From Chitinophagaceae bacterium (lineage in GTDB: Bacteria; Bacteroidota; Bacteroidia; Chitinophagales; Chitinophagaceae): DNA of 64,000 bases. The notes under the pieces were generated by a model that was not told the DNA's origin, made no database searches, and saw nothing but the letters and a program-made list of their open reading frames with translations. The stretch lies in the NCBI GenBank assembly GCA_016715365.1, contig JADKAM010000012.1, forward strand, positions 34,785 through 98,784, given 5' to 3'. Each line of letters begins with the position of its first letter. Positions within the stretch are counted from its first letter, which is position 1. A program made the translations under genes and the position numbers. Positions 1 to 64,000 of this stretch are shown one piece after another.

Positions 1-3
1 AGT

Positions 4-1038
4 ATGGACAGGCGTGTCTTTACACATATTGTTTATCCGTTTAAAAGAGGCGATGCAAAAGATTCACTTTATTTTATCAGGCTTTTACAAAAAAGACTGA
101 CAGAAAGTAATTGCCTGCCTGCAACCACCAGATCACCCGACTCGGCAACGCTGGCAAATGCTATAAAAAAATACCAGGTACAAAAAGGGCTTACCGCCGA
201 CGGTAAATACGGAAAAAATATAGTAGCAGCGCTGAACAGTAACGATGTAGAAAGATTTAAAAGAATAGCCATTACATTAGACAGGTACAAGCAACTGCCT
301 GCAAAAATGCCGGATAAATATATATGGGTTAACCTGCCGGGGTATTACCTGCACCTGGTCAATGCAGATACAGTTGTGTTTGAATCGAAAATTATTTGTG
401 GCAAGCCTGAAACCAGGACACCACTGCTTACTTCTGAAATTTCGGATATCATCACTTACCCAACCTGGACGGTGCCCACCAGTATTATTGTAAAACAATA
501 TTTGCCTAAACTTAAAAATAATCCGAATTATATTTCACGCCTGGGGTTAAAATTAATGAATAACAAAGGCGAAGTGATTGATCCCGGTTCGGTTAACTGG
601 AGTAAGTATTCACGGGGCATTCCATACAGGGTGGTGCAGGGCAGCGGCGATAATAATTCTTTGGGTGTTATCAAATTTAATTTCGATAATCCTTATGCAG
701 TTTATCTGCATGATACCAACCAGCGGTATCTTTTTAAAAATGCATCACGTGCATTAAGCCACGGTTGTGTGCGTGTGCAGGAATGGGAAAAACTGGCCTA
801 TTATATTGCCGGCAACGACAGTTCATTAAGCATAAGAAAAGATTCATTAAAATATACGGCTGATTCGATCAGAAGCTGGATTGCTCAAAAAGAACGTCAT
901 CACATTGATGTTAAAAACCACATCGCTTTGTTCATCCGTTATTTTTCCTGCGAAGGGAAAAAAGGCAAAGTAGTATTTTACGAAGATATATACGGAGAAG
1001 ACAGGCAACTGATGGAAAAGTATTTTGCAAGGAAGTGA
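4..1038 (+). CDS. L,D-transpeptidase (YcbB/YkuD-like) with peptidoglycan-binding domain; probably 5'-truncated by the window edge
   Basis: PG-binding motif (AIKKYQVQKGLTADGKYG), WVNLPGYYL, and catalytic region VYLHDT...SHGCVRV. The frame is open from base 1. Confidence 0.9.
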   Translation: MDRRVFTHIVYPFKRGDAKDSLYFIRLLQKRLTESNCLPATTRSPDSATLANAIKKYQVQKGLTADGKYGKNIVAALNSNDVERFKRIAITLDRYKQLPAKMPDKYIWVNLPGYYLHLVNADTVVFESKIICGKPETRTPLLTSEISDIITYPTWTVPTSIIVKQYLPKLKNNPNYISRLGLKLMNNKGEVIDPGSVNWSKYSRGIPYRVVQGSGDNNSLGVIKFNFDNPYAVYLHDTNQRYLFKNASRALSHGCVRVQEWEKLAYYIAGNDSSLSIRKDSLKYTADSIRSWIAQKERHHIDVKNHIALFIRYFSCEGKKGKVVFYEDIYGEDRQLMEKYFARK

Positions 1039-1057
1039 AAACTGCGAACAATAAATT

Positions 1058-1537
1058 ATGTTATCTTTAAAAATGTGCATGAAGCCAATATCTATTAAAT
1101 ACAGATTTTTACTTCACTGTTTTACAGCAATTTTGATTAGTTTTTTTATTCAGCCTTTAGCGCTTAATGCGCAAAAGAATGATGTCATAAAAGAAACTCC
1201 CGCCAAAACAACTTCCAAAAAAGCAACCCGTGTTTTTTATGGTCAGGCCAGTTTTTATGCCAATAAATTTAATGGCAGGCGTACTGCAAGCGGCGAAATT
1301 TTTGATCAGAAAAAATTTACCTGCGCCTGTAATGTTTTACCGCTTGGTACCTGGGTTAAAGTAACCAATTTAAAAAACAAGCGAACAGTAATTGTAAAGA
1401 TCAACGATCGTATTCATCCTAAAATGCGGCGGGTTGCAGATTTATCGAAAGCTGCAGCGCAAAAACTCGGTTATATTTCAAGCGGGCTTACCCGTGTTAA
1501 AGTTGAGGTGGTGGATAAAAAGTTGATTCCCCGTTAA
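1058..1537 (+). CDS. rlpA: Septal ring lytic transglycosylase RlpA family protein (start may be 1079)
   Basis: GQASFYANKFNGRRTASGE, LPLGTWVKVTN, VKINDR, DLSKAAA: the double-psi beta-barrel RlpA signature. Confidence 0.92.
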   Translation: MLSLKMCMKPISIKYRFLLHCFTAILISFFIQPLALNAQKNDVIKETPAKTTSKKATRVFYGQASFYANKFNGRRTASGEIFDQKKFTCACNVLPLGTWVKVTNLKNKRTVIVKINDRIHPKMRRVADLSKAAAQKLGYISSGLTRVKVEVVDKKLIPR

Positions 1538-1654
1538 ATTGTATGTTCTATTTTTAATATATGGATTGATTTTGGGGGATAATATAGTTGTAATAATATT
1601 TTATCTTTTGAAGTTAAGCAGCTATTTTTGTTGCGATTTAGAAAATTAACTATT

Positions 1655-2986
1655 ATGAAGAAAATCTTATTAGCATTTATAGGCCTTGGCCTGTTTGTTT
1701 CATCTTTCGGACAAGGTGAATATAAAAAAAGACCCTCCTTTGGAATTCATTTCATTTTGAATGATTTCAATACTGCTCAAAGTATCAGAAGCAAGGGGTT
1801 GGCAAACACTGTAAACTCAAAAGTTTGGCACAGAACCAATGCAATGTCTGCCGGTATGGCAATCAGCTATTTACAGGGTATGAATGATAATCTTGATTTT
1901 GCCGGTTCTTTGTCGGGCTCTTTTCTAAAATACCCCAATGCAAAAATAATTGCTCCCGAACCGCTTTTATTGCTGGAAGGAACTGCAACGCTTAACTTAA
2001 AATTATTGTCTGATAAATATATTTTGAATCCATTCCTTACAGCAGGTATTGGTGGTTCAAAATTTGGTGGATACTATGCTGCATTTGTGCCATTGGGTAT
2101 CGGTGCACAGGTAAAAGTTGTTGATGAGGTTTATATGGTACTTAATTCTCAATATCGTGTACCGGTTACAGAAAATGCCTCTTATCATTTTTATCATAGC
2201 CTGGGCGTTGTTGCTCCGTTATTTAAAAAGAAAGAACCGGCACCGGTTGTAATTCCAATTCCGGTTGTTGAGCCTCCCAAAGACAGGGATGGTGATGGTA
2301 TACTGGATTCACTTGACAGATGCCCGGATGTAGCTGGACTGGCTTCTTTACAGGGCTGCCCCGACAGAGACGGCGATGGTATTACCGATGCTGAAGATAA
2401 ATGCCCTGAAGTTCCGGGTTTGGCCCGCTACCAGGGTTGCCCGATTCCGGATACTGATAAAGATGGCCTGAATGATGAAGTTGATAAATGCCCAACTGTT
2501 CCGGGTGTAGCCCGTTACCAGGGTTGTCCGATTCCGGATACGGATGGTGATGGTGTAAATGACGAAGAAGATAAGTGTATTAATGAAAAAGGGCCTGCTT
2601 CAAACTATGGTTGTCCTGTTATCAGCGAAGAAATTATTAAGCGTGTTAATTTAGCTGCTAAAAACGTATTCTTCGCAACTGCAAGCGATAAATTATTAAA
2701 GCAATCAAACAAGCGGTTAGATGATGTTGTTACTATTTTAAATGAGAACCCAACTTTCAAAGTACAAATAGATGGACATACTGATGCGCAGGGTAAAGAT
2801 GAATATAACCTGGACCTGTCTAATAGAAGAGCTGCTTCAGTTAAAGCATATTTAGCTGGTAAGGGTATTGCTGAAAGCCGTTTATCATCTACGGGCTATG
2901 GCGAAACCAAGCCAGTTGCCGATAACACTAAAGCTGCCGGCCGTGCACAAAACAGAAGAGTTGAAATGACTTTAAGTAACTATTAA
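1655..2986 (+). CDS. OmpA family outer-membrane protein with thrombospondin type-3 (DxDGDG) repeats
   Basis: Signal peptide from ATG 1655, five DxDxDG..D.CP repeats (two near-identical at DNA level, 2396 and 2483), C-terminal OmpA domain (GHTD...LSNRRAASV...NRRVE). Confidence 0.93.
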   Translation: MKKILLAFIGLGLFVSSFGQGEYKKRPSFGIHFILNDFNTAQSIRSKGLANTVNSKVWHRTNAMSAGMAISYLQGMNDNLDFAGSLSGSFLKYPNAKIIAPEPLLLLEGTATLNLKLLSDKYILNPFLTAGIGGSKFGGYYAAFVPLGIGAQVKVVDEVYMVLNSQYRVPVTENASYHFYHSLGVVAPLFKKKEPAPVVIPIPVVEPPKDRDGDGILDSLDRCPDVAGLASLQGCPDRDGDGITDAEDKCPEVPGLARYQGCPIPDTDKDGLNDEVDKCPTVPGVARYQGCPIPDTDGDGVNDEEDKCINEKGPASNYGCPVISEEIIKRVNLAAKNVFFATASDKLLKQSNKRLDDVVTILNENPTFKVQIDGHTDAQGKDEYNLDLSNRRAASVKAYLAGKGIAESRLSSTGYGETKPVADNTKAAGRAQNRRVEMTLSNY

Positions 2987-3009
2987 TATATTTTATTGTC
3001 TACGGACAC

Positions 3010-3044
3010 AAAGCCCCCGCAGTTTGCGGGGGCTTTTTATTTTT
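3010..3044 (+). terminator. Rho-independent terminator after ompA
   Basis: AAAGCCCCCGC-agttt-GCGGGGGCTTT followed by a T-tract. Confidence 0.9.
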
Positions 3045-3119
3045 GAACCTGTATCAAAATTGTAAAATTTTGTTATTAAAAAATACAACTATAACTTACT
3101 GCAGATTTTGCATAATTTC

Positions 3120-5582
3120 ATGCAACAAAACTATCTCCCTGTGCAAAAAACTACATTCCGGCTTTACAGCATCTTCTTATTTGCAGCATTTGCTTCACTA
3201 ACGGTTAAGGCTCAAACGATAGAAAACAGCATCAACCTGTATGGTAATAATTTCCCCCAGGAAAAAATCCATATTCACTTCGATAAGGAAACGTACATGC
3301 CGGGCGAAACCATTTGGTTTAAAGCATACCTGCTTGAAGAAAATTTACCATCAGAACGCAGCACCAATTTTTATGCTGCATTGTACGATGAGCAGGGAAA
3401 GCTGGTTCAGCAAAAGATAAGCCCGGTATTTAAGGGCAGCAGCGATGGTTTTTTTGTTATACCCGACAGTGTAAGTTCTTCGCAATTAATATGCAGGGCT
3501 TATACCGGCTGGATGCTGAATTTTGATACCAGTATGTTGTTTAGCCGTGCTATAAAAATACGCAGCAATAAAAACCAGGGGCCGGTTGCAACAGCCACCA
3601 AAACAGTAAGCCTTCAGTTTTTTCCTGAAGGTGGTGATATAATAGAAGGAACGGTAAACACCATTGCATTTAAAACTAATTACAATAACGGCTTACCTTA
3701 TTTTATTGATGGAGTAATAAAAAAGCAGGAAACAGGAGAAGTGATGATGCCCCTTACTGTGCAACATGATGGAATGGGTAAATTTGATCTTGATTTTCAG
3801 GCAGGTGATAAATATTATGCCGAGTGGCTTGATAACAATGCTGTAAAGCAGCAAACCATGCTGCCCGATGCAAAACAACGGGGCGTTTCTTTAAAGCTTA
3901 CCGTACAAAAAGATAAACTGTATTTTAACCTGGTAAATAAAACTGGCACCGATTCGCTGCATGTACTCATGTACATGTATCAAAAAGTCTTTTACAAAAC
4001 AAACCTGGCAGTGCTGGCAGCAGAGCCATTTACCGGAATGGTGCCACTAACGGCTTTACCATCGGGCACCATGCAGTTAACCGTTTTTGATGCCAACTGG
4101 AAACCCGTAGCAGAAAGGGTTGCATTTATCAACAATAACAATTTTACCATCAATGCTGCCATCAATTCAAAAGAGATCAGCACACAAAAAAGAGGCAAGA
4201 ATACACTGGAAATTTTAGTGGCCGATACAATACCTGCAAATATGTCGCTGAGTATTTCTGATGCCGATATGAATGGTGACATGACTTCCAATACCATTGT
4301 AAGTGATTTTTTATTAAAGGGCGATCTGAAAGGTTATATACACAACCCGGCTTTTTATTTTGCAAACAATTCCGATGCCACATTAAAGACCAAACTGGAT
4401 CTGGTAATGCTTACCCATGGCTGGCGCAGGTACAACTGGGCAGATATGCTGGTACAAAAAATGCCCGCCATCAATATCCCGGCCGACGATTACCTGGCAG
4501 TGTACGGGCAGGTAGCTAAAGAGGCAATGGGCAAACTGGAAAAAGATGAGCCGGTAAACCTGATCGTTAAAACGATTGACAGTGTCAACAGTTTTTATTC
4601 TGTGATGCCCGAAAAATCCGGTGTTCTTAAACAGAGCGGCTTGATATTTTATGATTCGGCCAGGGTTTATTTTACTTTCAATAAATCAAAACCGCTGAAT
4701 AAGCAGATGGCTTTCAGCAAATCAAATTTTACGCTTAACCAGCCCTTATCTATCAATAATTTTAATAACTACCTGTTAGCCGATACAAGCGGAACCAACC
4801 TTAACCAGAATGCATCGCTGTTTAATTATTATAAAAAGAATAACGGCATCAGTTTATTTAATAATGAAAAAACAATAGAAGGGGTGGTGGTAAAATCGGG
4901 CAGGGGCCGCAACTGGAAAAATGATCCCCTGGTAAAGCTGGATGAAAAATATGCTTCCGGGATGTTTTCTGGTGGTGCCGGTGCATTTTCAGTAGATGTG
5001 CTGCATGATGAAAAAGCCTGGACAAAACTGGACTTTTACGGTTATATCCGCAGTATGGTTCCGGGCCTGGTAATTGGTAATTTTAACCTGGCCTCGGGCA
5101 GGTCTTTATCATACGGTGGTTTACCTGTGCTGGTTTATATTGATGAGCATGAAATGACAACCAGTGACCTGGAGAACCTGAGCCTTACACAGATATCCTA
5201 CATAAAAATGATACCCAATTTTGCCGGCAGGGGTGCCGATCCCGGCGGAAGGTCTGTCAATCCCGCTATATCTGTTTATACCCGTAAAGGTGATGACCTG
5301 ATAGACCGTACTCCAAAAGAAACAGATCTGAACATGGTGAAAATTGCAGGTTATTCTCCTCTCAAGGAATTTTATTCACCCGATTATTCGCAAAGCAATA
5401 CAAGCGGCGGCACTGATGCCAGAACAACTTTGTTGTGGATGCCGTATATCTTAACTGATAAAACCAACCGCAAAGTGCCCGTTACTTTTTATAATAACGA
5501 TTTCACAAAAAAGATGCGGATCGTGTTGGAAGGGATCAATGATGATGGAAAAATGATCAGGATAGAAAAGATCGTAGAATAA
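3120..5582 (+). CDS. Conserved Bacteroidota secreted protein: MG2-like N-terminus plus TonB-plug-like C-terminal domain
   Basis: EKIHIHFDKETYMPGETIWFKAY (MG2-like), FFPEGG, LVMLTHGWRRY, plug-like segment ending ISVYTRKG, and TLLWMP...LEGI C-terminus. Signal peptide ends at VKA. Confidence 0.7.
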   Translation: MQQNYLPVQKTTFRLYSIFLFAAFASLTVKAQTIENSINLYGNNFPQEKIHIHFDKETYMPGETIWFKAYLLEENLPSERSTNFYAALYDEQGKLVQQKISPVFKGSSDGFFVIPDSVSSSQLICRAYTGWMLNFDTSMLFSRAIKIRSNKNQGPVATATKTVSLQFFPEGGDIIEGTVNTIAFKTNYNNGLPYFIDGVIKKQETGEVMMPLTVQHDGMGKFDLDFQAGDKYYAEWLDNNAVKQQTMLPDAKQRGVSLKLTVQKDKLYFNLVNKTGTDSLHVLMYMYQKVFYKTNLAVLAAEPFTGMVPLTALPSGTMQLTVFDANWKPVAERVAFINNNNFTINAAINSKEISTQKRGKNTLEILVADTIPANMSLSISDADMNGDMTSNTIVSDFLLKGDLKGYIHNPAFYFANNSDATLKTKLDLVMLTHGWRRYNWADMLVQKMPAINIPADDYLAVYGQVAKEAMGKLEKDEPVNLIVKTIDSVNSFYSVMPEKSGVLKQSGLIFYDSARVYFTFNKSKPLNKQMAFSKSNFTLNQPLSINNFNNYLLADTSGTNLNQNASLFNYYKKNNGISLFNNEKTIEGVVVKSGRGRNWKNDPLVKLDEKYASGMFSGGAGAFSVDVLHDEKAWTKLDFYGYIRSMVPGLVIGNFNLASGRSLSYGGLPVLVYIDEHEMTTSDLENLSLTQISYIKMIPNFAGRGADPGGRSVNPAISVYTRKGDDLIDRTPKETDLNMVKIAGYSPLKEFYSPDYSQSNTSGGTDARTTLLWMPYILTDKTNRKVPVTFYNNDFTKKMRIVLEGINDDGKMIRIEKIVE

Positions 5583-5585
5583 TAT

Positions 5586-5624
5586 TTCCGGTGAGCCATC
5601 TTTAAGTAAAGCGGCTCACCGGAA
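5586..5624. terminator. Hairpin between convergent genes (probable bidirectional terminator)
   Basis: TTCCGGTGAGCC...GGCTCACCGGAA, a perfect 12-bp stem. Confidence 0.75.
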
Positions 5625-5628
5625 TGTT

Positions 5629-8004
5629 TTAATAATCATTCGCCGTCTTTGGCTTCACCGGTTTCCTGGTCTTATCTTCTGCCGGCTTTTGAAGCGGTTG
5701 CGCAGGTTTCTTATCCTCAGGCTTTTTCGATTTTCCGGTATCGGGTAAAGCAGCAGCAGGAATCTGGCTTTCTATTTTAATATTCTCATCCGGTTTATTA
5801 TCCGGTGGCGGCGGTACATTAAAAAAATCATCGGCATTGCCATTGCCTTCATCAATCGTAGTACTGTCTCCCTCTTTAAAATATTTGTCCATATTGGCAT
5901 CCGCATAAATCGGGTCATTGGTCAGCTCCAGCGGTTTTTCAAATTTGGTGATCTTACCGTAACCTAATTTTTTATCGGCATACACTTTACTCATAAAAAT
6001 ACCCCAGCCCGGTGCCGACATCTCGGCTCCACCTGCCGTACCCGAATAGATCTGTATAAAAGGGTCATCGCAACCTACCCAGGTACCAGCCAGCAATTCG
6101 GGTGTATAGCCAATAAACCAGCCATCAGCATTGTTATTGGTGGTACCGGTTTTGCCGGCTTTTTCAACCGGTATGTTATAGCTGTTTAATCTTCTGCCGG
6201 TACCAAATTTTATTACGCCCTGCATTAAAGTTGCCATGGTATAAGCATCCGATTCGGCAATTACCTGTTTTGAAACAGCCGTAAATTCTTCCAGCATATT
6301 ACCGCTTTTGTCTTCAATACGGTTCATGAGAATGGGCTCGGTATTTAAACCTTTATTGGGGAACATGGTATAACCCTGCAGCATTTCCATCAACGGAATT
6401 TCAGCCGCTCCCAATGCAATTGAATAATAGGGTGGAACCTTGGTGGTGATACCGCAGGTTTGAATAAATTCTATGGTTCTTTTTACACCTACCTGGCCTA
6501 TCAAACGCCAGGCTGCAATATTTTTTGAGTGGGCTAAACAATAAGCAACGGTACCTGCACCACCCGATATGGTTTTGCCACCCAGCGATAATGCACCTCC
6601 GGGAATAACTGTTTCGGGAGTGTAACCGGCTTCATCAATGGCTAACGTGTAAACAAAGGGTTTGAAAGTTGATCCTACCTGCCTCATTTGAGTCACGTGG
6701 TCGTACTTAAACCACTTAAAATCTATACCACCAACCCAGCATTTAACTTCGCCGGTATGCGGATCCATGGCTGCAAAATTGGTTTGTAATATCTGCTTGT
6801 GGTATTTGATGGAGTCGAAAGGAGTCAACACAGTATCTTTTACTCTTTTTGCATTCCAGGCAAATACTTTCATTTTTACCGGGATGTAAAAAGTCTTTTT
6901 TATATCTTCTTCCGATACCCCGTCTTCTTTCATGCTCTTCCAACGGTCGGTATATTTAAAGGCTGCTTCAATAATATTATCGTGCCCCTTCCACATCCTT
7001 TTACCACTGTTTTTCATGATCCAGTCCAGCTTTTTTTGAATAACCGGCATGTGCTGTACAACTGCTTCTTCGGCATAGCGCTGCATGCGTGAATCGATGG
7101 TGGTATATATTTTTAAACCGTCCCTGTACAGGTTGTAAGGTTCGCCGGTTTTGGGATTTTCATGTTTTTTGCACCAGGCTTTTAATTTATCGGCCAGCAC
7201 GGTACGGAAGTAAGGGGCTATACCAATATTTTCATCAATCTTTTTGTAATTGGTTATTAAAGGTTTTGCTTTAAGTTTTGCTGCATCGGCTTCGGTTAAA
7301 AAATGTTGCTTACAAACTGCCATCTGGTTTATTACTGTATTTCTTCTGTCAATAGAAGCTTTGGGATAACCAATAGGATTATAAATAAACCCTTTCAGCA
7401 TACCGATCAATACAGCAGCCTCTTCAATTTTTAAATCCTTTGGTTCTTTTTGAAAATAGGTGATGGAAGCATTGCGGATGCCCCAGACATTTCCCCAGGG
7501 TGCCCTGTTCAGGTAAAGCGTAATGATCTCTTCCTTGGTAAAATTTCTTTCCAGTTTAACCGCCACGATCCATTCTTTTATTTTTTGAACGCCCCTGGTA
7601 AGAACATTGCCACGCCCCTGGCCCAACATTAATTTGGCAACCTGTTGCGTAATCGTACTGCCGCCGCCATCCCTGCCCAGTGTAACCACTGCACGAACGA
7701 AGGCTTTTGCATCAATACCGGAGTGATCATAAAAACGTTCATCTTCAGTAGCAATTAAAGCATTGATTGCATTGGGCGATATCTCATTATACTTTACTTC
7801 GCTTCTGTTCTCTGTATAATATTTTCCCATGAGTATACCATCGCTGGAATATATTTCACTGGCCAGGTCAGCTTCGGGATTTTGTAACTGCTCTACAGAA
7901 GGCATTTTACCAAACACGCCAAAATTGGCAAGGGTAAACATGAGTATCACAAAAATAAATCCGCCAATAAATACCCGCCATAAAATTTTAACTGAACGCT
8001 TCAT
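5629..8004 (-). CDS. Penicillin-binding protein 1A (class A transglycosylase-transpeptidase)
   Basis: N-terminal TM, GT51 motifs EDERF and GGGSTITQQ, transpeptidase SxxK (GSTFKP), SxN (SKN) and KTGT. Confidence 0.95.
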   Translation of the reverse strand: MKRSVKILWRVFIGGFIFVILMFTLANFGVFGKMPSVEQLQNPEADLASEIYSSDGILMGKYYTENRSEVKYNEISPNAINALIATEDERFYDHSGIDAKAFVRAVVTLGRDGGGSTITQQVAKLMLGQGRGNVLTRGVQKIKEWIVAVKLERNFTKEEIITLYLNRAPWGNVWGIRNASITYFQKEPKDLKIEEAAVLIGMLKGFIYNPIGYPKASIDRRNTVINQMAVCKQHFLTEADAAKLKAKPLITNYKKIDENIGIAPYFRTVLADKLKAWCKKHENPKTGEPYNLYRDGLKIYTTIDSRMQRYAEEAVVQHMPVIQKKLDWIMKNSGKRMWKGHDNIIEAAFKYTDRWKSMKEDGVSEEDIKKTFYIPVKMKVFAWNAKRVKDTVLTPFDSIKYHKQILQTNFAAMDPHTGEVKCWVGGIDFKWFKYDHVTQMRQVGSTFKPFVYTLAIDEAGYTPETVIPGGALSLGGKTISGGAGTVAYCLAHSKNIAAWRLIGQVGVKRTIEFIQTCGITTKVPPYYSIALGAAEIPLMEMLQGYTMFPNKGLNTEPILMNRIEDKSGNMLEEFTAVSKQVIAESDAYTMATLMQGVIKFGTGRRLNSYNIPVEKAGKTGTTNNNADGWFIGYTPELLAGTWVGCDDPFIQIYSGTAGGAEMSAPGWGIFMSKVYADKKLGYGKITKFEKPLELTNDPIYADANMDKYFKEGDSTTIDEGNGNADDFFNVPPPPDNKPDENIKIESQIPAAALPDTGKSKKPEDKKPAQPLQKPAEDKTRKPVKPKTANDY

Positions 8005-8098
8005 GTATAAATGATTTGAAAGTAATTGTGTTAACAGTTGTCAAACATAAAACTGCCTAAAACTAATTAAAGCAATTAAAACAGTTTAACGATTGTTG

Positions 8099-11035
8099 TT
8101 AAAACCTGTTTGGGAACTGTGTATTTAACAGGGCTTTATAACCTGCTATATTTTTATTGGTTTTAAGCAACTGCAGATTTGCTTCTGTAATAATTAAAAA
8201 AGAATACTTACTGGCCGGTAGCCAGGAAATTTCTGAAGCGGCATCTTTTTTTATTTTGTTATAGTAAACCATTGCTGCTGCGGCATCCGCAAATGAAGTA
8301 ATAACCAGTAAATTATTATCTGCATCCAATGCATCTTTGCTGATGTTGATGGTTTGGCCATAAAAATTCTCCCGGTTATACCTGATTAAGGCATTGCGGG
8401 CTTCAGTAATGTACACCTGGTCTACTTTATTTAATACCATAAGCACATGGTGCGGTGCATTAACTGCCATAACAAATGGTCCGCTGGTTAATGGAGGAGC
8501 CACTTTTGCAACGGTATCTTTAATTACAACCGGTGCCACTGGTTTGTTAACCGGCTTGGGTGTTTCGGGTGCTTTTAACTGGTTCTCTTCAGATCTTGTA
8601 ACCTCCAGGTTGGTCAGGTATTTTTCTATCTCGGCTCTTCTTTTCAACACATCAATCATGGTTTCAGCCTTTTCTTTAAGCGGAGATGTCGGGTTGTTGC
8701 TGATGATCAGCTGCAGGCCTTTTATAGCAGTACTGTCATCCCTGTTTTTTACATGATGCAATGCTTCAATGTACAACAATTGAGGGGTCCAGTAATTTAC
8801 GCCATACAGGCTGTCGGCCTTTTTCTTTTCAACCATTGCTTTTTCAAAATCACCTTCGATAAACAGGTTGTATATATCCTCGTATAATTTAGTGGCTTCG
8901 GGGTTTTTTGTTTTTGGATTTAATGTTGAAGGATTATTCAGCTTTTTACCGGCAACGGTATTTGCATAATTCCCGTTCAGCAGGTCTTTGTAATAAGCCG
9001 CTTTATCTTTAAGCCCCAGTTTTGTGTAGCAGAAATAAAGATTAAGGTATACATCGCCTTCCAGCAAACGGCTGGGGAAACGTTTTAAATAATCTTCGTA
9101 CGTATCAGCAGCCAGTTGATATTCTTCCAGGTCGTTTTGATAAGCCTGCGCCAGGATGATCATGTTCACCGCAATCACGTCATTACTTTCTTTAACCCGC
9201 TCTTCGGTTAAAGGAATGTCTTTCATTAATATATCAAAAGTAATTTCTGCGCTGCCGGCTGCATTGGGAGTACCGCCTGCATTTTTTCCACCAGACTTTG
9301 TATCCCCATTGTCGCCTGCAGCAACCGGGGTTGTATTGTTAATTAAAGCTTCTGCAGCAGCTTTACGCCGCCAGTTATCAACGTTTATCCTTTTGCCCCA
9401 TTTGCTTTTAAAATCGCTGAAGCCTCTTGATTTGAGTGAGTTGTTATTGAAGTACCATTCACCTTTGGTATTACCGGCAAAAAGATCAACCGGCTGCTGG
9501 TTATTGTTATTAAAAGGAGAGAGGTCTCCACCACCGCCACCGGCATTACCATCATCCTTGTAACCTTTTTCTTTGCGTAGTTTGCGTAATATTTTTTTAA
9601 GATATTCATCTCTTTCAGCAGCTGGCATCAGGGCAATGCGTTGTACACTGTCTTCTTTTTCAATTGCAGTGATGGCAGCAGCTATTTTTATTAAGGCCTC
9701 TTTTCTTTGCTGCACGGCAGCTATCTGTAAATTCAAAAGAGAATCTGGTCCGTTTTGTAAGCTATCATACATAGCGGCGGCAAGCCTGTATTGTTTGCGG
9801 CTGTAAGCTATGTCGCCCAGCTTAAGATAAGCCCTGTTCTTGTAATTGATATTGCTCTCGTTATATTTGAGGCTTTTGTTAAAAAAAACAATGGCAGCAT
9901 TTGTATCCGGTTTCTGCAGCGATAAATCGCCTGCTGAATAATACACGATATCGCGGTAAGCTTCATACTTATCCCTTCTTCCCATTTTTGCCAGGTTATC
10001 AATTGCTTTATCAAGCTCTTTGGGATTGCCATTGGTCCTGAGCATTTTTGCATCATTCAGCCTGGCGTGTATATCCATTAGCGGATCTACCGTATGTTTG
10101 GAAGCTTTGTCGTAATAAGACGATGCTTTATCAAAATTGCCATTCTTTTCGTAAAGTTGCGCCAGTAAAAACTCCCAGCGTGACTGGTCCTGTTTATTAT
10201 CGGCAGTGCTTAAAGCTCTTTCAAGATGCTTTGCAGTACTGTCATAAAAGCCCTGCTTAAAAAACCAGTATGCGTTTACCTCAGCCAGATCATTACGTAA
10301 TCTTTTTGGTAAATTAGGATCAACCTGTAAAGTATTTATAAGGCCTCCGGATTCTGCAAATTCACCCTGTTCAATTAAAGTACGTGCCAGCCAGAGTATG
10401 GCATCATTACGGCTGGGTGGCAGGGCTGTAAGTTTTTGTAAAACATTCCGCTTTTCTTTATTGGCAATTGAAATGGAATTGGTACCAACGATACGGTCAT
10501 CATCATCATTTTTTCTTTTGCGGGGGAAAAGATTGTAGTTGATGAACTGAAAAGTCATTAAAGCCGAATCAAAATCTTTGCGGAAATAATAGGCTTTGCC
10601 TATCAGCATATACATGTTATCAATCCAGTCGTTACGCAGATCGTGCAATAAGATGCCCGCCGTTGATGAAATGATAACCGAGTCGAGTTCTGTTTTTTGC
10701 GAAGAGGTACTCTCCAGTGTGTAAGGATAAAAAGCCAGCATGTTTGAATAATCATCTTTCAAACTCAACTTGGCCCGGTCAACAACAGTATTTACCCTGT
10801 TGTTGGCATTAAAGTAATAATTGTAGTGGGTGATATTGTTTTGATAAATATTACGGGGGACATTAAATTTTTTGTCCGCCGTTTTTTCTGAGCCCAGTTT
10901 TCTGTTCTCAAATTTTTCGGGCTTCTTTTGTTTGCCAAACGGTTCAAAGGTCCAGCTAGGCTGGCATATTGCAGGCATTGAAAATCCAAGCAATATCAAA
11001 AAAATAAATAACGGGCTTTTAGTTCTCTTCAGCAT
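8099..11035 (-). CDS. sprE: TPR protein, T9SS/gliding SprE (PorW)-like
   Basis: THYNYYFNAN N-terminal motif, WIDNMYMLIGKAYY, WYFNN...F..KWGKR.NVDNWRR signature, multiple TPRs. Lies next to bactofilin as in other Bacteroidota. Confidence 0.75.
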   Translation of the reverse strand: MLKRTKSPLFIFLILLGFSMPAICQPSWTFEPFGKQKKPEKFENRKLGSEKTADKKFNVPRNIYQNNITHYNYYFNANNRVNTVVDRAKLSLKDDYSNMLAFYPYTLESTSSQKTELDSVIISSTAGILLHDLRNDWIDNMYMLIGKAYYFRKDFDSALMTFQFINYNLFPRKRKNDDDDRIVGTNSISIANKEKRNVLQKLTALPPSRNDAILWLARTLIEQGEFAESGGLINTLQVDPNLPKRLRNDLAEVNAYWFFKQGFYDSTAKHLERALSTADNKQDQSRWEFLLAQLYEKNGNFDKASSYYDKASKHTVDPLMDIHARLNDAKMLRTNGNPKELDKAIDNLAKMGRRDKYEAYRDIVYYSAGDLSLQKPDTNAAIVFFNKSLKYNESNINYKNRAYLKLGDIAYSRKQYRLAAAMYDSLQNGPDSLLNLQIAAVQQRKEALIKIAAAITAIEKEDSVQRIALMPAAERDEYLKKILRKLRKEKGYKDDGNAGGGGGDLSPFNNNNQQPVDLFAGNTKGEWYFNNNSLKSRGFSDFKSKWGKRINVDNWRRKAAAEALINNTTPVAAGDNGDTKSGGKNAGGTPNAAGSAEITFDILMKDIPLTEERVKESNDVIAVNMIILAQAYQNDLEEYQLAADTYEDYLKRFPSRLLEGDVYLNLYFCYTKLGLKDKAAYYKDLLNGNYANTVAGKKLNNPSTLNPKTKNPEATKLYEDIYNLFIEGDFEKAMVEKKKADSLYGVNYWTPQLLYIEALHHVKNRDDSTAIKGLQLIISNNPTSPLKEKAETMIDVLKRRAEIEKYLTNLEVTRSEENQLKAPETPKPVNKPVAPVVIKDTVAKVAPPLTSGPFVMAVNAPHHVLMVLNKVDQVYITEARNALIRYNRENFYGQTINISKDALDADNNLLVITSFADAAAAMVYYNKIKKDAASEISWLPASKYSFLIITEANLQLLKTNKNIAGYKALLNTQFPNRF

Positions 11036-11161
11036 GAATCAAAAGGTTGAATAACGGGGCTAAATATCGGTTATTTTTGGTAATTACGGCTTATAGTGGC
11101 CCCGTTTTAATTTAGTTTAACTAAATATTTAAGAAGGAGTAACCACAAATTAAATTGTTAG

Positions 11162-11227
11162 TCACGAATTACACGAATTTGCACGTATTAACAGGCAGAT
11201 TTCGTGTTAATTAGTGCCATTCGTGGC
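11162..11227. repeat. CACGAATTACACGAAT-type 10/11-mer tandem inverted repeat (REP-like hairpin)
   Basis: cacgaattacacgaatttgcacgtatt ... atttcgtgttaattagtgccattcgtg. Related copies at 29218-29313 and 55558-55696. Confidence 0.75.
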
Positions 11228-11356
11228 AAAGAAAAAACGGCAAAGCAGTTTCAAAGTTCAATTAGTTTGTATAAGTGTCATATTATATAGCCTTTCAGCC
11301 TTTTTTAGGTTGCTTTTTCACCTGCATTTCTTAATTTTAAGGTTCAACAAAAAAAT

Positions 11357-11755
11357 ATGGCAAAACTTGATGCCAACAGCACTTTAAAACGTTTGCAAAA
11401 CCGATACAGGCTGGTGGTTATGAATGAAGATACCTATGAAGAGGTTGTAAAATTTAAACTTAGCCGTTTGAGTGTTTATATATTTTTAAGCACTGTTTTT
11501 GTTGTTTTGGTGGGACTCATCATTGCTTTATTGGTTTTTACGCCTTTAAAATACTATTTACCAGGTACTGGCTACGGAAATGCCAAACAGATGCGGGAAT
11601 ATAAAGAACTAACGATGAGAACCGATTCAATAGAGAAAGATTTGCGGTTTAAGCAGAAATATTATGAAGACCTGCATAAAGTATTAACGGGGAACCTTCC
11701 GGTTATGGATACCAACAAACTGGACCTGCCCAAGGTGGAGAATATAAAAGAGTAA
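11357..11755 (+). CDS. Membrane protein resembling the N-terminal (cytoplasmic tail + TM + coiled-coil) part of Bacteroidota M23 peptidases, with no catalytic domain
   Basis: RYRLVVMNEDTYEEV..FKLSRL + TM + FTPLKYYLPG matches the usual M23 N-terminus. It stops at 132 aa, 27 nt before bactofilin, with no HxxxD/HxH. Confidence 0.65.
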   Translation: MAKLDANSTLKRLQNRYRLVVMNEDTYEEVVKFKLSRLSVYIFLSTVFVVLVGLIIALLVFTPLKYYLPGTGYGNAKQMREYKELTMRTDSIEKDLRFKQKYYEDLHKVLTGNLPVMDTNKLDLPKVENIKE

Positions 11756-11782
11756 TTTTTTAATAACTAAAACCTCAGCTAT

Positions 11783-12187
11783 ATGTTTAATTCAAAATCC
11801 AGGTCATCTTTTGATGCAAACCCAGCCAGTGACAGCACTATGATTGGCGCAGGTACTACCATAAACGGCGATATGGAAAGTAACGGCGATATACGTATTG
11901 ACGGTATTTTAAAAGGCAACCTGAAAGGAAAAGCAAAGATCATTATTGGTGCGGAGGGCGTAGTAGAAGGTAATATAGAAGGATTGCAGGCTGATATTAT
12001 GGGCCATGTAACCGGTACCATTAAAGTACAGGAACTTTTATTCCTGCACGGTAAAACCCAGGTGAACGGTGATATTTATGCTGGAAAACTACAGGTTGAA
12101 CCTACTGCTGTTTTTAACGGCAACTGTCATATGGGTGCCAATGTGGTAGAGCTTAAAAAAGAAGTGGCGAATGCCATCAATCTATAA
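11783..12187 (+). CDS. Bactofilin (polymer-forming cytoskeletal protein, CcmA family)
   Basis: TMIGAGTTINGDMESNGDIRIDG...G.V.GNI...F.G.C.M beta-helix repeats. Confidence 0.95.
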   Translation: MFNSKSRSSFDANPASDSTMIGAGTTINGDMESNGDIRIDGILKGNLKGKAKIIIGAEGVVEGNIEGLQADIMGHVTGTIKVQELLFLHGKTQVNGDIYAGKLQVEPTAVFNGNCHMGANVVELKKEVANAINL

Positions 12188-12197
12188 AAAATATTTG

Positions 12198-12593
12198 ATG
12201 AACCTGAGTTTTAAAACAGTACTTCCTTTGGTTATTACTTTTTTGGTTTTAACCGTTATCATTTTTGCAGGCAATATTTTTTATAAAGAAAAGGGGATTG
12301 ATTACGGGGTGCTGATGGGAGGCAACTGCCTGTTTTTCCTGGTGAGTCTTTTTGTTTTCAGGATGCAGTACGTAGCCATGTACAACAACAATCCCAATGT
12401 TTTTATACGCAGTGTAATGGGCGGCATGATCATTAAAGTGTTTGCCTGTGTAATTGCAGTGGTGGCCTATTATTTTATAAGCAAAGGCGCATTTAACAAG
12501 CCGGCTGTGTATGCATCTATGGTTATTTACATTGTGTACCTGGTGGTTGAAGTAAGAACCATCATGAATCTGAACAAAACAAAAAATGCCTAA
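12198..12593 (+). CDS. Four-TM membrane protein, AtpI-like family usually found upstream of atpB in Bacteroidota
   Basis: Four hydrophobic segments, NPNVFIRSVMGGMIIKVF motif, position after bactofilin. Confidence 0.55.
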   Translation: MNLSFKTVLPLVITFLVLTVIIFAGNIFYKEKGIDYGVLMGGNCLFFLVSLFVFRMQYVAMYNNNPNVFIRSVMGGMIIKVFACVIAVVAYYFISKGAFNKPAVYASMVIYIVYLVVEVRTIMNLNKTKNA

Positions 12594-13203
12594 GCAGGAA
12601 GCCCCGCTTTTACAGTTACAGGATTACTTGCCCGATGGAAGTTTTGAGAAAGTGCTTTACTACCTGCAGCATCATAAAGTGCATCTTACCATCAGCCGTA
12701 AAAGACAAAGCATACTGGGCGATTACCGCCATGCACATTCCGATAAAAATCACCGCATCAGTGTTAATGGCAACTTAAACAAATATGCATTCCTCATTAC
12801 TTTATTGCACGAACTTGCCCATCTTTTTACGTATGAGAGATACGGCCACCGGGTACAGGCCCATGGCAGGGAATGGAAAGATGAGTTTGGGAAAATACTG
12901 GCAGAGTTTTTATTGAAGAAAATATTTCCAGCCGATATAGAAAAGGCTTTGTACAATACCCTGCGTAACCCTGCAGCCAGCAGTTGTGGTGATGAGAAAT
13001 TGCTAAGGGTTTTGCACAATTACGATGATAAACCAGCCGGTGTGCATTTGGTAGAACAATTACCTGAAGGAACTTTGTTTGTTATTAAAGGCGGCCGCGT
13101 TTTTAAAAAGGGCGAAAAAATAAGAAAGCGGTTTAAATGTGTGGAAGTAAAGACCGGGAAATTTTATCTGTTTAGTGCGGTGTATGAAGTGGAGTTGGTG
13201 TAA
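12586..13203 (+). CDS. sprT: SprT-like zinc metalloprotease
   Basis: LGDYR, FLITLLHELAHL (HExxH), HGREWK, and C-terminal F.KGEKIRKRFKC. Confidence 0.88.
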   Translation: MPKQEAPLLQLQDYLPDGSFEKVLYYLQHHKVHLTISRKRQSILGDYRHAHSDKNHRISVNGNLNKYAFLITLLHELAHLFTYERYGHRVQAHGREWKDEFGKILAEFLLKKIFPADIEKALYNTLRNPAASSCGDEKLLRVLHNYDDKPAGVHLVEQLPEGTLFVIKGGRVFKKGEKIRKRFKCVEVKTGKFYLFSAVYEVELV

Positions 13204-13211
13204 TATGATTC

Positions 13212-13724
13212 TTACAATTCTTTTATCATCCACACATCACAACCCGTATGTCCGCTGCTGCCCTGTGCTGCCGGTAAATAAGTAAAACCCAGTTTTTCAT
13301 ACATGGGTATGGCAATGGTTAATTCGGGCATGGTTTCTAAGTACATTTTTTTATAGCCCATTTCCCGGGCGGCGGCTATACATTGTTGCAGCAATGTTTT
13401 TCCCAACCCTTTGCCACGGGCTTTGGATGATAAATACAGTTTCACCAGTTCACAAGTGCCTTCGGGTAAATTAGCAGTTGGGTAAATGCCGCTGCCGCCC
13501 AAAATTGCTCCCTGCCCGACTCCGTCATTCAGGCGGGCATCCTGTTCTGCTACAAAATAAATACTGCCGGCTGTTTTAAAAACTTCTGATAAATGATCGG
13601 TTGTTTCATCAAAATAAACAGTACCGGGTTTATTGGCCTTAAATTCTGTAAGCGTATCCCTGATGATTGTTGCCAGTGCCTTATCATCGCCCGGCTGTAT
13701 GGTTCTTATTATAAAGTCATGCAT
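13212..13724 (-). CDS. GNAT N-acetyltransferase (with an in-frame palindromic insertion)
   Basis: CELVKLYLSSKARGKGLG, MYLETMPEL..A..MYEKLGF. Confidence 0.92.
   Translation of the reverse strand: MHDFIIRTIQPGDDKALATIIRDTLTEFKANKPGTVYFDETTDHLSEVFKTAGSIYFVAEQDARLNDGVGQGAILGGSGIYPTANLPEGTCELVKLYLSSKARGKGLGKTLLQQCIAAAREMGYKKMYLETMPELTIAIPMYEKLGFTYLPAAQGSSGHTGCDVWMIKEL
13511..13540. repeat. REP-like palindrome inside the GNAT CDS
   Basis: CCTGCCCG-actccgtcattcagg-CGGGCA; encodes DARLNDGVG on the minus strand. Confidence 0.6.
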
Positions 13725-13892
13725 TTTTTAAAAAAATATTGTTTATTCAAACCTATGTAATTTTTTAAAACATTGAACAACATGGATACCTGGTTGTTCA
13801 TTCAATTGTCATCACAACATAGCATAAATTATTTAGTTAATACCGTTTAGTGAAAATCAATTATTTTCGGTATTCTTATAACAAACAGAAAC

Positions 13893-14444
13893 TTGCCTGA
13901 TACATTAAAATACAGTGAAGAAGAACTGGTGATGCTGCTGCAAAGCAGGGATCAGCAGGCGTTTTCGTACCTGTATGATAATTATTCGGCTGCTTTAAAC
14001 GGTATTATTTACCGCATGGTTGAAGACCGTGAGCTGGCCGAGGATATTTTGCAGGAAGCTTTTGTGAAGATCTGGAACAACTTTTCCAGTTATGATACCG
14101 GCAAGGGGCGTTTGTTTACCTGGATGCTGAATATTACCCGTAACCTAACGATTGATACATTACGCAGCAAAGGCTATAAAAAACAGGGTAAAATCTCAAG
14201 TGATGAGAATTCCGTAAGTAATCTCACCGATGACACACGTATGGCCGAACGCTTTGATGCGATGGGAATCAGAAAACAACTGGTAAATTTAAAGCCCGAA
14301 CAACGAAGTATAATTGACCTGGCATATTTTAACGGCTACACACAGGATGAAATTTCAAAAGAAATGGGAATACCTTTGGGCACGGTTAAAACCAGGATGA
14401 GGGCGGCTATTATTGAATTAAGAAAAATGTTAGAACATAATTAA
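13893..14444 (+). CDS. ECF RNA polymerase sigma factor (SigK-like), TTG start
   Basis: Region 2 AEDILQEAFVKIW...FTWMLNITRN; region 4 LAYFNGYTQDEIS..MGIPLGTVKTR. Confidence 0.93.
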   Translation: MPDTLKYSEEELVMLLQSRDQQAFSYLYDNYSAALNGIIYRMVEDRELAEDILQEAFVKIWNNFSSYDTGKGRLFTWMLNITRNLTIDTLRSKGYKKQGKISSDENSVSNLTDDTRMAERFDAMGIRKQLVNLKPEQRSIIDLAYFNGYTQDEISKEMGIPLGTVKTRMRAAIIELRKMLEHN

Positions 14445-14445
14445 A

Positions 14446-15249
14446 TTGAACGCACAGGAAATCATATCATCGGGCATATTGGAGCTCTATTGCATGGGGC
14501 TTAGTTCGGCAGCAGAAACCGCCGAGGTAGCAGCATGGGCCAAACAATATCCTGAAGTAGCTGCAGAAATTGAAGTGATTCAATCAGGCCTGGAGAGTTA
14601 TGCCCAAACACATGCGGTTGCTCCGGCTGCATCAGTAAAAGAAAAATTATTTGCAGCCATTAATACAAATGAAGCTGCACCGGTTGTTAATATAAAAACA
14701 GCAGAAAAAACAACGGCAAAGGTTTATTCCATTTCTCCGGCCTGGAAATATGCAGCGGCTGCCAGTGTGATATTATTGGTTGGAAGCCTCCTTTTGAATT
14801 ATACTTTCTACAATAAATATCAATCGGCTAATAAAGAACTGGCATCAACACAGAATGAGTTACAACAGCAAATAACATCTGCTCAGTCCATGGATAGTGC
14901 CATAGATATAATGGGCGATATGCATGCAACGCAAGTTGTTGCTAAAAGTGTTGATACTACCGCCGATATGGGAGCCAGAATTTACTGGATGAAAAATACC
15001 CATGAGGTTTATGTTGATCCGGCGAATTTACCAAAGGCACCGGAAGGCAAACAATATGAATTTTGGGCAATCGTTGAAGGAGCGCCTGTTAACGGTGGTG
15101 TTATTACCACAGAAATAAACGGCAAAAAAGTTCATGTTCAGAAAATGAAGAGCTTTGGTAAAGTACAGGCATTTGCAATCTCTTTAGAAGATGCCGGTCC
15201 TGCAAAAGCAAAACCAGATAAAGTGATGGCTGTAGGTAGTAGTATATAA
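14446..15249 (+). CDS. Anti-sigma factor, RskA (anti-SigK) family
   Basis: N-terminal helical domain, single TM (WKYAAAASVILL), RskA C-terminus QYEFWAI...FAISLE. Confidence 0.88.
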   Translation: MNAQEIISSGILELYCMGLSSAAETAEVAAWAKQYPEVAAEIEVIQSGLESYAQTHAVAPAASVKEKLFAAINTNEAAPVVNIKTAEKTTAKVYSISPAWKYAAAASVILLVGSLLLNYTFYNKYQSANKELASTQNELQQQITSAQSMDSAIDIMGDMHATQVVAKSVDTTADMGARIYWMKNTHEVYVDPANLPKAPEGKQYEFWAIVEGAPVNGGVITTEINGKKVHVQKMKSFGKVQAFAISLEDAGPAKAKPDKVMAVGSSI

Positions 15250-15276
15250 CGCTTTCAGATTGTAATAAATATTTTT

Positions 15277-15308
15277 AACCGGGCTGTTCTCAACAGCCCG
15301 GTTTTATT
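15277..15308 (+). terminator. Rho-independent terminator after the anti-sigma gene
   Basis: AACCGGGCTGTT-ctc-AACAGCCCGGTT plus T-tract. Confidence 0.88.
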
Positions 15309-15408
15309 TGCATCATCGGGATAAAAAAAATCTAAAAATAAATCCAACCCTTTTCATCTGCCGTACATGATGTTGAAATCATTTTTTAAAAAAAATAAAA
15401 TCAACATT

Positions 15409-15969
15409 ATGAAACAGATTAAAAAATTTCTTTTTGTAGCAGCCGCAGTTATGTTTGTAAATGCTTCTTTTGCTCAAAGCGAAAAAACAGTGATGGTTGG
15501 CGGAGCAGCCATGTACCCATCAAAAAATATTGTAGAAAATGCCGTTAACAGTAAAGACCATACCACCTTGGTTGCTGCTGTTAAAGCTGCAGGGCTGGTA
15601 GAAACTTTACAAAGCGCAGGCCCCTTCACCGTATTTGCCCCAACCAATACCGCATTTGACATGTTACCGGCCGGAACAGTAGATAATTTATTAATGACAG
15701 CAAGCAAACCTGCATTAACAACTGTATTAACGTATCATGTTGTTGCCGGTAAATGGAATGCAGCAGACATCGCCAAATTAATAAAAGAGGGTAATGGTAC
15801 GGCCCAGGTAAAAACAGTGGCCGGTAAAAATTTATGGATCTATATGGAAGGAAAGAAAGTTGCCATTAAAGATGAAAATGGAGGTGTGGCTTATGTAACC
15901 ATTAAAGATGTTAACCAAAGCAACGGAGTGATACATGTGATAGATCATGTGCTGTTGCCTAAAATGTAA
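15409..15969 (+). CDS. Fasciclin (FAS1) domain secreted protein, MPB70/MPT83-like
   Basis: Signal peptide, TLVAAVKAAGLVETL...FTVFAPTN.AF, LTYHVV, SNGVIHVIDHVLLP. Confidence 0.95.
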   Translation: MKQIKKFLFVAAAVMFVNASFAQSEKTVMVGGAAMYPSKNIVENAVNSKDHTTLVAAVKAAGLVETLQSAGPFTVFAPTNTAFDMLPAGTVDNLLMTASKPALTTVLTYHVVAGKWNAADIAKLIKEGNGTAQVKTVAGKNLWIYMEGKKVAIKDENGGVAYVTIKDVNQSNGVIHVIDHVLLPKM

Positions 15970-16106
15970 TACCATTTTGATTTACGAATAGTCCGAAGGA
16001 CTAAGAGAAAATCTTAGATGGTAATATGCCGATAGAAAAGCGGCTGGAATCTCTAAGTATATCGCATCGGAATAAGTTAAGAGTTAGATTAAGAGTTAAT
16101 AATGAA

Positions 16107-16140
16107 AAAGCCCCGCTGTTTTTACAGTGGGGCTTTGCTT
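16107..16140. terminator. Terminator between fasciclin and the convergent GNAT
   Basis: AAAGCCCCGCTGT-tttt-ACAGTGGGGCTTT. Confidence 0.85.
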
Positions 16141-16155
16141 TACTGTAACATTTTA

Positions 16156-16707
16156 TTATTTATTCAGTAAAGAATAAATGGCTGAATCAATAAATTTACC
16201 CCTGAAAAAAAAGTCTTCTTTAAAATAGGCTTCTCTTACAAAACCGGTTTTTTCAAGCAGCTTTCCCGAAGCAGTATTATCCGGGTTGATATGCGCTTCA
16301 ATGCTGTGCAGTTTCATTTGATTGAATCCAAAATCAATGGCAGCTAACAGGGCTTCCTTCATAATGCCCTTACCCCAAAAAGAGGGATGCAGCATATAAC
16401 CAATCTCCGAACGGTAATGCTTATTGATGATCCTCCAGAAACCAATATTGCCAATTAAAGTATCAGGTTTATCCTGCAAAGCAATGGCCCACATGACACT
16501 TTCATTTTTATCGATGTTGGCATTTACTATTTGAATAAATGCAAGTGCTTCTTCCAGCGATTTTGGTTTTTCACGGTCAATGTATTTCATCACCGTTTCA
16601 TCCGATCTGAGAAACAATAATTCAGGCGCATCTGCATCGGTAATCCTTCTAAGTAATAATCTTTCGGTTTTTATTTCCGGAAAAGGGGAGAAGTTTAGCT
16701 CAAGCAT
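16156..16707 (-). CDS. RimJ/RimL family GNAT acetyltransferase
   Basis: IKTERLLLR, EIGYMLHPSFWGKGIMKEA, N.AS.KLLEKTGF..EAYF. ATG at 16707. Confidence 0.92.
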   Translation of the reverse strand: MLELNFSPFPEIKTERLLLRRITDADAPELLFLRSDETVMKYIDREKPKSLEEALAFIQIVNANIDKNESVMWAIALQDKPDTLIGNIGFWRIINKHYRSEIGYMLHPSFWGKGIMKEALLAAIDFGFNQMKLHSIEAHINPDNTASGKLLEKTGFVREAYFKEDFFFRGKFIDSAIYSLLNK

Positions 16708-16777
16708 ATAAAGCGGCAATTTTGTGCAGTAAAATAAGTAATTTATAATCAATAGCATGTTTTGTTATCAAATTCAA

Positions 16778-16806
16778 TAAAAAAATCCCGCAACGAGGCG
16801 GGATGC
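16778..16806 (-). terminator. Terminator of the small minus-strand gene
   Basis: Minus strand GCATCCCGC-ctcgtt-GCGGGATTTTTTT. Confidence 0.8.
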
Positions 16807-16831
16807 AAAACTGAATTTTTCATATAATTAT

Positions 16832-17065
16832 TTAGTGTCGGATTCTTGGTCGTGGCGGTAGCGGCGGAAGCAATATTGCCGGACCCGGGGGAGCAGGCAA
16901 AACCACAACTCTTGGCGCCGGCAAAGGAGCGTAGCGATGCTTAACTGTTTTGTGGTAATACTGTTTTTTGTGATGTTTGTTGTAATGCTTTTTCTTTTGT
17001 GCCGATATTGAAAGGGTTAATCCTATCATCATCATGCTCAATAGAAATAAGAATTTTGTTTTCAT
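16832..17065 (-). CDS. Small secreted His/Lys-rich, Pro-rich hypothetical protein (77 aa)
   Basis: Signal peptide (MKTK...SISA/Q), own terminator directly downstream, non-overlapping intergenic position. Confidence 0.7.
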   Translation of the reverse strand: MKTKFLFLLSMMMIGLTLSISAQKKKHYNKHHKKQYYHKTVKHRYAPLPAPRVVVLPAPPGPAILLPPLPPRPRIRH

Positions 17066-17205
17066 GCTGTAGATAGTTTTTTATTAAACAATACCTGTAC
17101 TGCAATACAAAGCCAATAATAATGCCAGTATTAATCAGCATATTTTGACCATACAGGTTTAAGGGAGGATTGAAAAGCCGGGATACGAAAATGTGTGAAT
17201 TATAT

Positions 17206-17241
17206 AAAAAAAGCATCCGCCAGCTGGCGGATGCTTTTTTT
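17206..17241. terminator. Terminator of sucC
   Basis: AAAAAAAGCATCCGCC-agct-GGCGGATGCTTTTTTT. Confidence 0.9.
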
Positions 17242-17264
17242 ATATCAGTATTAATTTAAAGAGG

Positions 17265-18476
17265 TCAGGCCACAGCTTTATTTACCAGCTCGGCAGCTTC
17301 GCTCAATTGAATGGCACTTTGAACTTTCAATCCGCTTTCATCAATTAATTTTTTAGCTACATCGGCATTGGTACCCTGCAGCCTTACAATGATGGGGATA
17401 TTGATATTTCCAATTGACTGGTATGCATCAATTACACCCTGTGCAACCCTGTCGCAGCGTACAATACCACCAAAAATATTAATCAGTATTGCTTTTACTT
17501 TAGGGTCTTTTAAAATTATTCTGAAACCGGCTTCAACCGTTTGTGCATTGGCTGTACCGCCTACATCCAAAAAGTTGGCAGGTTCGCCACCACTTAATTT
17601 GATCATATCCATGGTTGCCATCGCCAGGCCGGCTCCGTTTACCATGCAACCTACATTGCCATCCAGTTTTACAAAATTCAGGTTGTATTGTCCGGCTTCC
17701 ACTTCGGTGGGGTCTTCTTCGCTCAGGTCTCTCAGTACTGCAATATCCGGGTGACGCATTAAAGCATTGTCATCAATATTCATTTTACAATCAACAGCAA
17801 TAATTTTATCGTCGCTGGTTTTGAACAAGGGATTTATTTCCAGCATACCACAATCAGACCCTACATATGCTTTGTACAGATCGCTCACAAATTTTACGCA
17901 GTTTTTAAATGCCACACCACTCAATCCTAAATTAAAAGCAATTTTTCTTGCCTGGAACGGCTCCAGGTTACCACCCGGGAAAACCCATTCCTTAAATATT
18001 TTTTCCGGGGTGTCATGCGCTACATCTTCAATATTCATTCCGCCCTCGGTACTGTACATAATTACATTCTGCCCCCTGGTTCTGTCCAGTAAAATAGACA
18101 GATAAAATTCCTTTACCGGGCTTGGCCCTTCATAATACACATCCTGTGCCACTAAAATCTTGCTCACTAATTTACCAGCTTCGCCGGTTTGTATGGTAAC
18201 CAATGTGCCGCCTAAAATATTTTTAGCAATCTGTAAAACGTCTTCAGCATTTTTAGCTACAGCAACACCGCGTTGTTCGGTTCCTGCAATTTTTCCTTTA
18301 CCCCGGCCACCGGCATGTATCTGTGCTTTTATAACAGCAAACTTGCTTCCATACTGGGTATGAATTTGCCTGTAAGCCTGCTCAGCTTCGCCGGGTGTAC
18401 TGCATGGTATACCTTCCTGAACGGGAACATGGTATTTTTTTAAAAGCTCTTTTGCCTGGTATTCGTGAAGATTCAT
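17265..18476 (-). CDS. sucC: Succinyl-CoA synthetase (ADP-forming) beta subunit
   Basis: MNLHEYQAKELL, KAQIHAGGRGKG, GCMVNGAGLAMATMD, NFLDVGG, NIFGGIVRCD. Confidence 0.98.
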   Translation of the reverse strand: MNLHEYQAKELLKKYHVPVQEGIPCSTPGEAEQAYRQIHTQYGSKFAVIKAQIHAGGRGKGKIAGTEQRGVAVAKNAEDVLQIAKNILGGTLVTIQTGEAGKLVSKILVAQDVYYEGPSPVKEFYLSILLDRTRGQNVIMYSTEGGMNIEDVAHDTPEKIFKEWVFPGGNLEPFQARKIAFNLGLSGVAFKNCVKFVSDLYKAYVGSDCGMLEINPLFKTSDDKIIAVDCKMNIDDNALMRHPDIAVLRDLSEEDPTEVEAGQYNLNFVKLDGNVGCMVNGAGLAMATMDMIKLSGGEPANFLDVGGTANAQTVEAGFRIILKDPKVKAILINIFGGIVRCDRVAQGVIDAYQSIGNINIPIIVRLQGTNADVAKKLIDESGLKVQSAIQLSEAAELVNKAVA

Positions 18477-18507
18477 AAAAGAAAAATTTTTGCGAAGATA
18501 AGAAAGT

Positions 18508-18690
18508 GTTTTGAGTTTTGGGTTAGGGGTTTTGAGTTAGGAGTTGGCTGTTGTAAAGTACATATTTAATACGCTTCGATAAAAGCTCAGTAATGGTATG
18601 CGGTACAAGTGAGTGACACAACGATGTTGAAATTTGCACAAATGCCGGTAACCCAAAACCAAAAATACTTAACCCAAAACTCTCAACTTT
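18508..18690. repeat. Inverted pair of heptamer tandem arrays between divergent sucC and PNP
   Basis: (GTTTTGA/GTTAGGG)x6 at 18508-18549 and (TAACCCA/AAACCAA)x6 at 18649-18690. Confidence 0.8.
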
Positions 18691-18710
18691 CCTTTAACAA
18701 TATCTTACCT

Positions 18711-18718
18711 TACCTTTG
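18711..18718 (+). promoter_or_regulatory. Bacteroidota sigma70 -7 box (TAnnTTTG) for PNP
   Basis: TACCTTTG, 21 nt upstream of the ATG. Confidence 0.65.
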
Positions 18719-18739
18719 GCAATCAAAATTGGTTAGTAT

Positions 18740-19552
18740 ATGATGACAAAAATTAACGAAGCTGTTGCGTTTATTAAAAATATTTACAGCGATAAACCGG
18801 CAGTGGGCATAGTTTTGGGCAGTGGGCTGGGTAGTTTTACCACCGAAATAAATATTGAAAAAGAAATTCCCTACGGAGATATTCCTCATTTTCCGGTAAG
18901 TACGGTTGAAGGCCACAGTGGTAAACTGATATTTGGAACACTGGGTGGTAAAAAGATTGTGGCAATGGCAGGCCGGTTTCATTTGTACGAAGGTTATTCA
19001 TCTGACCAGACTGTTTTTCCAATAAGGGTTTTAAAATTCCTGGGTATAGACACTTTGCTGGTGAGTAATGCTGCCGGCGGTGTTAATCCTTCTTTTAAGG
19101 TGGGCGATTTAATGATCATTACTGACCATATCAGTCAGCTGGCACCCAATCCCCTGATAGGCAAAAATTATAAAGAACTGGGGCCAAGGTTTCCGGATAT
19201 GAGTGAGCCTTACAAGAAACAACTGATACAGAAAATGAAGGATATTGCAGCACAAAAAAATATTAAGCTGCAGGAAGGAGTTTATGTAGCTGTTACCGGC
19301 CCCACTTTTGAAACCCGTGCCGAATATAAAATGATACATACACTGGGCGGCGATGCGGTAGGCATGAGTACGGTACAGGAAGTAATTACAGCTGTACACA
19401 TGGGGCTGCCCGTTTTTGCGATGAGCGTGATTACAGATGTAGGTATTCGTGAAGAAGAAAATGTAATAACCCATGAAGAGGTATTACAGGCTGCTAAAGA
19501 AGCGGAACCCAATTTCAAGGCTTTATTTTGCGAACTGATTGCACAATTATAA
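18740..19552 (+). CDS. punA: Purine nucleoside phosphorylase (PNP I/XapA family)
   Basis: GIVLGSGLG, STVEGHSG, GRFHLYEG, SNAAGGVN, GPTFETRAE, VGMSTVQE. Confidence 0.95.
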   Translation: MMTKINEAVAFIKNIYSDKPAVGIVLGSGLGSFTTEINIEKEIPYGDIPHFPVSTVEGHSGKLIFGTLGGKKIVAMAGRFHLYEGYSSDQTVFPIRVLKFLGIDTLLVSNAAGGVNPSFKVGDLMIITDHISQLAPNPLIGKNYKELGPRFPDMSEPYKKQLIQKMKDIAAQKNIKLQEGVYVAVTGPTFETRAEYKMIHTLGGDAVGMSTVQEVITAVHMGLPVFAMSVITDVGIREEENVITHEEVLQAAKEAEPNFKALFCELIAQL

Positions 19553-19560
19553 ATAGATTG

Positions 19561-21567
19561 ATGAAGCAGATTATTGCCCTTATACTATTGGTTTTTTGTT
19601 TTCAGTTTGCTCAGGCACAGCAGCCGGATTTTATCAGGGGTGCAGGCGACAGGATAAAAAGTATTGGCGGTTCAACTTCCGGCGGGGGGAAAGACACCAT
19701 TGGATTTGTGCGCCGGGATGATAAAAAAGATTCTATTTCCATCACGTATAAATATCTCGATTCGATCCGCAGCATACCTTTCGATTCATCCATCAACGAT
19801 TTTGATAAATATTTTACAGTCCCGTCATCTTATATTTACCTGGGCAATAATGGCGCAGCTGCTTATTCCTTAATTTATAAGCCAAATCCCAAACCCGGAT
19901 GGGATGCCGGTTTTCATGCATTTGATATTTACCGGTACACACTCGAAGAATCAAAATTTTATAAAACCAACAGGCCTTTTACTCAACTCAGCTATCAGCT
20001 TGCATCGGGTAAAGAGCAGGTAATCAGGGCACTTCATACGCAAAATCCCAGGCCAAACCTGGGTTTTGGTTTTGATTACAGGCTGATAAGTGCGCCGGGG
20101 TTTTTTACCAATCAAAATACTAACCATAAAAGTTACCGGTTGTTTGGTAATTACCAGGGCAAAAGAAAAAGATATGCTGCATTTGTTATTTTGGTAGGCA
20201 ACACCAATAAAGCTTCTGAAAACGGTGGGATAAAATATGACAGTTCTTTATCTGATCCCAACCTTAAAAAAAGGTTCTCTATTGATGTAAACCTGGGGAA
20301 TGGAAGTAACTCGGAGTTCAATCCATTCAGCACAACAATAACTACCGGCAATGTTTATAAGGACTTTACTTTTTTTGCACGCCAAACCTATGATATAGGG
20401 AAAAAAGATTCCATTGCCATTAACGACTCCACTACCGAATATTTATTTTATCCCAAACTAAGGGTTCAGCATAGTTTTACATACAGCACTTACAATTATT
20501 TATACAGGGATGACCTGGCAGATTCAGCCATTTACAGAAACTGGTACGATACTGCCGTAAAAGTTGGGAAAGACAGTTTTTATGTAAAAGAAAAATGGTC
20601 GGTGATGAGTAATGATATTACTTTATTGCAGTTTCCCGATACAAAAAACTCCGGACAGTTTATATCGGCCGGTGTAAAATTTGAAAATATTAAAGGAGAG
20701 TCCGTCACCGGAACAAGAAATTTGTACAACTTTATTATTCACGGTGAGTACCGCAATAAAACCCGCAATAAACTATGGGATGTATTGGCCAAAGGAGAAT
20801 TTTATGTGAACGGTTACAATGCCGGTAACTACAGTGCCTACGCAACCATTGCCCGGCATATTAATAATAAGCTGGGCGACATCCGTTTGTTCTTTAAAAA
20901 TGTAAACCGGTCACCTTCTTTTATTTTTGATAATGCTTCGGGCTTTAATTTTAATAACCCGGGCCGCACAAAAAAAGAAAATATCATTTCATTTGGTGCC
21001 GATGCAGCTAACCGCTTCATCAGCCTTGGTTTTAAAAACCATATTATAACCAACCTGGCTTACTTTACTGATTATTACCACACCACACAAAGCGCTAAAG
21101 CCATCAACCTGCTGCAGGTATATGCATCTAAAAAAGTAAAGCTTACCAAAAGGTGGAACCTGTATGCTGATGTTACTTTTCAGCAAACAGATGGCAGTGC
21201 GCCAATAAAAGTTCCGCTGCTTTTTACCAGGACCCGCCTTGCTTACGAAGGGGTATTCTTTAAAAACCTCAACTTAAGTACCGGTATAGAAGCCAGGTAT
21301 TTTACACCGTTTGAATCTTATAATTATTCTCCTGTAATGGGACAATTTACACCACAGGATACATTTAAACTGAAGAACCTGCCGGATATTGCAGCCTTCT
21401 TTCATTTTCGGATTAAATCGTTTTCCGCCTTCATAAGAGCCGAGAATTTGAATACGGTTAGTTTTGCCAATGGCTTTGGCTTTACCAACAATAATTTTGC
21501 TGCGCCACATTATCCTACACAGGGCTTTATCCTGCGATTTGGAATACGCTGGGGTTTTATTAACTAA
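19561..21567 (+). CDS. Putative outer-membrane beta-barrel porin (Bacteroidota 'putative porin' family)
   Basis: Signal peptide, YLGNNGAAAYSL, RPFTQLSY, HTQN, AFIRAENL, terminal LRFGIRWGF. Confidence 0.75.
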   Translation: MKQIIALILLVFCFQFAQAQQPDFIRGAGDRIKSIGGSTSGGGKDTIGFVRRDDKKDSISITYKYLDSIRSIPFDSSINDFDKYFTVPSSYIYLGNNGAAAYSLIYKPNPKPGWDAGFHAFDIYRYTLEESKFYKTNRPFTQLSYQLASGKEQVIRALHTQNPRPNLGFGFDYRLISAPGFFTNQNTNHKSYRLFGNYQGKRKRYAAFVILVGNTNKASENGGIKYDSSLSDPNLKKRFSIDVNLGNGSNSEFNPFSTTITTGNVYKDFTFFARQTYDIGKKDSIAINDSTTEYLFYPKLRVQHSFTYSTYNYLYRDDLADSAIYRNWYDTAVKVGKDSFYVKEKWSVMSNDITLLQFPDTKNSGQFISAGVKFENIKGESVTGTRNLYNFIIHGEYRNKTRNKLWDVLAKGEFYVNGYNAGNYSAYATIARHINNKLGDIRLFFKNVNRSPSFIFDNASGFNFNNPGRTKKENIISFGADAANRFISLGFKNHIITNLAYFTDYYHTTQSAKAINLLQVYASKKVKLTKRWNLYADVTFQQTDGSAPIKVPLLFTRTRLAYEGVFFKNLNLSTGIEARYFTPFESYNYSPVMGQFTPQDTFKLKNLPDIAAFFHFRIKSFSAFIRAENLNTVSFANGFGFTNNNFAAPHYPTQGFILRFGIRWGFIN

Positions 21568-21670
21568 CAGCCAATAAGCAATGAATAACTGGTAATCAGC
21601 CTCTGCAACTAATGATTTTACCCGGTGCTGTTAAATTATTGCCCATTGCAAACTGTCTATTGCTAATTTG
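21566..21670. repeat. Inverted pair of heptamer arrays between porin and the HYC_CC_PP gene
   Basis: AACAGCC AATAAGC AATGAAT... after the stop codon, and TTATTGC CCATTGC...CTATTGC before the TAATTTTG box at 21673-21680. Confidence 0.7.
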
Positions 21671-21688
21671 TTTAATTTTGTGCTGCAG

Positions 21689-22075
21689 ATGAAAAAGATA
21701 TATACCGGCATATTGGCGTTTGTTTACCTGGCAGTTTCTTCAGGAATTGCTTTGGAGCTGCACTATTGCATGGGAGATAAAGCCGGTGTTGATCTGTACG
21801 GAACTTCATCAGACACCTGCGGTAAATGCGGCATGTCGGAGAAAGATACCGGTTGCTGCCATGATGAGTTTAAGTTTTATAAGATAAGCGATTCGCATAA
21901 AACAGTATCAAACGATATTGATCTTACAGCTTCTTCCATAGCCATTATTAATGACTATCCTTTTTACAACTGGCAAATGCCTGATATTACTGCCATCGCT
22001 GCAGTAAACAATCACTCCCCGCCAGATTATACAAAACCTGATGTTTGTATAATGAATGGTGTTTTCAGAATTTAG
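21689..22075 (+). CDS. HYC_CC_PP family protein
   Basis: ELHYCMG, CGKCG, GCCHDE, NHSPP motifs; located upstream of heavy-metal genes. Confidence 0.85.
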   Translation: MKKIYTGILAFVYLAVSSGIALELHYCMGDKAGVDLYGTSSDTCGKCGMSEKDTGCCHDEFKFYKISDSHKTVSNDIDLTASSIAIINDYPFYNWQMPDITAIAAVNNHSPPDYTKPDVCIMNGVFRI

Positions 22076-22166
22076 AATCGATATTGAATTTTTACAGCGG
22101 TAAACTATTGCCGGTGCATTATGCTATGTGCATATTTTATTTATTCAACATCAAAATTTTAATACA

Positions 22167-22730
22167 ATGAAAACAGTATCATTATTTGCTGCAATTATAT
22201 TCAGCCTATTTTCTATCAGCACTTCAACAGCACAAACAGCCAAAACCGAAACCATCAAAGTATGGGGTAACTGCGGCATGTGCAAAACCACCATTGAAAA
22301 AGCTGCCAAAAAAGCCGGGGCAAAAACAGCCAACTGGAATGAAGACAGCAAGGAACTTAAAGTTTCTTACACAGAAAATAAAACATCTTCTGCGAAGATC
22401 CAGGAAGCAATAGCAAAATCGGGTTACGATACACAGGATTTTATAGGCATCAAATCAGCATACGATAATTTACCCGGCTGTTGCAAATACGACAGGAAAG
22501 AAGCAACAGCTTCCGCAGCATCATTTGCCTGCCCGATGAAATGCGAAGGAGATAAAATGTATGATAAGGCCGGCAAATGCCCTTCATGCGGAATGAATTT
22601 AAAAGAGAAAAAAGAACCAGTGAAAATGGAGGCGATGAATATGTACAGTTGCCCCATGCATGCTGATGTAACCAGTGCCAAACCCGGCAAATGTTCTAGT
22701 TGTGGTATGGATCTTAAACAAAAACAATAA
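22167..22730 (+). CDS. Secreted heavy-metal-associated (HMA) protein with two C-terminal CPM(H)-type metal-binding domains
   Basis: Signal peptide, GNCGMCK HMA motif, LPGCCKY, FACPMKCE...GKCPSCGMNL and YSCPMH...GKCSSCGMDL. Confidence 0.88.
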   Translation: MKTVSLFAAIIFSLFSISTSTAQTAKTETIKVWGNCGMCKTTIEKAAKKAGAKTANWNEDSKELKVSYTENKTSSAKIQEAIAKSGYDTQDFIGIKSAYDNLPGCCKYDRKEATASAASFACPMKCEGDKMYDKAGKCPSCGMNLKEKKEPVKMEAMNMYSCPMHADVTSAKPGKCSSCGMDLKQKQ

Positions 22731-22881
22731 GCAATTTTAATTACAAAGCGTACTTAAAATTGCCATCAACAACAGTTGCAGGTAAGTAATGCCTGCAACT
22801 GTATTTACTGTTTTGGATTTATACCCGACCCGGAATGATCTGATAAATATTCAGAACAATGTTATTTTAAACACACATTTT

Positions 22882-25518
22882 ATGAAGCCTCTACAATTTG
22901 TATTGGTACTCTTCCTGGTTTTTGCAGGGATGGTATCTAATGCTCAAAATAAAAACTTAGCCACAGGCGACACGGCCATATCTTTTAAAGTGCATGGCGT
23001 TTGTGAGCAATGCAAAGACCGGATTGAAAATGCATTGAAGGTAAAAGGGGTGAGGTCTGCCGTGTGGGATATGGAATCTCAGCAACTTTCGCTGGTATAT
23101 AATCCTGCAAAAATATCGCTTGATAAAATTGAGAACAGGATCGTTGCTGTTGGCCATGATATTGAAAATAAAAAAGCAAAAATCGGGGTGTACAGTGCCT
23201 TACCTAAATGCTGCCTTTACCGTGATATGGAGACGGCAAAAAATGAAATGATAAAGGATACCGTGTTGGGCCAGTTGCCGGAGATAAATTATACCATTGA
23301 TTCTTCAGTTAAAACCATGCAGCGTAGCAACGAAGCCGGGGTAATACTGATCAAGGGCATTGTTTTGGAAGATGATAATAAGGGTAAATTTAAACCACTT
23401 TCCAATGCAAGTGTTTACTGGCTTGGAAATGCAGCGGGTACAGTAACTGACAGCACAGGCTTGTTCAGCATTGTGCAGGACAGCAGCAACCACAACCTGG
23501 TGGTAAGCTATACCGGTTACAAGCCGGATACTTTAAATGTGCATGAAAGCACATCGTTAAAGGTTGTGCTTGCATCAAATAAACAGTTAAAAGAAGTGAC
23601 TGTGAGTTCAAGGTTGAAAACAACTTATGTAAATAATTACAGCCCCATAAGAACTGAGACCATGTTGGGTACAGAATTATTAAAAGCGGCCTGCTGTAAC
23701 CTCAGCGAAAGTTTTGAAACCAATCCCTCGGTGGATGTTTCCTATAATGATGCGGTTACAGGCTCAAAACAAATTCAGTTGCTGGGGTTAAGCGGAAATT
23801 ACACACAGCTTACGGTTGAAAACCTGCCCGGCCCCCGTGGCATTGCAACGCCGCTGGGTTTAAATTCCATTGCAGGTCCGTGGATAGAATCTATACAATT
23901 AACCAAGGGCGTAGGCTCTGTTGCCAATGGTTATGAAAGTATTGCTGGACAGATCAACGTAGAATTAAAGAAACCCGAGAACAGCGAAAAGTTATTGGCA
24001 AACCTGTATGTGAATGATTTTGGTAAGACTGATCTTAACCTGAATCTTGCAAAAAAGATCAGCAATAAATGGTCGGTTGGTTTATTGCTGCACGATGATT
24101 TTTTATACAATAAAAAACTTGATTTTAATAAGGATGGTTTTCGTGACCAGCCAACCGGTAACACGTTGAGCCTGGTTAACCGCTATAAGTTTGATAACAG
24201 TAAAGGCGTAATGGTACAGTTTGGCATCAAGGTTTTGCAGGATAGAAAAACAGGCGGTGAAACCCGCTTTGATCCCGAAATGGATAAGAACACTACCAAC
24301 AGTTACGGACTTGGAATTAATACTGAACGATACGAAGGTTTTGCAAAAATCGGATACGTTTTCCCTGAAAAGAAATATAAGAGTATCGGCTTTCAGGCGG
24401 CAGCCATCAGCCATAACCAGGATGCTTATTTTGGATTGACAAAGTACAATGCAAAACAAAAAACGGTGTATGCGAATTTAATTTACCAATCTATCATCAG
24501 CACAACAATACATAAATTCCGCACCGGTTTTAGTTTTGTGTATGATAAGTATGATGAGATTTTTAAAGCGAACAATTATGCAAGAACAGAAGTAGTACCC
24601 GGTGTTTTTGGCGAGTACACATTTACACCCAATGATAAATTCAGTGCGGTAGTAGGTTTACGGGCCGATCATAACAGTTTGTTCGGGTTCTTTGTAACAC
24701 CAAGATTAAACCTCAGGTACGAGCCGGTTAAAGGAACAACCATACGTGCAAGTGTGGGACGAGGCCAGCGCACAGCAAATATTTTTGCAGAGAATACAAG
24801 TGTTTTTGTAAGTGCAAGGCAGGTTAATATCATAACCGTTGCTGCAGGAAAAGCTTATGGACTTGATCCGGAAGTAGCGTGGAATAAAGGAGTGAGTGTT
24901 GATCAGAAATTAAGATTGTTTGGTAATGATGCCTTACTTACTGTTGATTATTTCCGCAATGATTTTACCAACCAGGTGGTGGTGGATGTGGAAGATGCAA
25001 GGGCAGTGAAGTTTTATAATTTATCCGGCAAGTCATATTCCAACAGTTTCCAGGCGGCCTTAAACCTGGAACCATTTAAAAAGTTTGAGATACGCCTGGC
25101 CTACCGGCTTTTTGATGTAAAGACAACTTACAGTGGTAAACTTACAGAGCGTCCTCTCATTTCAAAGAACAGGGCTTTTGCTAACCTGGCTTATGCCATC
25201 AGTGGTTTTAAATTTGATTATACCATTACCTTTAATGGCAGAAAAAGATTGCCCGATACGAAGGCAAATCCTGCCATGTACAGGTTACCTTCATATTCAC
25301 CCGGCTATGTGCTGATGAATACGCAGGTATCAAAAACACTGGGTAAAAAGCATCCGCTGGATATTTATATGGGCGTAGAAAACCTGGCCAACTTTTTTCA
25401 GCAGGATGTTATTGTAGCTGCTGATCAGCCTTTTAATCCTTATTTTGATGCCTCGATGGTTTGGGGGCCGGTAAACGGAAGAATGTTTTATGGAGGTTTG
25501 AGGTACACGATCAAATAA
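22882..25518 (+). CDS. TonB-dependent receptor with N-terminal HMA domain
   Basis: GVCEQCK HMA motif, LPKCCLYR, carboxypeptidase-like regulatory domain, plug (KAACCNLSESFETN...GQINVELK), barrel ending GRMFYGGLRYTIK. Confidence 0.92.
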   Translation: MKPLQFVLVLFLVFAGMVSNAQNKNLATGDTAISFKVHGVCEQCKDRIENALKVKGVRSAVWDMESQQLSLVYNPAKISLDKIENRIVAVGHDIENKKAKIGVYSALPKCCLYRDMETAKNEMIKDTVLGQLPEINYTIDSSVKTMQRSNEAGVILIKGIVLEDDNKGKFKPLSNASVYWLGNAAGTVTDSTGLFSIVQDSSNHNLVVSYTGYKPDTLNVHESTSLKVVLASNKQLKEVTVSSRLKTTYVNNYSPIRTETMLGTELLKAACCNLSESFETNPSVDVSYNDAVTGSKQIQLLGLSGNYTQLTVENLPGPRGIATPLGLNSIAGPWIESIQLTKGVGSVANGYESIAGQINVELKKPENSEKLLANLYVNDFGKTDLNLNLAKKISNKWSVGLLLHDDFLYNKKLDFNKDGFRDQPTGNTLSLVNRYKFDNSKGVMVQFGIKVLQDRKTGGETRFDPEMDKNTTNSYGLGINTERYEGFAKIGYVFPEKKYKSIGFQAAAISHNQDAYFGLTKYNAKQKTVYANLIYQSIISTTIHKFRTGFSFVYDKYDEIFKANNYARTEVVPGVFGEYTFTPNDKFSAVVGLRADHNSLFGFFVTPRLNLRYEPVKGTTIRASVGRGQRTANIFAENTSVFVSARQVNIITVAAGKAYGLDPEVAWNKGVSVDQKLRLFGNDALLTVDYFRNDFTNQVVVDVEDARAVKFYNLSGKSYSNSFQAALNLEPFKKFEIRLAYRLFDVKTTYSGKLTERPLISKNRAFANLAYAISGFKFDYTITFNGRKRLPDTKANPAMYRLPSYSPGYVLMNTQVSKTLGKKHPLDIYMGVENLANFFQQDVIVAADQPFNPYFDASMVWGPVNGRMFYGGLRYTIK

Positions 25519-25578
25519 GAAAATGAAAAAAATATTGATTTTTATATTGTGCTTATTTAAAAAAAAGAACTGTTGTAA

Positions 25579-26058
25579 ATGAAAAATTTATTTTTATCGC
25601 TGATGATCCTGTTGTGTTCATCGGTTGTACATGCACAGCTGAGAATTGGAGAATTGGCCCCGGAAATTGAGTTGATGAGTAAGGAAGACAGCATGGTAAA
25701 ACTTTCATTATTCAATGGTAAAGTGGTGCTGATTGATTTTTGGGCAAGCTGGTGCGGCCCCTGCAGGGCAGCTAATCCTTATATTCAGAAATTGTACAAG
25801 AAATATAAGGATAGTGGTTTTGAAGTATTTGCGGTTTCGCTGGATGTAAATAAGCCGCTTTGGTTAAAGGCCATTAAAAGAGATAAGTTAACCTACATGC
25901 AGGTTATTGATAATAGTGGCTGGCTTTCGAAAGTTGCCGAAAAATATTATATCGATGCTTTGCCAACCAATTTTTTATTAGACAAGTCAGGCAAAATAGT
26001 TGCCATCAATATTGAAGGAAAGGAACTGTTTGATAAAGTAAAAGAACTGCTGCAATAA
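25579..26058 (+). CDS. TlpA family thiol-disulfide reductase
   Basis: VVLIDFWASWCGPCR; signal peptide. Confidence 0.93.
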   Translation: MKNLFLSLMILLCSSVVHAQLRIGELAPEIELMSKEDSMVKLSLFNGKVVLIDFWASWCGPCRAANPYIQKLYKKYKDSGFEVFAVSLDVNKPLWLKAIKRDKLTYMQVIDNSGWLSKVAEKYYIDALPTNFLLDKSGKIVAINIEGKELFDKVKELLQ

Positions 26059-26829
26059 TTACTTTTCGGTTTTAAAACGAAAAGAGCCACCAACGGCAAT
26101 GTACCAATCAGGTGCCGCTTTGCTGATGCCAAAGCCGGATGAAAGATCTATTTTAAAATCAGGATTGATATAATAAGCGATACCGCCATCCAGGCTGTGT
26201 TCCGGATTATTTTTTTTGCTGATAAAACCAAATGCTTCTATATAACCATACCATTTTTTACTTAAATTTATACCGGGTGCAAAAGTATAAATCCAGGTGG
26301 CTTCTTTACTTACACCATCCCATTCTGCACCTACATTATAGCCCAGCCCGATTTTTTTGGTAAGGCTATGCTGCATGGTAAACCTGAAATTGGGAGCCAG
26401 GTGATCTACCTGAAAATAACCGGATGCCAGTTTTGGAATTCCAACATGAAATATCAAAGAAGTTTTCGGGAGTAATTTATTCTCTTCCCATAATGCAATT
26501 TTAGCCCCCACTTCCACAGGCGATAAACCTGTTTCTTTTACTTTGTCAGTTACATGAAAGTAGGTATTTGTTTGTACGGTTGTAATTAATCTCAGTTCAA
26601 TTCTTTTGCTGATACCATATTTACTAAGGAGTGTTGGATGTTGAAATTCATTTTCAAGAGCGTTGGTTGTTTGAACGCTAAAGCCCATTTCAAACTGAAT
26701 CCATTTTTTAGGAACCAAAACGGCACTTTCTGTCTGGTCGGGGCGGTCGGTATCAATTTTTTCAACTTGTGCTAAACTGAAGTTTGTACAGGTAATAAAC
26801 AGTATGGTGATTGCTATGTTTTTAATCAT
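26059..26829 (-). CDS. Outer-membrane 'transporter' (putative MetA-pathway/phenol-degradation beta-barrel family)
   Basis: Signal peptide, IDTDRPDQTES motif, amphipathic strands, terminal GGSFRF. Confidence 0.75.
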   Translation of the reverse strand: MIKNIAITILFITCTNFSLAQVEKIDTDRPDQTESAVLVPKKWIQFEMGFSVQTTNALENEFQHPTLLSKYGISKRIELRLITTVQTNTYFHVTDKVKETGLSPVEVGAKIALWEENKLLPKTSLIFHVGIPKLASGYFQVDHLAPNFRFTMQHSLTKKIGLGYNVGAEWDGVSKEATWIYTFAPGINLSKKWYGYIEAFGFISKKNNPEHSLDGGIAYYINPDFKIDLSSGFGISKAAPDWYIAVGGSFRFKTEK

Positions 26830-26925
26830 GATACTAAAATATAAGTTAGTCTTGTCTAAAAATTAAATTAAAGATAAACAAGTTTATCAAACCCGCAAAT
26901 TGTTTATTAAATAAATATAGGGTGA

Positions 26926-27924
26926 TTATTTCTTAACCGCTGCCACACCAAGTATCAGGCTTTCCAGGTTTTTTTCTTTGCAAAAAGTGTTACTTATTTT
27001 TTCAGAGGCATCTAAAAGCTGCTGTATGGTTTTATGACCTGGCCCGGCCAGTTTATATGCCTGAGCCAGGGCATCTTTTTCATTTATTTTAGAGGTCTGC
27101 AGCAGTGCTTCTTTTATCACTTCCACCTTCAGGCCGCTGTCTTTTAAATTGCCCAGTTCGGCAATGAGCCAGCTTAAAGCATAAAAGCGGTTTTTATCAA
27201 AAAGTAAAAAATGTTTTTGTTCCCCGGCATCAGGTAAAATATTATAGGGCGATGTTTTTACAGCCCTGGTTAAATATTTTGAAAGATATTTTGGCGTTGC
27301 CGTTTTAGGACTGCTTAACTGTATGCAGCCTCTTAAGGCCTGTGGGTAAATACTCAGCCATCGTATCATTCTTCTGAATTCATGCAGGTCGTTTTCTACA
27401 TTGGTGAATTGAAAATTCTTTTCATTGATAAACTCCAGTATTTTATTAATAGCAGTAACATAATATTGATGAATATTTTTTATCTCTTCTTTTTCATCCT
27501 GCCAATCAGCTTCTCCAAGTTTTTTTCTGATCTTTTCAATACGGTCAGCATTGTCGCCCAGCCAGTTGTTTTCATGCAGTATTTCATTCAGGCTCTGAAT
27601 TTTTTCACGGCTTTGAGCCTGCAGGTAATTTTTGATGCCCGCCGGTATTTTTTTATTGGTTACAAATTCTTTGGCAAAAGCATCGTAATAATCTATCTGG
27701 CCAATGGCATCTTCCAGCAGTTTAGTATGTTCCTTAATTTTGCTGAATTTCTTTTTATTGTGAATGCCTGCATACATTTTAGCCAAACCTTCCAGCATAA
27801 ATAACGGTGTACGGGCATTATTCTGGTACAACCATAGCCCCGGATTTTTTTGTTTGGAAGATTTTGCAATCAGTTCCTGTAATTGGTTCAGGTGGTATTC
27901 AAATCTTGCTTGTCCGTTTTTCAT
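26926..27924 (-). CDS. Helical hypothetical protein, CHAD-like
   Basis: DLHEFRRMIRWL resembles the CHAD LH..R...R motif; Lys/Arg-rich, all-helical composition. Confidence 0.5.
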   Translation of the reverse strand: MKNGQARFEYHLNQLQELIAKSSKQKNPGLWLYQNNARTPLFMLEGLAKMYAGIHNKKKFSKIKEHTKLLEDAIGQIDYYDAFAKEFVTNKKIPAGIKNYLQAQSREKIQSLNEILHENNWLGDNADRIEKIRKKLGEADWQDEKEEIKNIHQYYVTAINKILEFINEKNFQFTNVENDLHEFRRMIRWLSIYPQALRGCIQLSSPKTATPKYLSKYLTRAVKTSPYNILPDAGEQKHFLLFDKNRFYALSWLIAELGNLKDSGLKVEVIKEALLQTSKINEKDALAQAYKLAGPGHKTIQQLLDASEKISNTFCKEKNLESLILGVAAVKK

Positions 27925-27955
27925 TTTAATGTTTTTATTTTTTTCACTTAGATGG

Positions 27956-27999
27956 TTCCCCCATCCTGAGCTTAGCCGAAGGGCAGGGGGTTAGGGGGC
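27956..27999. repeat. Nested REP-like element (CCTGAGC..CGAAGG unit inside a CCCCC/AGGGGGTTAGGGGG hairpin)
   Basis: ttccccc-ATCCTGAGCTTAGCCGAAGGGC-agggggttagggggc. Confidence 0.65.
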
Positions 28000-29193
28000 T
28001 TAAGGCTTTTCAAAAAACGCCACATTTCCACCCACCCATTCTTTGTTTTTATTATAGCGTGTACCAATCATTTTCCCTTTGCTTAATCTTGCCAGGTTAT
28101 GTACACCAACCGGCCTGTCCCATTCTTTTTTCCAGAAATAAAACAAACGTATCTCCGCTTTGGCAGGCTCTTCGGGGGTTTCAATCACATCAGCGTATTT
28201 TACTTTCTTTTGCAGTATCCAGTTTTCGGGGTCTTTTACGGCCTCAATATCTTCGGGTGTGACATCAATTACTACGCCCATGCCGGCAAAAGAGAATAAA
28301 GGTTTTAACACATAATTCTCCAGGTCGGCAGGCATTTGTTTTAACTCGTTTAAAAAATAAGTTTGTGGTACGTAAGGGTTTTCTATAAAAGGTAAAGTGA
28401 ATTTACTGATGCGGTAAAACCAGTTTGGATGCGGTGCCCATTCCACATCATACGGTTTGGTAAGATCAACCACATCGCCCAGGTCTTCCTGCTTTTGCAG
28501 GTCATCAAAAATAACGCGGTTATAAATTCTTTTAATGGGTGTTTTCACGCCGTTGTTATCGTAAAATAATTTGTCACCTTCTGCAATTAATTTGGTAAGG
28601 CAAACCATTTTAATACCCAGCAATTGTTCGGTGCAATAAAAATCAATACGGGTCTTTTGTTTTTCCGGAAAAATTTCCAGCAGTATTACATTTTCAGGAT
28701 TAAGGTCGCCAACAATAATATCTTTCAGCAATTGAATGTATGTTTCTTTGGTATAACCATTTAAATAAGGAGAAAAATTATCGGGCAGTTCGGCATACTC
28801 GGCAGTTAACTCCGAATGAAATGCCTGGAAAGCATACAGCGTAGGGAATCCCTGCATCTCAATTAACTGAGGCTCCAGTTCTCCTGTTTCGTTTTCACAT
28901 ATACCAAAATCAAAAACCAGGAATTCGGTATGGCTGCTTTCGTTTGGCACTTTTACATTTTCGGGAATGCCACGATCGGTAAGTGCAATAAATTTCGGAT
29001 CAACAATCACATCAATAATATCTTCGCAGGCATGCAGCATTTTTGCTGTAAAATCTTTGGGAACAAATACCGGTGTTTCTGCATTTCTGAAATCAAGCGA
29101 ACCGGGGTACAGGTTTTCCATTTTTACCATATAGGCATCATATTTCTCTTTGGTAAAATTGGCGTTGAATTTTTTTCTTAATTCTTTTATCAT
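28000..29193 (-). CDS. Circularly permuted ATP-grasp-like ligase (glutathionylspermidine-synthase-like fold)
   Basis: DFGI...QLIEMQGFP, IYNRVIFDDL, YVLKPLFSFAGMGV, WILQKKV, EIRLF, in CP-ATP-grasp order. Confidence 0.6.
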   Translation of the reverse strand: MIKELRKKFNANFTKEKYDAYMVKMENLYPGSLDFRNAETPVFVPKDFTAKMLHACEDIIDVIVDPKFIALTDRGIPENVKVPNESSHTEFLVFDFGICENETGELEPQLIEMQGFPTLYAFQAFHSELTAEYAELPDNFSPYLNGYTKETYIQLLKDIIVGDLNPENVILLEIFPEKQKTRIDFYCTEQLLGIKMVCLTKLIAEGDKLFYDNNGVKTPIKRIYNRVIFDDLQKQEDLGDVVDLTKPYDVEWAPHPNWFYRISKFTLPFIENPYVPQTYFLNELKQMPADLENYVLKPLFSFAGMGVVIDVTPEDIEAVKDPENWILQKKVKYADVIETPEEPAKAEIRLFYFWKKEWDRPVGVHNLARLSKGKMIGTRYNKNKEWVGGNVAFFEKP

Positions 29194-29217
29194 GTTAAAT
29201 ACGGCTTTGATTTAAAA

Positions 29218-29313
29218 TTACACGAATAATACTAATTACACGAATTAGAGCATGTTAGAATATATATACACTGAAAATTCGTGTAATTAGCGTAATTCGC
29301 CAAATTTGTGTAA
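29218..29313. repeat. CACGAAT-type tandem inverted repeat hairpin
   Basis: ttacacgaataatactaattacacgaatt ... aattcgtgtaattagcgtaattcgccaaatttgtgtaa. Confidence 0.75.
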
Positions 29314-29321
29314 CTGAATTT

Positions 29322-30167
29322 CTAAACCTCCACCAGTTGCAGGTTATCTACGGCACGAAGTAAAAAATTGGGAAGTATATGGGTGTAGGTCCACATAATT
29401 TTTTCCGGATCGTTTAAATGTTCGATCATAGATTGCCATTTTTCCAGGCCATAATTTTCAACCACTGTCTTTTTCTTTTCTTCAGTCTGCAGGTGCAGGC
29501 TCATGCCAATAGCATCTGCTTCGGGGTGAAACTGGGTGCCAATCATATTCTCGTTAAACCTGATCGCCATTACGGCTCTTTCAAGCGGAATATGCGGCCT
29601 TTCTTTTTCAATGGCTAAAATAGAAGCACCCATTTGGTGCAGTTTATTGTGATTGGGCTCGGTAACCTGGTAATCACGGCTGTCAACAGCGTAAAAAGGA
29701 TCTTTTAAACCATCAAAGATCAGTTCGTCTTTTCCATCAATTAAAAGATGCATGGGGAATATGCCAAACGCCGTACTTTTTCTTTTGCCCACTTTGGCGA
29801 TATGATAATGCCTGCATATTAACTGGAAGGAATGGCAGATGAAAAACACCTGCTTTTTTTGAACGTTGCCTTCGTTATTATTCCAGTGTTCTACTTTATC
29901 CAGCCAGTTAAAATAAACTTTTTCCCATTCGTTGCCTTCGCTTTCCAACGGGCTGCCGGGGCCGCCGGTAGAGATATAAATATCGTAACTGAGATCGGGA
30001 ACCTGTTTTTCCAAACGTACTTCAAATTCATCCCAGGTTAAATCAAGGTGATTGGCTTCTCCAAACTGGTTAAGGATCTCACGGATACAACGCATGCCCT
30101 GGTTGGCAAAGCCCTCATACATATCCAATATCGCTATACGGATGGATTTCTTTTCTGTCCAGTTCAT
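29322..30167 (-). CDS. Class I glutamine amidotransferase-like protein
   Basis: ISTGGPGSP, FFICHSFQL (nucleophile Cys), TQFHPEAD (His-Glu). ATG at 30167. Confidence 0.88.
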   Translation of the reverse strand: MNWTEKKSIRIAILDMYEGFANQGMRCIREILNQFGEANHLDLTWDEFEVRLEKQVPDLSYDIYISTGGPGSPLESEGNEWEKVYFNWLDKVEHWNNNEGNVQKKQVFFICHSFQLICRHYHIAKVGKRKSTAFGIFPMHLLIDGKDELIFDGLKDPFYAVDSRDYQVTEPNHNKLHQMGASILAIEKERPHIPLERAVMAIRFNENMIGTQFHPEADAIGMSLHLQTEEKKKTVVENYGLEKWQSMIEHLNDPEKIMWTYTHILPNFLLRAVDNLQLVEV

Positions 30168-30359
30168 ATACAAACATACCATTTTTTTAAGAGCAGATCT
30201 TTTACGCAATCCTCATTATTTATTAACGGTTGTGGATTAAAATAATTTTAATAAGATGGCTATCAGTAATAAAGTGATATTATTCTTTATCCACTATGAC
30301 CAAACTCATGGATTTCGCCTGATTTAATGACAAACTTGTGTACCGGTAAATAAATTAGA

Positions 30360-31937
30360 ATGGAACAGAACTATAACGAAACAAAGCCTGTTCAAAAATT
30401 GTTTAATTATTGCACAGACTGTAAGCCCAAACCTGGCTCGCCGGAAGAACTGGAGGCATTTGCTAACATTCAGTTGGGTTTGTGTAATCAGTTTGAATTA
30501 TTTTTTCCGGATAACCTGGCTTCTAAAACGATTGTAGTCATTCCAAGCCTGTCGCTCGACCAGGAAGTGCTGGCCAAGGTTAAAGGATCACTGCATTACG
30601 AAGAAAGATTACTTTGTTTGCTGATGTTGCTGCGCATGCCCCGGGCCAATGTGATCTATGTCAGCAGTATGCCCATAGATCCGGTTATTATTGATTATTA
30701 CCTGCACCTGTTGCCGGGTATAACCGGTTATCATGCATGGCAAAGGTTAACGTTAATCTCCTGTTATGATGCTTCGCCCGTTCCACTCACCAAAAAAATT
30801 TTACAAAGGCCCCGGCTTATTCAAAGAATTAAGCAGGCTATACCTCCGGGTAATGTGGCACATATTGCCTGTTTTAATACCACACCTTTAGAGCGTACTT
30901 TGTCTGTACAACTTGACATTCCAATTTATGGTTGCGATCCTTCACTGGTTTACCTGGGTACCAAAAGCGGCAGCCGCCGAACTTTTATGAAAGCAGGAGT
31001 ACCTGTTCCAACCGGTGCCGAAAATTTAACGGGGTATGATGATATTTTACATGCCATTGTTGCTTTAAAAGACATGCATCCGGAGATTAAAAAAGCGGTA
31101 GTTAAATTAAATGATGGTTTTTCCGGTGAAGGAAATGCTGTAATGCAATATCCCGGGGAGCTTTGCGGCAGGGAACTGGAGGATTGGCTGAAAGATAACC
31201 TGATTAAAATACTGAAACCCGTTTCACCGGATATAAGCGTAGATATGTTTCTTGAAAAATTTATTTTGATGGAAGGTATTGTAGAGGCTTATGTAGAAGG
31301 GAAAGAAAAAACTTCGCCATCGGTGCAATGCCGTATTAACCCCATGGGTGATATTGATATTATTTCAACGCACGACCAGGTTTTAAGCGGGGAAGACGGA
31401 CAGGTTTTTGAGGGTGCTCATTTTCCGGCAGATGAAGAATACCGAACCACCATTGCACAGATGACCCGGTGTGTAGCAGAAGTTTTAAAGCAGGAAGGAG
31501 TGGTTGGCCGCTTTGGTGTTGATTTTATTTCGGTAAAGGAAAACAACGAATGGACACACCAGGCTATTGAAATTAACCTGCGTAAAGGCGGAACTACACA
31601 TCCGTTTTTAATGCTGCAGTTTTTAACCAACGGGCATTACAATGAAGCAACGGGTATTTTTGAAACCCCTAACGGGCAACAGTTGTATTATTTTGCATCA
31701 GATAATGTGCAGAGCAATGCCTACAAGGGTTTAACACCACAAGACCTGATTGATATTGCCATGTTTCATGGACTGCATTTTGACGGGGCTACACAAAAAG
31801 GAGTTATGTTTCACATGATCAGCGCCTTATCACAGTATGGAAAAATGGGCATTGTCTGTATCGGTTCCTCAAGAGCCGAAGCATATGCATACTACCTGAA
31901 AACCATAGCCGTGCTGGATGCTGAAACGGAAGAATAG
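30360..31937 (+). CDS. PGM1-related ATP-grasp peptide ligase
   Basis: VVIPSLSLD..HYEERLL pre-grasp region, VVKLNDGFSGEGNA, SPSVQ, STHDQVL, FGVDF, AIEINLRKGGTTHP. Confidence 0.82.
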   Translation: MEQNYNETKPVQKLFNYCTDCKPKPGSPEELEAFANIQLGLCNQFELFFPDNLASKTIVVIPSLSLDQEVLAKVKGSLHYEERLLCLLMLLRMPRANVIYVSSMPIDPVIIDYYLHLLPGITGYHAWQRLTLISCYDASPVPLTKKILQRPRLIQRIKQAIPPGNVAHIACFNTTPLERTLSVQLDIPIYGCDPSLVYLGTKSGSRRTFMKAGVPVPTGAENLTGYDDILHAIVALKDMHPEIKKAVVKLNDGFSGEGNAVMQYPGELCGRELEDWLKDNLIKILKPVSPDISVDMFLEKFILMEGIVEAYVEGKEKTSPSVQCRINPMGDIDIISTHDQVLSGEDGQVFEGAHFPADEEYRTTIAQMTRCVAEVLKQEGVVGRFGVDFISVKENNEWTHQAIEINLRKGGTTHPFLMLQFLTNGHYNEATGIFETPNGQQLYYFASDNVQSNAYKGLTPQDLIDIAMFHGLHFDGATQKGVMFHMISALSQYGKMGIVCIGSSRAEAYAYYLKTIAVLDAETEE

Positions 31938-32023
31938 AAAATTAAAAAAGCCAAAATTAAAGAAGTCAAAAAAAACAGTACTTGCCGATGCTGCTTTTGG
32001 ATTTTTTAATTTTGACTTTGCTT

Positions 32024-34501
32024 TTATCTTAATAAAATCACTGTTCCTTTCATTTCCACCACGCTTCCGTTCTTATCAATGCCCTTTATCATCCACACAT
32101 AAGTGCCCGATGAAGCCGGTTTACCTTTTAAGGTTCCATCCCAGCCCTTCATCCATGCTCTAGTCTGGTACATCAATGAACCAAAGCGGTCAAACACCCG
32201 AAAATATTCTGTACTGCTGATGCCTACCGGCGTAGGGAAGAATACATCATTCAAACCATCGCCGTTGGGTGTAAAGGCATTGGGTAAATAATAAGTCGGC
32301 CCTTCGTAGGCTTTTACAAATATGGTATCTTCATCGGTACAGCCAATGGCATCGGTAATGTGTACGTAAAAATAGGTATCGTTATAAATGATTGCCTGCG
32401 GGTTTGCAATAAAAGGATTATTCAAAGGCCCTGCAGGACTCCAGACAAAATCAGTTGCGTTGCGGCCGGTACCCAGTAACTGGTGCTGCCTGCCCAGTAT
32501 GGCATTGGTATCATTGCCTGCAAATGCCACCAGTTGGGGCTGCATGGTTACAATCACACTGTCGGTTACAGAAAAATTACAGCCGTAATTATCAGTTACT
32601 GTTAAGGTAAACTGCCGGGTGGTATCTAACCTTACTCCCGTTACTGCAGTATTGGGGCTGGTTAATGAATCCGGCGGGCTCCAGGCAAAATTTACGGTGC
32701 CCGATAAATTGGTTGCGCTGCCAAACAGTGTAGCGTTTGTTTTGTAGCAAACGGTCGTATCCCTGCCGGCATTAGCAATTGGTTTATGTAAAACATTTAT
32801 TGTTATGGAGTCGTTTCTGGTACAAAGCCCCCATTTGGCAATGAGATAATATTTTGTGGTGTCGGTTGGTGTGGCAATGGGTGTTCTTACGGTATCAAAA
32901 TTTAAAGTGGCCCGGGGTGTCCATTTAAAAGTATCGGTTAATGCATTGGTTTGTGGAATTAATGTGATGCCGGTTCCAAAACAAATGGTGCTGTCGGCGC
33001 CAAGTTCAAGGCGCATGGTATCAATTAAAGCGATGGTTCCAGATAAAGATGCCATACAGCCATAAGCATCCCGAACTATAAGGTTATTATAAGTTCCTAC
33101 AGATAAGTTCAAAAACTGATTTGCAGGCTGATAAGTAACACCATTATCTTTTGAATATTCATAACCAGGGTTTCCCCCTGCGGCGGCAATTTCAATAATT
33201 CCATCGTTGTTTGCACATGACGCATCAGTGATTATTGAAGCTGCTGTAATTGACAAAGATTGATAAACTGTAACTGATGTAAAGCCTCCACACAAAGATG
33301 CTACAACCCTTGCATTAACAGTATAATTGCCGGCCAAAACATTAAATACAGGAGATAACTGCCAGGTAGTTCCTCCATCAATTGAATATTCTATGTTAGG
33401 AGCTACAGGAGATGTAACCGTTATTTTTCCCAGGCCGCCGTTGCAACGGGCACTGTCAATGGTTGTAAGAATTGGATTGAGTGTTTTACGAACGATCATA
33501 GTATCTGACCCTTCTGTTTGTATAGCCGGATTATCACACTGCCGGTAAAAAGCCCTTACCACATAACTCATACTGTCTTCAGATTGACAAACCGGCGAAA
33601 AAGTGGCTTCCAGTTCTCCATTACCCAACGCAACAGTAGTACCGGTTGCCATCCATGCCCCGTTTTTATAAAGTGCCACACTATCTAAAAGGGATGTTGT
33701 ACCGCTCGGTACAAAACGCCAGCCTTCGTTTGAAGCATTCCATACCGCATTGTTTCTGCCGGGTACAGCTCTTGCCAGGTCCTGATTCCAGTTTTGTATG
33801 CCCATGATTGCACGCCCGTTATTGGTACTGGTACCGCAGGCAAATGGTTTATCCCTGAGGAACATATCAATGATCCCGGTTCCTTCATACAAAACAATTT
33901 GCTGTGTAACCAGTTCGGCAGGGCAGTCATAGTAGGGAACTTTATGAAAATTTAAAACGAATTTTCTGCACGGTGCAGTGCCCACAATAATGTATTCCAT
34001 TTTCCTGTCGGGCTGTTGCGGAGAAGTGGTAGCCGGATTCGGGTCAATATCGTGAAAGGGCCCCATAATGGTGGCCCTGGGGTAGGTTGCATTTGGTATT
34101 GGAACACCGGCATTGATTACATAATCATTAAAACCACCCTGCAGTGATACATCAAAAGAAATAACCCCATTGGTACCTACTACCAGCGAATTATAATTGG
34201 CACCGTAATAACAAAAAGTAAAAGGTAAAGTTATAATGGGAGAAAATTGATCATCCTGGTATGAAGGATCAACCAAAATTCCGCCAGGGTTTGTAAAAGG
34301 GAATGGCTGATAAGGTATTGATACAACCTGGTAATCATCAGTAGTTCTCACATCCGGTATTCTTGCTTTTAAATCGAGGCAGGTTTGCAGGCATGAAATA
34401 GTGGTATCATTTCCGGCTGCCACACTAAAGCAGGACTGGGATTTTGCTGAATGGGTGAAAAGAAAAAATGCGAGTAAGCTAAACAGTAAAATTTTCTTCA
34501 T
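32024..34501 (-). CDS. T9SS type-B cargo (gliding motility-associated C-terminal domain) with SprB-like repeats
   Basis: Signal peptide, repeated TDASC...GG.P.YEYS units, CTD YLPNAFTPNGDGLND...WDG...GTVILLR. Confidence 0.9.
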   Translation of the reverse strand: MKKILLFSLLAFFLFTHSAKSQSCFSVAAGNDTTISCLQTCLDLKARIPDVRTTDDYQVVSIPYQPFPFTNPGGILVDPSYQDDQFSPIITLPFTFCYYGANYNSLVVGTNGVISFDVSLQGGFNDYVINAGVPIPNATYPRATIMGPFHDIDPNPATTSPQQPDRKMEYIIVGTAPCRKFVLNFHKVPYYDCPAELVTQQIVLYEGTGIIDMFLRDKPFACGTSTNNGRAIMGIQNWNQDLARAVPGRNNAVWNASNEGWRFVPSGTTSLLDSVALYKNGAWMATGTTVALGNGELEATFSPVCQSEDSMSYVVRAFYRQCDNPAIQTEGSDTMIVRKTLNPILTTIDSARCNGGLGKITVTSPVAPNIEYSIDGGTTWQLSPVFNVLAGNYTVNARVVASLCGGFTSVTVYQSLSITAASIITDASCANNDGIIEIAAAGGNPGYEYSKDNGVTYQPANQFLNLSVGTYNNLIVRDAYGCMASLSGTIALIDTMRLELGADSTICFGTGITLIPQTNALTDTFKWTPRATLNFDTVRTPIATPTDTTKYYLIAKWGLCTRNDSITINVLHKPIANAGRDTTVCYKTNATLFGSATNLSGTVNFAWSPPDSLTSPNTAVTGVRLDTTRQFTLTVTDNYGCNFSVTDSVIVTMQPQLVAFAGNDTNAILGRQHQLLGTGRNATDFVWSPAGPLNNPFIANPQAIIYNDTYFYVHITDAIGCTDEDTIFVKAYEGPTYYLPNAFTPNGDGLNDVFFPTPVGISSTEYFRVFDRFGSLMYQTRAWMKGWDGTLKGKPASSGTYVWMIKGIDKNGSVVEMKGTVILLR

Positions 34502-34597
34502 TGCAGTATAATTGGCAGTATTTTGTGCTCTCAAGATAATTAAAATCTTTCAAACGCAGACTGCACCTGCAAAGAGGTTACTAACATAACCTGTATA

Positions 34598-36529
34598 TTA
34601 AAATTTCCATCTCACAAAAGCCTCCATGGCAGCGTATTGTGTAAGTCCAAGGCGGGCATACAATTTTGCTGTATTTGCATTGCGTTCTTCGGCACGCTGC
34701 CAGAACTCACGGTCATCGCTGCCCTGGAAAGGCACACTGTCTTTTTGCGATTGGTGTATAAAAATACCATGGCGTTTTTTTACCACCTGGTCGGGGCTCA
34801 TGGGTATGGCCATTTCAATTTCGGTAATATCCCATTCCTGCCAGGCACCTTTGTACAGCCAGAGCCAGCAGTCGGAGATCCAGTGAGTCGTGAGTTGTGA
34901 GTCGTGCGTGGCTTTAATCCGTTTCAGCGCCTCTATCACCACATCAAAACAAACTTTGTGTGTGCCATGCGGATCGGCAAAATCGCCGGCACAATAAATC
35001 TGATGTGGTTTTATTTCATTCAACAGATCAATGGTTTTCTGTACATCCGCTTCACCCATCGGATTTTTTTCAATGGTGCCGGTTTCATAAAAAGGCAGGT
35101 TCATAAAATGTATCTGCTCATTTTTCAACCCAACATATTTGCAGGTGGCTTTGGCTTCGCATCTTCTTATCAATCCTTTAATGGCACGTATGGCTTCAGT
35201 GTCTTTTTCACTGCTTGTTTTTATTTTTAAAAAAGCGGTGGCTTCATCCAGTATATTTTTACTCTTGGTTTCATCTATGTCAAACATACTTTCGAAACCT
35301 ACAGCAAAGTCAATAAAGCGGGTTACAAACTCATCGGTAACAGCAATATTGCCACTGGTCTGGTAAGCCACATGTACATCATGTCCCTGGTCGTGCAGGC
35401 GCATGAAAGTGCCGCCCATGCTGATGATATCGTCATCGGGGTGAGGGGAGAAGAGTACCACTTTTTTTGGGAACGGTTCATTTCGTTCGGGATGATTGGT
35501 GCGGTATTCAGATACTTTTCCGCCCGGCCATCCGGTAATACTGTCTCTTAATAAATAATAAACCTGCAGGTTAATTTCGTAAGCATCGCCTTTTTCTACC
35601 AGCAGGTCGCTGAGGCCATTATCGTTGTAATCGATATTAGTTAAACTTAAAACGGGCTTATTCAGTTTCATTGCCAGGTTTACCACGGCACGTTTTATCA
35701 TCGTGTTGGTCCACTCGCATTCGCCTGTAAGCCAAGGACTCTTAATGCGGGTTAATTCGCTGGCACATGTCTCGTCAATTACAAACATGCAGTCATCATG
35801 ATTCTGCAAAAGCGAAGCAGGCAGATCTTCGGTATCAATATCTTCTACTGCTTTTTTAATTACCGGGGCCTTCGTTTGGCCCCAGGCCATTAAAATTATT
35901 TTTTTAGATTTTAAGATGGTGTTGATGCCCATGGTAATGGCCATACGTGGTACCTGCGTCATATTACCAAACTCGTAGGCATTGGCAATGCGGGTGCTGT
36001 TGTCTAAACTGATCAACCTTGTTTTTGAGTTGATACTGCTGCCTGGTTCGTTAAAACCAATGTGGCCATTAACACCAATGCCCAGTATCTGCATGTCAAG
36101 TCCGCCTGCATCTTCAATTTGTTTTTCGTAACTGATGCAATGCTCTTTCACTTTGTCTTTTGGTATCATGCCATCGGGCAGGTGATAATTGTTGGGATCA
36201 ATATCGGTTTGCTCAAATAAATTCTTGCGCATAAAATAATGATAACTCTGCAGCGCATCTTTATTCATGGGGTAATACTGATCAAGGTTGAATGTGATGA
36301 CGTTTTTAAAACTCAACCCTTCTTCTTTATGCATACGCACCAGCTCGGCATATAATGTTTTGGGCGATGAACCGGTTGCCAGGCCAATGACAGGCTTTTT
36401 ACCTTCAGCTTCTTTTTCTTTGATGAGTGCTGCAATTTCTTTTGCAACAAAGGCAGAGCCAGAGCCGGAGTCGGGAAATATTTTTACCGGAATTTTTTCT
36501 AAAGAATCGGTGAGGTCTATTTTAGTCAT
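34598..36529 (-). CDS. nagB: Glucosamine-6-phosphate deaminase (long form with PIG-L/LmbE-like C-terminal domain)
   Basis: GLATGSSP, FNLDQYYP, GIGVNGHIGFNEPGS, SPHPDDDIISMGGT, DPHGTH. Confidence 0.96.
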   Translation of the reverse strand: MTKIDLTDSLEKIPVKIFPDSGSGSAFVAKEIAALIKEKEAEGKKPVIGLATGSSPKTLYAELVRMHKEEGLSFKNVITFNLDQYYPMNKDALQSYHYFMRKNLFEQTDIDPNNYHLPDGMIPKDKVKEHCISYEKQIEDAGGLDMQILGIGVNGHIGFNEPGSSINSKTRLISLDNSTRIANAYEFGNMTQVPRMAITMGINTILKSKKIILMAWGQTKAPVIKKAVEDIDTEDLPASLLQNHDDCMFVIDETCASELTRIKSPWLTGECEWTNTMIKRAVVNLAMKLNKPVLSLTNIDYNDNGLSDLLVEKGDAYEINLQVYYLLRDSITGWPGGKVSEYRTNHPERNEPFPKKVVLFSPHPDDDIISMGGTFMRLHDQGHDVHVAYQTSGNIAVTDEFVTRFIDFAVGFESMFDIDETKSKNILDEATAFLKIKTSSEKDTEAIRAIKGLIRRCEAKATCKYVGLKNEQIHFMNLPFYETGTIEKNPMGEADVQKTIDLLNEIKPHQIYCAGDFADPHGTHKVCFDVVIEALKRIKATHDSQLTTHWISDCWLWLYKGAWQEWDITEIEMAIPMSPDQVVKKRHGIFIHQSQKDSVPFQGSDDREFWQRAEERNANTAKLYARLGLTQYAAMEAFVRWKF

Positions 36530-36543
36530 AATAGTTGGTTGCG

Positions 36544-36636
36544 GGTGTCAGGCCACTACGAAAAGTGCCTGCTTAAAATAATATCAGCATAACAAAGAAT
36601 CTATAACAGCATAACTGATTGTAGTGGCCAGACACC
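36544..36636. repeat. REP doublet (REPIN-like) downstream of the RAYT gene
   Basis: GGTGTCAGGCCACTAC (36544-36559) and its inverse GTAGTGGCCAGACACC (36621-36636), one mismatch. Confidence 0.85.
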
Positions 36637-36652
36637 TATTAGAACCACTAAG

Positions 36653-37270
36653 TTAAAATATTCTCTCAATTATATCGTCGTTTAGTTCGCTTATATAATC
36701 TTTTTTAAAATCAATTTCAGATAATTCCAACAACTTTATCGCCAACGATTTATTACAAATTGTTCCTTTTCTCTCATTATAAAAATCTGGATAAGAAGAA
36801 TAGGGCCATTCCGCCAAATGGTTTACCAACTTTGCTTTTAAAGGATTTTGGTGTAGATAATGAAAACAGGTTAACAAATACTCACAGGTTGATAAATTTT
36901 CAATCAGGCTATTGGAGCCTGTTAATAATTTTGCTTTGGTTTTCTTTTGAAAAAGATTGCCGGTTGCTTTGTTTTGGATGTTGACTGCTTTGGTATACGA
37001 GCTTAAGGTTTTGCCAATTGTTTTAGAGAGATTTTGCATGTACGTTTCTTTATTGGCTAAAACTATGTTTTTGCAACCTTCCTCATTTGGTACCAGCATA
37101 ACATGAAAATGATTGGGCATTAGACAATAGCACAGAACATCTGCATATTTTTTCCATTCGGTTTTTATTTTTTGCAGGAAATAAAGATAATTCGCATCAT
37201 TGAAAAAGATGGGTTGCTTATTATTGCCACGATTGTAAACATGATAGATTTGATTGGGTCCGAAATGCAT
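36653..37270 (-). mobile_element. REP-associated tyrosine transposase (RAYT, Y1 HUH family)
   Basis: YHVYNRGNNK, CLMPNHFH (HUH), NLFQ, YLHQNP (catalytic Tyr), WPYSSY. Flanked by REP doublets; no tnpB. TAAATTTG promoter box at 37288-37295. Confidence 0.9.
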
Positions 37271-37351
37271 GGCATTGGCTTTATTATCAAATTTACATTG
37301 TATAATTTATTTCAGCAGTGGCAGCTTTAATTTGACGGTGGCTTTTGTGCT

Positions 37352-37447
37352 TAGGTGTCTGGCCACTGCAAATATTATGCAGGTTCAACATACTTCTGTT
37401 TTACAGAAGCTCAAATTGCAGGCTCTTTCTTAGTGGCCTGACACCTA
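37352..37447. repeat. REP doublet (REPIN-like) upstream of the RAYT gene
   Basis: TAGGTGTCTGGCCACT (37352-37367) and TAGTGGCCTGACACCTA (37431-37447). The last three bases are the GH20 stop codon. Confidence 0.85.
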
Positions 37448-39853
37448 CAGCACTTCAATCTCATCCACAAACAGCCACGCAGGGTTTCCCGAACCTGGAT
37501 TACCAGCGGGAATAATACCATAATTTTTTGCTTTTACTTTTAGGTAGCGGCATTTTTGTTTGTTTTCAACAGTAATAGTTTTAGTTCCCTTATCTTCTAA
37601 CGGATCAATCTTTCTTATTGTTGAAGGGAAATTTTTCAGGTCAGCTTCAGTAAAATCTACATCCGGGATATAAGTTACTTCAACCTGTGCGGGTAAGTAT
37701 ATCCAGCTTCCATTTTGTTCAAGTACATGAACGGTAACCTGGCTGATATCCATTTCGGTTTTAAGATCAATCATTGCATCCATATCGGTTCCGGCAAATC
37801 CTAAGAACTCAGATGTTTTCGACATGCCTTTTTCATTCTGCACGCCGTTAATTAAAGTAAAGGCTCCATCACCGGGGTAAGATTTGCTGGGTTGGGTTGC
37901 TAGGGTAATTTTTTTGCCGGTGGCTTTGTTTAAAAAGAAGTTCTGTGTTACGATCACTTCTTTATTTGAAGCTACATTCATTTTAGCAGTATAAGTACCC
38001 TGATGTGTTACCGGCATTTCTATATTGCCTTTTCCTTTTTGTTGCAAAAGAATCCTTAATGGCCCGGTATAGGTTGCGGTAATTTCCTGGTCCTTATTTT
38101 TGGATTCAAGCTTCCAGGTTATCAAACTGTTTTTATCTGCCGAAGGAGCTACAATGGTTTGCAGATCATAATACGCCTTGCTGTAATTAATTTTCTGTTT
38201 ATCCAGTCTTTCAAAAATAGTTGGCAATCTTCTTTCAAAACCCTTCCAGTCTCTTTTTGCTGCGGGGCTCCACAAAACCTCGCTCAGTGCTGTTATGCGG
38301 GGAAATAACATGTATTCTACTTTGCTTGGGTATTCCATATATTCGGTCCACATATTGGCTTGTGCGCCTAATACAAATTTGCCCTGTTCTGCATTCAGCT
38401 CTTTGGGGATGGGTTCGTAAGCATATACTGCTTCTAAAGCGTTATATCCACCAATAGTTACACTGTCTTCGTTCTTACTTTGTGAATGATCAAAATAAAC
38501 CGGCTTACCGGGTGTCATGATCACGGGGTGTTTTTGTTTGGCTGCCTCAATACCTCCAGATTCGCCACGCCAGCTCATCACCACTGCATTGGGTGCCAGG
38601 CCACCTTCCAGTATCTCATCCCATCCAATCATGGTTTTGCCCTTACTGTTCAGATATTTTTCAATGCGCTGCACAAACCAGCTTTGTAATTCATGTTCAT
38701 CTTTCAGGTTATTATCTTTCATTCTTTTCTGACAGGCCGGGCAAAGTTTCCAGTGGGCTTTAGGGCATTCATCTGCACCCAAATGAAAATACTTTGAAGG
38801 GAATAGGGTGTTCACTTCATCAATCACATTTTCTAAAAATGTAAAGGTGGAATCTTTACCGGCACAAAACACGTCATCAAATACGCCCCAGGTTTCCTGT
38901 ACCAGTTTTATTCTTCCTGCTTTCTGTTCCTCTATACTTTTTTGAGAGATCATCTTTGCCGGTATCTCTGTTGGCTTTGCCGGAAAACAACTGAGCCAGG
39001 GATATGCAGCGATAGCAGCACTGCTGTGGCCGGGCATTTCAATTTCCGGTATCACATCAATGTATCTTTCCTTTGCGTATTGTACCACTTCTTTAATTTC
39101 GGCCTGGGTATAAAAACCGCCGTAGGACTTATTATCGCTGCCTTTACCGGGGTAGCGGCCAATGATGGTGCCATTTCTCCAGGCGCCAATCTTTGTAAGT
39201 TCAGGATATTTTTTTATTTCAATGCGCCAGCCCTGGTCTTCGGTTAAATGCCAGTGAAAAGTGTTGAATTTATATGCAGCTAAGTAATCAATATATTTTT
39301 TTACAAAGGAGATGGGGAAGAAGTGGCGGCCAACATCGAGGTGCATGCCCCGGTATTTGAAACGGGGGTAATCTGCGATAGATGCAATTGGCATTAATAC
39401 ATGATCTCCCGATCCTGATTTTTGTACTATTTGCAGAATAGTTTGAATAGCATAGAACAAGCCTTTTGAATTATTTATATTTATATTCATATTGCCAGTA
39501 GAGCTCATAATATTGTAATATTCATCCCCCGACTCTCCTGCATATTTCTCCGGTAATAAAGTAATTACAATAGAGTTTGGTTTTATGTTCTGTTCTTTTT
39601 TTAAATCAACCGGCTCCATTTTTGATCTCAGTGATAACCCAAAAAGGGAATTTACCTGCGATATAAAATAGCTAACATCTGTTTTTAATAACTCAGAATT
39701 ATATAAGATCAATGTTGATCTGGTGATACGGAATTTATTCGTTGCATTATAATTAATGTCTGCTTTTACAGGCATCGGCACAATATTCAATTCACTTTGT
39801 CCCTTACAAACAACGCTTCCCAAAACAAATAAAAAACAAAATATTTTTTTCAT
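37445..39853 (-). CDS. Beta-N-acetylhexosaminidase, GH20
   Basis: RGMHLDVGRHF, FHWHLTEDQGWR, PEIEMPGH, HLGADE catalytic pair, LGAQANMWTEY, FPRITALSE. Confidence 0.96.
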   Translation of the reverse strand: MKKIFCFLFVLGSVVCKGQSELNIVPMPVKADINYNATNKFRITRSTLILYNSELLKTDVSYFISQVNSLFGLSLRSKMEPVDLKKEQNIKPNSIVITLLPEKYAGESGDEYYNIMSSTGNMNININNSKGLFYAIQTILQIVQKSGSGDHVLMPIASIADYPRFKYRGMHLDVGRHFFPISFVKKYIDYLAAYKFNTFHWHLTEDQGWRIEIKKYPELTKIGAWRNGTIIGRYPGKGSDNKSYGGFYTQAEIKEVVQYAKERYIDVIPEIEMPGHSSAAIAAYPWLSCFPAKPTEIPAKMISQKSIEEQKAGRIKLVQETWGVFDDVFCAGKDSTFTFLENVIDEVNTLFPSKYFHLGADECPKAHWKLCPACQKRMKDNNLKDEHELQSWFVQRIEKYLNSKGKTMIGWDEILEGGLAPNAVVMSWRGESGGIEAAKQKHPVIMTPGKPVYFDHSQSKNEDSVTIGGYNALEAVYAYEPIPKELNAEQGKFVLGAQANMWTEYMEYPSKVEYMLFPRITALSEVLWSPAAKRDWKGFERRLPTIFERLDKQKINYSKAYYDLQTIVAPSADKNSLITWKLESKNKDQEITATYTGPLRILLQQKGKGNIEMPVTHQGTYTAKMNVASNKEVIVTQNFFLNKATGKKITLATQPSKSYPGDGAFTLINGVQNEKGMSKTSEFLGFAGTDMDAMIDLKTEMDISQVTVHVLEQNGSWIYLPAQVEVTYIPDVDFTEADLKNFPSTIRKIDPLEDKGTKTITVENKQKCRYLKVKAKNYGIIPAGNPGSGNPAWLFVDEIEVL

Positions 39854-39861
39854 ATAGAATT

Positions 39862-41786
39862 TTAATTCTTTAAAATAGGTAAAATGATCTTACTCGCATT
39901 AACAGCATCCTGATAAATCTTTATCGTTGCTTTTTGAAAATCGCTGTCATCGCATTTATAAATGTCAACAAATTTCTGCGGATTTCGGTCGGCCAACGGA
40001 AACCAGCTGCTTTGTATCTGTATCATCAGCTTATGGCCTTTTTTAAACGTATGGGCCACATCAGGCAAAGTATATTTTACCTGGGTGATCTTACCCGGAG
40101 TAAAAGCTTCCGGCTTTTCAAAACTGTTGCGGTAGCGGCCCCTCATAATCTCTCCACGCACCAGCATCTGGTAGCCCCCCATGGGATATGCCTGTCCATT
40201 TCCTTTTCCCATTTCTTTTTCGTCATATTTAAATTCATCCGGAAAAACATCGATCAGTTTTACCACAAAATCAGCATCGGTGGTAGAAATGCTTACCATC
40301 AGATCAGCAACTAATGGCCCGGCCAATGTCAGGTCTTCTTTTAATATACCGGTACTAAACGAGAGTACATCCGGCCTTCGGCTTGCAAAACGTTGGTCAT
40401 CGCTCATGTACTCTCTTGTTCTTCCCAAGCCTACATCTTCGGTATAAGGCACCGGGTGTGCAGGATCGCTGATGTATTCACTATAAACCTGATCATTGTG
40501 TCCCACTTTCAGTTGTATTGGCTCAGCAATCGGTTTATCATCACCCATAATGCCAATCATATTATCACGAAGAAGAAACGCATGTCTATAATCAATATTC
40601 TTCGAAGGCCACTCATTAAATCTTCTCCACTCATTTTCGCCGGTAAAGAATACGTTTGCTTCAGCAATATCATGTACCGTGCCCCTCAGCTTTAAATAAA
40701 AATTAAAGAAAGGGAATTCAATATTTCTTTGGTAGAACTCACTTGTCTTTTTTCCAAAACGTACATTGCCTAAATAACTGCCATCACTCCGGCCACCCCA
40801 GCCGCCATGAAACCAGGGGCCCATCACCAGGCGGTTATCGGTGTTTTTACTTTTTCTTCAATGGCTTTATATAAATTCCAGGCACCAAAACAATCTTCGG
40901 CATCAAAAGTACCGCCCACAACAAGCACGGCGGGTTTTATATTGGTTACAAAATTCCTTGCATTCCTTGCCTGCCACCAGGCATCATTATCGGGATGATT
41001 CATCATGTCTGTCCAGAATGCAACACTGTCGCCCATTATTTTACTGAAGTTTTTTAATGCCCCGGTCTTTAAATAAAAATCATAATTATCCTGCGACGGA
41101 ATACGAAAACCGGGAGTCCAGTCTTTTGTAGGTTTGGGCCTGGGCAACCCAAATCCGCTGTAAAATCCAAAAGCATCCATCAGCATAAAAACGCCGTTGT
41201 GGTGAAAGTCATCGCCCTGGAACCAATCGGTAACCGGCGCCTGCGGACTCACAGCTTTCAATGCCGGGTGCCCGCTGAGTGCAGCCATGGTTGCATAAAA
41301 ACCCGGGTAAGAAATACCAAAACAACCAACACGCTTGTTGTTGGCAGGTAAATTATTTACCATCCATTCAATGGCATCGTAGGTATCGCTGGCTTCATCA
41401 ATTTCCTTTCCCTTTTTATTGGGGTTGAATGGGCGTACATCCACAAATTCACCTTCACTCATAAATTTGCCACGTACATCCTGTATGGCAATGATGTACC
41501 CTTCTCTTAAATAATTGATCCAGTAAGATTCATAAATCCGTGGATTGAATTTATCTTCTCCATAAGGCGAGCAGGTGTAAGGCGTACGGTTGAGTAAGAT
41601 GGGATGCTTTACTGTAGTGTCTTTTGGAATATAAAATGCAGTAAATAAACTGATGCCATCACGCATGGGCAGCATCTTCTCCACCTTATAATAATTTTCA
41701 CGAACCCAAAGTGAATCGCTGTTTTGGGCAGTACTATTTGTTGTAAACTGGATGACGAAAAGCAGCAGGCAGCAATATTTTTTCAT
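39862..41786 (-). pseudogene. CocE/NonD family hydrolase (S15-like) split by a single -1 frameshift
   Basis: N-half has RTPY and GISYPG (nucleophile); C-half has GPWFHG and QIQSSWFP. Restoring one A in the A5 run (plus strand T5, 40851-40855) joins them as AIEEKSKNTDNRLVMGPW. May be a sequencing error. Confidence 0.88.
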
Positions 41787-41830
41787 TTTATAATAATTTG
41801 AGTGCTAAATTTAATGAAACAATACCGTTT

Positions 41831-42310
41831 ATGAGTACAAACAGGGATGAGCTGATCAATAAATTTTATAGTTCTTTTCAAAAGCTGGATTATAACGGTA
41901 TGAACAGCTGTTATGCCGATGATATTGTTTTTTTTGACCCTGTATTTGGTTTACTAAACGGTAATGAGGCAAGAAGCATGTGGGAAATGCTTTGCAAAAA
42001 TGCCAAAGATTTTTCACTGACCTATGATAATATTCAGCACCTGGATGATGAATACAGTACCTGTGACTGGGTAGCTACTTATACTTTTTCAAAGACCGGA
42101 AAAAGGGTTGTAAATAAAATTAAAGCCAATATGCGTTTTGCTGATGGTAAGATAGCAGAGCACAGCGATGCTTTCAGCTTACATAAATGGAGCAGCCAGG
42201 CATTGGGTTTCAGCGGATGGCTGCTGGGCTGGAATTCTTTTTTTCAGCGCAAAATAAAAAATGGAGCTAAAAAGAATTTATTGCGGTTTATGGAAGCAGG
42301 AAGGAGTTAG
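41831..42310 (+). CDS. NTF2/SnoaL-like protein
   Basis: FYSSF...CYADDIVFFDPVFG, W.ATYTFSKTG..V.N, EHSDAF. Confidence 0.9.
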   Translation: MSTNRDELINKFYSSFQKLDYNGMNSCYADDIVFFDPVFGLLNGNEARSMWEMLCKNAKDFSLTYDNIQHLDDEYSTCDWVATYTFSKTGKRVVNKIKANMRFADGKIAEHSDAFSLHKWSSQALGFSGWLLGWNSFFQRKIKNGAKKNLLRFMEAGRS

Positions 42311-42356
42311 GAGTCGGGAGTCCGGAGTCCGGACTCCCGACTCAACTTCTAACTCC
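42303..42356. repeat. GGAGTCN heptamer hairpin between convergent genes
   Basis: ggagtta ggagtcg ggagtcc ggagtcc / ggactcc cgactca acttcta actcc; overlaps the NTF2 stop codon. Confidence 0.85.
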
Positions 42357-42364
42357 AGGCTACT

Positions 42365-43855
42365 TTATTCCACTGTAGATATTTTAACCGTATTGGTTGC
42401 CAAATGCAATTCAATGGGTGTACTCCCGGTGTTTATTACTACATCTCCTTTTTCTACAAAACCACGTTCCTTTAAAATATTGATCTGGTCAAAAATGATA
42501 TCATCCAGGCTTTCTTCTTCGCCATAATAAAATGCCCTTACACCCCAGCTTAAACTCAACTGAGCCAATAAAGATTTCTCCTTACTGAAAATATAGAGCG
42601 GAGCCTTGGGCCTGTAGCTGCTGAGCATAAAAGCAGTGTATCCACTTTGTGTCATACCTATTAATGCCCGTGCATTGGTATCATTTGCCAGTTTGCAGGC
42701 GCTGTAACAGATAGCATCGCTTAAAAAAGAAGGGGAGTGTGGTTGTGGCGAAAGAATATCATCACGGTTATAATCGTACACCGTTTTCTCCACCTGTAAA
42801 ATAATACGTACCATGGTTTCTACCACCTGCACCGGATATTCGCCCATGGCAGTTTCGCCGCTTAACATTACAGCATCGGCACCTTCCAACACCGCATTGG
42901 CCACATCGCTTACTTCACTGCGGTTTGGTTTGGTGCGGTCCATCATGCTTTCCATCATCTGCGTAGCCACAATTACCGGCTTGGCACGGTGCATACTTTT
43001 GCGGATGAGTTCTTTTTGAATGATGGGTACCTGCTCCACCGGAAGTTCAACACCCAGGTCGCCACGGGCCACCATTATACCATCGCTTTCAACAATAATG
43101 TCCCGGATGTTTTTCAACGCTTCGGGCATTTCTATCTTTGCAATAACTTTTATCTTGCTTTGCTTTTCTGCAATTTTACTTTTCAGTTCTACTATGTCCT
43201 GTTTTCTGCGAACGAAAGAAAGTGCTACCCAGTCTAGATTATTTTCAATAATAAATTCCAGGTCGGCATAATCTTTTTCCGTCATCGATGGCATGGTTAA
43301 TTCCGAATCGGGCAGGTTAACTCCTTTTTTGGGAAGCAGCATACCACCGATGGTAATATTAACCAGTATCTCTTTTTCATTCAGAATAGATTTAACCCTT
43401 ACTTCCATTTTACCATCATCCAGAAAAATACGTTCGCCAACTTTTGTATCCTTGGTCAGGTTTGGATACGAAACATATACTTTGTCTTTTGTGCCTATTT
43501 GTTTTTCAGTGCTGAAAATAATATCGGCACCTTCTGCCAATTCAACCATGCCATTTGTAAGCTCACCCACCCGTAATTTCGGGCCCTGCAGGTCTCCTAA
43601 AATAGCAATATTAAAGGGTTGGGATTTGTTGATGGTACGGATATGTTCAATGATCTCTTTTTTATTTTCGTAAGATCCGTGAGAGAAGTTCAGCCTGAAA
43701 ACATTTACGCCGGCTTTGGCCAGTTCGAGCAGTTTTTCAAGAGTATCACAGGCCGGTCCAACAGTTGCAACAATTTTTGTTTTTTTCTGAGAGTGCGAAA
43801 TGCCTGCTTCTTTGTCCATATTCTGATGCAGGTATTTGTCAAGATTTTTACTCAT
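42365..43855 (-). CDS. pyk: Pyruvate kinase
   Basis: KTKIVATVGPA, RLNFSHG, DLQGPKLR, IAKIE, MVARGDLGVE, ATQMMESM, MLSGETA. Confidence 0.98.
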   Translation of the reverse strand: MSKNLDKYLHQNMDKEAGISHSQKKTKIVATVGPACDTLEKLLELAKAGVNVFRLNFSHGSYENKKEIIEHIRTINKSQPFNIAILGDLQGPKLRVGELTNGMVELAEGADIIFSTEKQIGTKDKVYVSYPNLTKDTKVGERIFLDDGKMEVRVKSILNEKEILVNITIGGMLLPKKGVNLPDSELTMPSMTEKDYADLEFIIENNLDWVALSFVRRKQDIVELKSKIAEKQSKIKVIAKIEMPEALKNIRDIIVESDGIMVARGDLGVELPVEQVPIIQKELIRKSMHRAKPVIVATQMMESMMDRTKPNRSEVSDVANAVLEGADAVMLSGETAMGEYPVQVVETMVRIILQVEKTVYDYNRDDILSPQPHSPSFLSDAICYSACKLANDTNARALIGMTQSGYTAFMLSSYRPKAPLYIFSKEKSLLAQLSLSWGVRAFYYGEEESLDDIIFDQINILKERGFVEKGDVVINTGSTPIELHLATNTVKISTVE

Positions 43856-43892
43856 TTATTTGTGGGTTGATTTATTAATGCTTTTTTGTAAG

Positions 43893-43984
43893 AGTTGCAA
43901 GTCACGAGCTTCAAGGGGCAGATTTTATATCAAGGTTTTCGCCTGATTTCACTTATTGCCCCTTGTGGCTATTCCTCTTGCAGC
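43893..43984. repeat. Inverted heptamer arrays between pfkA and pyk
   Basis: agttgca agtcacg agcttca aggggca ... tgcccct tgtggct attcctc ttgcagc. Confidence 0.7.
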
Positions 43985-43990
43985 TTTCCT

Positions 43991-44974
43991 CTACGTCGCC
44001 AGTATTTTAACGATCTTCAGCCATTCTTCACTGATGCGTTGTTTTTTCTTGATGGCTTCATCAAGCGGTATGTAATTAATTTTATTATTTACAATTCCTA
44101 TAAATACATTGTTCCTGCCTTCAACCAGCGATTCTACTGCATGGTATCCCATACGGCTTGCGATCAGCCTGTCGAAACAACTGGGTGATCCGCCACGCTG
44201 AATATGGCCCAAAATACAGACCCTTACTTCCAGCAACGGCATACGTGATTTTAAAACACGGGCTACTTCATTGCCGCCACCAAATTCATCTCCTTCGGCC
44301 ACCACAATTAAATTAACCAGTTTATGCCGCCTTTCTTTTTCTTCAAGCTGGGAGATGATCTTTTCTATTTCTGTTTTACGCTCCGGTATCAGGATGTTTT
44401 CGGCGCCTGTTGCAATACCACTATGCAATGCAATATAGCCGGCATCACGGCCCATCACTTCAATCACAAATAAACGGTCGTGTGCATCGGCCGTATCACG
44501 TATTTTATCTATGGCTTCCACGGCGGTGTTTACAGCCGTATCAAAACCAATGGTAAAATCGGTGCCTGCAATATCCTTATCAATGGTACCGGGTAAACCA
44601 ATACAGGGTATATCAAATTCATTGCTGAAGATCTGTGCCCCTCGGAAACTGCCATCTCCCCCAATGATCACCAGGCCATCAATGCCATGTTTTTTTAAAT
44701 TGTCGTAGGCTTTTTTTCTGCCTTCGGGCGTAAAAAACTCTTTGCAGCGTGATGTTTTTAAAATAGTTCCGCCGCGTTGAATGATATTGGCCACGCTCCG
44801 GCTTTCCATGCGGATGATATCGTTTTCCACCATTCCGGTATATCCCCGCATGATGCCATAAACTTCCAGGCCATGATGTATTCCGGTACGTACAACTGCC
44901 CGTATACAGGCATTCATACCGGGGCTGTCGCCGCCCGATGTAAGTACTCCAATCTTTGTAACCTTCTTTTCCAT
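43991..44974 (-). CDS. pfkA: ATP-dependent 6-phosphofructokinase
   Basis: LTSGGDSPGMN, GGTILKTSR, IGGDGS, GTIDKD, EVMGRDAG, LGHIQRGG. Confidence 0.98.
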   Translation of the reverse strand: MEKKVTKIGVLTSGGDSPGMNACIRAVVRTGIHHGLEVYGIMRGYTGMVENDIIRMESRSVANIIQRGGTILKTSRCKEFFTPEGRKKAYDNLKKHGIDGLVIIGGDGSFRGAQIFSNEFDIPCIGLPGTIDKDIAGTDFTIGFDTAVNTAVEAIDKIRDTADAHDRLFVIEVMGRDAGYIALHSGIATGAENILIPERKTEIEKIISQLEEKERRHKLVNLIVVAEGDEFGGGNEVARVLKSRMPLLEVRVCILGHIQRGGSPSCFDRLIASRMGYHAVESLVEGRNNVFIGIVNNKINYIPLDEAIKKKQRISEEWLKIVKILAT

Positions 44975-44978
44975 CCGC

Positions 44979-44986
44979 CAAAAATA
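44979..44986 (-). promoter_or_regulatory. TAnnTTTG -7 box 4 nt before the pfkA ATG
   Basis: Minus strand TATTTTTG-gcgg-ATG. Confidence 0.65.
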
Positions 44987-45135
44987 AGGATTATGCCTCT
45001 ATTTTACGTGTTGAAAGTACACATTAGTATTTCGAAATATTTTATTCATTGAGGTTGAATACATTTTTAATGAACTCAAAGTAGTATTCAGAATTTCCCG
45101 GCATCAAATATCCTATCTTAGTAAAAACATTTTTT

Positions 45136-47253
45136 ATGAAATTATTGTTAACTCTTACTGCTTTACTTTCCACAGCAAATATCATGGCACAACTTACCTA
45201 CCCAACTACAAAAAAAACAGAACAGACCGATACTTACTTTGGTACAAAAGTAAGCGACCCTTACCGCTGGCTGGAGGATGATAAAAGTGAAGAGACCAGG
45301 GCGTGGGTTACCGAAGAAAATAAAGTAACTTTTGGGTACCTGGATAAGATCCCTTACCGTAAAAATTTTCAGGAATCAATTGAAAAAGTTTTTAACTACC
45401 CCAAATATTCTGCCCCGTTCCGCAATGGCGATTGGTTTTATTTTTATAAAAATAACGGGCTGCAGAACCAGTCGGTGCTCTATCGCCAAAAAGGACTGGA
45501 TGGTAAAGTGGAAGAAGTGATAGACCCGAATAAGTTAAGCAAAGAGGGAACTACCCGGATGACAGTTTTTAATTTATGTAAAGACGGAGCTTATGCCATA
45601 GTGGGTTTAAGTGAAGGTGGCAGCGACTGGCAAACTTTTTACGTACGGGATATGGCAACCGGTAAAAACCTGGAGGATAAAATTGAATGGGTGAAAGTAA
45701 GCGGTGCAGCCTGGGAAGCACATGGGTTTTATTACAGCCGTTATCCTGCGCCGGTAGAGGGTGCCAGCGCTTTGAGTGTAAAGAATGAAAATCACCAGGT
45801 GTGGTATCATAAAGTGGGTACAGCACAAAGTGCCGATAAACTTATTTATGAAGACAAAAATAATCCCCTGCGTTTTCATACTGCATCCACCAGCGAAGAT
45901 GAAAAATTCCTTTTTCTTACTTTAAGCGACCGTAGCAAAGGCCTTGATGGCAATGCGATCTACGCAATGGATCTTACAGCTAAGGAAAGAAAATTTTATC
46001 CTGTGGTACCGGATATTACGAATGACGATTACGGAATTATAGAAAATACAGCCGATCATTTTTTAATACAAACCAATGCAGCAGCACCCAACAGCAAAGT
46101 GATTGCCGTAGATATTAAAAATCCCGATCTGAAAAAAGCGATCACCATCATTGCTGAAACAAAAGAACCGCTGCAGAGCGCCGGCACCGGAGGAGGAAAA
46201 TTATTTGTTTCTTATTTAAAAGATGTTACTACCAGAACCTATGTGTACGACCTGGCAGGTAAGCAATTGGGAGAAGTTAAATATCCTGCATTGGGCAATG
46301 GCAGCGGCATGGGAGGAGACCGGGATGATAAGTTCCTGTTCTATGTTTTCACTTCCTTCACTTTTCCGCCTACTATTTATAAGTATGAAGTGGCCACCGG
46401 CAAAAGTTCAGAATTCCGTAAACCGGAAGTTGCTTTTAACCCCGATGATTATGAGACCAAACAGGTTTTTTATACATCGAAAGACGGTACAAAAATTCCG
46501 ATGTTCATCATCAGCAAAAAAGGGATTAAGAAAGACGGCAACAATGTTACTTTGTTATATGCTTACGGAGGATTCAATATAAACCTGAATCCGGGTTTTA
46601 GTGCCACGTTGTTGCCATTTTTAAATGCAGGCGGTGTATATGCACAGGCAAACCTGCGTGGTGGTGGCGAGTATGGCGAGGCCTGGCACAAGGCAGGCAT
46701 GTTGCTCAACAAACAAAATGTGTTTGATGATTTTATTGCTGCAGGTGAATACTTAATTAAAGAAAAATATACCACCAGTGCCAGGCTGGCCATACGAGGC
46801 GGCAGCAACGGTGGTTTGTTGGTAGGTGCGGTGATGAACCAGCGCCCCGACCTGTTTCGGGTGGCTATACCACAAGTGGGTGTTATGGACATGCTGCGTT
46901 TTCATAAATTCACCATTGGGTTTAACTGGATAGCTGATTACGGCAGCAGCGAAATGAATGAACAGCATTTTAAAAATCTGTTTGCTTTTTCTCCGTTGCA
47001 TAATATCAGTGCTGCAGCAAACTATCCATCTACTATGGTAACTACAGCCGATCACGACGACAGGGTAGTACCTGCACATTCGTTTAAATACATTGCAGAG
47101 TTACAGGCGAAATACAAAGGAAAGAACCCCGTGCTGATTCGCATTGATACCAACAGTGGCCATGGCGCCAGCAATACCAAAAAGAATATTGAAACTACCG
47201 CGGATATTTATTCTTTTATCTTTTACGAGATGGGAGTAACCCCGAAGTTTTAG
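45136..47253 (+). CDS. Prolyl oligopeptidase (S9A)
   Basis: DPYRWLED, YAYGGF, GGSNGGLL (Ser), DDRVVP (Asp), GHG (His); signal peptide. Confidence 0.97.
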   Translation: MKLLLTLTALLSTANIMAQLTYPTTKKTEQTDTYFGTKVSDPYRWLEDDKSEETRAWVTEENKVTFGYLDKIPYRKNFQESIEKVFNYPKYSAPFRNGDWFYFYKNNGLQNQSVLYRQKGLDGKVEEVIDPNKLSKEGTTRMTVFNLCKDGAYAIVGLSEGGSDWQTFYVRDMATGKNLEDKIEWVKVSGAAWEAHGFYYSRYPAPVEGASALSVKNENHQVWYHKVGTAQSADKLIYEDKNNPLRFHTASTSEDEKFLFLTLSDRSKGLDGNAIYAMDLTAKERKFYPVVPDITNDDYGIIENTADHFLIQTNAAAPNSKVIAVDIKNPDLKKAITIIAETKEPLQSAGTGGGKLFVSYLKDVTTRTYVYDLAGKQLGEVKYPALGNGSGMGGDRDDKFLFYVFTSFTFPPTIYKYEVATGKSSEFRKPEVAFNPDDYETKQVFYTSKDGTKIPMFIISKKGIKKDGNNVTLLYAYGGFNINLNPGFSATLLPFLNAGGVYAQANLRGGGEYGEAWHKAGMLLNKQNVFDDFIAAGEYLIKEKYTTSARLAIRGGSNGGLLVGAVMNQRPDLFRVAIPQVGVMDMLRFHKFTIGFNWIADYGSSEMNEQHFKNLFAFSPLHNISAAANYPSTMVTTADHDDRVVPAHSFKYIAELQAKYKGKNPVLIRIDTNSGHGASNTKKNIETTADIYSFIFYEMGVTPKF

Positions 47254-47287
47254 TAAACACTTTCGGTCAGAAGATATTTTTTAAGAG

Positions 47288-47321
47288 AATCCACTTTTTT
47301 GTGTTTACATAAAAGTGGATT
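47288..47321. terminator. Hairpin between convergent genes
   Basis: AATCCACTTTT...AAAAGTGGATT. Confidence 0.65.
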
Positions 47322-47326
47322 TTTAT

Positions 47327-47674
47327 TTATGGCCGTGGGTCAACCCAAATGGTTGATATGAATATGGCTTCATTCCTGAAATCAGGATGAGTGCCATCAC
47401 CACTTCCGCTAAATCCTCCGGAAGGAGCAAAAAGATACATGCAGTTTTCATCTTTTAATTCATTGTAAGCATCGCCCCAACCCGGATAATAGAGGTACAC
47501 ATCCTTCCCCTGGTATTTATAGGCATCAATCTTTAAGTACATATGGCCTCTTGGTTTTGCCAATGAACTATCTATCTGTGCCTGCATGCAGGGTGCGATG
47601 CCTGATGTGGATTCATCTTTTTTACAACTGATAAAAATCAGCAATGCGGCTGAAAAGGCAAAATATTTAAACAT
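47327..47674 (-). CDS. Small lipoprotein, DUF6970-like
   Basis: Lipobox LIFISC, Y.YQGKDVY, C...APSGGFSGSGDG motif. Confidence 0.6.
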   Translation of the reverse strand: MFKYFAFSAALLIFISCKKDESTSGIAPCMQAQIDSSLAKPRGHMYLKIDAYKYQGKDVYLYYPGWGDAYNELKDENCMYLFAPSGGFSGSGDGTHPDFRNEAIFISTIWVDPRP

Positions 47675-47731
47675 AGTCACGGGCTTTCTAATATAGACAA
47701 CTTATGTTACCCGGTTGCTGCATGAATGGAA

Positions 47732-49513
47732 TTACATCCTCTCGGGTACATTAATTCCCAGCAACTGCATACCGCTTTTTAAAACATTTGCAGTTAATAA
47801 AGATATTTTTAAACGAAGCTGTTTTTTATCTTCTGTTTCTGCATTGGCAACAGAAAGCTCAGAGTAAAATGAGTTGAATGTTTTGGCAAGATTGAAAACA
47901 TAGTTGGCAATAACAGAAGGATTATGCTCCTGTGCAGCCTGTTCTATTATGGAACCATATTGCTCAGCAACAACAATAACTTCCTTTTCGGCTTTTAGTA
48001 AGTGATTGGTCATTGAGTCATTTGTCAATGGCGAGTCTGATTGCTTTCTTAAAATACTTTTTATCCTTGCATAGGTGTACTGCACAAACGGTCCGGTAAA
48101 TCCATGAAAGTCGATACTCTCAGCAGGATTGAAAACCATTGTTTTTTTAGGGTCAACCCTTAATAAATAAAATTTCATAGCGCCCAGGCCAATGGTGTTA
48201 TACAATGCAGTAAGTTCTTCTGCAGTAAAATCTTTTACCTTACCCAGTTCCTCGGTATGTTGCTGCGATGTGGTGATCATTTCTTCCACAATATCATCAG
48301 CATCCACCACCGTGCCCTCACGGCTTTTCATTTTGCCGCTGGTCAGTTCTACCATACCGTAACTTAAATGATAAATATTATCCGCATTGGGCATGCCCAG
48401 CTTTTGACAAATTAACTGCAGCACTTTCATGTGGTAGTTCTGCTCGTTGCCAATTACATAAATGCTTTGATCAATCTTGTACTGCTCGTATTTCTGTAAA
48501 GCCAAACCAATATCCTGTGTTATGTATACCGAAGTGCCATCGCTACGCTGTACAATTTTTTCATCTAATCCTTCCGCAGTTAAGTCAATCCAGATGCTGC
48601 TGTCATCTTTTTGATAAAACACTTTTTTATCCATACCCTGCTGCACAATATCTTTTCCCAACAGGTAGGTATTGCTTTCGTAATAGGTCTTGTCAAAGTC
48701 GGCACCAATGCTGTTGTAGGTAACATCAAAACCTGCATATACCCAGCCGTTCATGGTTTTCCAGAGTTCCATCACTTCGGGTTTGCCGTCTTCCCAATCC
48801 AGCAGCATTTGTTGCGTGGCTTTCATGATGGGCGCTTCTTTTTCTGCTTCATCTTTTGTTTTACCTGCGGCAATTAATTCGGCAACCTGCTGCTTATAAA
48901 CATCATTAAATTTTACATAATACTCCCCAACAAGATGATCGCCTTTTACCCCGGTACTTTCAGGTGTAGCACCGTTGCCAAACATTTGCCAGGCGATCAT
49001 GCTCTTGCAAATATGTATACCGCGGTCGTTTACAATGCAGCTTTTCACCACTTCATAACCACTGGCTTTTAAAATTTCAGCCACACTCCATCCTAAAAAA
49101 ATGTTTCTTAAATGCCCAAGGTGTAAAGGCTTGTTGGTATTTGGCGATGCATATTCTACCATCACTTTCTTGCCATTCAACGCTTTTTTTCCGTAGCAGA
49201 TATCGTTATAATTTTTATGCAGCAGATCCTGCCAGTAAGCATCGGCCACAGTAAGGTTTAAAAAGCCTTTAATAATATTGTAAGCCGAAAAGAATTGCGG
49301 ATAGTTTTTTACAAGATGTTCGCCCAGCTGGTTGCCAATAGCATCCGGTGACAGTTTCAACGATTTTACCAGTGAAAACATCACTACGGTATAATCTCCT
49401 TCAAATTCGGGCTTGGTCTGGTTTATCTGAAAATCCTTATCTGTAAAGGATTGATTGTATAAAGCCGATAAACTTTCGATGGTACTTTGCTGTAAAATTT
49501 TCACTATTGACAT
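47732..49513 (-). CDS. argS: Arginine--tRNA ligase
   Basis: VEYASPNTNKPLHLGHLRN (HIGH), KMKSREG, FTGPFVQYTYARI, terminal VPERM. Confidence 0.98.
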   Translation of the reverse strand: MSIVKILQQSTIESLSALYNQSFTDKDFQINQTKPEFEGDYTVVMFSLVKSLKLSPDAIGNQLGEHLVKNYPQFFSAYNIIKGFLNLTVADAYWQDLLHKNYNDICYGKKALNGKKVMVEYASPNTNKPLHLGHLRNIFLGWSVAEILKASGYEVVKSCIVNDRGIHICKSMIAWQMFGNGATPESTGVKGDHLVGEYYVKFNDVYKQQVAELIAAGKTKDEAEKEAPIMKATQQMLLDWEDGKPEVMELWKTMNGWVYAGFDVTYNSIGADFDKTYYESNTYLLGKDIVQQGMDKKVFYQKDDSSIWIDLTAEGLDEKIVQRSDGTSVYITQDIGLALQKYEQYKIDQSIYVIGNEQNYHMKVLQLICQKLGMPNADNIYHLSYGMVELTSGKMKSREGTVVDADDIVEEMITTSQQHTEELGKVKDFTAEELTALYNTIGLGAMKFYLLRVDPKKTMVFNPAESIDFHGFTGPFVQYTYARIKSILRKQSDSPLTNDSMTNHLLKAEKEVIVVAEQYGSIIEQAAQEHNPSVIANYVFNLAKTFNSFYSELSVANAETEDKKQLRLKISLLTANVLKSGMQLLGINVPERM

Positions 49514-49517
49514 GCGG

Positions 49518-51277
<1,760 letters not shown>

Positions 51278-51356
51278 TTAAGAATTAAAAATGAAAAATT
51301 AAAAATGCCTTATACATCAGGCTTTCAATTCTTCATTGTTCATTCTTCATTTTTAA

Positions 51357-51899
51357 TTGTTTTATTTTTCATATTTGCCTAAAGATAAGATCATAGCGTT
51401 CATCGATTTTTTTTACCCGCCGTTCCGTAGGTTTATGCCGGAACAGACTTTTCGTTATGCAGCCTGTGGTGGCGCCAATACTGTATTAGGACTGGCCCTT
51501 TTTAAAATATTACTGGTGTATGTTTTTAAACATGAAAATGTTGAACTGGGATTTTATACTTTAAAGCCACACAACGCCGCCCTCTTCGTTTCCTTTTGTG
51601 TAAACTTTGCGGTTGGTTTTTTGCTGATGCGGTACGTAGTATTTGTAGATTCTAATTTAAGAGGAAGGATACAGCTTTTCAGGTACGGTTTATCATTTGT
51701 GTTTAACCTTGCACTCAACTATTTTATTCTGAAGATATTTGTAGAGATTTTTGGCTGGTGGCCATTCCTAAGCCAGTGTCTCACTACGGTTATTATTGTA
51801 ACTATCAGTTATCTTAGTCAGAAACATTTTAGTTTCAAAACGAAGGCAAATAATGAACAGGGAAGTAATAACGAACAAGGAACAAGGAATACCGAATAA
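51357..51899 (+). CDS. GtrA family membrane protein (start uncertain; C-terminus extended by heptamer repeats)
   Basis: FRYAACGGANT, four TMs, RYVVF, KHFSF. The tail NNEQGSNNEQGTRNTE is encoded by GAACAAG-like repeats. Confidence 0.85.
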   Translation: MFYFSYLPKDKIIAFIDFFYPPFRRFMPEQTFRYAACGGANTVLGLALFKILLVYVFKHENVELGFYTLKPHNAALFVSFCVNFAVGFLLMRYVVFVDSNLRGRIQLFRYGLSFVFNLALNYFILKIFVEIFGWWPFLSQCLTTVIIVTISYLSQKHFSFKTKANNEQGSNNEQGTRNTE

Positions 51900-51926
51900 C
51901 GAAGTTGTATTCCCCACTCCTGACTC

Positions 51927-52265
51927 CTAACTCATAACTCCTGACTGTTTATAGTCTTCCCTCACCGGCGTAAACACATCAATCACCTTACAGGCAGTAA
52001 CAGCTTTAGCACCATGTAATACATTGGAAGCAATAAAGGCGCCCATGCCCGGCAGCAGCATTTGTGTTTCACCATTTAATGTAAATTCCATTTCGCCTTC
52101 TAAAACATAGGTCCATTGTTCATGTGGATGGCTGTGTATGGGCGCAATTACACCGGCTTCAAGTGTTACACATCCAAATGTAGATTGCGTTGAATGTTCC
52201 ATCGCACTTTGTATACCCGGAAATATGGTTGATTTGCTTTTTGTATTGTAGTTGATGAAAGACAT
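51927..52265 (-). CDS. Cupin domain protein
   Basis: PIHSHPHEQWTYVLEG, SNVLHG, IDVFTPVREDY. Confidence 0.92.
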   Translation of the reverse strand: MSFINYNTKSKSTIFPGIQSAMEHSTQSTFGCVTLEAGVIAPIHSHPHEQWTYVLEGEMEFTLNGETQMLLPGMGAFIASNVLHGAKAVTACKVIDVFTPVREDYKQSGVMS

Positions 52266-52440
52266 GAAAGTTGTTTAGTATTTCAAATGTAATGATTGAT
52301 AAGCCGACCGATTAAGCAGTATGCAACTAATAATAGCTTTTAGCATAGCATGTGTCCAGCATCCTGAATCCAGCATCAACAATCCAGTATCTGATATATT
52401 CCCTTGCTTTTCTTAAATTCGTGTATATTTAAAACAAACC

Positions 52441-52617
52441 ATGCATTTTTATTTGTTATACATCGATCCCGGAAGCGGCAGTTATATTCTGCAGATGATC
52501 ATTGCTGCGGTGCTGGGCGTTAGTTTTTTCTTTAAAAGCTTCTGGTATAATATAAAAGCATTTTTTACCGGTAAAAAAGCAAAGAAGGAAGACGAAGAAA
52601 AAGATAAGGTTGAGTAA
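52441..52617 (+). CDS. Unannotated 58-aa single-TM protein with YIDPGSGS motif
   Basis: Hand translation: MHFYLLYIDPGSGSYILQMIIAAVLGVSFFFKSFWYNIKAFFTGKKAKKEDEEKDKVE. Below the ORF-track cutoff; 32 nt upstream of the NoeA-like gene. Confidence 0.85.
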   Translation: MHFYLLYIDPGSGSYILQMIIAAVLGVSFFFKSFWYNIKAFFTGKKAKKEDEEKDKVE

Positions 52618-52649
52618 ATTGTCAACCTTGTTTAATACCTCAATTAATA

Positions 52650-54026
52650 ATGCAAACCAATCCAGCTTCATACAGAGATAACAGCGGTTTTGTTTTTAAG
52701 CAGAATGATAAAGTGTACCGCTATATCTATGCCAACTATGAACCGCATTATCTGCAATTGATGAACAGCGGACTGTATGATGAACTGGTAAAAATCAAAA
52801 AACTGATTCCCCACGAGGAAATTGCTGATAAAGCAAATTTTGATTTTGCTGATGGAAGAATACTCCTGCCAGTGCAGATTCCCTTTATCAGCTATCCCTA
52901 CGAATGGAGTTTTGATATGTGGAAGGATGCTGCCCTGCTTACCCTGCAGATAGCCCTGGTATCTTTAAAAAAAGAAATGATATTGAAAGATGCCACACCT
53001 TTTAATATTCAGTTCATAAATGGTAAACCGGTTTTTATTGATACACTCTCTTTTGAAAATTACGAAGCCGGCAAACCCTGGATCGCTTACCACCAGTTCA
53101 GCGAATGTTTTTTAGCGCCGCTGCTGCTGATGCATTATTGCCACCCCGATACCAATAAATTGTTTACGGTTTATCCCAACGGTATACCCATGGATGTGCT
53201 GGTGCGTTTGTTGCCAAAAAGTTCGAAGTGGAACATGGGTACATTCCTGCATGTGCACCTGCAGGCAAAATTTGCCCAAAGGACCCTGCGGGCTGGTAAG
53301 CAAAAACAACAAATAAAAACCCAAAACAATTTTTCGAGGCAAAAATTAGAATTGTTGTTAAAAGGGCTCGAAAGTTTTGTGCAAAAATTATCACCCAAAA
53401 ATGTAAAAACAACCTGGGATGATTATTATACCGATACGATTTTAGGCGATGATTATCTCGCCGCCAAAACAACATTGGTAAAATCCTTCAGCAATTTTGT
53501 TGATTATAAAAGCGTGATAGACCTCGGTGCCAACGACGGGCATTTCAGCCTGCTTTTTGTCGACAATAAAAATGTAATTGCTACCGATGCGGATAGTAAT
53601 TGCATCAACGATCTCTATCTTAAAATAAGAAAGGAAAGCATCTCCAATATATTGCCGCTGGTAAATGATCTTACCACGCCTTCACCAGCTATTGGCTGGG
53701 CCAATACAGAACGGGAATCTATCACCACAAGATTAAAAGCCGATATGGTTCTTGCCCTGGCATTGGTACATCACCTGGCCATTGCTAAAAATATTCCTTT
53801 ACATTTTATTGCTGATTGGTTGCGCCCCATGGGGGAGCACCTTATCATTGAATTTGTACCCAAGGATGATGAAAAAGTAAAACTGCTTTTGCAGAACCGT
53901 AAAGATATTTTTGATAATTACAGCCTGGAGAATTTCAGATCCATCTTCGCCGGGAAATATAAAATAGTGAGAGAAGAAAAAGTGGGCAATACCAACCGCA
54001 TTTTATTTTTAATGACACGCAAATAA
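52650..54026 (+). CDS. NoeA-like protein: kinase-like N-terminal domain plus class I SAM methyltransferase
   Basis: SYRDNSGFV, ISYPYEW, LKDATPFNI (catalytic-loop-like), FIDTLSF (DFG-like), VIDLGANDG (SAM motif I), LALVHHL. Confidence 0.78.
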   Translation: MQTNPASYRDNSGFVFKQNDKVYRYIYANYEPHYLQLMNSGLYDELVKIKKLIPHEEIADKANFDFADGRILLPVQIPFISYPYEWSFDMWKDAALLTLQIALVSLKKEMILKDATPFNIQFINGKPVFIDTLSFENYEAGKPWIAYHQFSECFLAPLLLMHYCHPDTNKLFTVYPNGIPMDVLVRLLPKSSKWNMGTFLHVHLQAKFAQRTLRAGKQKQQIKTQNNFSRQKLELLLKGLESFVQKLSPKNVKTTWDDYYTDTILGDDYLAAKTTLVKSFSNFVDYKSVIDLGANDGHFSLLFVDNKNVIATDADSNCINDLYLKIRKESISNILPLVNDLTTPSPAIGWANTERESITTRLKADMVLALALVHHLAIAKNIPLHFIADWLRPMGEHLIIEFVPKDDEKVKLLLQNRKDIFDNYSLENFRSIFAGKYKIVREEKVGNTNRILFLMTRK

Positions 54027-55522
54027 TGGACCTGCTTAAAAAAATACCTTTCTTTTTATTGTTACTGGCTGTGTTCTTTTGCCTGCACGGCAGTGTAGAG
54101 AACTATGGTTACCTCAATGTGTACGAAGTGATGGAAGTGGGCGGCATCATCATTGTATGTTTAGCTGTATCCTTTGGCTTAATATGGCTCATTACTAAAG
54201 ATCACTTCTTCGCAGCATTACTCACATTTTTTATAGCGCTCTGGTATTTATTCTTTGGTGCCATACACGATCTGATAAAAACAACTTCATTCTTACAGTT
54301 CCTGCAATCTTATACGGTGTTGCTGCAGGTATTACTGGTTGTAAACATCCTTGTTGCCTGGTGGTTAAAAAGAAGTAAACAGCTTTATCAAAAACTGTTT
54401 CTTTACCTGAATGTGCTTTTCATTATATTTTGTGTGTCGGATATTGTTTTGCTGGTTAGCAAAGCTGCCACTTATAAAGAGATTGCTTATCCCAATCCGG
54501 TTGCATTCGATCAGTCTAAAGTAACAGCAAAACCCAATGTTTATTTTTTGCTGTTTGATGAATACGCCGGATACAAAAGCCTGAACGATAGTTTTCATTA
54601 TAAGAACGACAGCTTTTACAATTTTTTAAAGCAGGAAAAGTTTGAGGTGTTGCCCACATTTTCCAATTACGATTTTACGCCCTTCAGCATGTCGTCTATT
54701 TTAAACATGCAGTATGTGCCGGAAAATTATAATCGCAATCAGCTTACACAGCCCGATGTACAGCACCGCTTTGGTGAAATCCGCAATGCACAGGTGCCTG
54801 CCATTTTTAAATCGATGGGGTACAGCATTGTAAATAATTCCATCTTCGATATTAAAGGCCACCCGGCACTGTATCAGTCAAACGGATTATTTCCCATTCA
54901 TGCAGAACTGCTCACCAATAAAATATTTCACAACCGCCTTTTAAAAAATATAGGCTGGTGGCTTGTTACCGGCAGGTTTACCATCAATTTTTTAAAGGAG
55001 CATTACATGTACCGCAAAGATGCCTACAATCGCCAGGTAGAAAAAAGACTGCTGGAGGCTGCAGCAACACCTGCAATAAAACCCAGGTTCTGGTATGCTC
55101 ATTTTTTACTGCCGCACGGGCAGTTTTACCGCGATAGTTCCGGGGCTTTGAATTCTGCAGAAAAAATACTCAACCTTAAATACCTGGCCGATAAATCCCT
55201 GTACCTTTCTTATTTAAAATACAGCAACAATATTATTAAGGAGCTGGTAATAAAGATCAACACCAACGATCCGAATGCCATCGTCATCATCATGAGCGAC
55301 CACGGTTTTTACGATTACGATAATCCCGGCGATTACAACCCGTATAATTGTGATAATATCTGCTTTGTAAAAGCGCCCAATAATAACCCGCTGTTTTATA
55401 ATACACAGCTCAGCAATGTCAACGTCTTGCGCCACCTGTTTAATAACCAGTTTGGGCAAAACCTGGCTTATGTAAAAGACAGCACGGTATATGTTATTGA
55501 AGACCCGGCTGTGCTGCGGTAA
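54026..55522 (+). CDS. Membrane sulfatase/alkaline-phosphatase-superfamily transferase (NoeB-like)
   Basis: Five N-terminal TMs, KPNVYFLLFDEY, SNYDFTPFS, YAHFLLPH, IIMSDHG. Overlaps the upstream stop by 1 nt. Confidence 0.8.
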   Translation: MDLLKKIPFFLLLLAVFFCLHGSVENYGYLNVYEVMEVGGIIIVCLAVSFGLIWLITKDHFFAALLTFFIALWYLFFGAIHDLIKTTSFLQFLQSYTVLLQVLLVVNILVAWWLKRSKQLYQKLFLYLNVLFIIFCVSDIVLLVSKAATYKEIAYPNPVAFDQSKVTAKPNVYFLLFDEYAGYKSLNDSFHYKNDSFYNFLKQEKFEVLPTFSNYDFTPFSMSSILNMQYVPENYNRNQLTQPDVQHRFGEIRNAQVPAIFKSMGYSIVNNSIFDIKGHPALYQSNGLFPIHAELLTNKIFHNRLLKNIGWWLVTGRFTINFLKEHYMYRKDAYNRQVEKRLLEAAATPAIKPRFWYAHFLLPHGQFYRDSSGALNSAEKILNLKYLADKSLYLSYLKYSNNIIKELVIKINTNDPNAIVIIMSDHGFYDYDNPGDYNPYNCDNICFVKAPNNNPLFYNTQLSNVNVLRHLFNNQFGQNLAYVKDSTVYVIEDPAVLR

Positions 55523-55557
55523 ACCGCTGCATCTTCAATGTAGGATGGTGGAATGGA

Positions 55558-55696
55558 AACACGGTTGACGCAGATTTTGACGGATGTACACAGGATTATA
55601 TTGCTTCGTAGGATATGGGATTGTTTGAGTACCCAGATTTTTCTGCAAAACAGAAAGAATCCGTGTCCATCTGCCCAATCCGCGTAATCCGTGTTC
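55558..55696. repeat. ACACGG/ATCCGTGT-type 10/11-mer inverted repeat upstream of dnaK
   Basis: acacggttgacgcagattttgacggatgtacacaggat ... atccgtgtccatctgcccaatccgcgtaatccgtgtt. Confidence 0.7.
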
Positions 55697-55727
55697 TATC
55701 CCTGCCAAAATTGCACAAATCCCCAAA

Positions 55728-55743
55728 TGGCATAATCATTGCC
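55728..55743 (+). promoter_or_regulatory. Putative sigma-54 (-24/-12) promoter of dnaK
   Basis: TGGCATAATCATTGC: GG-N10-GC with TGGCA and TTGC as in the RpoN consensus; 32 nt before the ATG. Confidence 0.65.
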
Positions 55744-55774
55744 AAATACCTCTTGAACAACAAAAATTTATATC

Positions 55775-57682
55775 ATGGGAAAGATAATAGGAATTGACTT
55801 AGGAACCACCAACAGCTGCGTTTCTGTAATGGAAGGCAACGAGCCGGTGGTTATTGCAAACGAAGAAGGACGCCGTACAACCCCGTCGGTAGTGGCTTTT
55901 CTTAAAAATGGCGAGCGTAAAGTGGGCGATCCTGCCAAACGCCAGGCCATTACCAACAGCCACAATACCATCAGCAGCGTAAAGCGTTTTATGGGCCGCA
56001 GGTTTGATGAAGTAACCGAAGAAATAAGCCATTGGAGCTATAAAGTGGTAAAAGGTGACAATAATACCGTGCGTATTGACATAGATGGCAGACAATATAC
56101 GCCACAGGAAATCAGTGCCATGGTGCTGCAGAAAATGAAGAAAACGGCCGAAGATTACCTGGGTGCCGAAGTAACCGATGCGGTAATTACCGTGCCTGCT
56201 TACTTTAACGATGCCCAGCGCCAGGCAACCAAAGAAGCCGGTGAAATTGCCGGTTTAAACGTTCGCCGTGTGGTAAACGAACCAACCGCAGCCGCTTTGG
56301 CTTATGGACTGGATAAGGGCGGCAAAGACCATAAAATTGCTGTGTTTGACCTGGGTGGTGGTACATTCGATATCTCGGTTTTGGAACTGGGCGATGGTGT
56401 ATTTGAAGTAAAAAGTACCAATGGTGATACCCACCTTGGTGGTGATGATTTTGATAAAGTAATTATGGATTGGCTGGCCGACGAATTTAAAGCCGATGAA
56501 GCCATCGACCTGCGTAAGGACCCAATGGCTTTACAGCGTTTAAAAGAAGCAGCAGAAAAGGCAAAGGTGGAACTGTCTTCTTCAACAGAAACAGAAATTA
56601 ACCTGCCTTATGTAACAGCGGTTGATGGTGTGCCTAAACACTTAGTGAAAAAATTAACCCGTGCAAAATTTGAAGCATTGGCCGATAAATTATTTGAGCG
56701 TTGCTTGGTACCTTGCGAAAAAGCATTGAAAGATGCCGGTATGCAAACCTCAGAAATTGAGGAAGTAATTATGGTAGGTGGCAGCAGCCGCATACCTAAA
56801 GTGCTTGAACTGGTTGAAAAATTCTTTGGCAAAAAACCAAACCGTGGTGTAAACCCCGATGAGGTGGTAGCCATTGGTGCAGCCATACAGGGTGCGGTCT
56901 TAAGCGGCGATATTAAAGATGTATTGTTGCTGGATGTTACACCACTTAGCCTGGGTATTGAAACCATGGGCGGTGTAATGACAAGACTGATCGACAGCAA
57001 CACCACCATCCCAACAAAAAAATCTGAAGTGTTCTCAACCGCCAGCGATAACCAGCCCGGTGTGCAGATACATGTATTGCAGGGCGAGCGCCCCATGAGC
57101 AGCCAGAACAAAAGCCTGGGTACTTTTAATTTAGATGGCATACCGCCTGCACCACGTGGTGTACCGCAGGTAGAAGTGATATTTGATATTGATGCCAACG
57201 GGATCTTACACGTTACCGCCAAAGACAAGGGCACCGGTAAAGAACAAAAGATACGCATTGAAAGCGGCAGCGGCTTAAGCAAGGAAGAAATTGAAAAGAT
57301 GAAGAACGATGCCAAGGCCAATGAAGAAAGTGATAAGGCAGAAAGGGAAAAAGTTGATAAGGTTAACCAGGCCGACAGCCTGATATTTCAGACAGAAAAA
57401 CAACTGAAGGAATACGGCGACAAGATACCTGCCGATAAAAAAGGCGCTATTGACAGCTCTTTAACCAAATTAAAAGAAGCACACAAAGCACAGGACCTGG
57501 CAGCCATTGATACGGCCATGGCCGAAATGAATGCCGCCTGGACCGCAGCCAGTGAAGATATGTATAAAGCTACGCAGGAAGCTGGTGGTGCACAACCTGG
57601 CGCTGAAGCCGGTGGTGCTGAACCAGAGCCACAGGGCAGTGAGAGTAAAGTGGAGGATGTGCCTTTTGAGGAAGTGAAGTAA
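55775..57682 (+). CDS. dnaK: Molecular chaperone DnaK
   Basis: [43 protein letters not shown]. Confidence 0.99.
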
Positions 57683-57696
57683 AGAACGGAATGTCA

Positions 57697-57715
57697 TCCT
57701 GAGCTTGTCGAAGGA
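57697..57715. repeat. TCCTGAGCTTGTCGAAGGA REP-like unit after dnaK
   Basis: Same family as 27963-27984, 59590-59609, 63200-63219 and, reversed and degenerate, 18571-18591. Confidence 0.7.
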
Positions 57716-57739
57716 TTAGTTAGAATATCTTATTTTATG

Positions 57740-57779
57740 AAGCCAGACTTACTTAATTGTAGGTGCTGGCTTTTTATTT
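57740..57779 (+). terminator. dnaK terminator
   Basis: AAGCCAG(ac)TTAC-ttaatt-GTAG(gtg)CTGGCTTTTT. Confidence 0.75.
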
Positions 57780-57813
57780 AAAAAACTATTTGGTAGCAAT
57801 AAAATTAACCGAC

Positions 57814-58646
57814 ATGAAAATATTTATAAGTTGGTCTGGTGAGAGAAGCCACAAAGTTGCAGAACTGTTGAATAATATGGGTCCAGTGTGTTTTGCAAGC
57901 AGTAAATCCGTGGCTATCTAGTAAGGATATTGATAAAGGATCTTTATGGTTTTCTGAGATTACTACTCAATTGGCTAATACACATAATGGGATTGTTTGT
58001 CTTACAAAAGCGAATGCAAATAATCCATGGGTATTATTTGAAGCAGGGGCTTTAGCAAAAGGCTTATCATCTAATCGAGTTTTTACTTTATTAATTGATT
58101 TAGTACCCAACGATGTTAAAGATCCTCTTGCTCAGTTTAATCATACTTCACCCACTAAAAGCGGAATTTATCAGCTTATAAGAACAATTAATAATGGTTT
58201 AGAGGAGCAAGCTTTAACCGAAAATATTTTATCAAATGTATTTGAAACTTATGCCACAATTTGAAAAAGAGTTTAAAGAAATACTTAATTCTACACCTTC
58301 AGAGGAAGTTACTATAGAAAGACCTAAAGATGAATTACTAGATGAAATATTATATTCTGTAAGAGGGATTGATAAAAGGCTTAGAAAAATTGAAGAACCA
58401 GGGTATTTGAATCCTTATCGTATTCAGTTTATGGGAGGAGGGGGAGCACGTCTGGCATCTCACTTGAGGCCAATTGAAGATCTAAATCTTAGTGTCAGGG
58501 CTTTTAATGTTTTAAAAATTAATAGAATTAACACTATTGAAGAATTAATGCTTACAGATTTGGAGCTTTTAGAAAATTGTGGAACTAAATCGAAGGAAGA
58601 ACTTAAGATAATGATTGAAAAAATAAGGAATAATGATTGGTCATAA
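57814..58646 (+). pseudogene. TIR-domain protein fused to an RNA polymerase alpha-CTD-like domain; two frameshifts (~57875 and ~58248)
   Basis: ATG 57814 MKIFISWSGERSHKVAELL; next frame W(V)QCVLQAVNPWLSSKDIDKG...WVLFEAGAL; third frame PQFEKEFKEI...RPIEDLNLSVRAFNVLKINRINTIEEL...CGTKSKEEL. Confidence 0.82.
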
Positions 58647-58674
58647 AATATCAGCTTCGACGCTGGTGCCCCCA

Positions 58675-58741
58675 CTTCGCCGCTGTTGGCATTACGTAAG
58701 CTCACTCTCGCCGTTGTTGCGCCTCTGGCTAACAACGATTG
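58675..58741. repeat. 67-nt hairpin element, copy 1
   Basis: 62/67 identical to 58971-59037; contains the bulged hairpin CGTTGTTG(c)GCC-tct-GGC(t)AACAACG. Confidence 0.9.
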
Positions 58742-58750
58742 GCTTGGTTG

Positions 58751-58970
58751 TTATTTACTAAAAGTCATTTGACTCCTATTTTTTTGGCAACCGTTTTAAA
58801 AAGCTCCCAGCCTTTACTACCGTTGTAATAAATTATCCTTTTATTTTCTTTTGCAGAACGGGTATAGCCAAAATCATCAATTTGTATGAGGCCATAAATT
58901 CCTGATATTGTAACAGTATTTCCTTTTATAATTGCTGTTAATCGGCATTGCCCAGGAATATTTGAAAACT
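58751..58970 (-). pseudogene. 5'-truncated paralog of the 59047-59460 gene
   Basis: EFSNIPGQCRLTAIIKG...YYNGSKGWELFKTVA aligns with the 3' half of the neighbour. It starts abruptly at the 67-nt element and has a 1-nt deletion near its end. Confidence 0.85.
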
Positions 58971-59037
58971 CTTCGCCGTTGTTGGCATTACGTAAGCCCA
59001 CTCTCGCCGTTGTTGTGCCTCCGGCCAACAACGATTG
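58971..59037. repeat. 67-nt hairpin element, copy 2
   Basis: See copy 1. Confidence 0.9.
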
Positions 59038-59046
59038 AGCTGTTAG

Positions 59047-59460
59047 CTATTTACTAAAAGTCATTTGCACTCCTAATCTCTCAGCAACCGTTTTCAAAAG
59101 CTCCCAGCCTTTACTACCCTTATAATAAATTATGTTTTGATAATCTTTAGGGGATCTTGTGTAACCAAAATCATCAATCTTTATAAGTCCAAAAATACCA
59201 GTAAGTGTAATGCTTTTTCCTTTTATTACGGCTGTTAAACGGCATTGGCCCGGTATTTTCGAAAACTCCCGGGGATAAGTTGTGAGTGTATCTACATTGT
59301 AATTATCCTTAACTATAAAATCCAGCTCAACCAGAGCAATTTTTACTTTTTTATAAATATCAACGCTGTCATTGAGTGTTACAATTATTTTTGTATCCTC
59401 ATTTTTTTGAGCATTAACCAGAAGTGGCAAAAGAAATAATAAAATGAGCAGCAGTTTCAT
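59047..59460 (-). CDS. Secreted hypothetical protein (137 aa)
   Basis: Signal peptide MKLLLILLFLLPLLVNA/Q; conservation with its paralog supports coding. Confidence 0.8.
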   Translation of the reverse strand: MKLLLILLFLLPLLVNAQKNEDTKIIVTLNDSVDIYKKVKIALVELDFIVKDNYNVDTLTTYPREFSKIPGQCRLTAVIKGKSITLTGIFGLIKIDDFGYTRSPKDYQNIIYYKGSKGWELLKTVAERLGVQMTFSK

Positions 59461-59506
59461 AGTTCAATGTTTAATTAAAAGTACAACATAAATATTTTTC
59501 TGCCCC

Positions 59507-59686
59507 CACTGGCGCAAGTGTTCTCTTCCACAATCAACAAATTCAAACGTAATGTTTGTGGGATCACTTGTGTCTACCAGTCCTGGCGGTCCTGAGCGAA
59601 GTCGAAGGGGCACCGCAGTTTACTTTAGCGAAACAATAAAGAGGCATTTATACAATGAGCAACCACAGGCTGCAATAGATAATAGT
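59507..59686. repeat. 180-nt direct repeat, copy A
   Basis: About 164/180 identical and ungapped versus 63117-63296 by manual alignment; contains TGGCGCAAGTG/CACTTGTG inverted REPs and a CCTGAGC..CGAAGG unit. Confidence 0.92.
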
Positions 59687-59738
59687 CCTGCTGCCTTGGG
59701 TGTTCTTAAAGGGGTTTGGTAACACTCACAAATTATTA

Positions 59739-62700
59739 TTACCTCATTAATAAAACTGTCCCTTTTTCGTTATTTTGAAATGAATTTAATTTGAAGTTGC
59801 ATACCCATGTATACGTACCGGTATCGGCCTCTTTACCTTTAAAAGTTCCATCCCAACCCGCTGTAATATCAGTAGTGTTAAATACCACCGAGCCGTATCG
59901 GTTTAAAATGATAAAATTGTATTTAGTTACGTTTCCAAAAATCGCTGGTTTAAAAATTTCATTTTTACCATCATGGTTTGGCGTAAATGCGGTGGGAATA
60001 TAAAATCCTCTGTAACATTCTTTGGGCAGTACCAAAATACTGTCTCTGCCCATACAATTTTTAGCGTCTGTTACCTGTAACCAATACAGGCCCGGTCCGG
60101 AGATTGTAATGATGGAAGTGGTGGAGTTGTTATTCCAGGTGTATTGATTATAATTATGCAAAGGAATAATCTGAAGCGTTGCGTTACGGCATATAGCAGT
60201 ATCGGCAGGTAAAAAATCAGCAGGCCGGGCATTTATATTCCTGATCTCAGTAGTATCTGAGCCCATGCAATTATTTATATCTGTAACTGCTACCCAGTAT
60301 TTGCCAATGCCCGAAACCTGTATTGTACTGGTAGTAGCTGCTGTATTCCATAAATAATTGCTGTAACCCGGGCCGGCATCCAGCATCTTAATATCGCCAA
60401 AACAAATATCCGGGTTCTTATCAAGACGCATAGCCGGTAAAGCATAAACATTTATTACCCGTAGCGTATCTGTGGATGTACAACCGTTTGCAGCAGTGCC
60501 AATGGCAATATAATTTCCGGTTGTAAAAACCGATACCTTTTGTGTATTGGCACCTGTGTTCCAGGCATACTGAATAAAGCCAGCTCCTGCATTTAAAATG
60601 GCGCTATCGCCGCTGCAAAAACTTTTATCCGCACCTAAATTAATTGGTATCGAATGGTTCACCTTAATATAAATGCTGTCATAAGCAAAACATCCCGGTG
60701 TTTTTTCTGCCCTAACAAAGTAAATGGTATCAACCATGGGCTGCACGATCACATTTTGTGCTGTTAGCGAATTTATATTGTATGCCGGTCCCCAGGCATA
60801 ATTTAAAAAGCCACCCGGTGCATTAATATGTACTGTATCTGCATTGCATTTTATCCTGTCTGCTCCAATATTAAAAATAATCGGCGGGGCTGCAGAAACT
60901 ATTATGGTATCGCTTGATGCATTACCGCAGCCATCAACCACATCAACATAATATGTTCCGGGTGTTGTTGCCGTGATTGCAGAACCTGTACCACCCGAAC
61001 TCCACAGGTATGATGCATAGCCGGAACCTGCGTTAAGTACTATGCTATTTCCAGGGCATATAGAAGTGTCTGAACCCAGGTTTACAATGGGCATAGATGC
61101 ATATACAACAACATGAACCGAGTCTGCAAGGTTTGCACAGGATTGTATGCCGGCATAAATATATCCCTGCCACGCCCCATTAAAAATAACCTGGTAGGTT
61201 GAATCATTTATTTGTATAAAAGACTGAACATAAGTAGGGTCGTAATTGAAATTAACATTGCTGCCACATTCCGGGTTTTTATGTGCAGTCAGCAATAACG
61301 GAGCAGATCCGCAAATGGTATCTGTGGAAGCAGTAAGTTTCATGGTATCGCAAAAAGAGGTAGATTGACAGCCAGGAACATAGACGGCACCCGTGTTTAC
61401 TGCCGTGATTGTTTTGTTGCTGCTTTCCACAAAATCGCCAGCCAGTATGGATGCGACACTTAAATTGATGTTGGGAATATAATTAAATGGCTGAATAAGA
61501 GATATTGGTTCATCTACCCCTGTACACGTTGACGAAGTATCTGAGATTTGTAATTTTAAAAATTCCATTTTGGAACCGGGAGCAGCACTGTTGCCCAAAA
61601 GCCTGGTCAATAGGTCAGCACCAGAGGAATGTTTAACCGCATAGTTTTCAAAATTCACAAATTCATCTACATATTGTCTTTTCCGTTCCTTTAATATAAC
61701 ATCATCATTAAACTGCAGGTAATGGATACCCGGGTTCGTTCCTCCGGGCGACATAGTAAATAATCCCTGTGTTATCCGGGAAAAGAGAGCATTTGATTGT
61801 ACTCAGGTTGCCCTGAACATTGTTTCTTATACAAAAGGCCTTTACAAAATTCAGGTTTTCATCAAACTCGCATACAGCTTGCTGGTAGTAAAGAGGAGCG
61901 GTGCCAAAGAACCCGTAACACCGCCCACTGATGCGGTAATGGCCATTGTTGAGTCTCACCATCGGATCGGTACCTAAAAAACTTAAATTGCATGCCTGGG
62001 CATCTGAAATGCTGTAGTATTTTGTTGCAATGGTATCGCCGTTTGTTTTATTGATCCGGTAAATGCCTACCCATGTAAAAGTGCTCACTGGTTATCTTTC
62101 CAAAGGAGATAATTTCATTCTGTAAAATGTCAATCCCAAATACATTCTCAACATAATTCCCATTGTTGGGATTATACATTTTACTCCATAAGATATTGCC
62201 GTTATTTTGATCCAGTTTGTTTATATTTCTTCCCGTAGCCCAATGCGGCCCGGTTAAATAAATATCGCCTGTACCCGGATCTTCTTTCATTTGCTGAACA
62301 TAATAATAATCGGCACTTCCTGTACCCCCGGTATCCAAACAATAGATTTGTAGGTTTTACTCCATATGATATTTCCGGTATTGTCAGTTTTGGTTAGTAA
62401 CAGGTCCTCATTACCACTAACAAGATTATTTGTTTTACCCACCAATATTAAATTGCCGTTTTGTAATTCAAGGGTTTTGTAATAATAGATAGTACTGTAT
62501 TCAACATGATTTAAACTGTCGTATGTTTTCCCCATATAACATTCCCGCTTTCATCGGTTTTCAAAACATATGCTTTATTCTGAACAAAACCGGTGGTGTA
62601 ATCAGAATAGGTTCCGGCAATAAGCAGCATGCCATTTGAAGTTTTACTAACTCCGTTTACATAAAAGTGAACAGAATCCTTTCTTAGAAAAAATCTGCCC

Positions 62701-62960
62701 GATGAGTCATAACAGGTAGTGTTTTGAAGAGAATTTAAATGAGGTACAGATGCTTTTTCAATTTGCAATTTGGTAACCTTATCAACTTTACCTGAAAAGT
62801 CCGGCTTATTTAACCGGTTTTGCGGTAACTGGGTCATAAAAACCAAAGAATCAAGCTGTGCAGGGTTTAACTTAAACGAAGCATTATTTTGACATTGTAC
62901 TGATTGACTGCAACACAAATAAATGCACAGTAAAAAAATGGTACGTGTTATAAATATGTT
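59739..62960 (-). pseudogene. T9SS type-B cargo protein (propeller-like N-terminus, repeats, gliding CTD) broken by four frameshifts
   Basis: ORF pieces 62511-62978, 62287-62535, 62048-62338, 61708-62088 and 59739-61754 join at ~62530, ~62336, ~62093 and ~61760. CTD YIPTAFTPNHDGKNE...GTVLLMR. Confidence 0.85.
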
Positions 62961-63116
62961 CATCAGAAAAAATGTCAATTATTACTGCCACAATATTAAA
63001 TAATTTATGTTATAATATTTTTATTTGTTGCAGGGTTCTTCCAAATGTTAAACCGCTTTAAACATTATGATGGCTCCATTGGCCACTCACTGGCAAGTGT
63101 TCCCTCCCACAATCCT

Positions 63117-63296
63117 CACTGGCGCAAGTGTTTCCTTCCACAATCAACAAATTCAAATGTAATGTACCTGGGATCACTTGTGTCTACAAGTCCTGGCGGT
63201 CCTGAGCGTAGTCGAAGGGGCACCGCAGTTTACTTTAGCGAAACAATAAAGATGTTTTTACACAATGGGTAACCACACACTGCAATAGATAATAGT
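63117..63296. repeat. 180-nt direct repeat, copy B (plus a partial tandem copy at 63088-63114)
   Basis: See copy A. Confidence 0.92.
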
Positions 63297-63343
63297 GACA
63301 GTAATAGAAATGATATTGCTTTTATTTTAGGTAAGGTTATGCC

Positions 63344-63408
63344 GCGGTTGCAAACCGCCAGAACTAGTTGGCACAAGTGACCTGCCTTCGGCAGAACACT
63401 TGCGCCAG
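63344..63408. repeat. REP-like hairpin cluster downstream of the rhodanese gene
   Basis: GCGGTT-gca-AACCGC, and TGGCACAAGTG-a-CCTGCCTTCGGCAG-aa-CACTTGCGCCA. Confidence 0.75.
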
Positions 63409-63436
63409 AGAAAGGCTGTTGATCAGTTAAACTCTC

Positions 63437-64000
63437 TCATTTTTTCGTTTTTTCCATCGGCAGCTTTTCATCACGGCTCCATTCCTGCATGCTGCCATCA
63501 TACACTTTTATAGTGTAGCCCAGTGAACGGCCTGCCAGGTAATCAACACAGGCAGTTTGTCCAATAAAACAATACAATACGAGCTCTTTAGTTTTATCAG
63601 GAGCCACTACGGAAAAATTCTTCTCCAGTATTGCTGCCGGTTTAATGCTATTGGCAGAGTCAACCATATCAGGATAAGGGATATTGAATGCACCGGTAAT
63701 ATGCCCGTCCCTGGGATTGCCGGTAACATCACCATCGTACCAGCGTTTCATTCTTGCATCTACCACCAGCTTTGTAGAAGTGTTTAATGCGCTTAATACA
63801 TAATCCTTGTTTACGAACACCGGGTTGATGGTGGCCACATAATTTCCTTTTTTATAAACAGAAGCTTTGTTGGTAACAGGGTATCCTGCTTTTTTCCATG
63901 CCTCTATACCTCCGTTTAAATAAGAGACTTTTCCCTGCAGTCCAAAATATTCCAGTGAGCAAAACATCCTTGAAGTGATGGTAACATCGCCACCCTTATG
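63437..64000 (-). CDS. Rhodanese-domain sulfurtransferase (SseA-like), 5' end outside the window
   Basis: YLNGGIEAWKKAG, VVDAR, GHITGA.NIP, LYCFIG, VYDGSMQEWS. Confidence 0.9.
   Translation of the reverse strand, partial: HKGGDVTITSRMFCSLEYFGLQGKVSYLNGGIEAWKKAGYPVTNKASVYKKGNYVATINPVFVNKDYVLSALNTSTKLVVDARMKRWYDGDVTGNPRDGHITGAFNIPYPDMVDSANSIKPAAILEKNFSVVAPDKTKELVLYCFIGQTACVDYLAGRSLGYTIKVYDGSMQEWSRDEKLPMEKTKK

Follow-up and report, generated by a model that had tools for sequence, protein, structure and literature searches.

The GATase-fold protein and the 397-aa ligase (X397) encoded in the window, the 64,000-nt stretch of Chitinophagaceae DNA analyzed here, are the detached half of a gene set that is widely conserved in Bacteroidota, and the PGM1-like ligase encoded beside them is a chance neighbor. 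The X397 family has no Pfam or NCBIfam model and is predicted from its modeled fold to be a ligase, the terminal one of a conserved operon. In the favored reading, to which a probability of roughly 0.6 is given, the window carries the distal half of this operon (GATase, X397, and then the helical protein H332), the pathway makes a small γ-glutamyl-type peptide or peptide-amine conjugate, and the PGM1-like ligase is unrelated to it. GATase and X397 form a genuine functional pair, conserved as part of an uncharacterized amide-ligase system. A preliminary description of this DNA had assigned the three open reading frames (ORFs) to a PGM1-related ligase, a class I GATase, and a circularly permuted (CP) ATP-grasp protein, and matches to Pfam, PDB, and Foldseek bear out all three assignments. 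The strands of the ORFs also agree with its statement that the 525-aa gene is transcribed divergently from the other two (Table 1). Each ORF has thousands of homologs and is strongly conserved. The description went on to propose an orphan ligase system, of which the GATase-X397 pair stands as truly conserved, while the PGM1-like gene falls outside it.

Table 1. Features discussed in the text, with their positions in the window.
Feature	Position	Strand	Size	Basis or remark
H332, basic all-helical protein	26926..27924	-	332 aa	AF2, Foldseek
X397, ATP-grasp ligase of glutathione-synthetase/GspS/circularly permuted fold	28000..29193	-	397 aa	AF2, Foldseek, profile
GATase-X397 spacer	29194..29321	-	128 nt	Three copies of AATTACACGAAT, 16-bp hairpin
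Stand-alone class I GATase-fold protein	29322..30209	-	295 aa	PF00117
Divergent intergenic region between GATase and PGM1-like gene	30210..30359	.	150 nt	Putative rearrangement breakpoint
PGM1/BesA-related ATP-grasp; NCBI name of homologs, 'peptide ligase PGM1-related protein'	30360..31937	+	525 aa	Pfam, NCBIfam, PDB matches

Among Pfam and NCBIfam models, none matches X397 above its cut-off. CP_ATPgrasp_2 stays under threshold (E 0.15; 11.4 bits vs. a cut-off of 32), and the curated thresholds of CP_ATPgrasp_1/2, GSP_synth, and GSH_synth_ATP are not reached in either collection. A profile of 60 homologs finds YgiC (7uk8) at 7e-5 and 3n6x at 1.5e-3. At the level of the fold, the AF2 model (pLDDT 95.5) and Foldseek uphold the assignment to the circularly permuted ATP-grasps. 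The model matches 1m0w (3.8e-15), 3n6x (1.5e-14), 2hgs, 7uk8, 2io7, and 9cjn, the matched folds being those of yeast and human glutathione synthetase, 3n6x, YgiC/YjfC, GspS, and Cp1B. These solved members span E-values from 1e-15 to 1e-10 (prob 1.00; TM 0.56–0.65), and the next unrelated match lies at E > 0.6. The match to GspS (2io7) covers only the synthetase part (TMt 0.43 on the 587-aa chain); X397 contains no amidase domain, its 397 residues being wholly occupied by the ligase fold. Using hhalign, X397 aligns collinearly over 259 columns with a Pfam-recognized CP_ATPgrasp_2 protein (E 1.6e-4), and its motifs fall on their equivalents there, with residue roles assigned by analogy. Across the 60 sequences, D95, E112, R226, K264, E347, R349, and R369 are invariant, and K297-P298 as well as G304/G306 within 'LKPLFSFAGxGV' are nearly so. 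The order of the motifs is permuted, with E112 ('LIELQGFP') preceding K297-P298, G304, and G306, followed by E347 and R349, and each of these residues is either invariant or conserved in at least 90% of the sequences.

The architecture of the operon was derived through tblastn and ORF clustering at 25 loci in Bacteroidota, of which 20 belong to other families spread over the phylum. The canonical order is EstB<->EstA-RimK-GCS2-GATase-X397, in which the esterases belong to PF00756 and gaps between genes are often −4 to 30 nt. RimK-GCS2-GATase-X397 is found at 8 of the 25 loci, 7 of which have EstA upstream; three more carry RimK-GCS2-X397 without GATase, and L030 would be a fourth but for additional genes lying between them. 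In genomes lacking X397, a variant operon places a Pfam-recognized CP_ATPgrasp_2 protein between RimK and GATase, which fits X397 as a functional member of that ligase class. X397 itself is present in 74 of 301 Bacteroidota genomes, nearly always as a single copy, and 72 of the 74 also encode the RimK-like protein (Fisher 4e-50; this and the other phyletic statistics ignore shared ancestry). Likewise, GATase is present in 54 of the 301 genomes, and all 54 carry the RimK-like gene. Both couplings persist where the genes are unlinked, and the system as a whole occurs in about 25–30% of Bacteroidota.

The true partners of the pair, a RimK-like ATP-grasp protein, a GCS2 carboxylate-amine ligase, and the esterases, lie beyond the window. 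In its own genome, which is Ferruginibacter-like, the set is split, with GATase-X397 on contig C12 and EstB<->RimK-GCS2 at C3:195.8-199.0 kb. Orthologs of the RimK-like protein, GCS2, and GATase are all present, and GATase and X397 are adjacent; a single EstA-like match (31% identical) is found on C1. GCS2 is of the YbdK type, reaching 519 bits (cut-off 371) against NF010039, 'carboxylate-amine ligase'. It stays below the cut-offs of all Glu-Cys ligase equivalogs (the best model, NF010043, gives 334 bits vs. a cut-off of 409). The 324-aa RimK-like protein matches rimK_fam (4.9e-9) and, in the PDB, Ddl or biotin carboxylase, and it has the motifs K-P-x-GGG and Q-E-E-I. Relative to three congeners, the gene in this genome has a +1 frameshift, which may reflect either a defective pathway in this organism or an indel error in the assembly. 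Other members of the genus, Ferruginibacter, retain an intact EstB<->RimK-GCS2-GATase-X397-H332 operon without EstA (L061, L063, L064, and L068), in which GCS2 is directly upstream of GATase. The region between GATase and the PGM1-like gene, lying where intact operons have GCS2, therefore appears to mark the breakpoint of a rearrangement, which would have put the solo PGM1-like gene at this position.

The spacer between GATase and X397 is 0–36 nt in most compact operons. In the longer spacer found here, two direct copies and one inverted copy of AATTACACGAAT give the 16-bp hairpin, and the RNA folds at −29.5 kcal/mol (z = −3.5). The window holds four copies of AATTACACGAAT, whereas 0.69 are expected. 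The spacer may have arisen by insertion of a repeat, or it may serve in regulation or processing.

Downstream of X397 by 75 nt and in the same direction lies the gene for H332 (pI 9.4), a Ferruginibacter-specific addition to the operon. It follows X397 at 22 of 68 Chitinophagaceae loci, where X397 is at least about 66% identical. Searches with H332 found no match in Pfam (E ≤ 10), NCBIfam, or the sequences of the PDB. Its AF2 model (pLDDT 93.6) weakly resembles the CHAD structures 3e0s, 6qv7, and 6qv5 (E 8e-3 to 2e-2; TM 0.51–0.60), which suggests a remote similarity in fold to this polyphosphate-binding domain.

The stand-alone GATase matches PF00117 at 3.7e-8 (33.7 bits; cut-off 22.8) and is not assigned to Peptidase_C26 at the sequence level. 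Its triad of Cys125, His228, and Glu230 is invariant in 11 orthologs. Alignments of homologs begin near residues 19–24 of the ORF, so translation probably begins at the ATG of 30182 or 30167. The nearest sequences in the PDB are MetA (2vdj; 3.9e-4) and an uncharacterized GATase (3l7n).

The gene set probably builds a small peptide. Its most likely role, inferred by analogy, is to synthesize stepwise, and to turn over, a small γ-glutamyl-type peptide or peptide-amine conjugate, which would be assembled in the cytoplasm in ATP-dependent steps. The first amide would be made by GCS2, as in γ-Glu-Cys ligases and YbdK, and the RimK-like enzyme would then add one residue. X397, acting by way of an acyl-phosphate as do glutathione synthetase, GspS, and YgiC, would join the carboxylate of this peptide to another amino acid or to an amine. 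The GATase-fold Cys hydrolase would most likely cleave a γ-glutamyl or amide bond, either in the product or in an intermediate, serving in maturation or turnover much as the amidase of GspS does, or PuuD or GGP1 for γ-glutamyl compounds. Both the order of the steps and the γ-glutamyl nature of the pathway are drawn by analogy. YgiC and YjfC are described as peptide-spermidine ligases (Pederick, 2023, as cited in PMC12568646). No published product of the gene set was found in the literature, and for the combination of GATase and permuted ATP-grasp none is known; the preliminary description had likewise known of none for its combination of three genes. A broader reading, tentative and given somewhat less than even odds, is that X397 founds an unmodeled family of the glutathione-synthetase fold, which together with the RimK-like protein, GCS2, GATase, and the esterases makes an undiscovered peptide or peptide-amine metabolite under housekeeping-grade selection in about a quarter of Bacteroidota. 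If so, the basic CHAD-like protein of Ferruginibacter could connect this metabolite with a store of polyphosphate or of some other polyanion.

Alternatively, GATase and X397 may be the two subunits of a glutamine-dependent amidotransferase that amidates, rather than extends, the peptide of GCS2 and the RimK-like protein. X397 would form an acyl-phosphate, and ammonia from GATase would yield a carboxamide, as in CarA/CarB and GatD/MurT. CarB and other ATP-grasp enzymes use ammonia derived from a GATase, and the intact catalytic triad is consistent with this role. GATase also lies directly before X397, in many cases with translational coupling between the two (−1 or −4 nt; overlaps of 1–4 nt at L014, L027, L029, and L032), and the two remain paired where the operon splits in Chitinophagaceae, at 59 of the 74 loci with enough flanking sequence. 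However, 32 of the 74 genomes with X397 lack GATase, 12 of the 54 with GATase lack X397 and pair GATase with a different CP-ATP-grasp, and in several genomes GATase lies on a separate contig or at a distance of hundreds of kb. This phyletic pattern argues against an obligate partnership. Moreover, the sequences nearest to GATase in the PDB are MetA-type acyl-enzyme transferases, not synthase-coupled subunits, and the folds nearest to X397 are ligases of amino acids or amines. An amidotransferase is thus possible but rather unlikely. Since GATase is missing from many X397 genomes and is sometimes unlinked, its role would be accessory either way, whether as hydrolase or as ammonia donor.

It is improbable that the product is a glutathione-like low-molecular-weight thiol or its polyamine conjugate, with GCS2 acting as GshA, the RimK-like protein or X397 as glutathione synthetase, X397 in a GspS-like role, and GATase as the amidase. 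Membership in the GCS2 family, the best structural matches of X397 (glutathione and homoglutathione synthetases and GspS), and the absence of a canonical GshB from the genome would fit such a product, as would the esterases, since PF00756 includes S-formylglutathione hydrolase. However, the same genome encodes BshC (352 bits), which makes bacillithiol the probable thiol; with BshC present and GshB absent, the cell has no need of a glutathione-like redox thiol. GCS2 is classed with the carboxylate-amine ligases and not with the Glu-Cys ligase equivalogs, the system is confined to a minority of Bacteroidota, and no conserved redox genes are found in the neighborhood of the 25 loci.

There is even less to suggest that the ligases act on a protein or a ribosomally made peptide instead of building a free metabolite, whether by C-terminal glutamylation of the RimK kind or by a Pup-like tag, with GATase and the esterases as erasers. 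RimK glutamylates proteins, PafA and Dop share the GCS2/GS-like fold, and CP-ATP-grasp systems were reportedly predicted to be peptide-tagging systems by Iyer and colleagues in 2009. This possibility becomes very improbable given that the gaps of the compact operons are too short to accommodate a tag gene or any small conserved ORF, that no conserved target or precursor gene occurs among the 25 loci, and that the nearest folds to X397 act on small molecules.

The PGM1-like ligase is a lineage-specific solo gene and not a conserved member of the system. The 525-aa protein matches PF24923, ATP-grasp_IQCH (5e-22; 79 bits, cut-off 27), PF18105, PGM1_C (1.4e-7; 31.4 bits, cut-off 22.5), and BesA in the PDB (8yi6; 1.6e-34 over about 450 residues). 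Against the BesA model NF042917 it scores 4e-41 and 141 bits, where the equivalog cut-off is 750; it was therefore rejected as a BesA ortholog and is a family relative. The preliminary description had treated the three genes as a single system, a proposal that fails because the PGM1-like gene is not linked to GATase-X397 beyond the immediate subclade of the window: in the neighborhood analysis the two adjoin at only 5 of 80 Chitinophagaceae loci, all within that subclade (G000, G001, G011, G012, and G023). In seven further relatives (six congeners and G028) the gene is on other contigs, it is absent from 13 congeners that have X397 and from 68 of the 74 X397 genomes phylum-wide, and its neighbors elsewhere are variable, with none conserved. 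Only 9 of the 301 genomes carry it, so that it is absent from 97% of those sampled. That the three genes form a single peptide system, even if only within this subclade of Ferruginibacter, is very improbable: the divergent pair shares its upstream region, is adjacent in five related genomes, and all nine carriers have the RimK/GATase system (P = 1e-5, uncorrected), but the adjacency is limited to one shallow clade, the nine carriers fall into two clades only, GCS2 takes that position in the intact congeneric operons, and the subclade retains an intact RimK-like gene, which hence has not been displaced.

Several known systems resemble parts of this gene set. The H332 model aligns with the CHAD helical bundle, and H332 is basic; however, the similarity is weak (E about 1e-2), Pfam gives no match, and the link to a ligase is restricted to one genus. 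The 525-aa protein shares the PGM1_C domain with PGM1, the peptide ligase of pheganomycin, and with BesA, the L-propargylglycine--L-glutamate ligase, but its gene stands alone in a variable context with no Bes or pheganomycin pathway genes nearby. Like the γ-glutamyl hydrolases of the class I GATase fold (E. coli PuuD, plant GGP1, and peptidase C26), GATase is a stand-alone protein with a Cys-His-Glu triad, and it is encoded with ATP-dependent ligases predicted to make γ-glutamyl-type amides. It differs from these hydrolases in its best PDB matches (MetA and 3l7n). The CP-ATP-grasp systems (CP_ATPgrasp_1/2; PDB 3n6x; Iyer, Abhiman, Burroughs & Aravind, 2009) share with X397 the fold, the collinear alignment, the permuted order of an acidic 'IELQ' strand followed by a K-P...GxG loop, and an equivalent operon slot in genomes without X397. 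Neither an Alpha-E nor a transglutaminase partner was seen here, where the partners are the RimK-like protein, GCS2, GATase, and the esterases. The route from glutathione to glutathionylspermidine (GshA or YbdK-type GCS2, glutathione synthetase, and GspS), together with YgiC/YjfC, likewise begins with a GCS2-family ligase and has a terminal ligase of the glutathione-synthetase/GspS/YgiC fold, to which X397 is only 10–16% identical. In GspS a CHAP amidase is fused to the synthetase, whereas here X397 lacks that domain and a Cys-nucleophile hydrolase of the GATase fold is encoded beside the ligase. The present gene set also adds a RimK-like ligase and two PF00756 esterases to this scheme, in a host that appears to use bacillithiol.

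The object of interest in the window is a gene pair within a conserved multi-ligase pathway, the class I GATase and the 397-aa ligase X397, rather than the three-gene combination of the preliminary description, which had joined a PGM1-like ligase, the GATase, and a permuted ATP-grasp protein (X397) into one peptide system. The nearest homologs of these three proteins and of H332, a 332-aa protein encoded beside X397, come from Ferruginibacter and other Chitinophagaceae.

Coordinates of features in the window (nt)
Feature	Position	Strand	Description
X397	28000-29193	minus	397 aa, long ORF
GATase	29322-30209	minus	295 aa, long ORF
PGM1-like	30360-31937	plus, divergent	525 aa, long ORF
H332	26926-27924	minus	ORF co-directional with X397, 75 nt downstream
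GATase-X397 spacer	29194-29321		three AATTACACGAAT copies, two direct and one inverted
Fourth AATTACACGAAT copy	11167
T9SS CHU_C/SprB-repeat protein	32024-34534
NagB/PIG-L fusion	34598-36529		643 aa

The reading frames and all three domain assignments of that description are confirmed by Pfam and PDB matches and by the fold of X397. The GATase matches PF00117 above the cut-off (Pfam), identifying it as a class I GATase, and its Cys125, His228, and Glu230 are invariant among 11 orthologs; translation probably begins at an internal ATG, either 30182 or 30167. The PGM1-like protein is an ATP-grasp of the PGM1/BesA type (PF24923, 5e-22; PGM1_C above threshold; PDB 8yi6, 1.6e-34) that scores 141 bits where the equivalog model for BesA sets its cut-off at 750, and its homologs are named "peptide ligase PGM1-related protein" at NCBI. 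The permuted ATP-grasp assignment had been made without the support of any sequence model: single-sequence searches of Pfam, NCBIfam, and PDB with X397 return no valid match, a COX2 match (E 3e-3) being below the cut-off and spurious. With a 60-sequence X397 profile, YgiC is recovered at 7e-5 and 3n6x, a circularly permuted ATP-grasp, at 1.5e-3. In Foldseek, the AlphaFold model (pLDDT 95.5) matches a single set of structures at E = 4e-15 to 2e-7, comprising yeast, human, and plant glutathione/homoglutathione synthetases, 3n6x, YgiC/YjfC, GspS, and the fungal ligase Cp1B, and the next match has E > 0.6. The conserved motifs run in permuted order, from an acidic "LIELQGFP" strand through "LKPLFSFAGxGV" to E347/R349. 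The family has thousands of members, ~85-97% identical within a genus, and no Pfam or NCBIfam model.

In distant families, GCS2, a YbdK-type carboxylate-amine ligase gene (PF04107, 1e-65), lies directly upstream of GATase-X397 and is itself preceded by a 324-aa gene. ORF clustering of 25 loci, of which 20 represent other families spread over the phylum, yields a canonical operon in which EstB is divergent from the co-directional series EstA, RimK-like (324 aa), GCS2, GATase, and X397, with gaps that are often -4 to 30 nt. The RimK-like protein is a classical ATP-grasp (rimK_fam, 4.9e-9; Ddl or biotin carboxylase in the PDB) with K-P-x-GGG and Q-E-E-I motifs. GCS2 clears the cut-off of the "carboxylate-amine ligase" equivalog in NCBIfam and fails the glutamate-cysteine ligase equivalogs, while EstA and EstB are PF00756 esterases. 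Among 80 Chitinophagaceae loci, the GATase gene immediately precedes X397 in 59 of the 74 with enough flank. An operon lacking EstA, in which EstB is divergent from RimK-like, GCS2, GATase, and X397 followed by H332, is kept within Ferruginibacter (L061, L063, L064 from Ferruginibacter sp. SUN002, and L068); in the present genome it is split, with EstB, RimK-like, and GCS2 in that arrangement on contig C3 and GATase-X397-H332 in the window. In two loci, L014 (6375-7577, 4879-6369) and L028, the stretch separating EstB from the core operon encodes an additional ATP-grasp, Ddl-like and 400 aa long, and a protein of 496 aa, so that some lineages have four ligases.

The coupling of these genes was counted in one set of 301 Bacteroidota genomes. 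RimK-like is found in 89 genomes, X397 in 74 (72 of them with RimK-like), and the GATase in 54, every one with RimK-like; the Fisher P values for co-occurrence range from 1e-20 to 1e-50 and ignore phylogeny. The coupling persists where the genes are unlinked, for example throughout Chitinophagaceae. GATase and X397 occur together in 42 genomes, and GATase without X397 in 12. These 12 X397-less genomes have a variant operon, in which a Pfam-recognized CP_ATPgrasp_2 protein (450-474 aa) sits between RimK-like and GATase, a slot from which GCS2 is absent. Loci L145-L150 (G222, G053, G167, G326, G262) read EstA, RimK-like, CP_ATPgrasp_2, GATase, and esterase, this second esterase following the GATase in two of the loci examined, and an ATP-grasp_4 protein sometimes comes next. 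The CP_ATPgrasp_2 protein aligns collinearly with the X397 profile (hhalign E 1.6e-4, 259 columns). This pattern leaves RimK-like and the hydrolase set as the constant core, to which GCS2 with X397, or the CP-ATP-grasp, appear to be added as alternative ligase modules.

Membership of the PGM1-like gene was tested as linkage in three samples: 41 relatives, 80 species-level Chitinophagaceae loci, and the 301 Bacteroidota genomes. A locus search with a 12-sequence X397 alignment as query returned only Chitinophagaceae. Among the relatives, X397 is carried by 24 of the 25 members of the genus (the present one included) and by 3 of 16 genomes from other families of the order; only 12 of all 41 have PGM1-like. 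It adjoins GATase-X397 in five of these carriers (the present genome, G001, G011, G012, and G023) and lies on other contigs in the remaining seven. Since adjacency is found in 5 of the 80 loci, where identity to the X397 of the window never falls below 77%, since the gene occurs in 9 of the 301 genomes, and since the neighbors of its unlinked copies share nothing, the adjacency in the window is shallow and lineage-specific. This is a demonstration that the PGM1-like neighbor is incidental to the ligase system, and it should stay out of that system in annotation; of the preliminary interpretation, the GATase-X397 pair holds and the three-gene unit does not. Conserved partners of its own were sought for PGM1-like in eight loci, and none was found. 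The gene fills the slot held by GCS2 in intact operons. That it replaces a ligase lost in this subclade is rejected, as RimK-like is intact in the four other genomes with adjacency, and is further countered by the GCS2 of the present genome. Elsewhere in the window, a T9SS protein gene adjoins a fusion of NagB-type glucosamine-6-phosphate isomerase and PIG-L/LmbE-type de-N-acetylase domains.

Several features are particular to narrower groups. H332 lies downstream of X397 in 22 of 68 Chitinophagaceae loci, all from Ferruginibacter-level relatives. It is basic (pI 9.4) and all-helical (AF2 pLDDT 93.6), and its model resembles the CHAD structures 3e0s, 6qv7, and 6qv5 remotely (Foldseek E ~1e-2, TM 0.51-0.60). 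H332 is appended to X397 in Ferruginibacter only, and CHAD, the fold that it may remotely share, is polyphosphate-binding. The AATTACACGAAT copies of the GATase-X397 spacer form a perfect 16-bp hairpin (z = -3.5) and, as compact operons elsewhere are almost spacer-free, the spacer has the look of an inserted repeat or of a regulatory element acquired later. Compared with three congeners, RimK-like of the present genome (C3 ~197,096-198,026; L047 10570-11527) is interrupted by a +1 frameshift near C3 197,369, whereas almost every other searched genome of the genus has the gene intact; the break marks either a pseudogene peculiar to the strain or an indel in the assembly. In another Bacteroidota family, X397 forms the C-terminal part of a fusion with a sodium:solute symporter (SSF; P0125, G133:C27, G220:C55), with open frames of 891 aa in the second and 875 aa in the third. 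An SSF gene also lies beside X397 in L079 (4186-5913) and beside GCS2 in the present genome (L047 7340-9070). As a core member SSF is rejected, being found at 1 of 14 Chitinophagaceae RimK-GCS2 loci, and there convergent; fused and local SSF share only 21% identity. This recurrent, non-conserved link to X397/GCS2 hints at an imported substrate.

What the analysis establishes directly is which genes make up the set, how conserved they are, their folds, and their catalytic residues. These suggest a pathway that would assemble a small gamma-glutamyl-type peptide or peptide-amine conjugate in ATP-dependent steps. X397 would be the terminal ligase, using acyl-phosphate chemistry as in glutathione synthetase, GspS, and YgiC, and the Cys hydrolase of GATase fold would serve in trimming or turnover. 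YgiC and YjfC are described as peptide-spermidine ligases (Pederick 2023, as cited in PMC12568646). The main rival holds that GATase and X397 are a glutamine-dependent amidotransferase pair, as their tight coupling, with overlaps of 1-4 nt, would favor; however, many genomes carry one gene of the pair alone, and the GATase is frequently unlinked, which argues against an obligate complex. A glutathione-like thiol as product is possible but not indicated, since the present genome encodes BshC (352 bits) and lacks GshB.

For the proposed stepwise ligase pathway, the window adds the split operon, the incidental PGM1-like gene, the H332 appendage, the CP_ATPgrasp_2 variant, and the RimK-like frameshift. 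Once the product is named, four or five gene families now labeled "hypothetical" throughout Bacteroidota would gain a function. It may prove to be a metabolite that is both new and abundant in the cytoplasm; candidates include osmolytes, thiol or polyamine conjugates, and storage compounds. A literature search on this gene combination found no relevant paper. The thiohistidine-dipeptide system (PMC13674229) likewise uses RimK-like and YbdK-like ligases, but it requires an NHISS gene, which is absent from the X397 cluster. Among known systems, we rate the GATase-X397 pathway as kin of the ATP-grasp/GCS2 amidoligase pathways.

Follow-up and report, generated by a model that had tools for sequence, protein, structure and literature searches.

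What does a gene that joins a kinase-like half to a methyltransferase do beside a gene for a membrane-bound enzyme of the phospho-transferase type, and is the pair a new pathway? This question is raised by a locus in the genome of a Chitinophagaceae bacterium (GenBank assembly GCA_016715365.1). The window, which is the whole stretch of DNA analysed here, comprises 64,000 nt of contig JADKAM010000012.1 (positions 34,785-98,784, forward strand). A first-pass annotation of this DNA had proposed a candidate new surface-modification pathway. Its claim to novelty had to be given up, as the kinase-methyltransferase family and both of its neighbours were already described in 2022 from computational work (PMC9758233). 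The locus is very probably, in identity and architecture, a Chitinophagaceae copy of a widespread accessory cassette of a microprotein, NoeA and NoeB. The rhizobial noeA and noeB have been known as genes of host range since 1995, and in the literature after 2021 no functional studies of NoeA or NoeB were found. Were the product of the NoeA family identified, a widespread decoration of the envelope would be defined, which might play a part in symbiosis and in interaction with hosts.

Organization of the locus

The microprotein, NoeA-like and NoeB-like genes are co-directional. The microprotein stop lies 32 nt before the NoeA-like start, and the NoeA-like stop and NoeB-like start share 1 nt in a TAATG junction. 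Scans for promoters and terminators gave counts no better than chance. The cassette occurs as a single copy in the genome studied. It is no new kind of system, but a clean and compact example in a non-symbiotic Bacteroidota genome. The coordinates of all features are listed in Table 1.

Table 1. Features of the locus with their positions in the window; topology and residue roles are predictions or proposals.
Feature	Position	Strand	Basis
GtrA gene	51357-51899		PF04138, E 3.5e-11
Microprotein, 58 aa, predicted single-pass membrane protein	52441..52617	+	family motif, TM helix
NoeA-like protein, 458 aa	52650-54026	+	ORF confirmed at exact coordinates
NoeA-like N-domain, residues 1-215, minimal atypical protein-kinase-like fold	52650..53294	+	AF2, Foldseek
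NoeA-like helical linker and C-terminal class I SAM methyltransferase	53295..54026	+	Pfam, AF2, Foldseek
Proposed NoeA-like catalytic set	R24 52719-52721; D114 52989-52991; N119 53004-53006; D131 53040-53042
NoeB-like protein, 498 aa	54026-55522	+	ORF confirmed at exact coordinates
NoeB-like membrane domain, five predicted TM helices, N-in/C-out	54026..54460	+	hydropathy, positive-inside analysis
NoeB-like extracytoplasmic alkaline-phosphatase-superfamily domain	54461..55522	+	Pfam Sulfatase, invariant residues
Proposed NoeB-like active site	metal ligand D178 54557-54559; Thr nucleophile T218 54677-54679; H359/H364 55100-55117; D425-H426 55298-55303

The NoeA-like protein joins a kinase-like domain to a methyltransferase

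The NoeA-like protein is a soluble two-domain protein, in which an atypical kinase-like N-domain with an intact R/D/N/D set is followed by a SAM methyltransferase that ends the chain. The first-pass annotation had read it as a fusion akin to rhizobial NoeA, and tblastn confirmed this kinship. Residues 6-457 were aligned with Sinorhizobium NoeA at 31.6% identity (E 3e-50), and the matches fell on 57 Sinorhizobium pSymA records annotated as noeA. The AF2 model of the full-length protein reached a pLDDT of 93.2 and a pTM of 0.93. Foldseek with this model returned 356 matches at E<=0.001. The best 50 of these 356 were all methyltransferases, and the top match was WbdD (4azs, E 2.8e-8). The Pfam family Methyltransf_23 covers residues 285-416 as a weak match (E 0.0075), and the family profile detected Trm5b, TehB, PMT and WbdD in the PDB at E 0.0015-0.02. 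The Rossmann core extends over residues ~285-458 with DLGANDG (291-297) as motif I, and D315, H374, H375 and E401 are invariant or almost so. Thus the C-terminal half is a class I SAM methyltransferase, as had been noted earlier.

Since the matches listed for the full-length model were methyltransferases only, a separate model of the N-domain was made and used for a further search. By sequence this domain gave no match in Pfam, NCBIfam or the PDB, and its kinase-like fold was detectable only through structure comparison. The AF2 model of the N-domain alone, for which two rows from annotated plasmid records were left out, had a pLDDT of 90.5 and a pTM of 0.87. Its best 50 Foldseek PDB matches were all kinase-like and included PknG, RioK1, PKA, CK2, IRAK4 and AmiN (E 5e-4 to 3e-3, probability 0.94-1.0), at low TM-scores of 0.3-0.5. 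A kinase-like fold of the N-domain, which had first been suspected from the spacing of two motifs, is therefore supported by the model. These motifs are KDATPFN (residues 113-119) and IDTLS (residues 130-134). D114, N119 and D131 within them do not vary among 56 full-length relatives (37-88% identity), nor among 37 N-domains that come from many phyla and include S. meliloti NoeA. R24 is likewise invariant in the alignments of relatives. The distance from D to D is 17 residues, which matches the spacing between catalytic loop and DFG in kinase-like enzymes.

The domain has an Arg in place of the canonical Lys, and an alpha-C Glu could not be identified. Taken with the structure-only detection and the low TM-scores, the N-domain could therefore transfer a group other than phosphate or be regulatory. 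It might be a pseudokinase scaffold, or perform AMPylation as in SelO or glutamylation as in SidJ, and methylation would then be the only small-group transfer of NoeA. The minimal fold of 215 residues would also fit such a role. We nevertheless regard this as very unlikely, because D-x4-N and the following Asp are retained in 56/56 and 37/37 sequences and dead pseudokinases rarely retain these residues.

The NoeB-like protein resembles phospho-form transferases

The next gene had been described as a multi-TM enzyme of the alkaline-phosphatase superfamily with an EptA/LtaS-like layout, and this description held. TM helices are predicted at residues ~7-25, 38-56, 62-80, 96-114 and 126-144, and in the predicted topology Lys and Arg are clustered at the N-terminus and in the loops 57-61 and 115-125. 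The protein matches the Pfam family Sulfatase (PF00884, E 5.8e-6). With the profile, sulfatases were found in the PDB at E 2.9e-6. EptC is a weak PDB match of the protein at E 5.8. Across 26 to 63 homologues D178, T218, H359, P363, H364, D425 and G427 are invariant, and H426 is kept in 87% of the homologues. The roles of these residues in Table 1 are assumed by us through analogy with MCR-1, EptA and LtaS.

A sulfatase reading of the 498-aa protein was rejected, since the whole sequence contains no formylglycine motif (C/S-x-P-x-R) and a Thr occupies the nucleophile position. EptA/MCR-1, LtaS, OpgB and BcsG share with the NoeB-like protein the five TM helices, the outward alkaline-phosphatase-fold domain, the acidic metal ligand, the Thr nucleophile, the His and the Asp-His pair. 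Judged by this analogy, the Asp/Thr/His/Asp-His set is typical of phospho-form transferases and not of sulfatases. The similarity is at superfamily level only and, unlike the protein in the window, EptA, LtaS, OpgB and BcsG do not have a kinase-methyltransferase partner.

Kinship with rhizobial NoeB was established by an HMM that was built from the NoeB-like protein of the window and 59 homologues, with the rhizobial sequence left out. In a search with this HMM, S. meliloti NoeB matched profile positions 74-463 at E 2.4e-18. Pairwise BLAST of the two proteins was not significant (E 0.26). S. meliloti NoeB has the same D, T..S, HxxxPH and DHG motifs.

The microprotein is linked to NoeA

The small protein encoded upstream begins with MHFYLLY-IDPGSGS-YILQ..., followed by the TM helix and a basic/acidic tail. 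A Pfam search with it matched no family. Its homologues share the motif Y-[IL]-D-P-G-[ST]-G-S-x3-Q, and in the logo the frequencies are Y 100%, D 97%, P 99%, G 97%, G 94%, S 99% and Q 100%. Linkage was surveyed in 82 loci from many phyla, including Bacteroidota, Chloroflexota, Planctomycetota, Gammaproteobacteria, Acidobacteriota, Armatimonadota, Bacillota, Saccharibacteria and others. A microprotein homologue adjoins the NoeA gene in ~65-70 of the 82 loci. A NoeB-like gene was present in 66 loci, 53 of which have it directly downstream on the same strand. The remaining 16 have none within ~6 kb and retain the microprotein motif, which is kept equally well there. Therefore NoeA and the microprotein may work without NoeB. 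The link of NoeA to the microprotein is thus closer than its link to NoeB, and published linkage figures are 65% for the small neighbour versus 38% for NoeB (PMC9758233). The survey supports the view that the microprotein is a core component of the set and not an annotation artefact, and bears out its earlier inclusion in the system.

Its conservation also leads to another reading, in which the microprotein is itself the substrate or product. At the outer face, NoeB would attach a covalent modification to its N-terminal Y-[IL]-D-P-G-S-G-S, after removal of a signal peptide or direct N-out insertion, comparable to the pilin Ser that is modified by PptA. NoeA would supply or edit the donor, or modify the cytoplasmic tail. 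Conservation of 94-100% at seven positions across phyla is consistent with this, as is the closer linkage to NoeA. Among 72 homologues, 20 have a typical signal peptide ending in A-x-A directly before the invariant Tyr, and in 34 this Tyr is preceded by <=10 residues. Furthermore, two loci in which no NoeB is adjacent (L065 and L030) have a YidC-type insertase paralogue after the microprotein. We consider this reading improbable. The motif is equally conserved without a nearby NoeB, no precedent is known, and topology and cleavage are predictions. It would also demand a one-to-one pair of enzyme and substrate for a membrane peptide without an obvious physiological role.

Distribution and genomic neighbours

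The NoeA family comprises 5,704 cluster representatives at E<=0.001 (1,559 at E<=1e-30) and is spread over most bacterial phyla. The distribution of the cassette is patchy, with 17 of 61 Chitinophagaceae genomes carrying it. The cassette is self-contained and its other neighbours are heterogeneous. Among 145 neighbours at 43 diverse loci no Pfam family occurred in more than four, and genes for glycan synthesis made up ~10%. M42 peptidase, LuxE-like, UbiA, Lon and BioB genes were tried as partners in the Chitinophagaceae and rejected as housekeeping synteny with no functional link. The GtrA gene reported earlier is indeed nearby. It did not prove to be a conserved partner: a convergent cupin gene stands between it and the cassette, it recurs near the cassette only in the four closest relatives, and this local synteny excluded it as a member of the system.

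Comparison with known systems

The trio is the same as Sinorhizobium (71-aa ORF)-noeA-noeB and Legionella anisa Lani_1193-1194-1195. In S. meliloti the gene order is nodL, 71-aa ORF, noeA, noeB, so that here too a member of the microprotein family, with A-H-A/Y-L-D-P-G-T-G-S, is encoded directly upstream of noeA. The copy in the window is without the signal-peptide-like extension. Further differences are that nodL and the nod box are absent from the window and that its host is non-symbiotic. Ardourel et al. 1995 reportedly found the Nod-factor structure unchanged in noeA/noeB mutants, a point against the model of envelope modification proposed below. The nod-box n5 operon nodL-noeA-noeB itself goes back to Ardourel et al. 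1995, as cited in PMC9758233.

For Legionella, Krysinska et al. 2022 (PMC9758233) described proteins of the Lani_1194/NoeA family in which an atypical kinase is joined to a methyltransferase. They also noted the two neighbours, the conserved small protein Lani_1193 and Lani_1195/NoeB, which has an alkaline-phosphatase fold. The architecture is as in the window, and the equivalence rests on the NoeA homology reported there. Lani_1194 has 471 aa, conserved equivalents of D166/N171/D184, no identifiable alpha-C Glu and an Arg for Lys72, a feature common to the NoeA-like protein of the window. Lani_1195 is EptA/YejM-like. A possible role as secreted effectors was proposed for the Legionella proteins. 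The same study compares the NoeA family with the methyl-phosphate capping enzyme WbdD (PMC9758233).

E. coli O9a WbdD (PDB 4azs) is likewise a single polypeptide in which a domain with a kinase fold is combined with a class I methyltransferase. It makes methyl-phosphate on a glycan, and this is the chemistry that the first-pass annotation had proposed. By analogy, NoeA itself could work on a lipid-linked glycan in the cytoplasm, phosphorylating and then methylating its non-reducing end and so terminating the chain or tagging it for export. NoeB could act separately and add an ordinary phospho-form to this or a different polymer, for example phosphoethanolamine or phosphoglycerol taken from bulk phospholipid. 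Besides being the best structural match of the full model and the published parallel, WbdD gives the longest match to the methyltransferase part of the family profile (282-403). The neighbourhood offers some further points, as GT2, GT1, GT9, Wzy_C, Capsule_synth and ManC genes occur near the cassette in some loci, and a Wzt-type ABC ATPase with a Wzt_C cap-binding domain was found at one Pfam-scanned locus (L067).

Capping of this kind is unlikely in our view. The sequence similarity to WbdD is marginal and restricted to the methyltransferase (query 282-403, E 0.013-0.02). In WbdD the methyltransferase is N-terminal to the kinase (chain residues 67-178), which is the reverse of the order in the window, and the NoeA-like protein is without the coiled-coil ruler and the C-terminal membrane anchor. 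WbdD, in turn, is without a microprotein or an alkaline-phosphatase-fold partner. Next to the cassette, the window has neither wzm/wzt nor polymannose genes. The locus thus shows neither the domain order, ruler and anchor nor the Wzm/Wzt partner of a WbdD-type chain terminator. Glycan genes are a small minority of the neighbours, and capping would leave the tight coupling of NoeA to NoeB and the microprotein unexplained.

A model for the cassette

The explanation that we consider best overall, and somewhat better than evenly balanced, is that a microprotein-tethered NoeA acts with NoeB to modify an envelope acceptor. The Y-[IL]-D-P-G-S-G-S end of the microprotein would lie on the outer face. 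On the inside, its basic amphipathic tail would tether NoeA to the membrane beside NoeB. At the inner face, NoeA would use ATP and SAM for phosphorylation and methylation of an intermediate bound to the membrane. NoeB would then transfer a phosphate-containing group, possibly the methylated phospho group from NoeA, through a covalent phospho-Thr218 to an acceptor that would sit outside the cytoplasmic membrane. A plausible form of this, compatible with all data from sequence and models, is that a methyl-phospho group is made in the cytoplasm and moved outside the membrane. We judge the chances about even that an envelope molecule is decorated with some phospho-form, whereas methyl-phosphate as the specific donor chemistry is a tentative proposal that we rather doubt. 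The proposed tether resembles that of BcsE by BcsF beside BcsG. BcsEFG consists of a cytosolic protein, a one-TM microprotein and a phospho-form transferase.

In a bolder version, the cassette would be a self-sufficient machine that recycles its donor. In the inner leaflet, a membrane lipid such as diacylglycerol would be phosphorylated by the tethered NoeA, which would also methylate the new phosphate and so give a dedicated methyl-phospho-lipid donor. After this lipid flips, NoeB would pass the methyl-phosphate via phospho-Thr218 to the envelope acceptor, and the lipid would return to NoeA. The microprotein itself could serve as this acceptor, through its invariant N-terminus at the outer face. 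Such recycling is distinctly unlikely. If true, it would represent a class of envelope modification not known before, and it would account for the occurrence of the trio by itself in very different genomic surroundings and types of cell envelope. The function of noeA/noeB would then be settled as well.

A separate observation concerns the microprotein. Its outer-face motif is conserved beyond the needs of a passive tether, which counts against a passive tether.

A three-gene cassette flanked by housekeeping genes

The microprotein, NoeA-like and NoeB-like genes are co-directional and lie between housekeeping genes (argS-like, ABC-F and dnaK). The G+C content across the cassette region showed nothing unusual, and this genome carries one copy only. 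It is an accessory element of Chitinophagaceae, occurring in 17 of 61 genomes of that family, and the other species of the same genus lack it. ORFs, motifs and domains were found as described in the first-pass annotation, which had proposed a kinase-methyltransferase fusion next to a membrane phosphotransferase.

Coordinates of the cassette genes and their upstream neighbours in the window
Feature	Position	Strand	Remark
GtrA-family gene	51357-51899	+	upstream of cassette
Cupin gene	51927-52265	-	convergent, upstream of cassette
Microprotein ORF, 58 aa	52441-52617	+	
NoeA-like ORF, 458 aa	52650-54026	+	begins 32 nt past microprotein ORF
NoeB-like ORF, 498 aa	54026-55522	+	ATG shares one base with NoeA-like TAA (TAATG)

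The NoeA-like protein combines a kinase-like and a methyltransferase domain

In the NoeA-like protein, Pfam and NCBIfam detected just a weakly scoring methyltransferase region (residues 285-416), and a PDB sequence search gave no useful match. The family is very large: a word-indexed search gave more than 8,000 matches, and an exhaustive one, cut off at E ≤ 0.001, gave 5,704 cluster representatives. Since nearly all of the best 150 of these representatives are full length, the kinase-like and methyltransferase halves form a fixed fusion. Conservation was assessed in 56 sequences (37-88% identity). In the N-terminal half, R24, K113-D114, N119 and D131 are among the positions that never vary. 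The C-terminal half has N295, H374, H375 and E401 as invariant positions, and D291, G293 and G297 of motif I as well as D315 are near-invariant there.

AlphaFold2 modelled the full protein very confidently as two domains (pLDDT 93.2, pTM 0.93). The 50 listed Foldseek matches of the whole model were methyltransferases, with WbdD, the bifunctional kinase-methyltransferase of E. coli O9a, on top (4azs, E 2.8e-8). This match is presumably between methyltransferase domains, because the family profile aligns to the WbdD methyltransferase region (chain residues 67-178). The N-domain (residues 1-215) was therefore also modelled separately (pLDDT 90.5). All of its best 50 PDB matches were protein-kinase-like folds, among them PknG, RioK1, PKA, CK2, IRAK4, CaMKII and the small-molecule kinase AmiN (E 5e-4 to 3e-3, probability 0.94-1.0). 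TM-scores were modest (0.3-0.5), as expected of a minimal 215-residue kinase core. These folds bear out the earlier observation on KDATPFN and IDTLS; the motifs are the catalytic-loop D-x4-N and the DFG-equivalent Asp.

The NoeB-like protein resembles phospho-form transferases

The NoeB-like protein matched Pfam Sulfatase only just within the threshold (E 5.8e-6), and its family profile reached PDB sulfatases (E 2.9e-6). It contains no formylglycine motif (C/S-x-P-x-R), which rules out a sulfatase identity. A single-sequence search matched EptC weakly. Hydropathy indicates five TM segments; Lys/Arg clusters at the N-terminus and in loops 57-61 and 115-125 predict an N-in topology with the catalytic domain outside. 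The 26 to 63 NoeB-like homologues compared, drawn from many phyla, all share D178, T218, H359, P363, H364, D425 and G427; S221 and H426 come close to full conservation. We take D178, T218, H359/H364 and D425-H426 to correspond to the metal ligand, Thr nucleophile and His/Asp-His set of MCR-1, EptA and LtaS. By this analogy, the conserved residues would constitute a phospho-form transferase set.

Close homologues came from Chitinophagaceae and Ferruginibacter, and a NoeB-like neighbour in Singulisphaera matched directly (E 2e-15). Pairwise BLAST against S. meliloti NoeB was not significant. A profile HMM that combined the window protein with 59 homologues and excluded the rhizobial sequence scored S. 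meliloti NoeB at E 2.4e-18 with the same motifs aligned.

A conserved microprotein accompanies the NoeA-like gene

The window microprotein reads MHFYLLY-IDPGSGS-YILQMIIAAVLGVSFFF-KSFWYNIKAFFTGKK... and is covered by no Pfam family. The NoeA genes of Singulisphaera and S. meliloti are directly preceded by counterparts, which read ..LVLA-YLDPGSGS.. and ..VPAHA-YLDPGTGS.., respectively. Linkage was sampled in 82 loci of species-representative genomes from many phyla. Single-sequence phmmer detected a small-ORF homologue in 72 of them; in about 65-70 loci it adjoins the NoeA gene, mostly abutting or overlapping its start. The 72 sequences share Y(100%)-[IL]-D(97)-P(99)-G(97)-[ST]-G(94)-S(99)-x3-Q(100). 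Beyond this motif lie a TM helix and a basic, amphipathic segment. A classical signal peptide with an A-x-A end right before the invariant Tyr is present in 20 microproteins, 34 have at most 10 residues ahead of this Tyr, and 18 are ambiguous. These patterns predict an N-out, C-in peptide with the conserved motif at the outer face. A rival explanation is that the microprotein itself is the modified molecule.

A NoeB-like gene was found by HMM in 66 of the 82 loci, in 53 directly downstream on the same strand. In several loci (L012, L013, L023, L039, L071, L072) one NoeA gene is followed by two or three NoeB-like paralogues in tandem, which suggests that one kinase-methyltransferase serves several acceptors or phospho-forms. 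In the remaining 16 loci no NoeB-like gene lies within about 6 kb, and the microprotein is kept. Two of these have a YidC-type insertase paralogue in place of NoeB, a short YidC/Oxa1-family (60KD_IMP) gene just 3' of the NoeA gene (L065:7636-8478, L030:4596-5411); in L065 it comes after the microprotein. A third 60KD_IMP match was counted among cassette neighbours. The paralogue may be dedicated to inserting the N-out microprotein. In other loci without NoeB the downstream gene encodes a Wzy_C or Capsule_synth protein. A further rival explanation is that NoeA itself caps a glycan directly. Neighbours outside the trio were heterogeneous: in 43 diverse loci each Pfam family accounted for at most 4 of 145 neighbours, and glycan-related families combined for roughly a tenth. 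Recurrent Chitinophagaceae neighbours were rejected as cassette partners, as they reflect housekeeping synteny.

Relation to NoeA and to a described kinase family

In a plasmid tblastn, residues 6-457 aligned to noeA in 57 Sinorhizobium pSymA records (31.6% identity, E 3e-50), with further matches in Rhizobium, Singulisphaera, Gemmatirosa and Novosphingobium. Together with the NoeB HMM score, this upholds the suggested NoeA/NoeB kinship. The annotated order in S. meliloti is nodL, a 71-aa hypothetical ORF, noeA, noeB. This ORF (pSymA, L001:3748-3963), annotated as hypothetical protein only, is a member of the microprotein family and shares 23 nt with the start of noeA; the classical nod-box n5 operon thus has a fourth, unnamed gene.

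The same family was described by Krysinska et al. 2022 as the novel kinase family Lani_1194, homologous to NoeA (PMC9758233). It is an atypical kinase with Arg replacing Lys72 and conserved D166/N171/D184 equivalents, is fused to a class I methyltransferase in 94% of cases, and its domain architectures were set against WbdD (PMC9758233). Conserved same-strand neighbours in 816 neighbourhoods are the small hypothetical protein Lani_1193 (65%) and Lani_1195/NoeB (38%), the latter with an alkaline-phosphatase fold for which the best templates were EptA/YejM-like (PMC9758233). The window cassette is a member of this computationally described family. Thus, the domains and family proposed at first pass stood, but the "candidate new pathway" did not, and neither did the link to GtrA, a neighbour shared with no more than the four closest relatives.

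Proposed mechanism

From the observed architecture of the trio we infer its chemistry. In our preferred reading, the cassette would form a membrane-associated three-protein machine. Soluble NoeA would be held at the inner face beside NoeB by the microprotein, an arrangement resembling BcsE-BcsF-BcsG. NoeA, drawing on ATP and SAM, would act on an intermediate bound to the membrane, and NoeB would pass a phosphate-containing group, via a phospho-Thr intermediate, to an extracytoplasmic acceptor. By analogy to WbdD, this group may be methyl-phosphate. A self-contained, context-independent trio across diderm and monoderm phyla speaks for a substrate that is present everywhere, for instance a membrane lipid, which we offer as an argument rather than as evidence.

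Other features of the window

Two ORFs that overlap in different reading frames (57763-57921 and 57893-58264) start with a sequence, MKIFISWSGERS..., that by eye appears TIR-like; they may be one frameshifted gene. The next ORF (136 aa, 57763-58646 region) has a C-terminus, LSVRAFNVLK...IEELMLTDLELLENCGTKSKEEL, that by eye resembles the RNA polymerase alpha C-terminal domain. On the minus strand, the small paralogues 58765-59031 and 59047-59460 have ...IDDFGYTRS...IIYY.GSKGWEL.KTVA... in common, and GATTARV.LRNAN.GE, a peptide or DNA segment, is repeated in ORFs 58460-58735 and 58765-59031. The stretch around 58460-59460 is low in GC (0.35) and is possibly a local duplication or repeat element.

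Follow-up and report, generated by a model that had tools for sequence, protein, structure and literature searches.

A locus in the 64,000-nucleotide stretch of a Chitinophagaceae bacterium genome analysed here (the window) joins a TIR domain to a copy of the alpha-subunit C-terminal domain from RNA polymerase (alpha-CTD), and raises the question of what such a protein responds to and whether the gene that encodes it is whole. TIR-based phage defence is already known and the chassis of this protein, the TIR domain with the helical stalk that follows it, has been catalogued; what is new is the variant with an alpha-CTD tail. Phages that take over transcription classically target the alpha-CTD of RNA polymerase, and this variant is the one place where a putative sensor tail has an identifiable origin. 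With that origin, a loosely defined family yields a hypothesis open to testing, in which phage activators and alpha-modifying enzymes are the candidate triggers. The reading favoured here, with a probability of about 0.55, is that the locus encodes a 277-aa one-gene abortive-infection NADase in which the alpha-CTD tail would serve as the trigger sensor. It leads on to the questions of what the abundant one-gene members of the family sense, and whether bacteria, like plants, employ host-derived decoy domains.

The gene, its frame breaks and its surroundings

The protein is encoded jointly by three overlapping ORF pieces, each in a different frame, at 57814-58646 on the forward strand of the window. 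The first piece (57814-57921, +) begins MKIFISWSGERS, the second (57893-58264, +) contains NPWVLFEAGALAKG, and the third (58236-58646, +) carries GGGG and then IEDLNLSVRAFNVLK. Read through, the 277 residues share 99.6% identity with P0001, a database protein that is intact, with N placed where P0001 has T21. Every element described in the sequence-only reading was located in the sequence at its given position. The AT-richness noted there by eye is borne out by the gene's GC content of 0.30-0.34, which lies below the 0.395-0.40 of the genome and the 0.46 of dnaK.

The gene dnaK ends at 57682 and is separated from the TIR gene by an intrinsic terminator (57739..57782, +), consisting of a hairpin at 57739-57773, whose 14-bp stem has a single bulge and closes on a 6-nt loop, and after it the U-run UUUUUAUUU. 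The hairpin folds at -18.9 kcal/mol (z=-4.96), an equally good fold was obtained in 0/200 shuffles, and a simple terminator scan did not pick it up; the terminator proposed after dnaK is thus confirmed by folding. The neighbours of the TIR gene in the window are dnaK and small secreted proteins on the opposite strand. The earlier designation of the region as an island agrees with the low GC and the patchy presence of the gene, but its borders could not be defined from congeners, in which no synteny was found downstream of dnaK at 72-79% DNA identity.

Two indels break the frame. The first (57872..57877, +) is an extra base near 57874, next to a substitution, in the region of codon 21, and the second (58250..58255, +) is a loss of two bases at 58253 in the Trp147 codon, where two neighbouring 2-base runs are each one base shorter. 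Both were placed by pairwise alignments to six intact copies (L001-L006), from which the window differs by one further change, which is silent. An intact and otherwise near-identical gene is present in a sister MAG and in five metagenome runs, and in their flanks all six of these copies match the window exactly or almost exactly. The adjacent CHU_C gene carries four more indels. All six frame-breaking indels are confined to the last 7.5 kb of the 100-kb contig, a contig rich in dispersed repeats, and the remaining ~58 kb of the window appear intact. Small indels relative to L001, in coding and non-coding sequence alike, are mostly run-length changes.

The sequence-only reading had offered either inactivation of a toxic gene or assembly error as the origin of the frameshifts. 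Both options stand and assembly error is favoured, in that the two frameshifts are probably consensus errors of long-read assembly near a contig end and not biological inactivation. A genuine pseudogene, with the two frameshifts and the four in CHU_C as signs that an accessory region, costly or toxic to the cell, is decaying, is clearly the less probable account. The breaks do stand in the assembly as given, two adjoining accessory genes are both broken beside intact housekeeping neighbours, and TIR effectors are potentially toxic. Against decay, however, the flanks are identical in four independent metagenome contigs that bear the intact gene, the indels crowd near the repeat-rich contig end, and their run-length character extends to non-coding spacers. 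Moreover, at the protein level the CHU_C fragments match the intact copy at 99-100% identity, so that four independent indels would have had little time to arise, and the product of the broken 136-aa ORF has no record in other assemblies by exact-match look-up, a weak test. Programmed frameshifting was rejected because what sets the window apart from the intact copies is indels and not a slippery site in common. The bactofilin, SprT-like and other neighbouring ORFs of the window, also considered as broken genes, proved to be separate intact genes.

Chassis, spacer and tail

The TIR domain (aa 1-135; 57814..58219, +) starts with ISWSG, carries Glu76 in PWVLFEAG and contains the first frame break. 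The middle ORF piece, a fragment query, matched Pfam TIR_2 (PF13676) at 3.7e-6, scoring 27.9 bits where the cut-off is 28, and the PADLOC 'TIR-TM' model at 7e-40; intact homologues carry precomputed PF13676. In Foldseek searches the domain was matched at probability 1.0 by SPARTA TIR-APAZ, TcpB, PdTIR, SARM1 and SpbK. Glu76 is present without exception in the alpha-CTD-tailed (57/57) and the other-tailed (56/56) relatives, with PW(I/V)LFE(A/S)G as the motif across these 113, and it aligned with the catalytic Glu of the plant TIR 7xoz (in its 'SSWCLDEL' motif), although in a weak alignment (E=0.11). The domain is assigned from these matches to the TIR fold with a catalytic-type Glu, and NADase activity is predicted. 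Thoeris ThsB models gave marginal matches only (E 0.007-0.045), and no ThsA was found nearby.

The helical stalk (aa 136-194; 58220..58394, +), in which the second frame break lies, is modelled by AF2 as helices at 136-160 and 172-194, and its invariant residues are E178, I179, L180, R184 and E194. The confidence of the model is moderate for the stalk and parts of the TIR domain (pLDDT 52-74). A disordered, hypervariable spacer follows (aa 195-219; 58395..58469, +), with the GGGG run at 58434-58445 and pLDDT <50 at residues 199-211; its length varies among relatives.

The remainder of the protein (aa 220-277 and the stop codon; 58470..58646, +) is a helix-hairpin-helix tail of alpha-CTD type. 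The last ORF piece matched PF03118 (RNA_pol_A_CTD) at 6.4e-11 with 42.3 bits against a cut-off of 23.8, and the tail matched alpha-CTD sequences in the PDB at 1.7e-5. The fold named in the sequence-only reading is supported by an AF2 model with pLDDT ~90 for this domain and by a Foldseek match to the solved alpha-CTD 9dvt_A (TM 0.76, RMSD 2.0 A). The tail is 40-49% identical to the CTD of the genome's own RpoA, the true rpoA being located on contig C11, and resembles RpoA in its fold, its clear sequence homology and its flexible tether. In contrast to RpoA, the protein has no alpha-NTD and so cannot be an RNA polymerase subunit; its tail has also lost 3 residues ahead of the second hairpin, in the '287 determinant' region, and lacks the GLxFGM end. 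NCBIfam rpoA models cover residues 216-271 only, with scores far under their cut-offs. The tail retains R229, N232, K235, G257, K259 and S260, of which R229, N232, G257, K259 and S260 are equivalent to E. coli R265, N268, G296, K298 and S299, while C269 is replaced by V in this '265 determinant'. The Arg reported as equivalent to R265 is thus indeed kept, as one of 5/6 DNA-contact residues retained overall.

The fusion family and its relatives

At least 57 intact proteins have TIR and alpha-CTD encoded in a single gene, and all the named ones belong to Bacteroidota, with records from Chitinophagales, Cytophagales (Runella), Flavobacterium and taxa with names in Saprospir-. Two of the three findings that the sequence-only reading had listed as speaking against it, namely an alpha-CTD outside the gene in homologues and a lack of support for its fold, are countered by these fusions and by the structural match described above. 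The TIR-alpha-CTD fusion is a real architecture. No description of it was found in the searchable literature, and the original claim that no system of this kind had been described holds for the alpha-CTD tail in the literature searched but not for the chassis, which is an already catalogued defence family.

The two halves of the protein evolve very differently. Mean pairwise identity is 77% in the TIR domain and 62% in the stalk, and falls to 13.5% in the spacer and 31.5% in the tail; the chassis is nearly frozen and the tail is fast-evolving. Branch lengths are 0.1-2.2 for fusion tails compared to 0-0.05 for RpoA CTDs, a 10-50 times faster evolution. The best-conserved part of the tail is its N-terminal half (P-I-E-D/E-L-D/N-L-S-V-R-x-x-N-x-L-K). 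Among the 57 fusions, the equivalent of R265 is present in 38/57, N268 in 40/57, G296 in 9/57, K298 in 22/57 and S299 in 9/57. R265 is also replaced in five of the nine most RpoA-like tails, which are 46-61% identical to the CTD of the genome's RpoA and fall inside the RpoA clade. A mechanism centred on R265, whether sensing of its ADP-ribosylation or DNA binding of UP type, does not suit the family, given these counts for R265, G296, K298 and S299.

The same residues bear on the possibility that the protein is a DNA sensor, in which the tail would keep minor-groove binding to A/T-rich (UP-like) DNA and copies assembled on phage DNA would polymerise their TIR domains and cleave NAD+. If the tail binds DNA, the protein would constitute a minimal TIR DNA sensor. 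This is consistent with the contact residues R229, N232, G257, K259 and S260 of the window protein, with the better conservation of the N-terminal half of the tail, and with SPARTA, the top fold match, in which TIR oligomerisation is triggered by nucleic acid. However, the contacts of the second hairpin are mostly lost in the family, R265 is gone in a third of the members and from over half of the RpoA-like tails, and the tail evolves far quicker than expected for a DNA-reading module under purifying selection. In addition, the host genome is 60% A+T, and the cell's own DNA might set off a sensor of A/T. The commonest sister tail has HTH-type structural neighbours, a weak point in favour of DNA reading, but the matches are not significant (E ~0.7 or worse). 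Taken together, a DNA sensor appears doubtful, though binding of A/T-rich phage DNA is the chief alternative to a protein trigger. For the favoured sensor-tailed NADase, the trigger is more likely a phage protein than DNA.

By its sequence the gene belongs to a family defined by a solo TIR, a helical stalk and an exchangeable tail. The TIR-plus-stalk chassis constitutes a very large family across phyla, with members in many phyla at 50-71% identity over aa 1-194, and is found on prophages and on 74 viral contigs (IMG/VR). Its distribution is sporadic (12/401 genomes of the phylum, and missing from 4 congeners). Tails of alpha-CTD, three-helix-bundle, GAF-like and other types have been swapped on one chassis, and the chassis tree requires ~5 tail-type changes versus ~38 with shuffled labels. 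No alpha-CTD tails were found among the 74 viral-contig loci, and a search with the tail only returned just one tandem alpha-CTD repeat protein. The commonest sister tail was considered as a mimic of sigma region 4, in line with a theme of decoys made of RNA polymerase parts, but this is unsupported: it has no Pfam match, a PDB profile search returned designed repeat proteins only, and AF2 gives a generic three-helix bundle with RRE/HTH-type best Foldseek neighbours.

The closest validated relative is the TIR subunit of P2_AC1, a three-gene 2TM-1TM-TIR locus that in experiments made E. coli resistant to lambda, LF82_P8 and P2 (Rousset et al. 2022, PMC9122126). The PADLOC 'TIR-TM' model PDLC03016, which corresponds to the P2_AC1 TIR protein (2.7e-118), matched aa 1-195 at 6.4e-62 over model positions 1-200 of 293, and in place of its C-terminal third the window protein has the alpha-CTD. 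TIR and stalk are homologous (40% identity over aa 1-179) and both genes are phage- or mobile-element-borne. The AC1 protein, on the other hand, has 315 aa and a different helical C-terminus, and its locus includes 2TM and 1TM proteins, none of which are adjacent here. The anti-phage role first proposed from the sequence is plausible in light of this homology, the prophage and viral carriage and the sporadic distribution.

Another relative is gp47 of the lambdoid phage mEp390 (272 aa), a terminator-flanked moron between the Q and holin genes, which is likewise a single gene of similar length, 50% identical over aa 1-194, and in which a variable spacer carries a short tail of the exchangeable kind. 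It differs in its small three-helix-bundle tail without a recognisable family and in its hosts, which are Proteobacteria. Kinship with SpbK of Bacillus subtilis ICEBs1 is limited to the TIR fold (match to 9phb_A) and to the proposed model of a single-protein TIR NADase with a phage-protein trigger, since SpbK has another sensing part and no host-derived domain. SPARTA TIR-APAZ provided the best structural matches for the TIR domain (8isy_B, 8i87_C and 8spo_I) and is an NADase turned on by ligand-induced oligomerisation, but it is a guide-RNA-dependent two-protein system, and the window protein has neither an APAZ-like part nor an Argonaute partner.

How the protein may act

In the favoured reading, the protein would be inactive in an uninfected cell. 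Upon phage infection the alpha-CTD tail on its flexible tether, presented much as RNA polymerase presents its own alpha-CTD, would engage the trigger. This engagement may cluster the TIR domains via the stalk and form a composite TIR active site, and the resulting cleavage of NAD+ would abort the infection. A sensor role for the tail is argued from its fast evolution on a nearly frozen chassis and from the exchange of unrelated tail folds on that chassis, which a part devoted to transcription would explain less well. One may tentatively regard a multimeric phage protein with the host alpha-CTD as its normal docking site, such as a transcription activator or an alpha-modifying factor, as the most likely trigger, but with a chance well below even. 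A protein is preferred over DNA in view of the poorly kept DNA-contact residues and their loss even among RpoA-like tails. The 5/6 contact residues in the window tail would themselves fit DNA binding, and for the reading as a whole the genomic context is often no defence island.

If a docking phage protein is the trigger, the tail could represent an integrated decoy, a domesticated RNA polymerase module wired to a TIR suicide enzyme and a bacterial counterpart of the decoys in plant NLRs. This further step is a speculative one, somewhat less probable than the docking trigger itself. The parallel with plants is one of concept only, a host target domain fused to an immune receptor or effector, with TIR signalling present in plants too; plant NLRs have NB-ARC or LRR parts and the chassis here has neither. 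A strict decoy would be expected to stay host-like, yet most tails are far diverged from RpoA. If true, the decoy would be the first readable case among the opaque hypervariable tails of a huge solo-TIR family, and would suggest that solo-TIR tails in general imitate the host targets of phage takeover factors.

The genomic surroundings give mixed evidence on defence. No neighbour family is common to more than 5/77 related loci, and the gene is stand-alone, without a conserved partner. Some family loci adjoin type II Thoeris or Old/AriA-like ATPase genes, in keeping with a defence role. Housekeeping surroundings are nevertheless frequent: the gene stands behind dnaK here, at other loci behind ftsZ or two-component genes, and in Haemophilus between nrdA and nrdB.

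The proximity of type II Thoeris genes is also consistent with a signal maker, in which the TIR domain would turn NAD+ into a nucleotide signal read by an unlinked effector or cellular target, while the alpha-CTD localises or regulates the enzyme. The AC1 TIR acts with two membrane proteins and was proposed as a signal maker with a messenger role by its authors (PMC9122126), which makes NADase-by-depletion an extrapolation. A signal maker is nonetheless improbable here. The 77 loci have no conserved neighbour, no match to the 2TM and 1TM partner models (PDLC02977 or PDLC02978) was obtained in the genome by a search run without a positive control, and the solo form in phages is a self-contained, terminator-flanked moron, implying that it works alone.

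The housekeeping surroundings would suit a non-immune function, namely a transcription-linked regulator or competitor that would dimerise through its stalk and, with the pair of alpha-CTDs so displayed, take up UP elements or the surfaces of activators. The TIR domain would then be an interaction or nucleotide-processing module, and other free-standing alpha-CTD fusions may act likewise. Second alpha-CTD copies do occur in 17/401 genomes, either free-standing or fused to unrelated proteins (PPDK, sigma-4-like, DUF1801-like and Zn-ribbon proteins), and the tandem repeat protein adds to these fusions in Bacteroidota. A function of this kind is nonetheless unlikely, and to about the same degree as a signal maker: neither the catalytic-type Glu nor the TIR core varies from phylum to phylum, the family is patchy and phage-borne, its chassis is common to a proven defence locus, and unrelated tail folds have been swapped on that one chassis. 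Among the second copies in the 17/401 genomes, none joined the alpha-CTD to another defence effector.

A TIR-alpha-CTD gene on a known chassis

The sequence-only reading had proposed a gene joining TIR and alpha-CTD across two frameshifts after the dnaK terminator, and such a gene was found at 57814-58646 (+). Downstream of dnaK (55775-57682), a hairpin followed by a U-run lies at 57739-57782 (-18.9 kcal/mol, z=-4.96 in folding), and three plus-strand ORF pieces in different frames then overlap one another (57814-57921, 57893-58264 and 58236-58646). Among these pieces Pfam matched TIR_2 and RNA_pol_A_CTD (PF03118; 6.4e-11, 42 bits against a cut-off of 23.8), and the first two matched the PADLOC model TIR-TM (PDLC03016) at 7e-40. 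Their read-through is a protein of 277 aa. An AlphaFold2 model built from 57 homologues (mean pLDDT 77) consists of a TIR domain (aa 1-135), a stalk of two long helices (aa 136-160 and 172-194), a disordered stretch with a GGGG run (aa 195-219) and a four-helix alpha-CTD (aa 220-275, pLDDT ~90). Foldseek against the PDB matched the TIR domain at probability 1.0 to SPARTA TIR-APAZ, TcpB/BtpA, PdTIR, SARM1, AbTir and SpbK, and the tail to 9dvt_A (TM 0.76, RMSD 2.0 Å, 42% identity) and 3gfk_B, so that model and match together bear out the alpha-CTD fold. Glu76 of PWVLFEAG is kept in 113/113 aligned relatives and aligned, weakly, with the catalytic Glu motif of a plant TIR. The tail shares 40-49% identity with the CTD of the genome's own RpoA and in alignments retains equivalents of R265, N268, K271, G296, K298 and S299 in E. 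coli RpoA numbering.

The fusion is confirmed as a real, conserved gene architecture, since TIR and alpha-CTD share one gene in at least 57 intact proteins (52-68% identity). Their named sources are all Bacteroidota: Niastella, Chitinophagaceae, Runella, Flavobacterium and Saprospir*-type MAGs. The TIR-plus-stalk chassis is much more widespread than the fusion, with matches of 50-71% identity over aa 1-194 in 339 of ~185,000 species genomes, including Proteobacteria, Firmicutes, Cyanobacteria, Planctomycetes, Verrucomicrobia, Spirochaetes and others, and it is present on 74 IMG/VR viral contigs. Among 401 sampled genomes of the phylum, 12 carried the chassis and the window's genome alone the alpha-CTD form; four congeneric species had neither. 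The copy in lambdoid phage mEp390 is a reverse-strand moron between the Q and holin genes with terminators on both flanks. P2-like phage AC1 also carries the chassis; its protein is the seed of TIR-TM (2.7e-118), and the two genes upstream are PADLOC 2TM-TIR and 1TM-TIR. Rousset et al. (PMC9122126) found that E. coli C carrying these three genes is protected from lambda, LF82_P8 and P2.

The chassis is thus common to the AC1 system, 2TM-1TM-TIR, and the window protein, whereas the 2TM and 1TM partners belong to AC1 only and the alpha-CTD tail to the window protein. The earlier statement that no such system had been described holds for the TIR-alpha-CTD protein, of which no description was found in the literature searched, but not for its chassis, which is that of a catalogued TIR protein. 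What is new is a tail variant of known TIR-based phage defence, not a categorically new system, and a defence role is plausible from its homology, mobility and distribution. The gene is stand-alone, because no neighbour family was common to more than five of the 77 loci in which a conserved partner was sought, and searches of the window's genome found neither a 1TM nor a 2TM homologue. Recurrent neighbours include type II Thoeris (ThsB 8e-72, ThsA 1e-113), Old/AriA-like ATPases and an integrase, and further chassis copies are flanked by housekeeping genes. At three Haemophilus/Aggregatibacter loci (L118, L124, L125) the neighbours of a solo TIR gene resemble, by eye, ribonucleotide reductase subunits; for an accessory gene it apparently has an unusual insertion site there, between nrdA and nrdB.

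Intact copies and the frameshifts

Among 5.8 billion proteins searched was an intact one of 277 aa (P0001), which equals the read-through save one guessed residue. Its gene sits on a 1.45-Mb contig of NCBI MAG GCA_016721065.1 and additionally on contigs of five independent sequencing runs. In pairwise alignment, four run contigs equal the window over 1.0-1.45 kb except for four differences: the window has an extra base and a neighbouring substitution at ~57874, is two bases short at 58253, and carries a single silent change elsewhere. The intact gene is present in the same population, whichever way the frameshifts are read.

The following gene (59739-62978, -), encoding a CHU_C/type IX secretion protein of ~1080 aa, is likewise broken: compared with the sister MAG (L001), four single-base indels divide it into five overlapping ORFs, which have 99-100% protein identity to that copy. 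Non-coding spacers also show small indels, run-length changes being the majority. All six frame-breaking indels lie within the last 7.5 kb of the 100,023-bp contig, of which the TIR-alpha-CTD gene occupies 92598-93430, in a stretch with dispersed and tandem repeats, and no broken genes were detected in the other ~58 kb of the window. The assembly comprises 12 contigs (4.26 Mb), a number that suggests long-read origin. Because the indels extend to the neighbouring gene and spacers, mostly alter run lengths and cluster at a repeat-rich contig end, a consensus error is the probable source of the frameshifts; that they are real and the gene a genuine pseudogene in this genome is less likely. The gene is thus probably broken only artefactually in this assembly.

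A partial tandem duplication at 58647-59460 comprises an 88-aa ORF (58765-59031, -), a truncated paralogue of a 137-aa signal-peptide protein (59047-59460, -), each preceded by a ~110-nt GC-rich repeat; the sister MAG has one copy only and a Logan contig (L002) both. A dispersed repeat of ~190 nt (59497-59690 and 63114-63296), including a short repeated ORF (..SLVSTSPGGPERSRRGTAVYFSETIK..), has 11 genome copies, several near contig ends. From the sister MAG (L001 5990-6030 versus window 57581-57815) 233 nt are missing that comprise the 3' end of dnaK, its terminator and the spacer, and the dnaK ORF (611 aa) consequently continues as far as the start codon of the TIR gene. Either the deletion is genuine or that MAG is misassembled at this point; the window's arrangement is backed by two Logan contigs. 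Also missing from the sister MAG, between a cupin gene and dnaK, is a 3.4-kb segment (52295-55698) encoding proteins of 458 aa and 498 aa, the latter multi-pass membrane by eye.

A conserved chassis with a fast-evolving tail

Mean pairwise identity among the 57 fusions is 77% for the TIR, 62% for the stalk, 13.5% for the spacer and 31.5% for the alpha-CTD. Branch lengths in the alpha-CTD tree are 0-0.05 for RpoA and 0.1-2.2 for fused tails. Nine or ten fusions fall inside the RpoA clade (P0024, P0029, P0042, P0045, P0054, P0066, P0068, P0070 and P0075) and retain the entire C-terminal GLTFGMDL end; the remainder, the window's included, form long branches outside it. When alpha-CTD and the common three-helix tail were compared on the chassis tree, tail type changed ~5 times, against ~38 with shuffled labels, and the alpha-CTD tail may have a single origin. 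Further relatives carry other C-terminal parts, including a GAF-like form of 598 aa. Judged from these comparisons, the protein appears to be an enzyme-plus-stalk engine that hardly changes, joined to a C-terminal module that is exchangeable and evolves fast. The commonest sister tail, modelled with confidence as a three-helix bundle (pLDDT ~90), was considered as a sigma-region-4 mimic, on the theme of decoys made of RNAP parts; this was not supported, the tail having no significant sequence or fold relative.

What the tail may sense

In true RpoA, R265 and G296 are essentially invariant. Among the 57 fusions the DNA contacts are kept in 38 (R265), 40 (N268), 9 (G296), 22 (K298) and 9 (S299). 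Even in the nine most RpoA-like tails, which are 46-61% identical to the RpoA CTD of the window's genome (against 48% for E. coli's), R265 is changed to Q, G or P in five and G296 is replaced in five. These losses argue against UP-type DNA binding, and that of R265 against its ADP-ribosylation, as the common trigger, so an R265-based trigger does not fit the family. A role in protein contacts would account for the losses better. Conservation within the tail is highest in the N-terminal half (PIE-D/E-L-D/N-LSVR-x-x-N-x-LK), a stretch that in RpoA includes both the first of the DNA hairpins and an acidic patch contacting sigma region 4. The window's own tail may bind DNA, since its DNA residues are kept; for DNA as the trigger, this is set against the contacts lost family-wide and a host genome of 60% A+T, in which a plain A/T-DNA sensor would be risky for the cell, and we consider such a trigger improbable. 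A phage protein engaging a decoy-like tail is favoured over DNA, tentatively (probability roughly 0.3).

In SPARTA, TIR-SAVED and SpbK, TIR clustering on engagement turns on NAD+ cleavage. With these as models, we infer that a trigger would engage the tail, that the TIR domains would then cluster via the stalk, and that clustering would switch on NAD+ cleavage. With the fusion, the large solo-TIR family gains its first interpretable candidate sensor domain, and the alpha-CTD tail makes the integrated-decoy hypothesis directly testable.

No other defence effector with an alpha-CTD tail turned up when such fusions were sought. The additional copies of the domain in Bacteroidota are joined to PPDK, sigma-4-like, Zn-ribbon and DUF1801-like proteins. 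A tail-only search matched P0121 (L226 1062-2090), a 342-aa protein of four to five tandem alpha-CTD repeats (PF03118, 1e-49), whose repeat unit is closer to the window tail than RpoA is and ends alike (..NWL and ..NDWS). Its gene adjoins an HTH_17 gene, a type III restriction-modification pair, DUF2971 and an SNF2 helicase. An odd metabolic-enzyme fusion is a 966-aa pyruvate phosphate dikinase (L057, G400:C1:1818000-1825000) with a strong C-terminal alpha-CTD (68.6 bits) and a GLHFGMD end, and a 190-aa protein (L058, G363:C6:128000-130500) combines an N-terminal sigma-4-like HTH, a coiled coil and a C-terminal alpha-CTD.
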